Assembly (NCBI GenBank): GCA_951804945.1
Contig: OX638160.1
Span: forward strand, 40,300,001-40,364,000
DNA length: 64,000 nucleotides
Direction of reading: 5' to 3'
Source: Podarcis cretensis
Taxonomy: Eukaryota
Shown one piece after another: positions 1-64,000 of the stretch. Each line of letters begins with the position of its first letter. Position 1 is the first letter of the stretch. The position numbers and the translations under genes were made by a program. The notes under the pieces are model-generated. The model did no database searches. It was not told where the DNA came from and was given only the letters and a program-made list of their open reading frames with translations.

Positions 1-305
1 TCAGAAGATTGGTGGTTCGAATCCCCTTGCTGTGTCCCAGCTCCTGCCAACCTAGCAGTTTGAAAGCACACCAGTGCAAGTAGATAAATAGGTACCGCTG
101 CTGTTTGAAGGTAAACGGCGTTTCCGTGCGCTCTGGTTTCTGTCATGGTGTTCCATTGTGCCAGAAGCGGTTTAGTCCTGCTAGCCACATGACCCAGAAA
201 GCTGTCTGTGGACAAATGCCGGCTCCCTCAGCCTGAAAGCGAGATGTGCGCCGCAACCCCATAGTCGCCTTTGACTGGACGTAACTGTCCAGGGGTCCTT
301 TATCT
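1..305 (+). mobile_element. Sauria SINE (5' end cut by window edge)
   Basis: B-box ggttcgaatcc; body ctcctgccaacctagcagtt..gtgcaagtagataaataggtacc; ends caggggtccttta; matches six other copies in the window. Confidence 0.9.
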
Positions 306-319
306 CTTTCTTTTTCTTA

Positions 320-510
320 ACCTATCCACTTTCTCCATGCTATACATCATTTTATAAACTTCTATCAAGACGCCTCTTACTTACCTTTTTCTCTAAACAA
401 AGAGAAGCCTGAATGTTGTAACTCTTTCCTCATAGGGGAGTTGCTGCATCCGTTTAGTCATTTTGATTGCTTGCTCTTTCCTGAGCCTTTTCTCTGTAAT
501 ACCATCTTTT
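320..510 (-). mobile_element. Decayed CR1 LINE ORF2 C-terminal fragment
   Basis: Minus-strand translation AIKMTKRMQQLPYEERV resembles [17 protein letters not shown] of the intact CR1 at 7949-9160. Confidence 0.7.
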
Positions 511-550
511 CCCCACCTTGTTCCAATTTTTTTGGCTGGGTAGGTAGGTG

Positions 551-688
551 CAGTGCTATTTTTTCCAGAGAAAAATGTGCCAGAACTCACCACAAACGCC
601 TCCCTTGTTCTCTTATAATGGCAATGGTGCCCAGCTGAGAGGTGCCGGAATTGAGTTCTGGTGAATTCTGGCTGGGGGAAAAGCCCTG
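551..688. mobile_element. hAT-type MITE (138 bp)
   Basis: Imperfect TIR cagtgctattttt..gaaaagccctg; exact 8-bp TSD GGTAGGTG at 543-550 and 689-696. Confidence 0.85.
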
Positions 689-1905
689 GGTAGGTGAAAG
701 TTGGGAGAGGCACATTGTGAGGCAGAAAGTCCAGTAGCTCAATCATCTGAAAGGCCCTCTGATTATTTAAAGAAATATATACTTCCTTGTGCGAAGATCC
801 GGAGACTCTAGAAATCTCGGATCATGCCATACTTCAGTCATCAGGCATTAGCATCATGAACTATTTCTGAGATAAAGCTTGATGGGTTAAGTGTCTTTTA
901 TTTATTTTTAATAAAAAGGGGGGGGGGAACGGTAACAGAATTGAGCGAAATCCTCTTTACTTAACGTGGACCCCTGCCTTTGGCATGCAAGTCCTCTGTG
1001 TCCAAAGATAATTAGCACTTTATAATGCTAATTATTATAATTGTGTCTGAGAAAAAAAAATCATTAGGGGGTATGTCTGTTCAATCATTTTCAATTGCTC
1101 CTTCTATTCAAGAATAAAGTCATTTTTCGATTAACTAGCTCTTGGAGCTCAAAGCTCAGAAGCATAGTTACAGAAAACCCTTTGATTGTTTATTTCCTCA
1201 TTTGCAGGATCCCATAAGCTCCTCCAAGTGCCCATGAAGATGAATAAAACTATATGACTATATGCAATACATTCAGGCATCAGGATGCTGATTATGCTTT
1301 TATCACTTCACTTGCCACACAATCTATCCTATGCCATAGTACTTAAATTACACCTTCTAATAAATTTATTTCCCTGCATTTAGTGAAAATACTTCAGCTT
1401 GGGAATAGGCAACGTGCAGGGTCACTAGCAAGTCAACCAGCAATAAAGATGGACTCTTAGGAATTATTAAGGTGTTTCTTGCTGCAGATTGTGTCTTTTG
1501 ATCTGATATACCGGTACATTTGCCCCCAAGGTAGTGAATTTTACATTCAAGACAGTGACATGCTTGCAATATTTCTAAATCTTTGTGTGTTTTTTCATAC
1601 CAACGTGAAGCCAGATCAGAGTGACGGCAGGAGCAGGGAGCAATGCTTCCTGCCCTTACTCTGGAGTCCTTTGCATCAGAAGCATTGAAGAAAAAATAGT
1701 GTTCGGCAGCAACGGGGACTCTGAATGCTGCTTGTTCGAAAGTGGGATAGAACCATTTGCCCCTGTTTCTACCGACGCAACAGTTGCTGAAATGGTTCTC
1801 ACCAACTCAGCCTGTGAGCAAGGCGGCAAACTTTGCATCTGAACATATTTTGCTTGGATACCACATCGGAAAATTTGTCTCTCTGGTCCAAAACTAGAGC
1901 ATATA

Positions 1906-2136
1906 AAGTGGTACCTCGGGTTAAGTACTTAATTGGTTCCGGAGGTCCGTTCTTAACCTGAAACTGTTCTTAACCTGAAGCACCACTTTAGCTAATGGGG
2001 CCTCCTGCTGCCGCCACGTGATTTCTGTTCTCATCCTGAAGCAAAGTTCTTAACCTGAAGCACTATTTCTGGGTTAGCGGAGTGTGTAACCTGAAGCATA
2101 TGTAACCTGAAGCGTATGTAACCTGAGGTACCACTG
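1906..2136 (+). mobile_element. Tc1/mariner-pogo (Tigger-like) MITE, family A
   Basis: TIR (c)agtggtacctcgggtta/taacctgaggtaccactg; TA TSD; internal taacctgaag repeats; five copies in the window. Confidence 0.9.
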
Positions 2137-2293
2137 TACTCAGATTGGCAGCAGCTCACCTGGATCTCAGGCAAGAGACCTTCCACATCAACAGTTGATC
2201 TTTTTTTAAACAAATCTGGAGGTGTCAAGGATTAAACCTGAGACCTCCTGCATGTTCAGCATGCGCTCTACTGCTCAGCTGCCGTCCCTTCCC
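2137..2293 (-). mobile_element. Old tRNA-derived SINE (Squam2-like)
   Basis: Similar to the copy at 23438-23633; tRNA-like head on the minus strand. Confidence 0.55.
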
Positions 2294-3398
2294 ACAAGAT
2301 AATAGCAGGATGAGTGTGCAGATCCTGACAATGATGTTGCTAACATACCATTTCCAACTGTCTTAAAAAAAGCTATCATCTGTCTTCAGCCTCAGGATGA
2401 ACTGCTGGATTTTATTACAAGGGCTAGTGATGAATCATATTTTCAGGATTAACTTATCCTATCTGATATATTGCAAAGTACCCGTTTTGCATGAAACGCA
2501 GTTGCTCAAAAGAGTAGCAAAAGAATTCCCTCTATATTGATTCTGAGACATCTCTCTGAGGAGTTTCTCTCCCTCCCAGACACAGGCACACTAAACAAAT
2601 GCAGGTGCGTAGAAGCAGCTTCAGCGAAACTCCCGTGACTTTGATTACCTTTCCTCCTTGAGTCGAGCCATTTACAGAACTCTAGAGGCTGCCCCTATTA
2701 ATAAAGGGGAAAGTTATTAAAGAGGAAAACATTGCCCTCCCAAGGTTGTGGAGAAGGAAGATCCTCCACGATAAGATCTCCAGGCGAAAATTAGCCCTTC
2801 ACATGTAATTTGACATCTTAAAAGGAAAATCTTCCCAGGAGGAAGCAAGCTCCCTGTTAAAGAGATTGAAACAGAAAGACTTCAGTGAGTCAGGAGACAA
2901 CCGGCATTTTCTATGACTGGAAACTGGAATTCCCTCCGCCTCAGAGCAAAAGTGAAGGAAAAACCAGGCATACAAATTTTTAGAAACCTTTCCCTCCATG
3001 AATATATTTGAACAAAGGAAATGCAACTGCCTCAAAATACTTTACATATTTGGTATTATTACAATAATAAGCTGGACATGTTGAAATAAAAGCATTTTAA
3101 AGGGCCTACAAAAAAACACCTGTTTTGAAATGCCAGTTTTCACAGAAGAAATGGCAAGAATGTGCTCCAGGGTTTCACAAAAGACTATTTGCACCCCCTG
3201 AACTTATCCTACAGGTCAGGTGGTTCTCCAGATGTTGAAGTTATCAATCCCAGGGCTCACCATACCATTAGCTAGAGTGAAGCAGCTATCTTGGGCAGCA
3301 GAGGTTGCAGGTAGTGGGTATAGGTCAGGGCAGGGAATAAGGTGTTAAGAGGCAACTGAACCGCCCATGTCACTTGTCCTGTCCTGTACCCCCTAAAC

Positions 3399-3534
3399 CA
3401 GTGATGGCCAAACTTGGCCCTCCAGCTGTTTTGGGACTACAACTCCCATCATCCCTAGCTAACAGGACCAGTGGTCAGGGATGATGGTAACTGTAGTCCC
3501 AAAACAGCTGGAGGGCCAAGTTTGGCCATCACTG
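3399..3534. mobile_element. Palindromic hAT-Charlie-like MITE (136 bp)
   Basis: Near-perfect inverted repeat over most of its length (cagtgatggccaaacttggccctccagctgttttgggactaca and its reverse complement); exact 8-bp TSD CCCTAAAC. Confidence 0.92.
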
Positions 3535-3718
3535 CCCTAAACTAACCTTCTGCTCTCAGATGTACTGACCCCTTGCTAATGTTACAGTAAAATTCAACTG
3601 CTGCCTAGTCTTCTTCTGGGTTTGGAATGAGAGTGGAGTGGAGCACCATCTTGTCCTTTGCCTCAGTCATCAAAGTGTCTTGGGTTGGTCATGCCCAGAT
3701 AGCATGGTCAGTGGTTTT

Positions 3719-4081
3719 AGAATAATAGAACCATTGAATTGTAGAGTTGGAATGGAATCAAATGGATTCATCTGACCCCCAAGTCTGACCCCCTCTAATG
3801 CAAGAATCTTGCCTAAAGCATCCATGACAGATGGCCATCCAACTTCTGTTTAAAACCCCCAAAGAAGGAGAGTCCACAACCTCCTGACGGAGACTGTTCC
3901 ACTGTTGAACAGCTCTTACTGTCAGAAAGCTTTTCCTGATGTTTAGTCGGAATCTCCCTTCTTGTAACTTGAAGCCATTGGTTTGAGTCCTGCCCTCCAG
4001 AGTAGGAGAAAACAAGCTTGCTTCTGCTTCCATGGGGCAGTCTTTGATATATCTGAAAATGGCTATCATATCTCCTCTCAT
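3719..4081 (-). mobile_element. CR1 LINE 3' end
   Basis: ORF RGDMIAIFRYIK..GRFRLNIRKSFLTVRAVQQWNSL; decayed attcta-type tail. Confidence 0.92.
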
Positions 4082-6235
4082 GGATGATAGTTGTAGTCCA
4101 ACCCATCTACCATCACCTCTGCTAGAAATACATTACCTCCTGTTGGGATAAAACAGTGCATGATACTGGCAATCTGTGATCACATCTTCTGATGTGGTAC
4201 TTTCAAGCAGCTCTGGGTGATGGCAGGGATGGTGGAGAAACTGAGCACAGTTCACACATAAACCTAAATATATCAAATTCACACTTTCTAAAACAATTTG
4301 AGAACCATACCGCAGCCATCATTCGCAATCTGCGCTCATCCAAACTTTGGTGTGCAGCCATCAAACCAAGGAATGTTTACAGAAAATGCATATATTGGGG
4401 GATAATAGTGTTATAGAAAATAACATACAAAACACATTATTTATTTCATAAAATTTATATACTGCTTGGTTGTAGGGGCAAGAAACCTCAAAGACTTCTT
4501 TAAAAGAAGAAAACTCGCAAATGGCTGCCGAAATGTGGGTAATGAATTTAAGGCTGCAAAAATGAGAAACTGAGAGAACTGAAATTGATAAATCCCTCCA
4601 CCCCTAGTGAGTGGGGTCCAAACCAGGTCATTGCGCTGGGGAAGGGGGTGTTACAATATGCCATTTTTAAAAACACTAAGGCCCCATATTCTTAGTGACT
4701 TGCTTCAGGCTGACAGTGACATAAGATGACTCTATCCCAAATAGTTGCATGTGGGAAGGGGAGGGATGACTGCCCTCCAGTAATATAAGGCACTGCAGGA
4801 GGAGGTCTTGGTTGAGAAAATATGTGCACTAGTCCCTTCCCCACTCCTGAAAGTCTCATTCCTGACCCCTGAGTAGTACAACAAAGACCATGTTGCAGGC
4901 TGGGAGGGCTTAAACTTCTTAAACTTCTTCTTAAACTTCACTGCAGAACCCACTTGTGTTCAATTAATAGTTGTGAAAGTGGAGATCCTAGTCATAACGT
5001 ATTGTTTTAATATCTTTTTTTTAAAATCGCTTTTAAAAATTCATCTGCTGTTTTTAAAGGTTAGCTGTGATGAGCTTAATCTTTTGGCTTGAATGGGTGT
5101 AGGGTCCTAGATGTCAGTGCTAATGTGAAGTTTGCTAGCTCTTCATATCCTTAGGCCAAGTGCCCCGTAATTAATAAAGCTGCTAACTGTGTCATGCCAC
5201 CATATCTCAGTTTTCACCCGCAATTTCATCTGAGAACTGCTTAAGGAAACTCTCCATGCCGTAAAGATGCCATGTGTTTGTGAGATGCTCTCCTGGGTTT
5301 TAAACTGAAGGCCACCCAAGACTTCCTCCTCTTCCACAGTGACCTACGTAGGAAGTGACACAAGATGTGCAACAATTTAATTAGCAAAATGCTGGCTTTT
5401 GGGTTAATAATATAAATCTCTTCTGTCCTTCCAAATTCATATAAATATATCTCTTTGAAACTGTAGCTCCATATGGCAATTAGAAATAGTTGTCACATTT
5501 CTTCTTAGCTAGTCTCTGGGTTCTCCTACCCCCCCTGCCACCAACAGCAAAACCATCCACTTCACAATATTAGGGAGCCAATATATTAGCCATGGTTCAG
5601 ATAGGGTGCAGCAAGGGGGATAAACTGAAAACACCGTGGAAAATGGGAGGGGAAGGTGGGAAAGAAACCCCCAAAGAAAAATGTATTATGTTTTGGAGTG
5701 TATATGTGATTTTTTTAAAAAAAATAATAAAATATCACACACACACATTAGCCATTGTCATCAATTTATCTCCATCATTATCAGTGGCATCAGTTCTGCA
5801 GAACTTGCACAGGAAGAATGCACCAGGTTTTAACTCATTTTCCTTTGCAAAACATTCAGGCTGAGAAAATGATGTCCAAGGTTAAGCTCCAGGAAACTCC
5901 AATGATGTTGGTGTGGTTTCAGTTTCCTTGTCAGTGCCGCGCCATGACAGCCTCATGAAATAACAGTTGCATTTGGACATAACACCGCTGTATGAACAGC
6001 CTTGGGGTTTTGCATCTCTCCCTCCTTTCCCTTCGTCTGGTGCGAAGCATCCGCTTCCATCTTCAACTAACTGCAGTTTGTCATTTCATCCAAACCAGGG
6101 CAAACTCCAGATAGTGTCACAACAGCTGGGTGCCTTCTCATCACCCTGCAAGACTCCTGAGGGTTCCAGGCACTCTCCCAGGGTCTGTGTTCCTTTGGAG
6201 AATTAAGACACGGTGGAAACTGCTGTAGCTTTAAG

Positions 6236-7230
6236 CAGTGCTTTTTTCTGGGAGTACGCAGGGGTACGCATACCCTTAAACATTTTGTGAATCTAATGGG
6301 AGAAGAAACTAAAAATGTTAAATTTTCTAGTTTCTTCTCTAGCACGGTGAATTGTCAGTTCCGTTGCTACCCCCGATGGCGGCCTCATTTCCTGTCATGG
6401 TGTTTCCTGAGTCTCAGACGGAAGCGAGTGTTTAATGCGTGAAGTAGGAGTTGGAATCTAGCACGGTGATTGGTCAGTTTCGTTGTTACCACCTCCGATG
6501 GTGGCTTCTTTCCTTCCCTGGTGTGTCCTGAGTCTCAAACCATGTATCCCGAAGTATTTTTGTCCCATTCACCCCGAAATCACATAGCAACGTTGGTGGG
6601 CAGACTTATTTCGGGCATGCGCTGGCAAACCACGTATCCCGAAGTATTTTTGTCTCACGCACCTTTTAATAAAAAAGGAAAGGGGGAGATGAAGGAAAGT
6701 TTTGTTTCTGCACATCATTGTTTCTGCGCATCACCCTAGAATGTTCAGATCACCATGAGTTCATGAAAACATTGCATTCTGACTCGTTCTTAGTCTGACC
6801 TGTTCTTAGTGCTTGGTTGACCACATTTACGGATGAATGCTGTATATTAATCACTAGTAATAGTTTAATAAGGAGGTTTCCATGCCTGTCCAATTCTGTG
6901 TTCCCTTTCCCAGCCTTTGGTCTATTGATGATTGATGCCTACATGCAACCTTTGCTTTGTACTTGTGTTAACCAATCAGCAACGAGCACATATGTAGCAA
7001 TGCTGTAATATTCAATAAAAGGGACTCCCCGAGACATGCTCAGGAGATGCCTCCCAGATGACACCTGTCACTCGTCTGTCGTTTATTTCAACCCAACACA
7101 TGTTCTTTGTACTTTTGTCCATTTACTGTCTTTCTTTCCCCCGATTTGAACTATAAAATGGTGGTTTTCTTGAGTCAAAATGAGAGTACTCCTAGACTTT
7201 TTTTTGTTTTTTTTAGAAAAAAAAGCACTG
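6236..7230. mobile_element. Non-autonomous hAT element (995 bp), long form of the 18883 family
   Basis: TIR cagtgctttttt/aaaaaagcactg; exact 8-bp TSD GCTTTAAG (6228-6235, 7231-7238); subterminal sequence shared with 18883-19036. Confidence 0.9.
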
Positions 7231-7948
7231 GCTTTAAGAAATGGTTTATTCACCTATTTACACCTGCAGTCTGCATGGAAGGTGTCCAGATCTTACAGCA
7301 TGGTTATTTCAAGAGGGGCTCATCCTCCACAGTAATGCAGCCAGCATTCAGCCAGCCAGCCAAGATGGATCCTAGTCCTTCCTCCTCCTTTCCCCCAAAC
7401 ACCTTGCTCAAAAACTCCCTTTTCCTGTCACCAAAAACACACACTCCATCTCCCCGATTCCTCTCAGGTTGCCTATCAGTACCTTTTGCAATGTTAACAG
7501 ATTTGCTCTTTACAAGTTTGCATCAGCCAGCCTAGCGATTCCCTGTCTGGCCCAACTCTGCAGCTTGTATTTTCATCCATATTCCAATTAATCAAAATCC
7601 TACCATTTAATAGTTTCTAATAGTTTCTAGGGCTTGGGGGGGGGGATCCCCCCCGAAATCTATAACAATAGTTTGAACTATGGTTTGACCAAACAAGTCA
7701 AGATCAAAGCATGGTTTCAGATCCTGGTTTGTTCAGGTACACAGACTCTCCTATGTCCTTATTTTCCAGGGACATCACTAATTTAGAAAAGGTGTCCCGG
7801 TTTCTGATTTGATCCCAGAATGTCCCACTTTTCCTTAGGATGTCCCTAATTTAATTGGAGAAATGTTGGAAGGTACAGAGTTATGTGACTCCTGAGCTGT
7901 CTGAAGGCAATCCTGTATGAGAAATATTTTTTTAATGTTTGATGTTTT

Positions 7949-9160
7949 TTGACAGAATTACAAGCCTGGTAGATGAAGGGAATGCAGTGGATGTAGCCTA
8001 CCTTGATTTCAGCAAGGCATTTGACAAGGTGCCCCATGATATTCTTGTAAAGAAGCTGGTAAAATGCGGTCTTGACTATGCTACCACTCAGTGGATTTGT
8101 AACTGGCTGACTGACCGAACCCAAAGGGTGCTCATCAATGGTTCCTCTTCATCCTGGAGAAGAGTGACTAGTGGGGGTGCCACAGGGTTCTGTCTTGGGC
8201 CCGGTCTTATTCAACATCTTTATCAACGACTTGGATGATGGACTCAAGGGCATCCTGATCAAATTTGCAGATGACACCAAACTGGGAGGGGTGGCTAACA
8301 CCCCAGAGGACAGGATCACACTTCAAAATGACCTTGACAGATTAGAGAACTGGGCCAAAACAAACAAGATGAATTTTAATAGGGAGAAATGTAAAGTATT
8401 GCACTTGGGCAAAAAAAATGAGAGGCAAAAATACAAGATGGGTGACACCTGGCTTGAGAGCAGTACATGTGAAAAGGATCTAGGAGTCTTGGTTGACCAC
8501 AAACTTGACATGAGCCAACAGTGTGACGCGGCAGCTAAAAAAGCCAATGCAATTCTGGGCTGCATCAATAGGAGTATTGCATCTAGATCAAGGGAAGTAA
8601 TAGTGCCACTGTATTCTGCTCTGGTCAGACCTCACCTGGAGTACTGTGTCCAGTTCTGGGCACCACAGTTCAAGAAGGACACTGACAAACTGGAACATGT
8701 CCAGAGGAGGGCAACCAAAATGGTCAAAGGCCTGGAAACGATGCCTTATGAGGAACGGCTAAGGGAGCTGGGCATGTTTAGCCTGGAGAAGAGGAGGTTA
8801 AGGGGTGATATGATAGCCATGTTCAAATATATAAAAGGATGTCACATAGAGGAGGGAGAAAGGTTGTTTTCTGCTGCTCCAGAGAAGCGGACACGGAGCA
8901 ATGGTTCCAAACTACAAGAAAAAAGATTCCACCTAAACATTAGGAAGAACTTCCTGACAGTAAGAGCTGTTCGACAGTGGAATTTGCTGCCAAGGAGTGT
9001 GGTGGAGTCTCCTTCTTTGGCGGTCTTTAAGCAGAGGCTTGACAACCATATGTCAGGAGTGCTCTGATGGTGTTTCCTGCTTGGCAGGGGGTTGGACTCG
9101 ATGGCCCTTGTGGTCTCTTCCAACTCTATGATTCTATGATTCTATGATTCTATGATTCTA
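7949..9160 (+). mobile_element. Young 5'-truncated CR1 LINE (RT domain and C-terminus of ORF2)
   Basis: [23 protein letters not shown] and FADD motifs; one +1 frameshift in the G run at 8173-8177; (ATTCTATG)n tail; TSD TGATGTTTT at 7940-7948 and 9161-9169. Confidence 0.97.
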
Positions 9161-9173
9161 TGATGTTTTATTA

Positions 9174-9600
9174 CCGTATTTTTCGCCCTATAGGAGGCAC
9201 TTTTTCCCCTCCAAAAATGAAGGGGAAATCTGTGTGCATCCTATGGGGTGAATGCAGGCTTTCGCTGAAGCTTGGAGAGCGAGAGGGGTCGGTGCGCACC
9301 GACCCCTCTCGCTCTCCAGGCTTCAGGAAGCTATCAGCAAGCCTGGGGAGCTGGCGGGAGTTCCCGCAGGGCTCCCCAGGCTGCGGATAGCAGCCTGCCA
9401 CCCAGAGGGCGGGGCGCCCTGGAGCGCCCCTGGCGCCGGGCAGACATCGGCCAGCCCCATAAGCTCGGGGGACAGCGGGGAGGCGCAGCGCCGCCATCCC
9501 GCTGTTCCTCAACCTGGTTTTGGAGGGGAAATAAAGGAATTTTTTCCCCTTTATTTCCCCCCCAAAAAACTAGGTGCGTCCTATGGGATGAAAAATACGG
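9174..9600. mobile_element. Tc1/mariner-superfamily (Tc2/pogo-like) MITE, 427 bp, GC-rich interior
   Basis: TIR ccgtatttttc/gaaaaatacgg; TA TSD; internal 46-bp perfect palindrome. Confidence 0.88.
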
Positions 9601-11696
9601 TATGTTTTTATATACGTTGGAAGCTGCCCAGAGTGGCTTGGGCAAAGCAGTAAGATGTGTGGAGTATAAATAGTAAAGTTATCACTATGGAATGGGACGT
9701 ACCTATTTTCATTGGAGAAATGTTGGAGGGTATGTAGTTACTATTTAAAACATGGGGCGTGCGGGGAGAGATTCAGTTTCTTCAAATTATACAACCCTTA
9801 AAACTTAATTGTACTTTCTGTCTCGGAGAAAACAACAAGGTGGGGTGAGCTGAAAATGGAAGCAGATGATTCTAATCCAGGGAGGGGAATCACTTTCAGC
9901 TCAAGGGTAAAAGTGGGCAGACCAACAAATGTTGTACAGTACACTGGTTTGTTACACGCTCATACACCCTTCCGTATTTCCTCCGTTCAGGCAAGCAAGA
10001 AGCAATATTATCAAGGACAAATTCCAGTCAGGCAAAACCATTCAAGGAAAGTGCAAAATGCAGCTTGTGCAAGGTGTGACTCAGGGGGTATGTGGTCTGG
10101 GTAGAATTCCAAGGGCCACATAGAAAGGTCTGCAGGGCCACATTTAATCCCTGGGTCTGAGGTTATCAACCCTTGTTCTAACCTTTGTGGCTGTGCCAGG
10201 GGAGGGGAGAGTAGGCCTGTGCATGTAACACTGGTGCATGTAAGCCCGCTCTGGGGTTTATGAAATGAAGTGCGGGCAATACACGTTATCAATAAATGAA
10301 TAATAAAATAATTCTAATCTATGGTTTAACATTTCCTCCAAACCATCACAATTTCTCCGTATTCCAATAGCAGTTGCAACCCTCTTTATAGGGTTGTACT
10401 GCTTTAATTTTTCTTTTTTTCATGCTGCCCTTCAGGAAATAGCATTTGAAAAGGTTCCAGGGTGGTTTGTATTAAATGAAAAGTCAGTAATGTTTGTTTC
10501 GATGTTACTCTTTGGGCATTGAATATATATTTCTTCAGCTCTTTGACAAGTCATTTGCAAAGATGGTTGCTTGGTTGCTTCACCTGCTTATTATTACATT
10601 TTGATTCTGTTGCTCATTTACCGTAAAACCTTCCCTGGTTGTCTGTAAAAAACAACAGGGCACAAAACTGGTTAAAGGAACCTGGCTGCGTGAGCAGCAA
10701 CATTTGGGATGCTGTCTGACGGCCATTTTGAAATCTGTAACCACTGTTTCTAATGAGGCTGCTGTACCCTGCAGGGGTCTGTTTAGAAGAGGAGGAGGAA
10801 GATGGCAGCTTGCCATCTGTGTTTCTCAAATGAGCACAGTTTAGAGAAAGAAGAATCTCTCTGAGGATTTGATTTAGGTTTGCCTGGGCATCTGTAAGTA
10901 ACTCACAGTGTGCGACAAGAATTTGCAACAGGATATGTTTTCAGATATTCAAAGTGGAGGGGAAACGACAAGCAGCAAAAGAGCTGCTGGAAATGGCTTT
11001 GAGAGAAGAGCCATCACCTGTCTGGCTTTTAAACATGTACCATTGACCATTAGTCTGAGGAATACTTCTGTGTTGCTCTGGAAATGGAAAATTCAGAAGG
11101 GCTCTAGCCAGTCATCATCATCATCATTTTATTTGTATGCCACCTTTCCATAGTTAGAACAATGCTCAAAGCGGCTTACGACATGACAAGATTTACATAA
11201 TTACCAATATAACAAAAGTCATAAACAATAAATAAAACACATCAAAAGCTACACAACCAAATGGAAAACAATTTCCACATAAATAATAACATCTAAAACT
11301 AAAAATATAACATTAGTATCAACAACAATTTAAAATGACATTAAAAAAAAAAACAGTTTTAAAAAGGAGCCCTCTCTATCGAGCAGCAGCAGCAACAGTC
11401 AGGCCTCGCCCCAAGCCAGGTGGAGAGAGGCAGGGCAGGGCCCTTCAGGCTCCCAGCAGGTCAGTCCTGGGCAGCAGCCAGTGACCATAGTAGAGCAGTC
11501 TGCAATAGCCACCCAGCACTTGAGCTGTTGATTCTCCCTCCCATCCCATTCCATCCTGTGATCTATCAGATCTGCCCTGCCAGGGTATGTCTCACATACC
11601 CCGCTATTTCCTAGTCTGCTATGGGCAAACTCATTTGATTATGTCAGCTCTACCATGGATGGCTCAAACTATCTCCTTTTTTATTAATACCTCTCC

Positions 11697-11938
11697 AGCC
11701 AGTGTGGTGTAGTGGTTAAGAGTGGTAGACTCATAATCTGGTGAACCAGGTTTGATTCCCCGCTCTTCCACATGCAGTTGCTGGGTGACCTTGGGCTAGT
11801 CACACTTCTCTGAAGTCTCTCAGCCTCACTCACCTCACAGAGTGTTTGTTGTGGGGGAGGAAGGGAAAAGGAGATTGTTAGCCACTTTGAGACTCCTTAG
11901 GGTAGTAATAAAGTGGGATATCAAAATCCAAACTCTTC
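11697..11938 (+). mobile_element. MIR/Ther1-derived tRNA SINE (Squam3-like)
   Basis: Head gccagtgtggtgtagtggttaagag; B-box-like ggtttgattcc; CORE-like gtgaccttgggctagtcac; ends aaactcttc; second copy at 33953. Confidence 0.85.
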
Positions 11939-12547
11939 ATGAGCCTCATTCTCTAGCTCCAAAAGTGTTCAGACTGAAGAATGCCTTCTTGGCTAGAGAT
12001 GAATTAATCTGTCAATTTCAGATTTGTTCAGTTTCTTGTTTCTCCAATCCAAAAGTAAGCTGTTCCCATTTCCACAGAAATTTGTGGGTTGTTGGCTTTT
12101 TTTAAACCCTCATGAAAATTCATCTGCATTTTAGTGCAATTTTCTCTTAGTGTACTCATTTTGTAAGCAATTTTGCCTAATAAACATATTTCTGAAAACC
12201 AGTCTTACCCACTATCACACATATTTTCACTAATGTATGCACTTCAATACACACTTTACCCTTATATATGCATTTTTGTATGCATTGCCAGCAAACTATT
12301 GCAAAGCCGGGAAACAACAAATTTGGAAGGACAACTGTGATTCAGTTCTGTATTTAGTAATTTCTCATTAAAATGCAAGCAAAATTCTTGCCAGAGTTGG
12401 AAGTAAGATTCAGTTGCCAGTCCAGTGAGCTTCTGTATGTGAAATGGGAGGGAGGTAGTATATTGTCCTTCACCTTGGGCAGAATAAAGTCTTAGGCTAT
12501 CGCTGGTCTAGCTGTAGGGTTGTGAACTTCTTAATGTTTATCTAAGG

Positions 12548-12683
12548 CAGACTTCCTCAACCTTGGCCCTCCAAATGTTTTTAGCCGACAACTCCCATGA
12601 TCCCTAGCTATCAGGACCAGTGGTCAGGGATGGTGGGAAATGTAGTCTCAAAACATCTGGAGGGCCAAGGTTGAGGAAGCCTG
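12548..12683. mobile_element. Palindromic hAT-Charlie-like MITE (136 bp), relative of 3399-3534
   Basis: Long TIR; same centre caggaccagtggtcagggat; exact TSD ATCTAAGG. Confidence 0.88.
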
Positions 12684-12764
12684 ATCTAAGGTGAGTCTTT
12701 CCTTGCTGCCACTTTGAATCAGCTGATATCGTATGATGTTAGGTGATTGATAGGTGAATGACTC

Positions 12765-12985
12765 TGCTCATCCCCCAAACTGAGTGCTACAATTCCCAGA
12801 GTGGTTTAGCAATGAATCTCTCTTCCCAGGGAACTAAAGGAATTCTGGCTCTCCTAGGGGAATAGGGGTCTCCTAGCAACTCTCGGCACCTTGAACAAAC
12901 TGTTGTTCCCAGGATTGTTTGGGAGATGCCACGACTATTTAAAGTGGTAGTATCTTGCTTTTAATGTATAGTGCAGATGGAGCCT
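12765..12985. mobile_element. Old MITE (possibly PIF/Harbinger-like)
   Basis: Ends atagtgcagatggagcc; interior similar to 31170-31295; boundaries approximate. Confidence 0.4.
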
Positions 12986-13175
12986 GCCGTTGGGTTCATT
13001 ACCTGGAAATTGGGCTCATTACCTGGAGACGCAGTGATTGAATGGTGGACATTGTGTACGTCTTTATTTTAGCTCCTTCACGTAATCCAGGGATGAACAT
13101 GGTGCTGCATACATTGTTGGACCAAAACTCCCACCACCCTTGACTATTGGCCATGCTGGCCGGGGATAATAGCAA

Positions 13176-13957
13176 AGCCACTCCCGACATGGGGGGGGGG
13201 TTGCGGGCTCATGACCCACCTACATCCTTGCGGGGCTGGCTGCAGCCCCGCATGACTTGGGGAATCCCGGGATTCATTATTATTCATCATTCACCGCGCC
13301 AGCCAATTGGCTGCCGGCGGGGGCGGGATTAATTGGGTTCATTTAAGGTTGGGGCAGCCCATGCTCGCCCCTTTCTTTTCTTACAGCCAGCTGCGGTTTC
13401 CCACCCACCCACCCTCTAGGTTGCATTTGGACTTTGCTATGGGCTTTGGCTGGTTGCCGCAAGGGGCCTGGTAGGAGTTTTTCCACTTGGCTAATTGGCA
13501 TTATTTTGGAAGCCACTTGGTTTTTTCGCCTACCTCGTAGCAAAACGTCACAACACTTTTGGTTTGGGCGGTTAGGCATTGGCAGGGGTATTGTTATGCA
13601 AATGAGTTGGGGGGGGAGCGCCATCACCTCCCCCAAATGTTGAAGGGTAGTCCGATAAAAGGCTCCGGGGGGCGTCGCCTCGTCCGAAACCTATGGAGGC
13701 TAGGGCCTAAAGCATGCTCCTGAGCGGTAACCCCTTGGGGAGTGCCTAGGGATGTGCATTTCGGGGGCTCCCCCTATTGGTGCTTAACCCTTCCCGGTGC
13801 TATGCCGGTTAGTCTGATAGGGCCAATGCCTAAAGCCAATACTGCTCTTACCTGTAATCAATAAAGTTGTGGCCATTTTTTGCCCATTAACCTAAATTCT
13901 GGTGTCCAGTGTCTTTATTTATTCCAACTGTGGGAGGGGGCGGGAATTGCCACGCAA
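13176..13957 (+). mobile_element. Solo terminal-repeat-like element without TG..CA ends (DIRS/Ngaro-like, inferred)
   Basis: Interrupts a decayed hAT MITE (~13089-14000); CCAAT and GC boxes; aataaagttgtggcca; ends ccacgcaa; CAA at both junctions; homologous to 45355-46220. Confidence 0.65.
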
Positions 13958-14939
13958 CTGTGATTCAGCAGCATTTGGAAGGCCACAGGCTCCCCAACCC
14001 TCACTTATGTCTTACTTATTACTAATGCAATAAAATTGGGTTTTGGCTCCCTGTTTCATATTAAAGTGTGCTTTAAATAGAGGAAGCAAAATTAAAGAAG
14101 CATTCATTTCCAATCCAGCTTTATGACCAAATGAGCGGGACTTCAACTAATGTGTAAACTTTTCTTTGGAAAGTGATAAATATTTACAGTACATAATGAA
14201 ATTTCATGTCAAAAAATTGATGGAATTTACTGTGTTTTAATAAAAGCAGGTTTGAAAACATTAGTTTTATTAAACAAAACCCCAACATATTGTTAAAAAT
14301 ATTGCTATTTTCATATTTGTTTCTCCGGCGCAGACCTGATAGACAAAGGCAGCTTTTCAGCTAACAGCATTACTATGGAAATTAGTCCCAATATAATGGA
14401 AATAGTACAAAATAATACAAGCCCTAATACATCTTCACACAATCTATTATTCATCTATCAATTAACTTCATTTGAATGGTGCTTACCATTCCTGGGTTAG
14501 TTGTTTTTAATAGCCATAAATCTTCATTGTCCCCCCCCACCCACCCCCTTTGGTTCATTCCCACACATCCAAGGACAAGAGTATTTTAAAAGGCCTCTTG
14601 GGACTAGGAACAAAGAGCTAATTTACACCCTGCCATATCAGTTGCACACCCAGTGACGTGTATGAATGAGTCTAGGGCTCCTATATCCCTTCACTGCATC
14701 ACACAGAGTAGTATATCTCTCACAGTGCTCCCTAGACAGATATTTGACACTGGGCATTCTTGCATGTTTCCATACACATGGCTCATGTGATCCAGCCACC
14801 TCCATTTTGGTTTATTGATTCTGTTAACAACTGTACGCATGTAAGTCATTGTTGCCTCTCCGTGTTGGGGAATCCTAACTTACTAGGGTTACCAATCTCA
14901 GGGTAGAACCTAATCTTCTTCATTTGAAATCTCTTAGAA

Positions 14940-15183
14940 CATGGGTAGGCAAACTAAGGCCCGGGGGCCAGATCCGGTCCAATTGCCTTCTAAATCCGGC
15001 CCGCCGACGGTCCGGGAATCAGTGTGTTTTTACATGAGTAGAATGTGTCCCTTTATTAAAAATGCATCTCTGGGTTATTTGTGGGGCATAGGAATTTGTT
15101 CATCCACCCCCCCCCAAAAAAAAATACAGTCTGGCCCCCCACAAGGTCTGAGGGGCAGTGGACTGGCCCCCTGCTGAATAATA

Positions 15184-15225
<42 letters not shown>

Positions 15226-15469
15226 TATTTGTACCCTGCCCATCTGGCTGGGTTTACCCAGCCACTCTGGGCGGCTTCCAACAAAGACCAAAAATACACT
15301 AAAATGTCACACATTAAAAACTTCCCTGAATAGGGCTGACTTCAGATGTCTTCTGAATGTCAGGTAGTTGTTTATCTCTTTGACATCTGATGGGAGGGAG
15401 TTCCACAGGGTGGGCACCACTACCGAGAAGGCCTTCTGCCTGGTTCCTTTCAAAGTTTGCTGACCCCTG
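14940..15469. mobile_element. hAT-Charlie MITE related to OposCharlie1 (OC1), interrupted by L2
   Basis: Ends catgggtaggcaaact / agtttgctgacccctg; subterminal ggtctgaggggcagtggactggccccctg typical of OC1-like elements; TSD tcttagaa/tgttagaa. Confidence 0.75.
15177..15450 (-). mobile_element. L2 LINE 3' end with (TAT)n tail
   Basis: Reverse complement of the L2 C-terminus and 3'UTR seen at 38076-38480. Confidence 0.88.
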
Positions 15470-15787
15470 TGTTAGAAGTCCATTTCAGACCTTTGCACAG
15501 TGGGACATTGGGGGCAAGGTTTGCATGTAGATCCCTAACTCTTCCCTAGTTTAAGTGCTCACATATTCCACAGAATGCCTGAACAGGGCTCGTGTGTGAA
15601 GCCTACATGCCATGACATGGACTCAACGCCGTTCAGTGAACGCATGGCAGAAGCTAAATGCACCTCTCAAAGGTTCATATCTAACACAGTACTCAGCTGA
15701 TCTCATTAGTTGAACAGTGACCTCTTTCTGATATGAAAGGATATTGCTTTCAAATTTTTCACCTTAATGGTTCTCACATAAACCCAG

Positions 15788-16141
15788 CCGTATTTACTCC
15801 ATGAGTGCAGGCAGATGCGAATGCTGATCAAGGAGCTGTGACTGCCCGAGCTGCCTGAGTGAGTGCGCTCGGGGAATGGGGGTCTGGGTAGCCAGGGGGC
15901 AGCTGAGGGAACTGGGTGGAAAGGACGATGTCTGGAGTGGGGGCTGCTGGGGGGGGGGAGTACCAGGGTTTGTCGTGAGGCCAATAGTGAGGGGAGGCTG
16001 GAGGGGGGGGAGAATATGGATGGTGGCATGTATTTATTTATATATTTAATGGCAACATTCCATTTATAAGACGACCCCCCCCCCAATTTTAAACTTAAAA
16101 AATTTGGGGGGAAATATAGTCTTATACATAGAAAAATATGG
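15788..16141. mobile_element. Decayed Tc2/pogo-like MITE
   Basis: ccgtattt..gaaaaatatgg-ta ends resemble 9174-9600; internal ataagacg..gtcttat inverted repeat. Confidence 0.4.
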
Positions 16142-16345
16142 TAACTTCTGGATCCAGTCATGAGAAAGGCACTCACACCATGACGCAAAGGTGGTGAGAG
16201 AAACTCCCACTGAGTCTGAAAGAAAGGTTCTGTAAGGAACTTAAGGCATTGGATGTCCCTAATGTTCACGCTTAGTCAGCTTTCCTGGGCAAAAATGAAA
16301 ATAACACTTAGAGGCACATTCAAAAGTATGAACATATTGGTCATA

Positions 16346-16573
16346 CAGTGGTACCTCTGGTTACAAACTTAATTCATTCCGGTCCGTTCTTAACCTGAAA
16401 CTGTTCTTAACCTGAGGTAGCACTTTAGCTTATGGGGCCTCCTGCTGCCGGCACGCGATTTCTGTTCTCATCCTGAGGTAAAGTTCTTAACCCGAGGTAC
16501 TACTTCCGGGTTAGCAGAGTCTGTAACCTGAAGTGTTCGTAACCCGAGGTATTTGTAACCCAAGGTACCACTG
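16346..16573 (+). mobile_element. Tigger-like MITE, family A
   Basis: TIR cagtggtacc/ggtaccactg; TA TSD. Confidence 0.9.
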
Positions 16574-17735
16574 TACCCTGCTCTTCTTCCCATTTCCAGC
16601 ATCTCCATGGCTGCTGCTTACTTAAAAAACCCCCACAAAAAAACATTTACACAAATACTAATTGTGCCAATGGTGTTATAGCACGGTTTGTGTGCCTCAC
16701 AAAGCAACATTGCAAAGCTTTCGCACAGAATCATTTAATTAAAATAAAATAAAATGATGATTGTTACTCTATTGAGAGAGTGGGTCAGAAGTGAAGCCAG
16801 TCAGGCATGGGCACTTACACTATAATAAATTCTTTAGGCATAGGTGTGTAATGTACACAGTGTATAATATAATATTTCCTTTGATGTTCAGTGTTGTGTG
16901 AGTACTTTCCCTGTCTTTTCCTAATGTGAGACTCTCCCTTTCTTGGCACCAAGCCAGTTTTGTTCATTTTCTGCAGCTGGCATGAAAGTAAACTCATTTT
17001 TTACAGAACTGACCCCCATTATTTCATTTCGGCTAATTCTAAATGCGTTGATGAGCTACAACGCAAAGCAGCACAATTAATTTTATAAGGCATGTTCTGT
17101 TAGCATGGCATTGGTGATTGGCAGGTGAGGAGGAGGAGAGGGAGGAGTTAGTAGGCTCTAATGATGAAACAAACATTTCCTAGGAAATTAATGGGAGTTG
17201 AAAAGGATCGGGAAAAGCCAGTCCACATAGTTGCAGAAGCAAATAGGAAACAAAGGATATCCTGTGAGATACGCGCGAGGAGAGTCCATTTATTTTGTCA
17301 CTGCAAAATCATACACAATGCATGCGACAAACCATTATGCACCACATATCATCCCAAAAATCAAAACATCCAAAGTTGCATGTAAAAGAATTTTCAAAGC
17401 TACTTTTTTTGTGTATGTCTGATGAGTAGGGTTCATGTTTTGGCTGTATGACAGTGCACAGATTGCACAGTCCTCTTCGTCGCAGCGCTAGATGAGGATG
17501 GTTTGCATTTGTCATCAAAGAGAAAAGGATCTGGGGCCCCTGTTAGGATCTAAAGCCCAACTCATGTGGTTGAAGTGGTGGTTAATGGCCTGTCATTGCA
17601 ACCACCAATCATGTTCTGAAAACTGTGTTGTTGTTTGTTAAGGAAGAATAATCTTAACAAGAAACATTGCCAGGATTAGAGTGAACTGTGTCAGAGAAAA
17701 CTGAAAAATTAACTGGTTCAGACTCAATGCAAGTA

Positions 17736-17961
17736 CAGTGGTACCTCGGGTTAAGTACTTAATTCGTTCCAGAGGTCCATTCTTAACCTGAAACTGTACT
17801 TAACCTGAAGCACCACTTTAGCTAAAGGTGCCTCCTGCTGCCGCCACGCCACCGGAGCACAATTTCTGTTCTCATCCTGAAGCAAAGTTCTTAACCTGAA
17901 GCACTATTTATGGGTTAGCGGAGTCTGTAACCTGAAGCATATGTAACCCAAGGTACCACTG
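17736..17961 (+). mobile_element. Tigger-like MITE, family A
   Basis: TIR cagtggtacc/ggtaccactg; TA TSD. Confidence 0.9.
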
Positions 17962-18882
17962 TATCAGTTGCTTCTGAGTTACTACTGGTTTATAACAACC
18001 TGCACCCTGGTCAATATTCATTAGAAGCATGGGCCAAAGAGCTAGAAGAACTAATTTCTGTCACTACAGTGGTTGTTTAAGCCCGAAAGCAATAGGTGAT
18101 GCATCTCTTTAACAATAATCAATTTCTCAGATTTCCATGAGAGGAAAGAAAGCAGACTATTTGCAGGGTGGGGCGAGGAAGCGAAACTATCTGTGCGCAC
18201 AAGGAAAGTGAATCAAAGCCCCTTCCCCTATCACTGATTACAAGTTATTATACAAGCCGAGCCCCATATTGTGCACTTCATTTACAGTAATTGTACAACA
18301 GCTGTATAATAGGTGTAGTTTAAGGTATGAGTGTTGCTCAGAGTGTAGCTTAAATGTCCACTGTGAGATGTGAATATGAATATGAATAGTCCTGACTGCA
18401 TAGTAATTGGTAGTATTACGGGAGAGAATGGGGAAGCTACATATGGATGAATGGGTGAGGCCCGGGCGGGGTGCAGCACAGGAGACTAATGGCAGTTTTT
18501 ATTTCTTCTTATAGATGTCTTTTACTTTAAATAATTAGCCAGGAGCAGAAGGGGGAGGTGGAATGAAAAGTAAGAAAGGAAATGAGTTTGGCACAAGATA
18601 GCTATGTATGAATTGTGCTAATTTGGTGTGTTTTTTATTTCACTCCTGAATCCAAACGTATAACCTGAGTGCTGTGTATGAGAGCCCACAATAGGTATAC
18701 TACAAGATATTAGAAAACTAAGCTTCAGGTGTTGTTTATGTGATCCATTCTCCTTGAACAAAACCTCTTAACTCAAGACTAAACAAATCAGTAGCAGCAG
18801 TAACAGCCTCCACATAATGAGGTGCAGTTTCCTTGTTTATTTCACCTTGTAATTCAAAACCTTGGAACCAATGAGATAGATT

Positions 18883-19036
18883 CAGTGCTTTTTTTTTCAG
18901 GAGGGACACAGGGGTACGCATCCCCCTAAACATTATGTGAATCTAAGTTTGGCCTCATTGAGTGGCAGTATTTTAATATGAGTAGGAAAATGAGAGTACC
19001 CCTAAACATTTTTTTAGGGGGAAAAAGAAAGCACTG
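18883..19036. mobile_element. hAT MITE (154 bp), short form of the 6236 family
   Basis: TIR cagtgcttt/aaagcactg; exact 8-bp TSD GATAGATT. Confidence 0.9.
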
Positions 19037-19384
19037 GATAGATTCAAACTTAGTAATACTTAGTTCCCACTGAAACCAACGAGAATTTGTTAGACTGATT
19101 TGTCCGATTGATTTCAATGGGATCAAAGTGCAATTTAGTTACTCTGGATTCAACCCATTGTCATTGCCCTAGTATTAATTTTATTTACATATTTGTAACA
19201 CATTTGTACACTAGTCTTCCAAGCAAATATTACCCAGGGTGGTTCACAATAAGAATTTACAATAAAACACACACATATAATGAAGCAAGAGCACTTTCCA
19301 AACTCATCACAACTTCAAAACCAATGCACATAGCAGAATAAATAGCTCAATTGCCCTGTTTCAAACTTAGCTTCCTTTTAAATG

Positions 19385-19503
19385 GAAGGCAGCCCTATTT
19401 AGGGAAGCTTTTAATGTTTAATAGATTATTGTATTTTAATATTCTGTTGGAAGCTGCCCAGAGTGGCTGGGGAAACCCAGCCAGATGGGTGGGGTATAAA
19501 TAA

Positions 19504-19550
<47 letters not shown>
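19385..19550 (+). mobile_element. L2 LINE 3' end with (TTA)n tail
   Basis: gaaggcagccctatttagggaag..gctgcccagagtggctggggaaacccagccagatggg. Confidence 0.88.
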
Positions 19551-19551
<1 letters not shown>

Positions 19552-19714
19552 AGTTGTCATTATTTACAGTGGCAGAGTGAATAGAAATGTTTTTAACAAT
19601 GTAGATGCAAGGGAAACCTTCCTGGGGAGGGAATTCCACAGCTAATGCTTCACCTATACAAAAAAAAAGTTGTGTTCCCAACTCACTCCAAAAAGAACAG
19701 TGAATAAAGATGGA

Positions 19715-21065
19715 GGATGGGGTAGACGTAAATGGACAATGCTCCCAATGGATGGAATTAAGAAGATGGGTCTCCAAGGACCAGGACTGGGACTTGTCCC
19801 TTTAAACTTGTTCAAACACCCCTGGAGTTAGGGGTGACAGTGAGGTGGTCAGCTTTGCTGACAACACCAAACTGTCCAGCAGGGAGAGAACAAAAAGGGG
19901 CTTTAAGTAGCTCTGGTAAGGAAGAATCTCTCCAAACTGGATGAAAAGGGAGAAAGCTATGCAATGCAATTCAGTATAAGCAAGTGTAAAGTCATACACA
20001 TTTGGGCAAAAGATGCTAACTTCTGGCAATGGCTCGCCAGGAAAGAAACCTTGGGTGGGTGGCTCAATCAGGAAGTTGACACAGTGTATAGCAGCTGTAA
20101 AAAAATAAAAAATAAAAGAAAGGTGAATTGCAGGTTAGGGATCATTTTTGTTGTTGTTGTTTAGTCGTTTAGTCGTGTCCGACTCTTCGTGACCCCATGG
20201 ACCAGAGCACGCCAGGCCCTCCTGTCTTCCACTGCCTCCCGCAGTTTGGTCAAACGCATGCCGGTAGCTTCGAGAACACGGTCCAACCATCTCGTCTTCT
20301 GTCGTCCCCTTCTCCTTGTGCCCTCCATCTTTCCCAACATCAGGGTCTTTTCCAGGGAGTCTTCTCTTCTCATGAGGTGGCCAAAGTATTGGAGCCTCAG
20401 CTTCAGGATCTGTCCTTCCAGTGAGCACTCAGGGCTGATTTCCTTAAGAATGGATAAGTTTGATCTTCTTGCAGTCCATGGGACTCTCAAGAGTCTCCTC
20501 CAGCACCATAATTCAAAAGCATCAATTCTCCGGCAATCAGCCTTCTTTATGATCTAGCTCTCCCTTCCATACATTACTACTGGAAAGAGGTAAAATAAAA
20601 CTGCCACTATCATCATGCTGCTACACAACTCTGTGGTTCAACATCTGCACTTGGAATATTGTGTTCAGTTCTGGTCACCACTCCTTAGTTCGCCATAAAG
20701 CTGGAAAGGGTCCTGAAAGGGAAAGCTGAAATAATCAAGGGTCTGGAGCATCTCCTCTATGAGGAAAGTTACAAGATTTGGGGGCATGTTTAGTATTTAA
20801 TTTTAGGAGAGAGGCAAGAAAGGTGGGGCATGACAGAGGTTGATAAAGTTATGTTGTGGTGGGAGGAAAGTGAAGAGAGAGAGGTTTTACTCTCTCAAAA
20901 TACTAAAAGCTGAGGCCACACAATGAAGATGAATGTTGGAAGTTTCAGGACAGATATAGCAAGTAGTTCTTCACCTGGCACAGAAGGAAACGATGGAATG
21001 TGCTACCACAATATGCAGTAATAGTCATCAATTGGGATGGCTTTACACAGGGACTTGTAAGTTCA
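19715..21065 (+). mobile_element. Old, decayed CR1 LINE interrupted by BovB
   Basis: tttgctgacaacaccaaactg (FADxTKL); MQFSISKCKVIHI; resumes after BovB with cacttggaatattgtgttcagttctgg (HLEYCVQFW). Confidence 0.8.
20149..20584 (-). mobile_element. BovB (RTE-clade LINE) 3' fragment
   Basis: RVPWTARRSNLSILKEISPECSLEG..HGVTKSRTRLND*; (CAA)n tail. Confidence 0.95.
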
Positions 21066-21099
21066 TGGAAACTTCCCAATGTGTTCCATCCCATGGTTT

Positions 21100-21650
21100 A
21101 AAAGCAGCCAAGAGTCTTGAGGCACCTTAAAGACTGTTGGCTTCTGTCTGTATCAACAGAGGGGGTGAAATCAAATGGCACCAAAGGAAAGCAGATCAAT
21201 ACGTTTGACACCAAATTGGCTGCAGGAGTTGCCAGAAGGAGGCGTACAAGACGCTATCCAACCGTCTTAGGTATTGCACTCTGGATTTGTGTACAGTTTA
21301 CTCCTCAGCCTTTTCTTCTCCCAAGGTTATCCCGCAAGGCTGTGGAGGTTTAGGACCAGAGTTTTCCTTCTCCTAGAAGGAGAATGTGTGGGCCACATTG
21401 ATGAGCCCCATCTGCCCCTCACTTCCCTCTATAGCATGTGCAGAAACCACATTCTTGACCATTGGACCCACTATTGGTCTCATCCGCTCAATCCACTGGA
21501 GTCTGCCTTGGCATGCAGGCAAAGTTCAACCATAAATTAGACTAAGAGATCAAATTTGGCATAAGCTTTTGGGCACATCTGATGAAGTGAATTTCCGTCA
21601 ATGAAAACACATGCTATGATAAATCTATTATTGGTCTTTAAGAGACTCTT
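21100..21650. mobile_element. Penelope-like inverted terminal remnant, split by a ~400 bp insertion
   Basis: aagagtcttgaggcaccttaaagact..ataagcttt is inverted relative to ctgatgaagtg..ggtctttaagagactctt; same terminal sequence as 61500-61600. Confidence 0.6.
21136..21530. mobile_element. RTE-related non-autonomous element (tentative)
   Basis: Interrupts the Penelope-like remnant; ttttccttctcctaga..gatgagccccatctgccc resembles RTE 5'UTR-derived sequence. Confidence 0.4.
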
Positions 21651-22643
21651 AGCTTGTGTACACACTTTAACTCACATTGAAAGTACATTCTTTCCCTCAA
21701 AGAATACTGGGCACTATAGTAACAATTCCCAGCAACCCTTAGCAAACTACAGTGAAATCTTTAAAGAGTGAAATGTGCTTTGACTATGTTTTCAGTGTAT
21801 AATGTGAACACAGCCTTGGTGCTTTTCTAGAAACAGATGAATATGCCTATCCTTCCATTGTCATTCAATTGTTCAGGTACACTAGAACAAAAAAACTACA
21901 TACAAAATGTCTAATTGCAATCCATCCTCCCCTCTAACCCCAAAAATTCCCTTTTAGTTTATTCAACTCTGAAGTTTTTATTCAGGTACAGGGGCTAGAT
22001 TTTCAAATGAGCAACATTCAGAAACATTGTCACCACCCACTTAGTTATCAAGATACCAAGATATGTAGAGGCAAAAAGCTCTTTAATTTTAATTGAACAG
22101 CAAGGAAAGTCCCTTGTTGCATAATAAGATCCCCTCATTATTTACAGCCATCTTCTGCCAGTGTAACCAGCCATATGAACTTGGGCTGAGTTGCTTACTT
22201 ATGAAACTCCATTGCTCACTTATTTTGCCTGTGACTTGGCTGGCAAAAAGGTATGCGAAATTAAGGCAAATATAGAAAAAAATCTACCAATGTTTCTAAT
22301 GCTGTCGGCTCTGGGGAGGAGCGGGTTAAAGAATTGACTGGTTGATTCTTTAATTTCTATACCGCTTAATATATTAAAAAATATCTCTAAGAGGTGCACC
22401 AAATACTGAAGCAAAAGCAGACAACATAATCAAAATATTACAAAAATTCATATATAGATAGAAAAAAGTTACACTGATACAAAGTTACTAATATATCTAA
22501 ATCTATATCGGTTGATTTTCTTTCAAACACGCCTCTTTCACCCTCCTGGTTTTGTTGTTGTTTTTACAAGTCCTTCAACCAGATTCAGGTGCAAAATCAT
22601 GTCTTTAAGAGGCAGAAACAGATGAAAAAGTTTTATTACTGCA

Positions 22644-23243
22644 AGGTACAGTGGTACCTTGGGTTACAGATGCTTCAGGTTACTCTGCTAACCCAGAAAT
22701 AGTACCTCAGGTTAAGAACTTTGCTTCACGATGAGAACAGAAATCGTGTGGTGGCAGCAGTGGGAGGCCCCATTAGCTAAAGTGGGTACCTCAGGCTAAG
22801 AATAGTTTCAGGTTAAGAACAGACGTCCAGAATGAATTAAGTTCTTAACCCGAGGTACCACTGTAAAAGGTAAAGGACCTCTGGACAGTTAAGTCCAGTC
22901 AAAGGCGACTATGGGGTTGCAGTGCTCATCTCACTTTCAGGCCAAGGGAGCCGGCGTTTGTCCACAGATAGCTTTCCGGGTCATATGGCCAGCATGACTG
23001 AACCGCTTCTGGTGCAAATGACCACCATGACGGAAACCAGAGCGCACGGAAACACTGTTTACCTTCCCGCCGCAGCGATACCTATTTATCTACTTGCACT
23101 GGCATGCTTTCGAACTGCTAGGGTGGCAGGAGCTGGGGCAGAACAAGGGGAGCTCACCCCATTGCGGGGATTCAAACTGCCAACCTTCTGATCGGCAAGC
23201 CCTAGGCTCTGTGGTTTAGACCACAGTGCCACCCGCGTCCCTC
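22644..23243 (-). mobile_element. Full-length Sauria SINE with a MITE in its tail
   Basis: Head gggacgcgggtggcactgtgg on the minus strand; (acctt)t tail; 10-bp TSD TATTACTGCA at 22634-22643 and 23244-23253. Confidence 0.93.
22649..22863 (-). mobile_element. Tigger-like MITE, family A
   Basis: TIR and TA TSD; opposite orientation to the other copies. Confidence 0.9.
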
Positions 23244-23437
23244 TATTACTGCACTCCATAAGCCATACCCTGTGATACATTGGGCATCAGTACCCAGCAC
23301 CTTGGGGTATCTGCTAGGGCCCCAGCAGAGCCTACCACTGAATTCTGCCCAGAGTCCCCCTTTAAATGGTTTCCCCCAGGAAACAATTCCCCCATCTTAA
23401 CAGTACTGAAGGACCACTGCCATGTGGTAATGTACGC

Positions 23438-23633
23438 AGGAAGATAAGATGCTGCCTTAGACCTAGTCACACCATTGGCCTACCTAGCTCATTACGGTCT
23501 ACAATGACTGAGAGCAGCTCTCCAGGGTTTCAAGCAAGAATCTCGCCCAGCCCTACCAGGAGATGCAGGGAATTTAAACTGGGACGTTCTGCATGCAAAA
23601 TAGATGCTCCACCACTGAGCTATGGCCCTTCCT
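23438..23633 (-). mobile_element. tRNA-derived SINE with CR1-like tail (Squam2-like)
   Basis: Minus strand ggaagggccatagctcagtggtggagcatc..tgcatgcaga (tRNA-Ala-like head). Confidence 0.75.
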
Positions 23634-23938
23634 GTTAAGCCTGCCAGGGCCCACCAACAAAGGAAGGTAACTTGGCATGATCTCTTCAAACCCGGAGCAG
23701 CCTTGCCTTGGGATGACCTTCATTTCCCAGTGTGAATCTGCATCTGAGTTAATGCAAAGCAGGGATCCTCACAGCCTAGTTCACAGGAGGGAAGGAGTCT
23801 TTTTGTTGTTGCTATTATGAAACATTATTGGGAGGTGCAACTCTTGCTGATCTACTGCACATCCAACAGTTTACCTCTAGATCCAGATCTGCCTGCTCCC
23901 AGTTTATTCCTTATTTAAGGGTGAGCAGTTCCCTTGGG

Positions 23939-24063
23939 TTCTCGAAGCTACAAACATGAGTCTGACCAAACTGCGGGAGGCAGTGGAAGTCAGGAGTGCC
24001 TGGCGTGCTCTGGTCCATGGGGTCACGAAGAGTCGGACACGACTAAACGACTAAACAACAACA
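23939..24063 (+). mobile_element. BovB short 3' fragment
   Basis: ggtccatggggtcacgaagagtcggacacgact; (caa)n tail; 12-bp TSD AGTTCCCTTGGG. Confidence 0.93.
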
Positions 24064-24620
24064 AGTTCCCTTGGGAGCAAGTAGCTGGGTGCTACTTGCT
24101 TAGAGGCAAATTTTGGTCAGTAGTCCTTGCCTCCTTCCATATTTGCAGACTTGGGACCAAATAAAATCATCTGACCAGGATGTGGTTTGTCCTCTTTGAC
24201 AAAGAATCTGCCCCAAAGAGAAGCTAGGGGAACTTTGTAGAATGGTTCTGATTTGGCGAAAAATGCCTTGGGTTTATTATTTTGATTTTCTCTCTGTCAG
24301 TGGAACATCACAATCTCTTTGTCGTGCTAGTTATTATGTCTTGTTTTGCCGGAGATAAGTACTCTCTAAAATAATAAAGCGAATATGACACAGAACTGTA
24401 CCTATTTATGAATTCTAAGGAATAAATGCAGCAAAATCAATTACAATTATTCATGTTGTTCTTGAAAATGACAGTACATGAAAAGAAAAGGGGGGGGTCA
24501 CTTACTCCCTCTTGTTTTAAGGCAGGTTTTGTTTACCTAGTCCCCCAGTGTTGAGAGGTTGCATGGTACATTTGCATAGGATAACTAACGCAAACAAGCC
24601 ATTTTCACGTCCGCATGTAC

Positions 24621-24831
24621 NNNNNNNNNNNNNNNNNNNNNNNNNNNNNNNNNNNNNNNNNNNNNNNNNNNNNNNNNNNNNNNNNNNNNNNNNNNNNNNN
24701 NNNNNNNNNNNNNNNNNNNNNNNNNNNNNNNNNNNNNNNNNNNNNNNNNNNNNNNNNNNNNNNNNNNNNNNNNNNNNNNNNNNNNNNNNNNNNNNNNNNN
24801 NNNNNNNNNNNNNNNNNNNNNNNNNNNNNNN
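24621..24831. other. Assembly gap (211 N)
   Basis: Run of n. Confidence 1.
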
Positions 24832-26389
24832 NGGGAAAGAGAGAAAAATACCAGCAACTATTACTTAGGGCATTCAACTAATTTTGCTTAGTTTAGCAAA
24901 ACAAAACTTGGTTTGTTTAATACAGCATCTTTAGCCTGATTGCTGTTTATTTCTCATTTCTTCAGTCTTGAAAGAGACACGGAGATTCATTTTCATTCAC
25001 AGCTTTTTAACTGTAAGGATATTAAAATATTTCAAGTAAAATGCAGATTAGCTAATTTGGGCATTTGGATGTAGCTGAAGGACATGCATATTATGTAATT
25101 TCACCAGTCTCATTTTATGGATTTTTGCAAAAATAGTATGAAAGACAACATTTTTGAATAGATTCTGTGATGAAACACCTTTCTTTTGACTCAAGATGAT
25201 TGCTTAGGAAATATAAATTGTGTTATCTATTAATTTTGATGCAACCAAGGCCACGAAACCATGTTTTTTAAAAAACATGTTTTTAAATAACTGCATATAT
25301 TTAATACTTGTAAAGATGAGTGGCAGATATTTGCCTGGTCAAGTGTCTAAAAGGTATCATATTGATGAAAAAACTAACAGTTGTAATATGCAGTCCTACA
25401 AGCATAGCTTTAAAATCAATCAAAGAACAATCTTATTGAATTAAATAGGACTACTCATGTGCCCCAATTTCTAAAACTTACAGGTCTCTATAATACATAA
25501 ATGCAGTATGGAGCTTTGAATGTTACCATTTCTTAATTACAATTCCCACTCATATTCGTTTCACATTCCAGAAGAGCATATTGGTATGCTTGCTGTGACA
25601 ACAAATTGGGAAATAATCAGGTACATGCAAACAGCTCTGCCTTGTACTAAAATCTTTCTGACAGAGGTAGCGTCATGCTGCTAGAATTTACTCCCAGGAC
25701 CGGCTATCATAACTGTCAGCGCACTTATGTTTCTGCAGTCTAGCCTCTGAAAAGCGGAAGTCCCCATTCTGCTGTTAATTCACCTAAACCCCTAATCTGG
25801 TATTATTCCCTTTTATACATGCTGCCACCGACAATCTGCAAACGCCTGCGTCGAGAATAATGCGATTGATCATTTGCCAAACGATACAAAAGGAGTGGTT
25901 TAATAAATCAGGAGACTGCCAAGATCAATAAAGGTATTGCTCAACTGTGTGTGCTTGTGTGCATAAGGCGGCGATTGCGGGGGGTGGGGGGGGGGAGAAA
26001 AACCATCAACCCTACAAGATGCATATATTTTCCAGTGTGTTTTGTAGTTCTGTCAGTGTATGAGCTGGCTGGGAGCCAGATGCTTGCTCCGTAATCTCTA
26101 AGAGGCCATTTGATATATCTTTTATCATATTTTCCTGGTGCCTTCTCTTTTTTTCACTGAAATGAACCAGAAGACAGTAAACAAGAGTGCTACATGGCTC
26201 ATTGTTTCTACAGTTACAGATTATCCTCTTTATTTATTTTTTTGCTAGCCTGGCATTCACTGGGTCAGACGGGCTCTCTTATACAGCAGAACATCTGAAA
26301 GGAGTTACACTTTGGAAAACTTTTCCTCATTTGCAAAAAAGAAAAAAGAAAAAGTGCCATGCAAAGCAAATGAAGTGTATCGTCGTTCT

Positions 26390-26390
<1 letters not shown>

Positions 26391-26425
<35 letters not shown>
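26391..26425. repeat. (TAT)n microsatellite
   Basis: Direct reading. Confidence 0.95.
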
Positions 26426-26426
<1 letters not shown>

Positions 26427-26950
26427 ACATAATTTTAAAAAATGAAATCCATTAATACTATGCGCCTGGTTCTCCTAGCAGGCTTCTGTCACAGTTCCTC
26501 CAAATATCACACTAAATCCCATTAGTAGCGTCGTCGTTTTGTCCCCTTCTCATGCCAAAGTAGAAACAGTCGAGCTTTCAGAACTTGCATTCTAATGAGC
26601 ATCCCAGACCGTCCTTTTACTTTCTGAACGTCTAATGTTACACTGGAAACATCTGATGGTATTATAGCAACAGAAACAAAGCGGCAACTCTTAGCCAATG
26701 GGTCCCTCTCCTGGCCATGGTTAAGCTCTGCAGTGCAGAGAAAAGTTTGCTCTTGTTTTGCCTTTCATTTTCATAAAGCAGCAAGCAGGAATCACAATCG
26801 GATCCATTGGGAATGAACGTCCCTGATCCTCACGTGGAGTCAGATTCTCTGGTTTAAGAGCACATTGTCTTTTAAGGTTACAATTAGCAGCATAAAATGT
26901 TCCCAAAGCCAGTACTTCTGCATGATGTTTTGCCTTCTCATCTATAGTAA

Positions 26951-27197
26951 AGGTAAAGGTAAAGGGACCCCTGACCATTAGGTCCAGTCGTGGCAGACTC
27001 TGGGGTTGCGGCGCTCATCTCGCTCTATAGGCCAAGGGAGCTGGCGTACAGCTTCCGGGTCATGTGGCCAGCATGACTAAGCCACTTCTGGCGAACCAGA
27101 GCAGTGCAAGGAAACGCCGTTTACCTTCCCGCCAAAGCGGTACCTATTTATCTACTTGCACTTTGATGTGCTTTTGAACTGCTAGGTTGGCAGGAGC
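26951..27197 (-). mobile_element. 5'-truncated Sauria SINE
   Basis: (aaggta)n tail on the plus strand; 14-bp TSD CTCATCTATAGTAA. Confidence 0.93.
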
Positions 27198-28439
27198 CTC
27201 ATCTATAGTAATGATAGATTAATTCCATATTTCAAGTGTAGCCAGTTTGGGGGTCCTCCCATCACCCCCTGCCATTTCTTACACTTCCCAGAGCCCAGCA
27301 TCTGAAAGGACCCTGTTGCTTACTCCTGCCATATTTGAAATATAGCATGGGGGAATTCATAGCACAAGGAGCAGCACAAACTCAGCCTCTGCTAAGGTGA
27401 GTGGCATTTGAAATAGGAAGATCTCCAACTCAGGTGCCTGAGCCTGGCATTAACTGGGGCTATGGTGGCTGAAGATCCTTATCCTGGCTCAGCAGGATAT
27501 TTGCCAGTGTAAGGCCTCCATCCTGGCTCAGGTAGATGAACCAAAGCCAGCTGAGCTGAGGCTGTGGTTAGCCCACAAAAGGAGCATTCTGGGAGTTACG
27601 GGGCAGTGTCATGGCAGGGGTAAACTGCACCTGTTCCAAATGCTGTTCAACTCAGTCCCATGACTTAACAAACAATAAGAAGTTATAGTGGTGAAAAGGT
27701 CGTATAAATTCTGTTTTAAAGGTTTGTTTTCCCTCTGGCTGGATCTACACTGATTGTAAAAATGCTGCAACCCTCCCCACCCCCATAACAATCACTCTCA
27801 ATGGAACTTCCCATTGAGGGCAAATCACTGCTCTATAGCGCCCTCTGATGTCGGATTATAACTGATCAGTGTAAAAACCTAGGATAGAATAAATAACATT
27901 AAAGTCAAAATATGCTATAATATGGCAGTGAATAACGGATGAGAAATAGAAGTAAGGAGTAGACGGGAAGTCAGCTATATAGGAAAAGTCATTTTTATGT
28001 TAAATGTATTGTGAGCAATATTCAATGTATTGTTGTTTTTTGTTTTTCTTTCTTTCTTAGTTGTTAGGAGGTGATGGATATTTGTGTATCTTCATATTTT
28101 CTTTTTGTATGTGGTGTATTAAAAATGAAATTATATATATAAGTGATCAGTGTAGATTTGCCCTTTGTTGGGGGTGGAATAGCTCCGCTCCCGAAGAGAG
28201 TAATAATAAATTACACTGGCATAACTTACCCTGGTGCAACTTACCCTGGCTTCCTATAGCTTTTATTGCTCTACTTCCTTGTTAGCTGTATCCTGCGTCG
28301 CTTTCAGGGAAGTTAAAAACTGTACTGGGCCATGGGAAGGGGACTTTAGTACCTGAAACTCAGTGAGTTTAGACCGAGCCCAATCTGCAGACCAAGCTGC
28401 AGGCCAAGCAACAGGTTCCCTGTCTTCACCATAGAATAT

Positions 28440-28745
28440 GTTGAATTTAAAGAAAATTGGAAGGACTTCATTACATATATACAGAAGCAATGTACACAGG
28501 TCAATACATTAGCAGGATTCTAGAAATACTTGTAATGATATTATGAATGGACAATAAGTAATTTCAATGTTTTTTAAATTTAAAATGGACATGCGGCATG
28601 TTGATAAACAATGGAACCAGGGAAGGGATTGGGGAGAGACAATTTTTCTTCTTCTTCTTTTCTTCATTATGTTTGATTATGAATATGTATTGTTGTTTTT
28701 TGTTTTTGGAAAATTAATAAAACATATAGTAATAATAATAAAAAA
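28440..28745 (+). mobile_element. L1-like LINE 3' end
   Basis: FKENWKDFITYIQKQC-like terminus similar to the 44232 element; AT-rich UTR with aataaa. Confidence 0.55.
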
Positions 28746-29489
28746 GAATATGTGTGAGAAATAAAACGTAACTTCATCAGCTGTTACAGCTACTGTTTCC
28801 CTCAGGAGTCATGACTGGGCTATCATCTTCCCCACAAAGATCAATGAGAAGCTAAAGGAGAGCAGGGTAAAAAGGTGAAACTTTCTCATCTGCAGTGATA
28901 ATTTCTTTGCAGCTCTTTATAGAGTCCTGGTTCATCTTGCTTAAAAATACAAGTGTTGGATGAGAGAAAATTTTATCTCCTCTCCTTCCAAACTTGCAAT
29001 TAATTTCTCCATTGCCACAGTATTCCAGCCTGATCTATGGAGTGTGCATATATTGATTTTATTAATCTTTATTGGTTTACAAATAATTTGATTGTTGTTG
29101 GAGCAAACTGCCCAAACAAGAAGGGTATGTCCAGAGCTATTCAGAAGCTACCCTATAAGTGACAGACTCATTTGACCAACTAAAGTGAGCAGCTTCCAAA
29201 AGCACAGTATTTTTTTAATGGTACACCATTTCTTAAATCAGGTTTCAGCCAGTCTGGTGATCAGATGCAAAGGAAATTGGTTTCTAGGACCTTTAAAATC
29301 CACAAGAAGAATTTTGGATGTAGTGTATCATGGAGAGAGAGAAACTCATAGGAAGCCTATCCTTTAAGTTTAGTCTGAACCTGTTGACAGGCTTAAGATC
29401 AGATATTTGTCTCTTCCAATTGGAGTTTAAGTTGGATAAGTATACATGTATACAATTGTTATATATATTTCTAGGAGAGTTCCATAAGA

Positions 29490-29852
29490 AGGTGGGTGGT
29501 GCTGTGGTCTAAACCACAGCCTCCTGGGCTTGCTGATCAGCCATTCAAATCCCCACAACAGAGTGAGCTCTCATTGCTCTGTCCAAGCTCCTGCCAACCT
29601 AGCAGTTTGAAAGCATGTCAGCTCAAGTAGATAAATAGGTACCTCTGTGGCAGGAAGATAAATGGCATTTCCGCGCGCTCTGGTTTCCATCACAGTGTTC
29701 TGTTGCACCAGAAGCAGTTTTGTCATGCTGGCCACATGACCTGGAAAGCTGTCTGTGGACAAACGCCAGCTTCCTTGGCCTGAAAGCAAGATGAGCGCTG
29801 CCACCCCATAGTCACCTTTGACTGGATTTAACCGTCCAGGGGTCCTTTACCT
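29490..29852 (+). mobile_element. Sauria SINE (older copy)
   Basis: Conserved SINE body; ends ggggtcctttacct. Confidence 0.9.
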
Positions 29853-29917
29853 GGAGGAGGACAATTGTGATCAACTCTTTCAGAGAGATTCTGAAAGAAT
29901 GAGCAAAGATGAGAATT

Positions 29918-30210
29918 GTTGTTGTTGTTTAGTCATTTAGTCGTGCCCGACTCTTCGTGACCCCATGGACCAGAGCACGCCAGGCACTCCTGTCTTCCAC
30001 TGCCTCCCACAGTTTGGTCAAACTCATGCTGGTAGCTTCGAGAACACTGTCCAACCATCTCACCCTCTGTCGTCCCTTCTCCTTGTGCCCTCCATCTGTC
30101 CCAACATCAGGGTCTTTTCCAAGGAGTCTTCTCTTCTCATGAGGTGGCCAAAGCACTGGAGCCTCAGCTTCAGGATCTGTCCTTCCAGTGAGCACTCAGG
30201 GCTGATTTCC
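29918..30210 (-). mobile_element. BovB 3' fragment
   Basis: EISPECSLEGQILKLRLQ..; (caa)n tail; TSD TGAGAATT. Confidence 0.93.
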
Positions 30211-31298
30211 TGAGAATTAGCTGATCTGAAACTGGTACAACACTTTATTTTTTGTTTCCTGAGTAGCTTCCTGAACTTTTTAGTCTCCCATATTGCAAAT
30301 AAAAAGAGTGTTTTAAAACTGCAATTTCCCCCCTCAAAAACGCCTTTAAAAGACTCCATTACTTAAAGTGATTTGGATAATTGTGTTCAATGGTAGCCAT
30401 TATTTAAAAATATAATTAGTTGCTGAACTCAGAGAGGGAGGGAAATTTTTTGCAGGTGTTTCTCATTATTTGCTGTGCATACAAAATACCTGCATAAATT
30501 ACCTTGATGCCAAACGCATGCTAAAAGACAATGAAGCCTTAGCAGACAAAGAGAAACAGTGTTGACCCACAGTCTGGCGTGGCCTCGTGGCAGAACCATG
30601 CAGGTGGTTTGCATACATGTGTGGAAGAACATTTAAGACTGAAGGTTGAAGGCAGCACCTGCAGCCATGCATTTAGTATACAACACAAGTCCAACCAGAG
30701 AGATATTGATAATGCACACAGTTCTGTAGCAAATCCCAGCATGGAATGCTTGTGAAAATGTCTTGATATCACCTGGGAAAAGATGACTAATGATGGGCTG
30801 AATTACTTTTTGCACATTATTATTTCATGCAAGTCATGTTTTCCAGGTAAAACCATTCATGGCTTTCTCTTAGAATACAGAAAATGCGGCCCATTACCTA
30901 CCGAGATGAGGACATGTGCAATCACTCTCGAATATCCCAGACTAGCATGGTGACTGAAATAGAGCTGTATGGGTTCATGTGCTACGTGCGTGAGTGATGT
31001 CAGCATGCCGGGGAGGTGTGGTGACTTAGCGCGCATGCTCTGCGATGTGCCCCCCAGTGACAGCACATGGCCCCAGGCACCTGCAGCTTGGGGGGCAAGA
31101 CGCTGCTGCTGCTCCCCAGTAAGATTTACTGATATCTCACCACATTTTTGCCTCTGCTTCCTGAGGTCTGAGAGTTGCTAGGAGACTCCTGTTCTTCTCA
31201 CAGAGCTACAATTCTCTGAGTGGTTCAATAAACCACTTTCCAGTGAACTCTGGGAACTGAAGCCCTGTGAAGGAAATAGGGGACTCCTAACAACTTTA

Positions 31299-31608
31299 GG
31301 GATGTGGGTGGTGCTGTGGTGTAAACCACTGAGCCTTGGGTTTGCCGATCAGAAGGTCTGTTGTTCGAATCCCCGTGACAGGGTGCGCTCTTGTTTCTCA
31401 GTCCCAGCTCCTGCCAACCTAGCAGTTTGAAAGCATGTCAAACTGCAAGTAGATAAATAGGTACCACTCTGTCAGGAAGGTAAACAGCGTTTCCATGCGC
31501 TGCTCTGGTTTTGCCAGAAGTGGCTTAGTCATGCTGGCCACATGACCTGGAAAAACTGTCTGTGGACAAACGTTGGTTCCCTCGGCCAATAAAGTGAGAT
31601 GAGTGCCG
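31299..31608 (+). mobile_element. Sauria SINE (3' part lost) inside an old MITE
   Basis: Head gggatgtgggtggtgctgtgg; conserved body. Confidence 0.88.
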
Positions 31609-31731
31609 TATCAGAGTGCTCTAAATATATGGTACAGATGGGGTCTTTAGAGCATTGTTGCAAGGGTTAAATAGGGTTTGGGTACCAGATCATGTACACT
31701 GCTTTGAGCTCCTTGGAAGTAAAGTGAACTA

Positions 31732-31981
31732 CAGTTGTACCTCGGAGGGTGAACGCCTTGCAAGTCGAACGTTTTGGCTCCCGAACGCCACTAAGCTGCA
31801 AGTGAGTGTTCCAGTTTGCAAACCTTCTTTGGAACCCAAATGTCCGACATGGGTTCTGCAGCTTCTGATTGGCTGCAGGAGCTTCCTGCAACCAATCAGA
31901 AGCTGTGCCTTGGTTTCCAAATGTTTTGGAGGTCAAATGGACTTCTAGAATGGATTCCGTTCGACTTTCATGGTACGACTG
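31732..31981. mobile_element. Tigger-like MITE, family B
   Basis: TIR cagttgtacc/ggtacgactg; TA TSD; central inverted repeat cagcttctgattgg..ccaatcagaagctg. Confidence 0.8.
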
Positions 31982-32853
31982 TATAAACAAACAGACCAAT
32001 TCAGAGATTTGATTCTGTGAACCAGGGTCAGAACAGGAACTTCCTCTAACAATAAAGAGATCAACAGAAATATCTGTGATGACGTAGGCCTTCACTTTCC
32101 TTGTGTACAATTTGTGATGTGACTGTCATTTTAACTATTTAAAAGAGGGGGAGAATAATGATAGTTTGTATGGGCTACTTTAGTGCCCTAATCAGATTTG
32201 ATACTGATGATTGGAGTCTCTCAAGAAATCCTGATCTTATAAGTAGTTGGGCAGGCTCGTTACAAAACAAGGAAGAACTGATAGACTCATTCTTTCTTTT
32301 GAGATTAAATGTAATTGGCTTAAAAAGATAATGGTTCCTTTTGTCTGATTTTTATGCATTTCTTATGAAGAGCTAACACATTTTACGATAGTCTGACAAA
32401 GTGCTGCCTTTTATCCTCATTTCCCAGTGGATAAATACTTTGTTAATTAATAAAGTATTATACTAGCAGTTAGCGTCTGCATTTAAACATGGAAGGGTTT
32501 TATTCAGATTATGTTAATAGATTGTTCACCCTCTTTTGGCATTAATTACAACCTTTTATTGTGGTATACTCAGAAGAGAATTGTTGCTGGGAATAGGGGT
32601 TTTTCTTGGATTATATTTTGTTTCACTACTCTGTAAAAAAAAAGTATTGTTCATACTGAATGTGAAAGCTGATGCTGAAATATTTACTGAGAATAAAATT
32701 AGCTGCTTGTTTTGTGTTTTTCATGCTTCAAATTTATTACGAAGTGATTACTCCAAAAGACAACGGGTTGGATCCAATGTTCGTTCTAGACAAATTGAAA
32801 TGAATGGACATTGTTATCTTAGGCCTGTTACTTTTAGTGGGTCTACTCTGACT

Positions 32854-32971
32854 CGAAGCTGCCAGCATGAGTTTGACCAAACTGTGGGAGGCAGTGGAAG
32901 ACAGGAATGCCTGGAGTGCTCTGGTCCATGGGGTCATGAAGAGTCGGACACGACTAAACAACAACAGCAAC
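32854..32971 (+). mobile_element. BovB short 3' fragment
   Basis: BovB terminus; TSD ACTCTGACT. Confidence 0.9.
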
Positions 32972-33952
32972 ACTCTGACTAGGACTTAGTTGGCCACAAT
33001 CCTAAATTAGCTGCACCAAGATCCCACCATACTCAATGGGGCAACTTAGTCATGATTTCACAGGAGTCCCATTGATTTCTGCTTAATGTATTAATGTATA
33101 TGAATCAACCCTGTGTTGAAGCAACTCATTGCTAAAAGCACAACAACCCTTACTTTGTCCAGGAAAACTCTAGAACCTGCAAATTCTGGAAAATATGCTG
33201 ACAAAATGGAAATGCGCAGAATTTCACACACATTCCAGAATTGATGGAAGGACCATAATGCCAGCCAGACATTCATGAGAAAGTATGTATCTGACTGGAT
33301 GGTGATATCCTCTTATGACTCCTGTCATCCAAATTTGGAAATAATCCCTAGGCGTTTTGTTACCTTGCCTAATACAAGACTGTAGACCAGCCTTACCAGT
33401 CTAGTGCTGTGCTGACTGAGGTATATGCAGGTTGTAGCCCAAAGCATCTTGAGGACATCAGGTTGACGGAGGCTGTTGCAGGGTTTTGCCGTGGTAAATA
33501 ATTGTAACTAATCCCATGTTTTCTCAGCCACTAGTCAAGCCACCTTGGGCAGCTTTGCATCTGTATAAATTCAGTGTAGGTCGAGTTTCAACTGCATGTT
33601 TGACAAAGCAATCACATGATCAACATCACCACAAGCTAAATTTCAGCTCAGATCCCCAATACTGTGAAAATAGAAGCAGATTTTATAATACATATCCATC
33701 TGGAGGAGAGAGCTACTCCAATTTAGATAATTTTAAACTAACAGGAGCAAGTGGAGAATATTGTTATGAGTTTGTGGGTGCCAGACCACTATAATCTCTG
33801 GATCAAGCTAGTGTTAGAATTTAATTAAGGCTTGGGGTGTTAAAACAGGGTGCCAGACACATGTGTATTAAGTTGTGTGCTAGACACTCCTAATTCCCTG
33901 GAATTAGCAGGTTGTAACAGCTAATTAAGACAAGCTAGTTTCCTTTTGAGGT

Positions 33953-34207
33953 GAAGAAGAGAGGAAGAAGAGTTTGGATTTGATATCCCGCTTTATCACT
34001 ACCCGAAGAAGTCTCAAAGCAGCTCACAATCTCCTTTCCCTTCCTCCCCCACAACAAACACTCTGTGAGGTGAGTGGGGCTGAGAGGCTTCAAAGAAGTG
34101 TGACTAGCCCAAGGTCACCCAGCAGCTGCATGTGGAGGAGCGGAGACGCGAACCCGGTTCCCCAGATTACGAGTCTACTGCTCTTAACCACTACACCACA
34201 CTGGCTC
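33953..34207 (-). mobile_element. MIR/Ther1-derived SINE (Squam3-like), young
   Basis: Reverse complement of 11697-11938; CpGs retained; (CTT)n tail. Confidence 0.88.
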
Positions 34208-35715
34208 TTCCCTGGGTGAGAGCCTGGGGGATGGGTCATTAAGAGAAGAAAGCATAACAAAAGGATCTGGTGTGAGACAGCAAATGGTTGGGGCCTCACT
34301 CCCAACAGATAAAGCCAGTGGTTAGGTTAGAGAGGTTAGAGTTAGGAATTATGTGACAGAGGAGCAAAGTTGCAGGCAGACCATTATGTCTGGTCTCTGT
34401 TTGAATACAAGGCTGTGCCCATGGGGAAAGCAAGACCCTTTAGGGGTGATTATGCTGTGAACACCTCCATCATAGGCTCAGATTGTAGATATGTGTAAAT
34501 ATTCCATATATGATAAAGAAAACACAGTCTACAGTGTGCGTCATTTCCAAAAGGAAACATGAACCCTGCATAAGCGCCTGGGACTCAGCTACATTAGTCA
34601 AAAAAACAATGTTTTGAATGTGTTATAAATATGCAACACCAGATGTCACCAGAGAGCAAAAAAAATCAATGTGATTTTTACAAAGTGTTTTTTATACATA
34701 GTCTTTTGTTATAATGATTTAATTTCTGACTTATTTATAGCATTCCCCCCCCCTTCATGTATAGATCCATCCCAGGAACCCCTGGAATTTTGCACTGCTC
34801 AGACATTGGGGTGGTGTGCAACACTATTTTGTATTCATAGACCACCCATTTCCAGAGAAACTACCTTCACACACATTGCTGTAAATGTGTTAGTAAATAC
34901 TTCTTCAGCTGGTTAACAAGTGACTTATTCATATGAACACCATTAAAGTATCTTCACTTTTTAAATAAATAAAAAAGCCTCATTCCTAAATCTGCTATGC
35001 AAAACTCATTAACATCATAGTCTCCATCAGTAATTGCTTGAAAGTGAGCACAGAGCATTAGGGAAAAAACAAGGAGCTTGAATTACCACTTAATGAAAAG
35101 CAAAGGCGACAGACAATTTAAATAGGCTGTTTGTCCGCCACGCAGCAGCCACTCCCCGATTTGAAGCAATTACTTGACAAAAGTGTTTCTAGCTTCAGTG
35201 TAGTATTTACAGTTTGAGGGAAAGCTTTTACAGCTCAGAGTCAAAAAATGTGGAAGCGAAAACCAAAACATTGTTTTCCATTTTAAACGAAAGTGCCATT
35301 CAGCTGCTGACAAGAATTATTCAAGGAGCAGGGGTGCTGATAATCACCTATATTCATACTGTATTTTGATATTTTAATGCTTATCAAGAAGTGGCATTTC
35401 TATCAGATGCATGTTTGTAAAACAGTGCTCAGACTGCCTCAAAGGGAGCTTCTTGTTCAAGGAATCCGCTGTTCAACCCTGCAACACAATTGCATAGCTG
35501 CAAAGCTTGCAAAACCAAAAATACGAAAGGAAGTCAGCAGATTTAACTCTGAAGATTTTAGACTTTACAGCAAATTCCCTTGCTGGTTTTGCCACACTGC
35601 CTGGCATCCTACCGTTGGCATCTTACCTGTGTGAACACCTGGCATCCGTGAGTAGCTGTCAATCAACATTAAGTCCTGGTGCCATGTCAGTATCAGACCC
35701 ATCTGCTATCCTGTC

Positions 35716-36323
35716 TGTGATGGCCTGGGATTCGGACTCGGAGGCTGAACCTGAGGAATCCCAGCCTGCACAGGAGTCCCCGCCTCCAGAACCAGCTGAG
35801 CCGGGGCTGGGGCTTGAGCCTGAAGGGTCCTCACCTGTGCTGGATCCTCAGGTGCAGGCATCAGCTGAGCCTGCTCTGGCTCCTGAGGTGATGGAGGACC
35901 CATTGCCTGCAGGTGCTCCACTCTCAGCCCCATCAGAGGAAGCTGAGGTTGCCTCTGGGTCCGGTAACCCTCCATCCTCTCCTGAGCTGCAGAGGCTCAG
36001 GGCAGAGAGGTGGAGGTAACTAAGTTCCCGCAGGAGGAGTGCTTGCCTCCAAGCCAGGAGAGGCGAGTCACCAGAGGATAGGGGCCGCCCTATGCCTCGG
36101 GGCAGATAAAAACCCACCAGCACCAGTCCCAAGTTGCGGGAGCAACATTGTTGGCAGCCTGTTCCTGCCTGCACCCTGTCCTGCTCCTCTGCCAGAGTTC
36201 CTGACCTCACCAACTCCCTGCCATGGACCCAGCTTCAGCTTTGATGGACAGCCTCCATACCGCACCCTCGACCTCGGACTGGACTTGGACCTTGCCGCAC
36301 GGTTAACCCTCGGGACCAGCACA
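35716..36323 (+). mobile_element. Solo LTR (608 bp), probably Gypsy-type
   Basis: TGTG..CACA ends; exact 5-bp TSD CTGTC; TATA-like gataaaaa at ~36105. Confidence 0.85.
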
Positions 36324-37042
36324 CTGTCTCTTGTTCTACCTGGAGGTGGCTGCAAGCTGCTCACCATATTAAATTCTTGCAGTGGCACTAGGTCTGCCAC
36401 TACCCGAAGAATTAAGCCCCTCTGCTGCCCACCATCACTTATTAAGCCCACCAGAGGGCTGGATGTAGCTGTTGGGTGAGCTGCAAACATTGGAGGAACC
36501 ACCAGATGGCGCTTTACTGAGTGCCTCCTTGAACCTGGCTCCGCATTACAGTAGTTCCATCTTGCTTCCCTCAACCCAGCTGTAGTGCTGACTGGCAAGA
36601 GAAGGTGCGTAAGTGCCTCTTTTCATTGGCACCTCAGCTCAACAAATGTAGCTTCTTCCCACTCTGCTCTGGTAATTTAAGGACCTCGAGATCACGTGAG
36701 AGGGACTGCATGAACTTTGCACATGAACATGGCTGCATGTTCTGGAAGGGGTGGGAAGTAGCCACATCAGTGACCTTGGGAAAAGTCCCATCACCGGAAC
36801 AGAATGAGGAAAAGTCTTGCTCCACACCCCGGGATAGGTGGGGCTAGTGTGAAAAGAAGCTGGGTCATCGATTCCTCCTGTGTGATCTCAGAATAACCAC
36901 TTTAGTGGAGCATTGTGGGGAAAAGAGTCAGTCACTTCTGAGCTGCTGAGCGAATTAAGACTAAGCTCTAAATCACATTAAGAAGTGATTCGCGGGAGAT
37001 TAAAAGGCAATCTCTGCAAGGACTGCGAGCAAATTGTTTTTA

Positions 37043-37440
37043 ACATAAAAACGTAAGAGGCTTGCTGGATCAGGCCAAAGGACCACCTAGGATCCTGTTC
37101 TCACAGTGGCCTATACTAGGACGCCAGCACGGACAACTGTTCTCTGCTATTGGAATTCCCAAGCAACTGCTTTGCAGAGGAATGTTGCCTTCAGCATTGT
37201 AGCTAATAACCTTTGATCGTTGTCTCCTCCAAGGGTTTGTCTAATCCTCCTTTGTCTAATGGATTCATCTAAGCTTCTAAGCCATTGCTACAGTTTGTGG
37301 AAACAAATTCCATAGTTTTGACTATGCACCGTGTAAAGGAAGTATTTTATTTTGTCTGTCCTGAATCTCCCAGCATTGATATTCATCGATTTTCCCCAGG
37401 TTCTAGCAGGAAAAGAAATGCTCTTTCTTTTTCCCTTTTC
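37043..37440 (-). mobile_element. Old CR1 3' end
   Basis: Minus-strand GRFRTDKIKYF; 3'UTR tgctggatcaggccaaagg..cctgttctcacagtggcc. Confidence 0.7.
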
Positions 37441-37444
37441 CAAA

Positions 37445-38480
37445 CCGAACATAACACCGGTCCTGAGAGATCTGCATTGGCTCCCAGTAAGTTTCAAAGT
37501 CGTGATCACTGCAGATGGTGACAGCAGCTACGAAATTAAAAGATGCCTGCTTCTTGGGAGAAAAGCAATGACAAAGCTAGACAGCATCTTAAAAAGCAGA
37601 GACATCACCTTGCCAGCAAAGGTCCGTATAGTTAAAGCCATGGTTTTCTCAGTAGTGATGTATGGAAGCGAGAGCTGGACCTTAAAGAAGGCTGATGCCA
37701 AAGAATTGATGCTTTTGAATTATGGTGCTGGAGGAGACTCTTGAGAGTCCCATGGACTGCAAGAAGATCAAACCGATCCATTCTTAAGGAAATCAGCCCT
37801 GAGTGCTCACTGAAAGGACAGATCCTGAAGCTGAGGCTCCAATGCTTTGGCCACCTCATGAGAAGAGAAGACTCCCTGGAAAAGACCCTGATGTTGGGAA
37901 AGATGGAGGGCACAAGGAGAAAGGGACAGCAGAGGACGAGATGGTTGGCTAGTGTTCTCGAAGCTACCAGCATGAGTTTGACCAAACTGCAGGAGGCAGT
38001 GGAAGACAGGAGTGCCTGGCGTGCTCTGGTCCATGGGGTCATGAAGAGTCGGACACGACTAAACGACTCAACAACACGTTTCCGAGCACAATTCAAAGTG
38101 TTGGTGCTGACCTTTAAAGCCCTAAATGACCTCGGTCCTGTATACCTGAAGGAGTGTCTCCACCCCCATCGTTCAGCCCGGACACTGAGATCCAGCGCCG
38201 AGGGCCTTCTGGCGGTTCCCTCATTGCGAGAAGCGAGGTTACAGGGAACCAGACAGAGGGCCTTCTTGGTAGTGGCGCCTGCCCTGTGGAACACCCTCCC
38301 TTCAGATGTGAAGGAAATAAGCAGCTATCCTATCTTTAAAAGACATCTGAAGGCAGCCTTGTTCAGGGAAGTTTTTAATATTTAATGCTGTACTGTTTTT
38401 AACATTTGATTGGGAGCTGCCCAGAGTGGCTGGGGAAACTCAGCCAGATGGGTGGGATATAAATAATTATTATTATTAGT
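37445..38480 (+). mobile_element. L2 LINE 3' end split by BovB
   Basis: ITPVLRDLHWLPV | RFRAQFKVLVLTFKAL..VAPALWNTLP..FKRHLKAALF; L2 3'UTR and tail. Confidence 0.92.
37501..38075 (+). mobile_element. BovB 3' fragment nested in L2
   Basis: ITADGDSSYEIKRCLLLGRKAMTKLDSILKSRDITL..HGVMKSRTRLND. Confidence 0.95.
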
Positions 38481-38643
38481 AGTAGTAGAAATTCCCCACC
38501 CAGTTTTTAGACAGAGAAACTAGGGGATAATTTCATCAAATTTCTCCATAGGGAAGAAACTCTCCAATGCTTTCTTAGGGTGGGGATTCCCGTTAGCAGT
38601 GTTGGCAACGCAGCATATTTCATTTTGCCTAACATTTTGTGCT

Positions 38644-38676
<33 letters not shown>

Positions 38677-41600
38677 AGCCATTGCATGTAGCAGCACCAG
38701 CTATAAATCCCCCACAATGCCCTATTGTGCCAGGCCATTATATGGAAGAAAATAGCAATGATTAGCCATTTCCCTCCCAAAATGGTAGAGAATATTTAGA
38801 AAACATTCTGCAAATTGGCCTTCTTTTCCTTTCGGGGTGGAGGGGTGGGGAGAAAAAGAAAAAGTCTCAGAAATTTGATCAAAAATGTCATTTTTTCCCT
38901 GAGAAGTTTCAGCTCATCCCCAAGATTGTTAGCGTTGCTTGTGCAAATGCTCAGAATGAGCTTCCGTGCACATGATAGTTTTCTGCGTCAGAGCAGAACA
39001 AGGCAGGAGCTCATTTATGGCGCCCAGTTCACTAATCACGGGACAGCTGGGAGGTGAGTGGATGATTTGGTAATTCCATAAACCAAGATCAACCCTGACC
39101 ACCTGCTCCCCAGTTTGATTGCCAGCTTCTTACATTACTTTTGATGAACACGGATAGAGCTGCATTAAAAGATGTGACACTCTGCCGCTAATTTATATTT
39201 CAAACAAACAGAGCCTTTAGTGAATCTATCTCAATTTGTCAGCACGCTGAGCTCTGCCAGTGTAGGATTCAATTCAGCTTGCATATACCTGTTCATTTTG
39301 TGACAGTTTGGTTGTCTTAATAAAGTTATTGCCCTAATGTGGATATTGGAATTTTTTCTTATGGGACAACATGACAACCTTTGTTTGTTTTTTAATTATC
39401 TTTTAAGTTATTCTTTTTATGAAAGTGGTAGGTGTAATACCCTACATGGTGCACTAGGTGGTGGTCTTGCTACACGAGCTGTACTTTTAAAAACCTGCAC
39501 AAAATACCTGGGCAGGAAAAGAAGGGGAGCAAAATTCCTTTTCTTCATAAAATTGGTGTGGCAGATTTAACAGTACTAGAATTAACAGTACTGGAAATCG
39601 GCATTCTGGATAGGAAGAGAAATGCATGTTGGTTTCATAATCGCAGATCTGAAGCAGCTGATTTCTCCCAACCCTCATAAAACTTACTTACACTGCAATC
39701 ACCGGAGCAAGTTGTTCTTCCCTGTTTCTTTATTCCCTAATGAAAGGTATAAAGTGCAAGAGAATTAATGGCTTTGGAGAAGTAATTCGTGACCTGTGTT
39801 GATTTGCAGCTGCACTGGACTTGTCAAATGTCTCCTTTAACCATTTGCCTTTCATCATTTCAGTTGCTCTCACTGTACTCTCAGTGTGCAATTATTTAAA
39901 AAAGGATGAATAAAATCAGTTTTTATTCTAATGTTTCCTCATTTCAACTTACAAAATGTGGGTGGATTTAAGGAAGTGGGATAAGTTTGGCCCCCTGGTA
40001 TGTCCCCCTGATCTTCCATTGCCAACCTACAAGAGGGGAAGATGGACTTTGCAATCAGAAGCTATCAAACCACTTGAGGGAATGTACGTCCATCACTGGC
40101 TTCTGAAATTCCCTTTCAGGAAAACTAGTTGCTAGCCTTTACCTAAATTCCTGATCCACCCTCCTTTCTGAACAACATCACTGATCCTTTCTCCTTTTGA
40201 TCCCACTCAGTCCTGGATTTGCACACAAGCTAAGTCAGCCACAGTTTAGGGTCTCCGTTTCCAAGGGGCCTATAAATGCAAATAAATTGGTAAATGGCAA
40301 TAACTGATTAAAATATAGATAGGCTTACTGCAAATTTTAGTTGGATCCTTAGCGTTTTCATTGCATCCTTGCCTTATGTACATATCATAAAATATGCAAA
40401 TTTATATACACATAGACATGGTATATATGCAAATATGAAACTTTACTATTTCTATGCTTATTTTCCTTTCTGTTAGAATAATTCCCCCCTTTTTTGTTAA
40501 CCCTATGGGGCCTCCCTCAGCAGGTCTTAATCTGGCTCTTTGCCATGCCTTCCCCCTTATCCTTTCTCCCAGTTTGCTTTTCCCTGTTGACAGTCATCTA
40601 AGATAGCCATCTTTTAATTCCATTTCTATTTATTTTTCTCCAGTGCTAAGCACAGTTTCATTGGCTAGGCTCAAGGCGGAAAACCACCATCTCGCCTGTA
40701 TTACCATATTTGTATATTAAGGTTTCTGTGGATCCCACAGGAAAAAAATATTTACATTATCAATAAACAGTAGTCTTCTGAGGAGCCACTCAGACTGTAA
40801 AAGAGTTGTGGTTTTTTATTTTTTGGAAAATAATAGCAAAAGCAATTTAAAATCTCCCTGGTGTTCCTCTTCTGCATCGTCATTCAACATGACCTGCCAT
40901 AATAGCTAAGGTTTAACACAAGAATGTGAGGAGCGCTGTCCGCTGTTTCCAAATAATTTCATTGTGCAGGTTCATATAAATCTTTGAATCTTTGGGGGTG
41001 GGGCGGGGCTGTGTCCAGTTAGAGGAGCTCATACATCAAAAGGGTTAAGGGGAAATTGTATTATAAGGACTTTCCTTGTGAACTAGAGTCATTCCAGATT
41101 GCTCACATATTCGTTAGGTGATCTGGGTAGAGCAGCAGCGTTGCGATGGAAAAGTAATTAGCCACTCTCCAGATTAGATCTGAATACTGTTAAAAGTATG
41201 ACTCAAACCAATAAAAGCAAGGAAATTCAAGGATAATTTTGTTACCATGTTACATTTGTACAGCAGAGGGCCCTTACTGGAATAAGGAACTTATGGTGCT
41301 TAGAAGGGCAAGGGCTCCTGAACAAACCCCATTGCAAGGAACAGGATCAGCAGGCCAGCATGGTTGTGATATCCTAAGGTTGCCATCCTATGCACACTTA
41401 TTTGAAAGTAAGCCTCATGGGGTGCAACGGAGCTTATGCCTTAGCAAATATGCATAAGGTTTGGGTTATAAGTGAATTTAGGGTTGTGTGTGAACTTTGG
41501 GCTTCTCTGGACGACGTATTTATTGCACACTCATCCTGATTTGCTTGCACAAAGCTTATGCGGAGGTTAGATTATGTCCAGTGTTTGTTGCAGATTTGTC

Positions 41601-41764
41601 CATGTGGTGATATGACAATGGGCATTCATCCTGAATTCAGCTTGATTTTCTTGCAGGGTGTTTATACATATTCCTGTTAACCTTTCTTGCTTTTTAATGC
41701 ATCCCCCCTTCACTTTACTAGGTGGAACATGCCCATTCCCTTTTGAAAGTGGAGTTGTTGTTGT

Positions 41765-41985
41765 TGTTACATTTATAACCCAACTTTACTTCCAAGAGCT
41801 CAAGGTGGTGTACATGGTTCTTCCCTTTCTCATTTAATCCTCACAACAACCCTGTGAGGTACTGTAGGTTAGGCAGAGAGAGAGAGAGAGAGAGAGGGAA
41901 AGAAACTAACCCAAGGCCACCCAGTGAACTTCATGGCAGACTGGGATTTGAACTCTGATCTCCTTGGTCCTAGTCTGGCACTCCA
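41765..41985 (-). mobile_element. Older MIR/CORE-type SINE containing (AG)n
   Basis: aatcctcacaacaaccctgtgaggta..cccaaggccacccag..gggatttgaactc. Confidence 0.75.
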
Positions 41986-42083
41986 ACTTGGCAAATTATT
42001 CGTTGCACTAGGATGGCAAAGCACATTAATTGCACAAACCTACATTTCCAAATATGAACTTGAATCCCCATCACAAAGCACTG

Positions 42084-42460
42084 AATAATAATAATAATAA
42101 TAATAATTTATTTATACTCCGCCCATCTGGCTGGGTATCCCCTGCCACTCTGGGCAGCTCCCAACTGAATATTAAAAACACGAGAAAACATCAGACATTA
42201 AAAACTTCCCTAAACAGGGCTACCTTCAGATGTCTTCTAAAAGTCAGATAGTTGTTTATTTCCTTGGCATCTGAGGGGAGGGCATTCCACAGGGCGGGCG
42301 CTACTACTGAGAAGGCCCTCTGCCTGGTTCCTTGTAACCTCACTTCTCACAGGGAGGGAACCACCAGAAGGCCCTCTGAGGTGGACCTCAGTGTCCGGGA
42401 AGAACAGGTATACTGAGCCGAGGCCATTTTGGGCTTTAAAGGTCAGCACCAAAACTTTGA
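42084..42460 (-). mobile_element. L2 LINE 3' end (internal deletion)
   Basis: VLTFKA..LGSVYL; L2 UTR; (AAT)n on the plus strand. Confidence 0.88.
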
Positions 42461-42529
42461 TAGTCTGGGGGCAACCTTAATCAGAAGCTCAGTTGAACAG
42501 ATTGCTTCCAAGTGAACATCCAACCAGCT

Positions 42530-42672
42530 ATCATAGAATCATAGAGACTTGGAAGGGACCTTAAGGGTCATCTAGTCCAACCCCTTGCAATGCAGGAATC
42601 TTTTGCCCAACGTGGGGCTTGAACCCATGAGCCTGAGATTAAGAGCCTCAAGCCCTACTGACTGAGCTAACC
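42530..42672 (-). mobile_element. tRNA-Lys(CTT)-derived SINE with CR1 3' tail
   Basis: Minus strand tagctcagtcagtag..ctcttaatctcagg..gggttcaagccccacgttgggc, followed by ttggactagatgacc..tctatgattctatgat. Confidence 0.85.
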
Positions 42673-43939
42673 TAGGAATGGACTGTGCAACCTTTACGAG
42701 TTGAAGTGAATTCCCAGCATAACAGCTACTACTCTTGTATTTCTAGGCAGTCAGTTCTGAGCTTTGGAAATAACATGTTCACTTTCCTTCTAACCAAGCT
42801 TTATCTTGTGAGAAGGGAGCAAACTGGCTGCATGAACATGTTTTTTCTTCCCTGAAGGACTTTTTCAGGATTGGCAGATCCTTCAAGGATGAAACAACAC
42901 TTTCAAAATAAAATTTCTTAATATTTTTAAAAATCATAATCCTTTATGGGGATTGAACCTGCAACCTGGGCATTATCAGCACCAACCAACTGCAGACCTC
43001 CTAACTGGCCCATCATTTTGCAGGATAATCCAGCATTGATGTAGAAATCCTTCTGTCGTCCATTAATGAGAAGGAGAGAGTGACCCACAAATATTATTTA
43101 TACGTACTGGTGCCATGACCACAGAGGACAGAATTATGCCAGGTGGTTTCACCCCCATAGAAGAAAATCTTTTTAAAATTAAGGCTGGCTTTAAATTTAT
43201 GCATTTATTTAAAATAGTCCCAAACCACATGAAAGATCTAGAACTAATATATATAAAAAGCACCTTAATATTCATTTCCCAATTCCGTTTCTTCATATGT
43301 TTTGAAACTCTATCTCTTGCTAATCCAATTGTAAGTCAAAATGCTTGTTAATGTTTTATTCCCCAGCTTTATAAAAGGACGGGAGGGTAACGACAATAAA
43401 AGGGTAATGTACTGTGAGTAAGAACAAAGAATAATCCCAATCATATATTATGTTCAGACCAAGTTAACGACTGCAGAGAGTTTCTGCTGGCTCCTATGTT
43501 TCAGTGGCCTCGTGAGAACGAAAAGCTAATAAAGCCATTACTCAGAATGGAAGGTAGCTGGTGAGTTAGAGCAAACTTCAGAAGCAGATTTTTCAAAATT
43601 AAGGATAAGCTATTGTTGCCCTGCTCAGGGTGCATCTGTGTGTCTTATCTCACCAGTCTCTACCTATGAGATGCACATAGTTATGTAATATTCAGGGGAA
43701 CTCTGGTTCTTGCTTTTCCCAGGGTGGGAAAATCAAAGCTGATTTAATGAACTGGATAAGGAAGAAAATGTGATGTGCTTTATAGCATCCCCAGGCTAAA
43801 GAAATGAGTGGTGTTTCTCAAAGGAGACACAGAGCAGTAAGGAGAGAAGGGTGATGGAAAAGGCTTATCTGATTCTGGCTATCTTGGGCTCCAATTACAT
43901 GTTAGGCAGAGTTCTGTGATATTTTGCTCCACTTTTTAA

Positions 43940-43941
<2 letters not shown>

Positions 43942-43971
<30 letters not shown>
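43942..43971. repeat. (CA)n microsatellite
   Basis: Direct reading. Confidence 0.95.
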
Positions 43972-43973
<2 letters not shown>

Positions 43974-44231
43974 AGCCTTTGGTAGGTTGAGGCTGAAGGG
44001 AAGACGGGTAGATGGTTCCTTGACTCTTATTTTTTATCTCAAAATTGCACTGCTCAAACTGCTGTTTTACTTACAGACATGAATGCATTTAGTTGAGATT
44101 CCTTCATTGCAAGGAGTTAAGACTAGATGGGATTCAGGTCCCTTCCAACCCTACACTTCTGTGGTTCTATGACGCTATGAAGATACGGGGAATGTATTGT
44201 CCCCCATATCTCACACATGGGTGGAAATGTT

Positions 44232-44455
44232 GCCCATGGAAAAATGTTTTTGCCCAAAAGTGGAAAGAGGATGAGGTCCTGACGAAAGAACATTGGATAC
44301 AGAAACTAACGGAGTATGCACAGAAATGGCGAAACTTACCAGAAGAATAAGAAATCAAGATAACAAACTTTTTAGAAAGGAATGGAAGTGGTTTATTGAG
44401 TATTTGGAAACAAACTGTAAACACATTAAGACATTGGAGGATTATTGTAGAAGCC

Positions 44456-44508
<53 letters not shown>

Positions 44509-44720
44509 ACTTATTCTTTTATTCATCTATTCATATATATATATATGAACAGACAAACAAAAGAATATGTCAAGATAATTTGGAGTATGCAGGAAAGGAT
44601 GAAAATAAATGTAAAGAACCACAGAAATAGGGGGTTAGGGAGTCAAAACTGAAAATGTTAAAACTTGGCAAAATAATTGTTGTGTATGAATGACAATTAT
44701 AAATAAAAATTTAAAAGGAA
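44232..44720 (+). mobile_element. L1-like LINE ORF2 C-terminus and 3'UTR, with (TG)n at 44461-44505
   Basis: AQKWKEDEVLTKEHWIQKLTEYA / EMAKLTRRIRNQDNKLFRKEWKWFIEYL; aataaa near the end. Confidence 0.7.
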
Positions 44721-45354
44721 GAAAGAAGATGCTACTCAAGGATTTTGAGCTCACAAAGGACAGATAAACAACTTTTTTTCTCACATCTTCTTGAGCAGGA
44801 TCAGACTTCCGGTTTCCCAGTGCTGCATCCCAATAATATAAAGCATGCAGAAGAAAGAATAATTGAACTCTGATTGACAATCCAGTTTGAACCTATAAGG
44901 CTGCAATGCTAAGTGCTTTTTAGGGAGTAAGTCCCACTGAGCTCAGTAAATGTGCTTAAGATTGTGCTCCACTGAGCTGGATGAGCCAGTTGTCAGACTC
45001 AGTAGAGAGAAATTTCCTATGCTCCCTATTTTATTGCTGCTATTTCTAAATTGAGACTCCGTTACCAATCTACTGCAAATCACCCAGAGAGCTACTAGTA
45101 TATTCCCAATCTACTTTCTGATCACCCCTGCTCTAAACCACCATTCAGACATGAAAAGTGAAGGAATCTGATCCTATTTTTAACTATTGTGCGTGAATAA
45201 CCCATACAAAAACACAGTTGTTCACCTATTTGGATGCTTGATAATGCTATACAGTACTATTCAGTTACTGTTTAAATAATGGACATTTTATAATGTTTTT
45301 GTTTTTTATTTGTATCTCCTGCATTTTTGTTTTATAATTTTTGTAAACCTTTTT

Positions 45355-46220
45355 TTGCGTGGACAGGCAGAGTCCCCCCAACCCCAGGTGACCCCCGAGT
45401 GGAATAATGACTTAAGACAACGTGCTCTGGGATTAAAATTGGCCACAACTTTATTAAGTTTCAGATGTAGGGAGACCTTGGCTCAGGCATTGGGCGTTTA
45501 TCCTTCCCAGTCTCCAGCTGGGGATCTGGGGAACTTCAGGGTTATCCAGAATGTGTGGGGATTGGGCTGGCTCTGGAGAAAATATGTTCAAGCAGAGAGC
45601 CAGCCCCCTGTTTTGCCGCTGTCACAAGGGAAAGCAATGACAACCTTTCGGTGTATGGTCAATGCCTCCCCTCAAGACCCCTTTAATGGGGAACCCTGGG
45701 ATCACCGCTGCAAAGGGGGCATGGGTCAGCACTTCACCCCCCCCCCATTTAGGGAAGATAGACTAAAGGATTCCGCCCAAGGCATGAAACCCCAAAGTTG
45801 TGACATTTTGCTAGGGGGAAGGCAAAACTTGCCAATGCAGGAAAATTCCTTTCCAGCCTTTCAACAGCAACCATGACGTAGCAGCGCCCGCATACATGTG
45901 GAGAAGAGGTTAACCTGCAAAAGAAGGCTTAACTGAGGGAGGGCAGGGTGGGAGTAGCTCTGGAGCCTACTGACACTTTGCAGGTAAGATTTGCCTTCTG
46001 TTGTGTGGGCAGGACAGTCCCTCCCCTTACCTGGCTGATCCCCTGGCAACGTCTCCCCAGGTGGGATTGGGCGATTGGTTGAGGTAGGCGGAGACCTCCA
46101 GGTATCCAGCCTGGGGAGGGCAAAGCCAGCCCGTACTATGGGAGCCACATTGGGATCCAGGGGGCTGCATGCAACGAAGCAAAAGTCACCCCCCCCCATT
46201 TGATGTGGGGAGCGGTCATT
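45355..46220 (-). mobile_element. Solo terminal-repeat-like element without TG..CA ends (DIRS/Ngaro-like, inferred), second subfamily
   Basis: Minus strand ccgctccccacat..G-run start; tagcaaaatgtcacaac; aataaagttgtggcca; ends ccacgcaa; CAA at both junctions. Confidence 0.65.
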
Positions 46221-46466
46221 TTGATTTATTTATGTTTTTGCCAAAAATGTTAAGCGGTATACAAAATGTTCTTGATAAATAAATACACATAGTAAATTAT
46301 CCTTGGAGAACGGCTGGGAAGTTAGTTCCCTTCTATCGATGTGCAGCTTAGCTAACCTTTTTTTCTTGAATACTATGGACATAAAAGTGACTAAATCTTC
46401 AGCCCATTTGCACGGACATTCCAGTTCAATGATGATCATATTTAAGACATCCTAATGCAAATACAA

Positions 46467-46823
46467 GCGGGACGCGGGTGGCGCTGTGGGTAAAAGCCTC
46501 ACGCCTAGGGCTTGCCGATCGAAAGGTCGCGGTTCGAATCCCCGTGGCGGGGTGCGCTCCCATCGTTCGGTCCCAGTGCCTGCCAACCTAGCAGTTCGAA
46601 AGCACCCCCGGGTGCAAGTAGATAAATAGGGACCGCTTACCAGCGGGAAGGTAAACGGCGTTTCCGTGTGCGGCTCCGGCTCGCCAGAGCAGCGATGTCA
46701 CGCTGGCCACGTGATCCGGAAGTGTTTCCGGACAGTGCTGGCCCCCGGCCTCTTGAGTGAGATGGGCGCACAACCCTAGAGTCTGTCAAGACTGGCCCGT
46801 ATGGGCAGGGGTACCTTTACCTT
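46467..46823 (+). mobile_element. Full-length young Sauria SINE, divergent subfamily
   Basis: CpG-rich; ggttcgaatcc B-box; 14-bp TSD TAATGCAAATACAA; 3' body differs from the other copies. Confidence 0.93.
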
Positions 46824-49190
46824 TAATGCAAATACAATTTGTAGCCTCGTGCCAGAAAATTGTGCAAAGATGCGGTTAGAAGTGTAACATGCTGATGTTT
46901 GTGCAAGTGTTAATTTTTGGTAACTAGAGGGCATATTATATTTGTGGACTACTATGGCACACATGGCCTTGATAGAAGACAAGCCTCCCAGAGTCTGATT
47001 AAAGCTACTATGTATTGAAACTGAAAGAAGTGACTAGAAATTGTTGCCTTAGCACAACTAATGATCTATAGTTCTCTCCTCTCCTCTGAAAAAGCAAATT
47101 GCCTCCTTCTGTAATAGTCTATCATAATAAAAATAATCTCAGGAAATCATTGAGGTGCTTTGATGGCAAGAAAGTGATATAGAAATAGATCTGGACTATT
47201 ACAGTGCAATGGGTATTCCTTATCATTAGTATACAGTACGGTACCAATAGTTTACAACTAGAGAATAGAAGGCCTGAACCAGAGAACTATAAAAGCAGCA
47301 GGAAGATTTTGCATATTAATAACTAGCCCTGTTGCTGTATTTATATGCTGCTGGTTTTACAACTACAAGACAAATGCAGTAGACAATAGCTGGGGTTGGA
47401 CTAGATGGCCCTTGGACTCTTCCAACCCCACAATTGTATGATTCTATGTTTGGAGCCAGCCATCATCCTGAAGCTGACACCCACAGCCACACTAAGTGGG
47501 AAATTCTACTGTCAAGGTTAGTTTTCATGCTTAATTGCTATGTTCTGTAGTTATCCACATGCAAGCAGGCAGGCTCTGTTCCTGACAAATCCTTGCAGAT
47601 CTTGCTGTGGGAGGAAGAAATTGATAAATCTGTACCATGGAAGGATGTGTTGGGAGGTAAACAGCTAAGTCTATATCTGGAACTGCGCTTAAGTGTGCTA
47701 TATCTGTTTTGAGTTCTCTAGCTCTGTGTCACTATCTCAAATTACAGGGGAAGCCCTTACTGCATTGAGTAATACTTTCCCCCTGAAAGTAATTCCACGT
47801 GCTTGGGGTTTTCTCTCTCTCTTTTGCATCTAATTATGGTGCAATTTTTGTTCAAATAATTGAAACTGAATTTGTGATGAAATATTACTACAAATGTGGA
47901 TGGTTTTTTAAAATTAATAATAAAAGGTGTGTACCTTAGGACAATTGTACTTTTATTCATCATCCTAACTTTCAGAATTCTATATCATAAAGCAGAATCA
48001 CATTACTTCAAATCATAAAGCATCACATTTTATTGGCCCAAACCCGACAGGCTCTTGTTTACAAAATAAGGAGCAAACAGTTGTACTGATAATTCGTAGC
48101 TCTCGTAAGACCCAAGACATCAGAAACCACAGCCATACCATAGTGCTGACAATCTCAGAATTGATATCAGTTCTTGATGGTTACAAATTCAGAGAGAGGC
48201 TGCAAACCAGCTAAAGCAAAGCGTCTTTAAGTCCCAATGGTTTGGAAGGCTGAGCAAATGCTTAACACTGTCCCACTGAAATCAGTTGGACCTAAATTTA
48301 AAGTGCAATTCTATGAACTCAAACGTATGTTTGTATAGGCGTGCATCCAAAGTCCTGTTGACATTATTACTTTCATTGCTCATCATTTTTTTACTTTTCA
48401 GCCTGTTGTGTCATGACCACCAGGGTCTTGTCAAGAATTAGGGCATGGACTGGCATGATCAGACAAATGAGAAGGAGGACAGTGAAGGAGAAGTGTGTGT
48501 GTGTGAGAGAGAATTGTGGGAACCAGAGATAGTGGACAGAGTTTCTTCCCTTTTGACTCCAGCCACTATGGGGGAGAGAGAAGGAACGCTGGTTTTCTCC
48601 TCTACCAACTCTCCCCTCTTGATCAGCTGCTGGGGGGCCTGGGGTTAGAGAATAGAAATGACCTACTGTACCCCCACCTCCCAGTTGCTACCCGTAAAAG
48701 TGATGTGTTTGTCAAGCAATTCTAAAAAGCAGCTCGGAAGAAAAGTTCATTTGGAGTCAACTGTTCATGTATCTTGTTATTCTCAGATCTACTTCCCATC
48801 ATTCATTGAACTTGGGTAAAAGACCATAATGTGTCAGCAGGCAACATGACTTTACACAATACAGTTCCTTGCCTTACTAGAGTCTAGAAACTAGAGAAAA
48901 AGGGGGTTAAGGGAATACCCTCATAATTGCCATTACAAAAAGATTTAGTCGACTTTCTGATGTAAACATTGTACATCGGCTCTATGGGTGGGCTGAATAA
49001 TGAGGCAAATCTGGGTGATTTGTAAGTCTCTGCCTCTGAGTTAAAGCACAAAGTCAATATACCCTTTAGTTAGTTCAGGCCCCCCTCAAAGTCTTGTTTC
49101 TTCCTGTCACCCTGTTGTTTCTGTACCTTATAGTTTCATGGTTTCCTATATCTCTGTGTTTCCCTAGCTTGATGCACTTCACAAGAAGCG

Positions 49191-49413
49191 AGGCTTTGGA
49201 AAATGTTTCCTGCAGAACACTGAAGAGCTCTGGATTATTATTTTTTTTTGGTCAAATTGCAGCAGTGAAATAATTTCTTAAAAAATTATTTAAGAGCTTC
49301 ATTTGAGGTTTTGTTTTTTTTATTAAAAAAAAAACAACCACCTACATTGCTCTGCTTTAACAACAAAGGAAACAGAGCTCTTCAGAATTTTTCTGGCAAC
49401 GTTTTGGACAGCC
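49191..49413. mobile_element. Old inverted-repeat element (MITE)
   Basis: ctgaagagctctg (~49220) and cagagctcttcag (~49373) in inverted orientation. Confidence 0.45.
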
Positions 49414-51651
49414 CTGTGTTGTAGGCACACAAGCCCCAGAAAACAAATGGCAGTGTGAAGCTGCAAATTTATTAAAAATATACTTACAAGAGTACACACC
49501 ACTCAGGTACTACTTAATTTTTATTTTTTTTTGAATATTTTTATTGAGCTCTTTTTCATAAGAACAAAAACAAACAAAAAAAATCAAATACAAGAAGAAA
49601 ACAAGAAATAACAAACAAAGGTACCATATGGCAAAATTACAAAACCACCGACACATACAACCATACAAAAGAGGAAAAAAACAAACAAAAACAAACAAAA
49701 ATATACCCACCCATCCCAAAACAGTGATCGACTTCCCTTCAAAACGGCTTGAGTTGAGGTACTACTTAATTTTTTTAATGTAAGGAAGAGCAAGAGACCA
49801 ACCCCAATTATGGTTATGTAAGAAAGTGAGCCCCTTTTATTTTCTCCCAAAAAACAAAACAAAACCCTGGCCTTTTTGTCTGCACTTTGGCAGACTTAAT
49901 TCATTCAGCGAGTGGGAGCAGCTCCTGTGCATATAAATTTATCTACTTGAGCTCAAAGGGGGAAATGTTGTAGTAGCCATTTTTATATTTAACATTATAG
50001 TGAATGGGGCCTCAGAGCAGCTCAGAAGCCAAAACACAGAATGAGGCCAAAAGAGCACGAAACAACTCAGAAGCAGATTGATTTTTTTTTTTAATGCACA
50101 GACTCAGATACAAAGGGAAACCTGCCCCATGCACACCCCTACTAAATGCGGTTTCTATCATAACCACCACAGAAATCTGATGTAGTAAAATGATCTCATT
50201 GTGATTTTTTCACATCAGACAAATTCATGTGAATCTGCCATGCATTGCATGTTACACTCCTTCTTCTGGATGCCATTTCATGCCATCGCAACACACGTAG
50301 TCCAAGAGTTTGAATTACATGGAAATGGCAGGTTGTCGTTTCACTGATAGGCGATTATGATACACAGAACGGTTTAAATGCAATTATTCCATTTTATCAT
50401 TGCAAATAACTACTGCTGATTTTTTTTTTTAATTAAAAAAGAAGAACTGTAGAACTCCAGCATTCATTTAAGGGAAGAGTTCATAGTGCTTTCAGTGATC
50501 ATTTCCTATTCTAAATAAGTCTTCTTTGCAGATAATATTTCATATTATATTAGCTCTTTCATAAGAGATGAACAGCAGGCTGCCACTGTCTGCCCTTTCC
50601 AATATCGTTTTTTTAAATATTATGAACTTCTTTAAACTTCAGGGGAGCTCATGTTAACAAACAGGTAAGGAAGAAGCAGTTTCTTAATTCACCAAAGGAG
50701 GCCTTGAGCATTAGCAATTATATTTGCTTGGCAAATTGTTTTCAGTTGCATGACTGCAGCAGTCGGTAAAGGTCAAGAAGTTTGAACAGTGGGATTAGAA
50801 ATCATCCTCATTGATTAGTTTGTTCAAACATCTTAAAAATTCACAGTAATGTAGATTGTGCTTCAAGAAAGCAAGGCTACCTCACAGAGTCATTGTTGAG
50901 ACACACAGCTTTCTTAGAAGACTGGGAGAGCACACTTCACTCTTAGACAATAAAAGGCTTACTTTCAGAGTGTTTAGAAATAGTGATGTACAACCGTCCC
51001 TTTTCTTCATCCCAAAGGGAATAACCCTTTGCAAATGGTCCAAGTGAGCGGACACAAAGGACTGACATTTTTGTGCATACTCCCAAGTGACCACATGCAA
51101 AACACTAGCAGGCGCTCAGAGCATTCCAGCACATTTGCCAACACCTTCTTCCCCTTACCTGCTTCCTAAGGCCCTCAAAAATATTACCTGGGGCAGAAGA
51201 AAAGGTAGAAGGTGACAGGAAGGCTTCTTGGCAGAACATTGTGTCCTCACTGAGGAGGACACTGGGAGTGGGATTATACATTGCAACATTGTAATACATC
51301 AGTTTCTTCCAAGGATTGGTTTATGTCCAGATGTGCTGGGACATAAACTTCCAGTGCCCTCTTTAGTGTAGATGTCTCTCCCTTCTTCTGTCCCTGGTAG
51401 GTTTGGGGACCATTGAGAGGGCAGGGAAGATGGAGATGGAAGTGGGAATCAAACAGAGGCACTATTTTTTTCATTTTTATGATCCCCTCATTTTGATTAT
51501 CCATAGCATCTTTGCTTAAAAATACGAATTGCTTGCCCTCAAAGGATCGGCCACATTTGGCACTTTTTCTGTCTGTTTCTGGATTGGCTTCGTGCAGAGA
51601 TGCAGCAGACAGCACTTTCTAATGGAAACATGGGAGAGCCATGTTTGTCTG

Positions 51652-51760
51652 TTGCAGCAAACACACAAAAAAGGAGTCTTGTGACACCTCGAAGACAAAA
51701 TAGATTTATTGTGACATAAGCTTTTGTAGATTTGACTGCATTTCATCAGAATGCTTGAAG
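51652..51760 (-). mobile_element. Penelope-like terminal remnant with a decayed hammerhead
   Basis: Minus strand cat-t-CTGATGA-aatg..ctac-AAAA-gctt-atg..aataaa..gaggtgtcacaagactc. Confidence 0.65.
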
Positions 51761-51804
51761 TGTGAGTTGGAACAGGGGAGAAAAGTATGAAGCCTTGGGA
51801 ATAA

Positions 51805-51980
51805 TTAGGACGCTGCCTTATACAAATTCAGACTATTTGTTCACCTAGACCAATATATCTGATTGGCTGTATTTCTCCAGGGTCTTAAGCAGAAGTTTTC
51901 TCCCCACATGCTACCCAATCTGTTTCAGTGATACTAGGGACTAAACCATGTGCTCTATCATTGAGCTTTGGTTTCACCTC
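51805..51980 (-). mobile_element. Old Squam2-like SINE
   Basis: gctgccttatacaaattcagacta..ctccagggtcttaagcaga..gctctatcattgagct, similar to the 23438 copy. Confidence 0.5.
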
Positions 51981-52074
51981 ATAGCTAAGTGGCTTGTAAT
52001 TAAATTATTATCCAAGTACTTAAAATACAGAAAAGTGATAGAATGCACCCCAGTGAAGGTTCACTGGAAAAAAG

Positions 52075-52435
52075 GCAAGATCAGTCTGGGAATTAGATGG
52101 AATAAGAGGAGACCAAGAGGGGAGATGATAACCATCTTTAAATATCTAAAGGGCTATCACATGGAAGATGGAGCAACCTTGTTTTCTCCTGCTCTGGAGA
52201 GCAGGATCCAAACCAACATATCCAAATTGCAGGGAAGGAGATTCTGCCTAAACATCAGGAAGAACTTTCTGATGGTAAGAGCTGTTCAGCAGTGGAGCAG
52301 ACTCCCTCAGACGGTGGTGGACTCTCCTTCATTGGAGGTTTTTAAGCAGAGGTTGGGTGGCCATCTAAAATGGAGGTTCCTGCATTGTAGAGAGTTGAAC
52401 TAGAGGACCATTGGGGTCCCTTCCAAGATTCTATT
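52075..52435 (+). mobile_element. CR1 LINE 3' end
   Basis: [46 protein letters not shown]. Confidence 0.92.
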
Positions 52436-53272
52436 AATTTTACAGAGAGGGAGTGCACTGCATCTTTTGGGTGTTCCTATTTTGTCAGGGCTTTCAGATT
52501 AGCAATTATCAGACTGTTGGGCTCATCCATATTTCTATTTGTCCTGTGATTTCTTCCAAACTTCAGTCTGGCTGACATTTGTTCTCATTCACAAGTAAAC
52601 AGTGGGTTTCCCCAAGGAAATTGGTGGGACAAATCAAAACCTCTCGGACAAACCCTAAACCCAAGCATTGCTCATTTCAGTTAGATGCGTCCTGCAAAAA
52701 ACAGGAGGGCCTCATTCATCAATTGCCTTCTTTTGAATATTACTTTAGTAGTGACATTCAGTAGGTGTGGATACTCAGAGCTTTCCTTTTTATTGTGCCA
52801 TGAAATATGGCAAATATTGTGACTGTATTATGTATAAGTGTTTTGCAGGAAAATGTTATTATTGAATACAGTGACAAAGGACTGAAGTTTTTTGTTTTAA
52901 TGCTGCCAATACAAACAGCCCTAAAATACCAACTACCTGACCCTGTTGAATGAATTATTGGCATTGTGGAAAGTCTCACTCCTCTCGGCTGGGACTCCCA
53001 GGTGTTTTTGCATATGATCGCATCCTAAGACTTTTATGATAATGAAGAATTAGATAGCCTTTCTCCATTTCTTTTTTTGGCAGTTGGTGCCAGGCAAGCT
53101 ATCTTATTAAACATTTCTTTAATTGAGAATTTATTTTAAAAGATTAAACTAACATAAAATAAAAATGGCGCTCATGAATATTCAACACAAAACTTTTTGA
53201 GATACTTTGCTGCTACGAGTCTGAGGTCATATAGTCCCCAGCTTCTAGAGTTCATAATGGGTTAGCTACTGC

Positions 53273-53451
53273 CAGTGGCGTAGCGTGGGTTATCAGCACC
53301 CGGGGCAAGGCAAGTAATTTGCGCCCCCTAACCCATGGATTTGCGCCACCTAATCCGTGGATTTGCGCCCCCTAACCCGTGGATTTCCCTAACCCCCAGA
53401 TGTTGCGCCCGGTGCGGCCAGCCCCCCTGCACCCCCCACGCTACGCCACTG
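53273..53451. mobile_element. Young hAT MITE (179 bp) with a 3x22-bp internal repeat
   Basis: Perfect 17-bp TIR cagtggcgtagcgtggg/cccacgctacgccactg; exact 8-bp TSD GCTACTGC. Confidence 0.93.
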
Positions 53452-53684
53452 GCTACTGCTGTTGTTTTTCCCCGAGTAAGTAGACCTCTGAGGAGAATAA
53501 GGCACCACAAAACCAAGCATCCTTGATGGGCTTATATATTTCCCAATATATAAAAGTGGGCGTGGGAAGAAAACATCTCCTCAAGGTGCTCTCCTTTCCT
53601 CATTAGTATTTCACACGACCCACATCTGACCCTGTGAGGAATGGGGCTGTAGATACTATGAGGTGACTGATATGCATTTGCACA

Positions 53685-53720
<36 letters not shown>

Positions 53721-53741
53721 TATGTTGTTGTTGTTGTTGTT
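53685..53741. repeat. Compound (CAT)n-(GTT)n microsatellite
   Basis: Direct reading. Confidence 0.95.
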
Positions 53742-53799
53742 TTGCTGTTTCACATGGTCTAGGGTGTGAGCTCTTGCGCTGAAAACACAGTCTTTGCCT

Positions 53800-54480
53800 T
53801 CGAATATATTTTGCCCTTGGGTATCGCATGTGGCGATACCTTTGCTCCCCGCTCCCCCCGAACCCCCTCAGTAGCAGCGTGAAAAGCCCGCCATTTCTCC
53901 CTCCCGCCAAAACCCGGCGCTTTGTCTGCTAGCCAATGGGATGTCCCCGCCAAGCCGCCCGCGAGGGAGGGAGCAACAAGGCTCGCGGCAGGGCTGTGAG
54001 GGGTGGGGGGGACTCGTCGAGCGCGCACGCGCAAAGGGGTCTCTTTGGCTTCGCGCGCAGGGCGCCTTCCCCGGGTCGGCGAAAGTGGGCAGGAGCGGCG
54101 GCGGCGAAAGTAGCATCCTTTCCCTATGCCCGAAAGTCCGCGGCGGCGCTGCTCCTCCTCCTCCTCCTCCTGCTGCTGCTGCTCCTCGCCTCCTCCGCCA
54201 CCAGCGCGCTTTGCACTTTCTTCCCCGCGACCCCATCCTTCGCAAGGCAAACTTTGATGGAGAATTTCACACCGCGCTGGAAAAATGCCTGTTATGAAAG
54301 GATTACTGGCACCTCAGAACACCTTCCTGGACACCATCGCCACTAGGTTTGACGGCACACGTAAGTCTCGCCCAGGCAAGGCGCGGGAGGCGCTTCTCGG
54401 GCTTGCGGGGGAAACTCTCCATCCCGTCGCCGGCGCTCTTTTGGGGAAGGATGGCTCGGGAAACGGCTCGGATCAAACTT
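53800..54480 (+). promoter_or_regulatory. CpG island: promoter, 5'UTR and exon 1 of the Elk channel gene
   Basis: Sharp rise in GC and CpG density; CCAAT box agccaatggg at 53931-53940; (CCT)n(GCT)n tract at ~54148-54195. Confidence 0.85.
54285..54360 (+). CDS. KCNH8: First coding exon of an Elk-subfamily voltage-gated K+ channel (Kv12.1), PAS-cap N-terminus
   Basis: [25 protein letters not shown] plus 1 nt (76 nt), then gtaagt donor. KCNH8 and KCNH4 share this N-terminus; the >50 kb gene-free upstream region and >9 kb intron 1 favour KCNH8. Confidence 0.88.
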
Positions 54481-54951
54481 TGCAGACCATTTCTTCTTCA
54501 ACATGTGAATTCTCTCGTTTTTTAAAAGAAAAAACGGGGGGGGGGGTGCTTTCCATTATTGCCCATCCAAACATCATTATGATTGTCACTTTAGAAACTT
54601 TGGGTATCCAAAGAGACTTTGCGATCAAAGATGATTTGATACCCGTTCCCCGTCCAATTTCTCCCTTGTGGTTTAAGATCTATTCGGAAAATCTCCTCGG
54701 AAGTAAGGGACCTGGGTGGAGGTGGGAGGGACAGAAACAGGCAGACCTCGTTCTCAGAATGGAGCTTTGATTTTTATTGTATTTTTTTTTTTTTTAAAAA
54801 AAGATCTCTTTAAAAGCTTAATTCCGGTATGCCAGGTTGTGTATTGGCTGGGCAGCTGTTGTCTGAGGTTACTGAATGAAGTCTATATCCGTCCGATTAA
54901 TGAATGAGTTTATTACGGCAGCCGGGAGAAAAAAGGGAGAAAGGTTAGCTT

Positions 54952-54972
54952 TTCAGGACCCTGGACAGATCC
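54952..54972 (+). promoter_or_regulatory. RE1/NRSE (REST-binding) element candidate
   Basis: TTCAGGACCCTGGACAGATCC vs consensus TTCAGCACCnnGGACAGnnCC; canonical 2-nt spacer; ~600 bp into intron 1 of a neuronal channel gene. Confidence 0.7.
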
Positions 54973-57069
54973 AATCGTTCTCACCCAGAAGTCTAATCCT
55001 AGATTTCTCTCTGAAGGGTTGCGTGCGTCCCTGATGGCCTGTTTTTTCTTTTTTTAACGTTCCAGCTGTTCCTTGTGTTTGTGTGTGTGTTTAATAGGAA
55101 AAGAAAACCCAGTTAGAATACAATTTCCCTCCCTTCACAGGACACACATGGCCTTCCTGCTGCTTCAGTAAATCCCTGTTCAATGGTTCCCTTGTGATAT
55201 ATTGTATTCACATAGTAGGGGTGTGTGTGTTTGTGTATGGGGTGTGTGTATGTATAATTGAACACATGCACATGCGGCAACACACACACAAATACACACC
55301 ACCTGAAGGATTATTAAAGAGCCTGTTAGTAGACTTTCTTTTTTGGAAGAATGTTGCTATTTGCCCTGATAGAGGTAGAACTGTTTAAATATTTAAATAA
55401 AGGGAGTACATAAGGATCATTCAGCAAAAGTTTATTAGCAGTGGGAGAATGTCAGTATTTCTGTGAAGTCTGTAGCTGCTTTTAGGAGGATTACCACGAA
55501 TCAGTTCTTTAAAGTGTTGACAATTCTTGGTTGTTGCTTCCACCCCACACCCCGTCTCCTATGAATATTGCGCTAGTCAAGACTCTGGTTCAATGCATCA
55601 GGGTGATACAGTTGCATCTTCTTAAATTGTAAGATGTTAATTATAGTCTATAGCTACAGTAATGACTTATAATAAATTGTAATGCTGAATTAGATTGTGT
55701 CATACACTGGGACCAGGTTAGTAGGATTAGATGAAAATGTTAGGCTTTCATTTTGGCATATTTTTTTCCAGTTTTCCAGCTCTATTCTATGTTAGCAATT
55801 TCAAGTAATTTTAATTTGAGAAATTAAAAATACCGGTAAATTAAAAATAAATATCCAGGGCAGGTGCTTCATACTGGAACATGGAACCAAGTGAAAGCAG
55901 AAGGATCCCACACACCCCATTCCCCCCCCCCCCCAAAAAAATGATGACGTATATTCTAGGTTGACTTATGTTCAAGCATTTTTTTAACCATAGAAGTAAA
56001 ATGTCATTTGGTTTAGCTTTTTAAAAAAGACCCCTGCACCAAAAAATGGGTAAAGAAATATACCCACCCTTGAGCTCAGTTGGACTTCTGATTTTTGGAC
56101 TTCTAGAGGAATGCAGGTTACATCACAACCAAGCCAATTTGAAGTACATGTGGGCAAAGGATCTAAATTTGGGCTAAATACAAGACTCTGTTGGGTTGTG
56201 GCAAAAGCTGCCAATCTTTCCTCAAATTTCAATGTTATAATGTTATGTTCAAAGATGGCACATGACTGAGTCAAGGCATGCACTTGCTTAACTCTGTCAC
56301 TAAAATTAATGAGACTGATAAATACTCATTTTTAATAGACCGTGTCCTTAAATATTGCACAGTACAATTTACATAAACCATTTTGTCCTGCAGACCCCTT
56401 TGAAAGTGATATTATGGTGTTATAAATGTTGAGCCCATGTTTTAACATAGCAACATTGACTGTAGCTAACATAGCTCCTTTTATTCTAAATCTTTGGAGA
56501 GGATATATTTTGTTGTCATCAGTAAGACTCTTATCCAGCAATACATCTTTAATCCTGTGGAGAATTAATTCTAATTCCGGGCAACAGTACAGGAAAGGAT
56601 TCCTGATCATGTTGGGAAATATGTTCTGATTTATAAAGCACTCTCATTAAAGCATAATTTTTTTTATCTATTTCATCTTTAATCATTGAAGTTTACATGT
56701 GACAGAGAAACTTGGCAGACTGAATCACCTCAAGTAAAAAAGAAAACTTTGCTTGGGTCTTTATATGCTTGTACTTAAGCAATTTAGAGGGAGGCAAATT
56801 TCATCAACTGAAGTGTCTCCATAATAGTCTTCTAAGGGTCTTCTCTCAAACAGTGGCCAGAATTTGACTGGGAAGTTCACAAGCAGGGAATGATGTTTGC
56901 AATAGTGACAGGCAACCACATTTCTCTCTACTTTGCTTAGGAACACAATGCAGTTTGGATTTTAATTGAGAATTATTTGTACATTTTCATGATTTCCCAA
57001 ACTGCATTCATGGTACACATGAATAACATGTGCAATATTGTTATTCAGTGTCACAATGGCTAGGTTGAA

Positions 57070-57225
57070 GTATGCCTCTGAATACCACTTGCTGGGAATC
57101 AGAACTGGGCCAAGAGCTGCTGTATTGGGGTCCTGCATGCAGGCTTCCCATAAGGCATTTGGCTGACCAGTGTGAGAAGAGGATGCTGGACTAGATGCTG
57201 CCGTGCTCATCTAATGTTTTTATGC
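57070..57225 (+). mobile_element. Old CR1 3'UTR
   Basis: gcctctgaatacca..gtgagaagaggatgctggactagatg; same type as 37043-37440. Confidence 0.55.
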
Positions 57226-60050
57226 AGTTCCGTCACTCACCAGGTGCTACACCTGAGCAGTAGCATACACATCTCTCCAGATAATATTGGGAATTGGTGT
57301 GGAAAGGAGCATACTAGTCCTGTTGGAGGCACTGCTGTTATGGCAATCACTGAACACTGTTAAAGAGGAGAAATAGGTTGTATTTCATCACTAGCATTTG
57401 TTCTGCAGCACAATGGGTCCCTGCATAATGTTAGTGATAAATGCTCAAGCGTTTAGACAAACATTATGAATTGAAACACCCCCTTTTCAAACTGATGGTT
57501 GCAGTTGACAAGAGACACAAAAATACAATTTAGGATGTCTTGCTTGAAATTAACTCCCTTCCCCAGTGTTGTGTGATTCAGAAAAGAGCAGATCTCGAAT
57601 ATTGGTCTCACTTGTAGCAAATGAAAGCAGCTGGGATATCAGCACAGTTGGCTATCTGAAGTGAAATTACTGAATAAATAAAGACTCATGGATTGGTTTG
57701 GATATTACCCTTCTGGAAGTATGCTACATTTGCTTCATTACTGGCTATTACCAGCAGTTTATATGAATTTAAGTAGCCTTAAAGTACTCAAGAGGTAATC
57801 TTACACGTTTTACTTTAAAGTGCTCTTGTTTTTAATAGATGTTTTTATCTAAGAAAGTGTGCTTAGAATCATAGCCTAATGCACTAACTTGGAAGTAAGC
57901 CACCTTAGAATCAATGGTACTTATACTGGAGTAAACATGATTGCTTACGATGGTGTTGCAAATCTTCAAGAGCACATTTTGAAATGCAAGTAACGAAGAA
58001 GTGGGGCAGCCTGAAGTCCCAAGGCCATATGCAGCTCTCAGCCAAATTCCATGTGAGTTGCCAGGAGTGAAATAATGGGTGGTAGAAGAAAGACAGAGAA
58101 TGAGAAAGAGAGTGACTACACACTTTTAGCTCTAGCCCACTAGTGGCTCCACCCATGTCCACCACCAGTACGCAGCTCTTGAAAAGATACTTTTAAGGAA
58201 ATCTGACTACTGAAGGAAAAAAGTTTCCTCACCGGTGACATAATGGATGGGAATGCTGCAATGACTTCTAGATCTTCTTTAAACCTTTGTGGGACCCCCC
58301 ATGCTTTCCCCATTTCCATGGCAGCTGGGGTATAGCTTCCATCTCCCCAAGGACAGCAGCTTTTGTGCTCATTGGCCCATTGGCAGGGTGATGTACTTCC
58401 AGGGTGCTGTGCCACCATCTATTTTATCTGGCTGTGGCTATCTTGCCATTGCCTTCTTGAGGGATAACCTGTTGGACACATTCGTTCTGCCTCTTGGCTT
58501 TTCCAGACTGAGAAGCACTCCTTAGACTTCAGCAATTTCTTGAAATCATTGTCACCATCCATTAAGCAAATTCCCTCTACTAGTTAATTAGAAATAAGAG
58601 TAGCAGGAGAAAGAGATATGCATTCAGCAATGCAGGGGCAAAATAGGTAGTTGGGGGGGGGGGAACCACCAGTGATTGCTTTTCTCATAAAATTTCTGCA
58701 GGGAAAAACAATTGTATATTTTTAAAGAAATCCTTTGGCGGTTTGTTTTTTGCTACATATATCTGCAATGTTTAAATATGTAATTACTAAAAGCATAGAA
58801 AAAGTATTAAGGGTACAGTGAAACGTAACATAAACCAATACACATGTGATTAAAAGTGTTATCATAATGCTGATATGGTTCAATATACTGTTACACGCCT
58901 TCCCAATCTCTGCAGAGTAGTGCAAGATTCCAGAGGTATCAGAAACACTAACCTGGGTCTGTGTTCCCTTTTGGGACAGTGAGGCACAGCGGAGAAAGTC
59001 ATGTCTTTATGATAGATGGCTTATTTACACATATATACAACCTGAATCTAGATGAAGGGATTGCAGAGCATTCAAATACCTCCACTATAAGATTCCAAAT
59101 TCCATTGGATTCAAGGAACAGCAAAAAGCCATGCTCTGTGTCTCTTTTGTTTCAGCCTGTCACCGTCGGTCCACATCGTGTTCTACTCATCATTCTCTGC
59201 TTCCCAAACTGCTTGCAAAACTGACACTTTTTTCTTGTTTGATTATGTCATCTACCCTGAAACCCTCACAACCAGAGGAGGGTTCTCTCACCTCCTTGTC
59301 CAGCAGTCTGGCACTCTCTCTTGATGGTTTCCTTGATGGGCCATTACTCTGCTTTGTTCCTTAATGGCTTACCCTCAGCTAGCCTTGCCAGGCTAGTCTG
59401 GCTTGTTAGCATAAACAAACCCCCGGAATTTCCATGTTTAGTAGACTTTAATCAAGCCTTGATTAATTCTAACTCTTACCAATTTTAAGAATTATGGGTG
59501 CCTTGCACTCACATAATTCTGGCACCCCAACACATACAATTAACTGGTGTTTATGTGAACCCTTTATCCTGTGGGACTTCACGAGTTCTCTGACAATAAA
59601 TGCCAAATTTGGAAGTGGTCTCAAATCAAGAAAAAGATAGGCTAGGAAAATGGAAACCAAAGGACAGTTTCCAATATGAGTTCTGGATTGCTGATAAGGG
59701 CGGAAAGCATTTCTGTGCAATCCTAATCCCGTATATTGATGTCTGGGGACAGTGTGGGTTAGGATTGTGTTCCTGTTTCCCCAATAGGCTAGTGGAGACG
59801 AACACAGCTGATTGAGGATAGGCAGGGAAAGGTGTTCTGCTCCACCTGCAGCCCTTGCTTCACTGGAGTGATCAAAATGCCCCTTCTAGCAGCAGGTTCC
59901 CTAATGGAGCATTTCCTAGCAGGGTAGCGTGCCAGAGGTTCTGGATCTGCTGGATCCCCAAAAGGCCAATCATTGGGCCCTTCTGCTACTGTTCCACACT
60001 CCTGCTCTCTAGCCCCATTTAGGATTGCTGCACTGACTTACGTGTGATTT

Positions 60051-60268
60051 CAGTGGTACCTCGGGTTAAGAACTTAATTCGTTCTGGAGGTCCATTCTTA
60101 ACCTGAAACTGTTTTTAACCTGAGGTACCACTTTAGCTAATGGGGCCTCCCGCTGCTGCCGCCGCACGATTTCTGTTCTCATCCTGAAACAAAGTTCTTA
60201 ACCCAAGGTACTATTTCTGGCTTAGCGGAGTCTGTAACCTGAAGCATCTGTAACCCAAGGTACCACTG
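60051..60268 (+). mobile_element. Tigger-like MITE, family A
   Basis: TIR cagtggtacct/aggtaccactg; TA on the right side only. Confidence 0.9.
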
Positions 60269-60768
60269 TACCATCTTAAATAAATATATTTATTTATGTT
60301 AGAAAATTTGTTCTGCCTTTTTCTCTGTTCAATGTGACCAAAGTTCACAATACCTATAAAATATCAAGGTACAATAGAATATAAGCAGGATAAAGTCAAC
60401 ATCAAGAGAACACCACTCCCCCCCAAAAAAAAATACCTCCCTCCAAACCATAAATTAAGTTACAAAAGCACAATGTAAAAAAAAAAAAAGTCTCACTTGT
60501 TTATAATGTGGTACAGAAGAAGCAGCCAATGCAGTGGCATCCTCATGTTTTGAACCACAATCCTCATCAGCTCCAGCCCACATGGCTAATGGTCAGGGAC
60601 TATAGGAATTGTAGTCCAACAATATCAGGAGGCAGCTATATTGGCTCCAATTGGGGTTTAGAGCAAGCTTTTCTAGGAAGTAATTTCTATATTTAGGGCA
60701 CCAGAGCAAAGAAGGCCCTTCTCAATGTGCAGAAATAATTAAATTTATGAACATGTAATAGACAGAGA

Positions 60769-61116
60769 GGGATGCGGGTGGCACTGTGGGTTAAACCACA
60801 GAGCCTAGGAGAAGGATCAGAAGGTTGGTGGTTCGAATCCCCGCGACGGGGTGAGCTCCCATTGCTCAGTCACTGCTCCTGCCAACCTAGCAGTTCGAAA
60901 GCATGTCAAAGTGCAAGTAAATAAATAGGTACTGCTCCGTCGGGAAGGTAAATGGCATTTCCGTGCGCTGCTCTGGTTCGCCAGAAGTGGCTTAGTCATG
61001 CTGGCCACGTGACCCGGAAGCTGTATGCCGGCTCCCTCGGCCAGTAAAGCGAGATGAGCGCCGCAACCCCAGAGTCGGTCACGACTGGACCTAATGGTCA
61101 GGGGTCCCTTTACCTT
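60769..61116 (+). mobile_element. Full-length Sauria SINE
   Basis: Head gggatgcgggtggcactgtgg; tail tttaccttt; TSD TAATAGACAGAGA. Confidence 0.93.
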
Positions 61117-61494
61117 TAATAGACAGAGAGGGTTGTATGGGAAAAGGTACTGAGGTACATTGGATTCAGGCCTTGTAAGGCTTTATATCCTATAATCATC
61201 ACAATGTTGAATGCACCCAGAACTGGACAGGCAACTAGTGTGCTTTGAAAGGTCTTTTCTCTTGCAGATATTTTACATAGTCTTCAATGGCTCCTTTTTG
61301 TAAAGTTCCATACCCTCCCATTTGATACTGTTTGGGAGAGTGAGGGCAAAGCAATATATTATCATGTGTAAGAATAGCTTACAAGTTCCAGGATGAAATT
61401 ATTACAAATGTTTAATAAAAGACATATACACCCAGGCCAATAGAGTAATAAATTTACCTTTACATAAGAAAAGAAGAAATCTAATAAACTGCAA

Positions 61495-61875
61495 AATTAA
61501 AAAATTCCTTCCAGTAGCACCTTAAAGACCAACTAAGTTAGTTCTTGGTATGAGCTTTCGTGTGCATGCACACTTCTTCAGATACACTGAAACAGAAGTC
61601 ACCAGACCCTTCTATATAGTGAGAAGGTGGGGAGGGGTATTACTCAGAAGGGTGGTGGGATTGGGTGATTGGCAGATAGCTATGATGAGCCTGTTGACGA
61701 CTCTTAATGACTGCAATAGGTCTTACAGGAAAAAGCAAGGGGTGAGAAGGTGAAAAATGGCTTTGTCATGTATAATGAGATAAGAATCCAATGTCTTTGT
61801 TCAGACCAGGTCTCTCCATGGTTTTAAGTTTGGTAATAAGTTGCAATTCAGCAGCTTCTCTTTCCAGTCTATTTC
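61495..61875 (-). mobile_element. Penelope-like retroelement 3' end (C-terminus of the GIY-YIG endonuclease region plus 3'UTR/pLTR)
   Basis: Minus strand NRLEREAAELQLITKLKTMERPGLNKDIGFLSHYT*; 3'UTR with a hammerhead and terminal ttggtctttaaggtgctac. Confidence 0.85.
61548..61585 (-). ncRNA. Minimal type-I hammerhead ribozyme
   Basis: GUAU-CUGAAGA-A-GUGUGCAUGCACAC-GAAA-GC-UC^AUAC: intact core, helix I GUAU/AUAC, palindromic helix II, AGCU palindrome at helix III. Confidence 0.85.
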
Positions 61876-64000
61876 AGAAGAAGGTTTATATATGAATTTC
61901 CGTTAACTAAGTAAGCTGCAAGTTCTGTTACTTCTTTCCATTGGACAAAGAAAAATATCAAAACAAAACAAGACAAAACCACAACTTCCTGGATTTTGGT
62001 TTCCAGCACTAGGTTGCACATTGATATGCAAACATTAAGATAGTTACATTACCAACACTGAGGGACCTATAGCAAATGTCTTCGTTTTGTTTTGTTTTGT
62101 TGTGTTGTGTTTCATGATGGGCGTAAAGCCGAATAAACATTTTGATTGATATAGCAAATGTTGCAGGCCCCAAATGTTGGATAAGAACATGTACTGTGCA
62201 TAGTTACACTCACATGGTTGGTTCACATGGGGAATATGAAAAAGGAGGGCAAAGAGGCTGAGATAAGATGCAGTTAAGTAGTGGGGAACAAGAGCCTTGG
62301 TTGTTGGAAATGTAAAGTATGACTGTTGCTCTCTAGCAATGATTTAGGGGGTCACAGTTTCAAAAGACAAGAATGAAATAATTGTGTAATTTAGTTTAGA
62401 GTGAAATATGACCGTGCAATTTTAAACCAATTTCAAAAACTGGGTTACCCTGAAGATATCACTATAAAGGCAGGAAGAAAGGTTTTTTAAACATACAAAC
62501 AAACAACAGGTCATACTGTTTGATGACATGATTTTGTTTATCTCCATGTTCGATTCTGCCTTAAGTCCACATCAAGTGTTCCCTTTAAACCTCTCTCTGA
62601 GGTTCCTATAGCCTTGTTCCTGTCTCTCATCTGCTCCATCCTTTGCTCATCTGTTTGGATGGTATTCAGTTAAGTCTAACTCAGAGTACACCTATTACTG
62701 TTAGTGAACCTAAGTGAGGCATGCCCATTAATGTCAATGGATCTGCTCTGAGCAGGATTAGCAGTGAATACAACCCATTGTGGCCAATTGTTTCCCCTGC
62801 CCAGTCTTACTCTCTTCATGTTTCTGTCAGCATTTTGTTGGGTGGGGGGATAAAGGGGAAAGGAGTTTGTGTAATTGCCTCTTTGTTTCTCAAAGACATG
62901 GTTGGGAATTACTGTAACCAGAAAAGGGAGGAGTTGTGTCATTGCAGAGGAATATGGTGGTGGATTCTACATGGTCAGTAAATCTCATTAGATAAACTCT
63001 TTTCTGCAGTTGTGATTCAGACATTTTCTAGGCAATGGTGAGGGCTAGGAACATACTTGTAAAGTAACATTTTCAAACTCAAAATATGAGATACCCAGTT
63101 TCGTGCAATGCCGATTTAAAGTAATGATCCATGTACTGCTTGCAACATTGGCCTGGGCTGCACGCTAGTTTAAAGTGCATTATGTAATAGTCAGAGAGTG
63201 CCCTATCCACTGTTGTTCACTCCATCCTTCTGGCTGTTACAAAATGAAGACCACGGTAGTAAATTAAGCATGTTAATAATGCATTGGGTAGGGGGCAAAA
63301 TACTGTAATCCCTTTGTTGTAAATCTGTAACCTGCAATGTCCTGAATATACTGCTAAGATGTTTCTTTAGTTTATTAGATTCAGAGGGCTTGAAAAGAGA
63401 ATGGAATCCACATTTAATGGAAAAGAAATGTTTTATATTCTGAATAAAATAGGTTACAGCATTTACCTTCTACAAATGGGGAAGGATTTTCCAAATACAC
63501 CAATGAAGGGTTTTATTTTTATGCCTGCACAACTGTACAGTTGGAATATTATTGTTGGAATGTTCCTATTAGATAACTGAATTCAGGGCCTTCTTAAGCA
63601 TTTCTGGTGCTGTGGTGTAAAGATCCCTCCAGCCCCTTCCCTTTTTTTAGGGTGCTGACACCACGCTTACACATTATTTCTGCTTGGGGGAAAAAAACAG
63701 GAAACATAAACAAAATTTTAGTTGCTCATTTATTAACAATGCACATATACAGTATACGACACCACCACATTGATTTTGGCAGATTTAAGACAAATTATCT
63801 TCTTATGTAACACCTTGTTTTTAACAATGTTGATTTCTTTTTAAATTCAGAATACCTGAGTTATTCATGTAAAATAGTTTGATACAGTACATTGTATGGT
63901 ATAGTTTTTCCTCACATTCTAAGGTTCTCCTAACACCTTAATCCTTTGCTTTAATAAGGGAGACCTTAAAACAATGTGCAAATGTATTTTAAAATAATTG

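Follow-up and report, generated by a model that had tools for sequence, protein, structure and literature searches.

A minimal hammerhead ribozyme in a recently inserted Penelope-like element within intron 1 of an Elk-type potassium channel gene

Results and discussion

The channel gene and the insertion site

The window analysed here (the whole 64,000-nucleotide stretch of DNA) carries on its plus strand the first coding exon of an Elk-type potassium channel gene, which we take to be KCNH8 (or KCNH8-like), and on its minus strand, inside intron 1 of that gene, a truncated copy of a Penelope-like element (PLE) with a minimal hammerhead ribozyme (Table 1). Intron 1 is 53,070 nt long and extends from 54361 past the end of the window; exon 2 starts at G000:C12:40407431 after a CAG, keeps the frame and encodes a PAS domain, and among PDB entries it matches an Eag-like K+ channel best (E 1.5e-26). 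Exon 1 with its GT, and the frame and CAG of exon 2, bear out the first-pass annotation, which had placed the motif in intron 1 of a channel gene and antisense to the channel pre-mRNA (the ribozyme is on the minus strand, exon 1 on the plus strand). No further copy of the family was found when the window and the intron sequence were scanned.

Table 1. Features of the channel gene and of the element copy (window positions)
Position	Strand	Feature	Basis
54285..54360	+	First coding exon of Elk-type potassium channel gene; GT at 54361	Frame, splice site
61492..61879	-	5'-truncated Neptune-type Penelope-like element copy: ORF end, pLTR, ribozyme	Family identity
61517..61528	-	Predicted pairing partner of the 5' strand of helix I and the core, which would keep the ribozyme inactive	MFE, pair probabilities
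61538..61567	-	9-codon uORF from loop II, weak context; AUG lost on cleavage	Translation
61548..61585	-	Minimal type-I hammerhead ribozyme motif	Sequence, fold, 6,322 exact copies, cross-family covariation
61551..61552	-	Predicted cleavage site after C17 (C17 = 61552)	Sequence
61553..61556	-	AGCU palindrome (15.1-16.1), could give intermolecular helix III	Sequence
61560..61573	.	Perfect 14-nt palindrome forming helix II; also inverted-insertion fold-back junction	Sequence, copy ends
61585..61588	-	Inferred transcription start region, Inr-like; main points 61585, 61587 (first helix I bases)	Copy 5' ends
61613..61618	-	Putative pLTR promoter, a TATA-like box starting 33 nt upstream of the ribozyme's first base	Sequence
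61766..61879	-	Final 37 codons and stop of RT/GIY-YIG ORF (aa 874-910)	tblastn 92%, E 6e-15

The site was compared in four DNA-like contig runs, among which X3, X7 and X12 represent three other organisms from three studies. In each of the three, one contig links 61493 and 61877 through 28 other letters, and at the window insertion some 28 target bases have apparently been replaced, not duplicated. Run X1 has a contig across the 5' junction of the element (33 letters on the element side) and another that reaches only 23 letters across the 3' junction. Since the site is empty in three other organisms, the element is a recent, lineage-restricted passenger; the insertion is polymorphic and likely to be without effect on the channel gene.

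Other repeats occupy the same region. An 82-bp insertion at 62068-62149 (+), flanked by 12-bp direct repeats and ending near AATAAA, is skipped by single contigs in X3, X7 and X12 and is thus a second recent insertion in intron 1, probably the 3' end of a LINE. A very high-copy SINE, presumably of Sauria type, lies at ~60780-61118 (+); its contig depth is in the millions, and many loci of the PLE family carry it as well. One terminus of a small inverted-repeat element at ~60051-60270 is joined to the TA of the helix I 3' strand in about 23 of the first 100 matches listed, and 5 more listed places have a 3-nt filler between two TAs, which resembles a Tc1/mariner excision footprint. Long frames at 8168-9067, 37632-38385 and 51945-52403 look like LINE reverse transcriptase remnants, presumably of CR1 and RTE/L2 type.

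The hammerhead motif

Read from 61585 to 61548, the minus strand has every letter of the motif as it was originally quoted, including the core, the extra A, the helices and the AGCU. Helix I has 4 bp and helix II, in the monomer, 5 bp and a 4-nt loop, while an intramolecular helix III is absent; the C3-A9 core, the GAAA, the UC and G10.1-C11.1 are all there, and the extra A stands between 9 and 10.1. The earlier placing of the cut between 61552 and 61551 agrees with the position of C17 at 61552. Helix II is, as had been claimed, a perfect 14-nt palindrome (61560-61573), and the stop of the ORF, at 61768-61766, does precede the motif by 180 nt.

A descriptor of minimal hammerheads matched once in the 64-kb window and nowhere in the next 50 kb, with 0.02 (relaxed) or 0.00 (strict) matches per window in 100 dinucleotide shuffles. 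The genome holds 6,322 exact copies of the 38-mer (3,134 + 3,188; reversed control 0) and 9,290 of a 29-nt anchor downstream of it. The folding energy of the motif is ordinary (z -0.44), and the suggested check against Rfam returned no hammerhead family at E<=10 in scans of 6 kb and 201 nt, but chance matches alone. The motif is confirmed as a real minimal PLE hammerhead situated in the pLTR.

In one common length variant the uORF that begins in loop II shares the reading frame of the main ORF. An older subfamily (L086-L115 and other listed copies) mostly has U17 instead of C17, which gives a 6-nt palindrome; by the NUH rule U17 still gives a cleavable triplet. This subfamily is also without the stop that closes the loop-II uORF, so that at the common T-tract length its AUG would be in frame with the main ORF, like that of the anole element PAc (below).

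The element and its family

The window copy is 388 bp long and 98-99% identical to 29 other fetched loci. Of the two 3' end points that recur in the family it has the shorter, tail-less one, about 8 nt short of where the ORF start codon of the next unit would stand. Longer copies of the family run into an RT/GIY-YIG ORF, and an intact array (L051), to which the window copy is 97.6% identical, contains two intact 910-aa ORFs and has a ribozyme every 3,011 bp, three in all, its units being 100% and 99.97% identical. The 910-aa protein has an RVT_1 domain at 438-586 (E 9e-12) and a GIY-YIG domain at 808-854 that scores at the cut-off. In the intact array (not the truncated window copy) a single ORF thus combines RT with a C-terminal GIY-YIG and has two Cys between GIY and YIG, as expected of an EN+ PLE, and the RT-EN linker has CX4CX2C at aa 770, in agreement with the CX2-5CxxC of Neptune elements. 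Judged by this linker zinc finger, a motif shared with Nematis, the family appears to be of Neptune type. It is young, with thousands of near-identical copies.

The layout known from EN+ PLEs was found, with tandem arrays with pLTRs, inverted partners and an optional tail of 30-40 bp. In a sample of 101 copies anchored downstream of the ribozyme, from which 9 duplicate loci had been dropped, 54 are in inverted pairs (27 pairs), and in all 27 the tail is on just one arm; 6 of the 101 end at the helix II palindrome. The window copy has neither an inverted partner nor a tail. Its identification as a non-LTR retrozyme, a type built of tandem non-coding units with a hammerhead in each, was rejected, as it is a single copy with an ORF remnant and no second motif occurs in the window or the next 50 kb.

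Several individual loci are of unusual form. L123, L223 and L047 are insertions that fold back perfectly about the helix II palindrome, and L043, L050 and L052 have head-to-tail mini-repeats that restart at the ribozyme's first base (a joint, 6443->6250, is present in RNA runs). In G000 C1:1-8 Mb the copy density (100 in 8 Mb) is about 2.5 times that of the genome as a whole (7,033 in 1,508 Mb), and copies that begin at the ribozyme's first base are fewer there (13 of 100, against 25%).

Older hammerhead families and covariation

A pattern that excluded the helix II of the main family found 81 places (control 1), mostly point mutants together with about 20 copies of older, decayed families. 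At least two such older hammerhead-bearing repeat families are present in the genome (L147, L151, L153, L154, L165, L174, L175 and L226-L235). Since tblastn found no ORF remnant beside the 17 older-family copies, their PLE status rests on sequence layout. A short purine-rich segment 3' of the ribozyme is apparently common to the older families and could pair with the helix I 5' strand.

Four rows of the main family were aligned with 15 of the 17 older copies (L174 and L175 were left out). Two-sided changes are found in 8 of the 9 pairs across the three families of this genome, so that the pairing of helices I and II, whose non-conservation among copies had been named as grounds for doubting the motif, is in fact conserved. 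The covariation measure is 0.399, against 0.187 in shuffled and at most 0.223 in slid alignments, values that the relatedness of the rows inflates. Only 70% of the paired cells are actually paired, a result of decay in the other families. It was the search pattern that imposed the core, and it also excludes T at 10.2; likewise the G-C in 18 of 18 distinct rows and the AGCU palindrome kept in all aligned rows belonged to the pattern itself. Helix II is not palindromic in the two other families. Conservation of the core across families implies selection for something.

Where the copies begin

The 5' ends of the copies bear on where the RNA of the element starts. A base other than the element's own T stands directly before helix I in 1,768 of the 7,033 copies with an intact ribozyme 5' half (the two counting patterns additionally demand a base other than T 13 nt upstream). 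Of these 1,768, the first 100 listed, ordered by position from the start of contig C1 rather than drawn at random, were counted by eye; 95 of them are truncated exactly at the ribozyme's first base, which extrapolates to about 1,700 copies (about a quarter) that start there. The extra base in those 95 is G in 67, A in 18 and C in 10 (G expected 0.30, p 3e-16). Further 5' ends cluster 2 nt upstream of this point, each preceded by T (12/12). Of the 101 copies in the downstream-anchored sample, 34 have their first base at -4..+2, 40 reach further upstream and 2 start within +33..+36; not one starts at the cut itself (+34). Loose read ends are present at the ribozyme start and at both tail points in four RNA runs, and the depth of DNA contigs in run X1 falls about threefold just upstream of the ribozyme start. 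Since so many copies begin at the ribozyme's first base and almost none at the cut, the ribozyme likely opens the mRNA, and the insertions would come from uncut, probably capped RNA. We infer that the ribozyme forms the first 38 nt of the element mRNA, with its start set by the pLTR promoter, and the short inserted copies, to judge from their ends, are likely to derive from uncut RNA.

Other origins of the cluster were considered. What precedes helix I looks like a 3' splice site, but the letters upstream are heterogeneous or fold-backs and there is no constant exon, so splicing was rejected as the main cause. A full-length subfamily variant was rejected as the source of the extra G, as only 2 of 69 G cases continue upstream (first 100 listed). 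The extra G would be either copied from the cap or added at the end by RT without a template; it is usually preceded by T or A, for which the start-site model does not fully account. A bacterial promoter scan, a method unsuited to this DNA, found nothing.

Copying of an extra G from a cap has precedent. The one match that our search for it found in the literature has the extra G at the 3' junction instead. For the other possibility, non-templated addition by MMLV RT is reported to prefer C (PMC3877366). The PLE of D. virilis is described as starting within the pLTR, but from a TATA-less promoter with an intron (PMC2377424), while rotifer PLEs are described with a TATA + Inr pLTR (PMC3846280). 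No report of a PLE start site of this kind or of an extra G was found in the titles, abstract openings and passages searched.

Predicted folding and the search for cleavage traces

In its native downstream context helix II is predicted to form (P about 0.9) and helix I is not (P 0.015), because the 5' strand of helix I pairs with 61517-61528 in the model. The predicted energies are -11.1 kcal/mol for the classical dimer, -6.0 for each monomer and -28 for a duplex of two 14-bp helix II palindromes. The first-pass annotation cited the view that such motifs cleave as dimers through the helix III palindrome. At this locus that idea found no support: the intron has no second copy, helix I has a P of 0.015, and the -28 duplex is predicted to be far more stable than the -11 dimer. 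A productive dimer through the helix II palindrome was also rejected, since the palindrome is absent from the two other families and, by reasoning, its geometry looks incompatible.

Traces of cleavage were sought in RNA and in the genome. The four RNA runs, which come from another organism (about 6-12% of each was read, and the 1,179-1,734 reads aligned are mostly 90-99% alike), have no pile-up of molecule starts or ends at the cut; fragmented RNA libraries may miss 5'-OH or cyclic-phosphate ends. Genomic copies that start at the cut came to about 5 of the first 100 of 598 listed (extrapolated, ~30) and those that start at the next base to 14-17 of 100 among 112 (extrapolated, ~17), against ~1,700 at the ribozyme's first base; starts at the cut are thus not enriched over the neighbouring base, and a genomic cleavage footprint was rejected.

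Published minimal hammerheads behave in a comparable manner. The monomer is reported to be inactive and dimers to be weak (PMC4209133). The ribozyme of PAc (Poseidon_Ac of Anolis carolinensis; Frangieh et al. 2024, PMC11167929) is described as not cleaving without protein and as yielding no reads that end at the cut, and its cleavage as dependent on C3 and G8; uncut RNA is given as the dominant insertion substrate there, and ribozyme mutants still insert in vitro.

What the ribozyme may do

The role of the hammerhead in PLEs has been stated to be unclear (PMC8557442). We consider it probable that the present one is a standard hammerhead of a Neptune-type PLE, carried by a recent antisense passenger, that acts in a gated step of the element's own RNA while the element inserts from uncut RNA. 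The pLTR promoter would start the mRNA at the ribozyme's first base, and RT would prime internally, some 90-130 nt downstream. In short copies it would run off the capped 5' end, the extra G coming from the cap or from terminal addition; in copies of the window type, made on read-through RNA of a tandem array, it would continue via the pLTR into the previous ORF. By both routes the template would be uncut or religated, and a religated circular template would equally give seamless copies such as that in the window. The ribozyme would normally be held inactive by the predicted alternative pairing and cut only slowly, when assisted by a partner RNA or, as is reported of the anole element, by the protein that the element itself encodes. 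Cleavage would strip off a capped leader of 34 nt and the start of the uORF, 64-70 nt ahead of the main ORF start, or alternatively would trim tandem transcripts to unit length. It would then have no part in insertion and would serve, as a gated step, to process or regulate the RNA of the element itself.

The principal competing proposal is that of Cervera and De la Pena, in which tandem transcripts are cut as dimers and religated to unit circles that serve as the template of ORF-containing or tandem insertions. The near-perfect array L051 with its three ribozymes 3,011 bp apart, the continuity of the window copy across the cut (religation restores the sequence) and the retention of a palindrome for a dimeric helix III all fit this circle route, which was proposed in PMC4209133. 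It cannot account, however, for the ~1,700 copies (extrapolated from the first 100 listed) that break off, with an extra G, where the ribozyme begins; the head-to-tail joints in RNA and DNA runs return to the ribozyme start and not to the cut, PAc ribozyme mutants still insert in vitro (PMC11167929), and the predicted hammerhead dimer is far less stable than the competing folds, so we regard circles as rather unlikely here. That the motif is a non-catalytic relic or a protein-binding fold, uncleaved in vivo, would accord with the want of any cleavage trace in RNA or genomic ends and with Naiad PLEs, which are said to thrive without hammerheads (PMC8557442). Yet the helices covary across three families of very different age with a recognisable core (though one imposed by the pattern), PAc cleavage needs C3 and G8 (PMC11167929), and the U17 of the older subfamily still makes a cleavable triplet; a relic is therefore, in our judgement, unlikely.

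Two further explanations involve the host gene. The first-pass annotation suggested that sense copies in introns may be selected against, and in such purging lone intact copies would cut sense host transcripts while an antisense copy like that in the window survives. In two bulk RNA runs whose ORF reads suggest stranded libraries, antisense reads do account for 54% and 60% of the depth over the ribozyme (380 antisense to 321 sense in one, 392 to 265 in the other), and Xenopus retrozymes are reported to be depleted from introns (bioRxiv 10.64898/2026.07.22.740005, the passages of which do not report strand). But sense reads span the cut at a depth of ~265-320 with no pile-up of ends, 102 and 70 of the antisense reads come from a single locus, the monomer lacks a helix III and its helix I is predicted to be sequestered, and a single antisense copy is a coin toss. 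Furthermore, over half of the copies sampled belong to inverted pairs; since such a pair offers one arm in sense to a host gene of either orientation, any effect of orientation is blunted. Strand depths and inverted pairs lean against strong selection on sense intronic copies, and we think purging quite improbable as the reason for the orientation seen here. Co-option by the channel gene, as an antisense promoter or a terminator of antisense transcripts, could appeal to the whole pLTR with its TATA-like box, which is kept and points to exon 1 some 7 kb away; against a window copy that is 98-99% identical to other copies and an empty allele in three other organisms, it is very hard to credit.

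A bolder form of regulation, speculative and on balance doubtful as a whole, is that the hammerhead, as the first 38 nt of a capped mRNA, cuts the cap off on demand. Build-up of element RNA or of the ORF protein would cause refolding and loss of the cap and the uORF start codon, and the cut RNA would leave the reverse-transcribed pool, being either silenced (a copy-number brake) or turned into a cap-independent message. The ~1,700-2,300 extra-G copies would on this account be a genomic record of the uncut, capped state. Ribozyme-linked cap-independent initiation has been reported for viral UTRs (PMC13725137), so the cap-independent option is conceivable.

Whichever form the gated step takes, the copy ends indicate that cut RNA is almost never inserted, and the cut falls in the 5' leader and not in the ORF; together these narrow what the ribozyme does to regulating or processing the RNA of the element itself. 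For the channel gene the insertion is most likely of no consequence. The family is of value as a test system, since the ends of its thousands of near-identical copies show where the RNA likely starts, namely at the ribozyme's first base.

Comparison with known systems

Minimal hammerheads are reported for fish Neptune PLEs, a turtle and snakes (PMC4209133), and the present motif shares with those described there the core, the extra nucleotide at 9/10.1, G10.1-C11.1, the palindromic 15.2-16.2, the 4-bp helix I, the want of a stable helix III, the short helices I and II with compensatory changes between families, the location in the pLTR and the thousands of single dispersed copies. Helix II differs: here it is 5 bp with a 4-nt loop and a perfect palindrome, whereas the Schistosoma families have 7-8 bp. 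The sections of that paper covered here name no lizards and make no tie to the start of transcription.

PAc is a lizard parallel, a PLE whose ribozyme lies at the junction of pLTR and ORF. A tail of 30-40 nt lies between its two internal 3' end points, its RNA has no ends at the cut and uncut RNA is its template, as appears to hold here too (PMC11167929). It is a Poseidon element, in contrast to the Neptune RT-EN linker zinc finger found here. The PAc ORF starts 26 nt before the cut, which therefore falls inside it, while the main ORF here starts 64-70 nt after the cut and only the 9-codon uORF begins inside the ribozyme.

The partial tandems, the inverted 5'-truncated partner, the one-sided tail and the TATA + Inr-like pLTR of this family are also described for EN+ PLE insertions (Craig et al. 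2021, PMC8557442; Arkhipova et al. 2013, PMC3846280), unlike which the window copy has no inverted partner or tail and replaces ~28 target bases. The dimer-cleaving PLE hammerheads of Lunse et al. (as given in the review PMC6765202) have a similar short palindromic helix III that implies dimers, but strong competing folds are predicted for the present one. The motif itself is thus already known in kind; the record of its likely position at the start site and of the extra G, which was not found in the papers searched, is a modest addition to what is known of PLEs.
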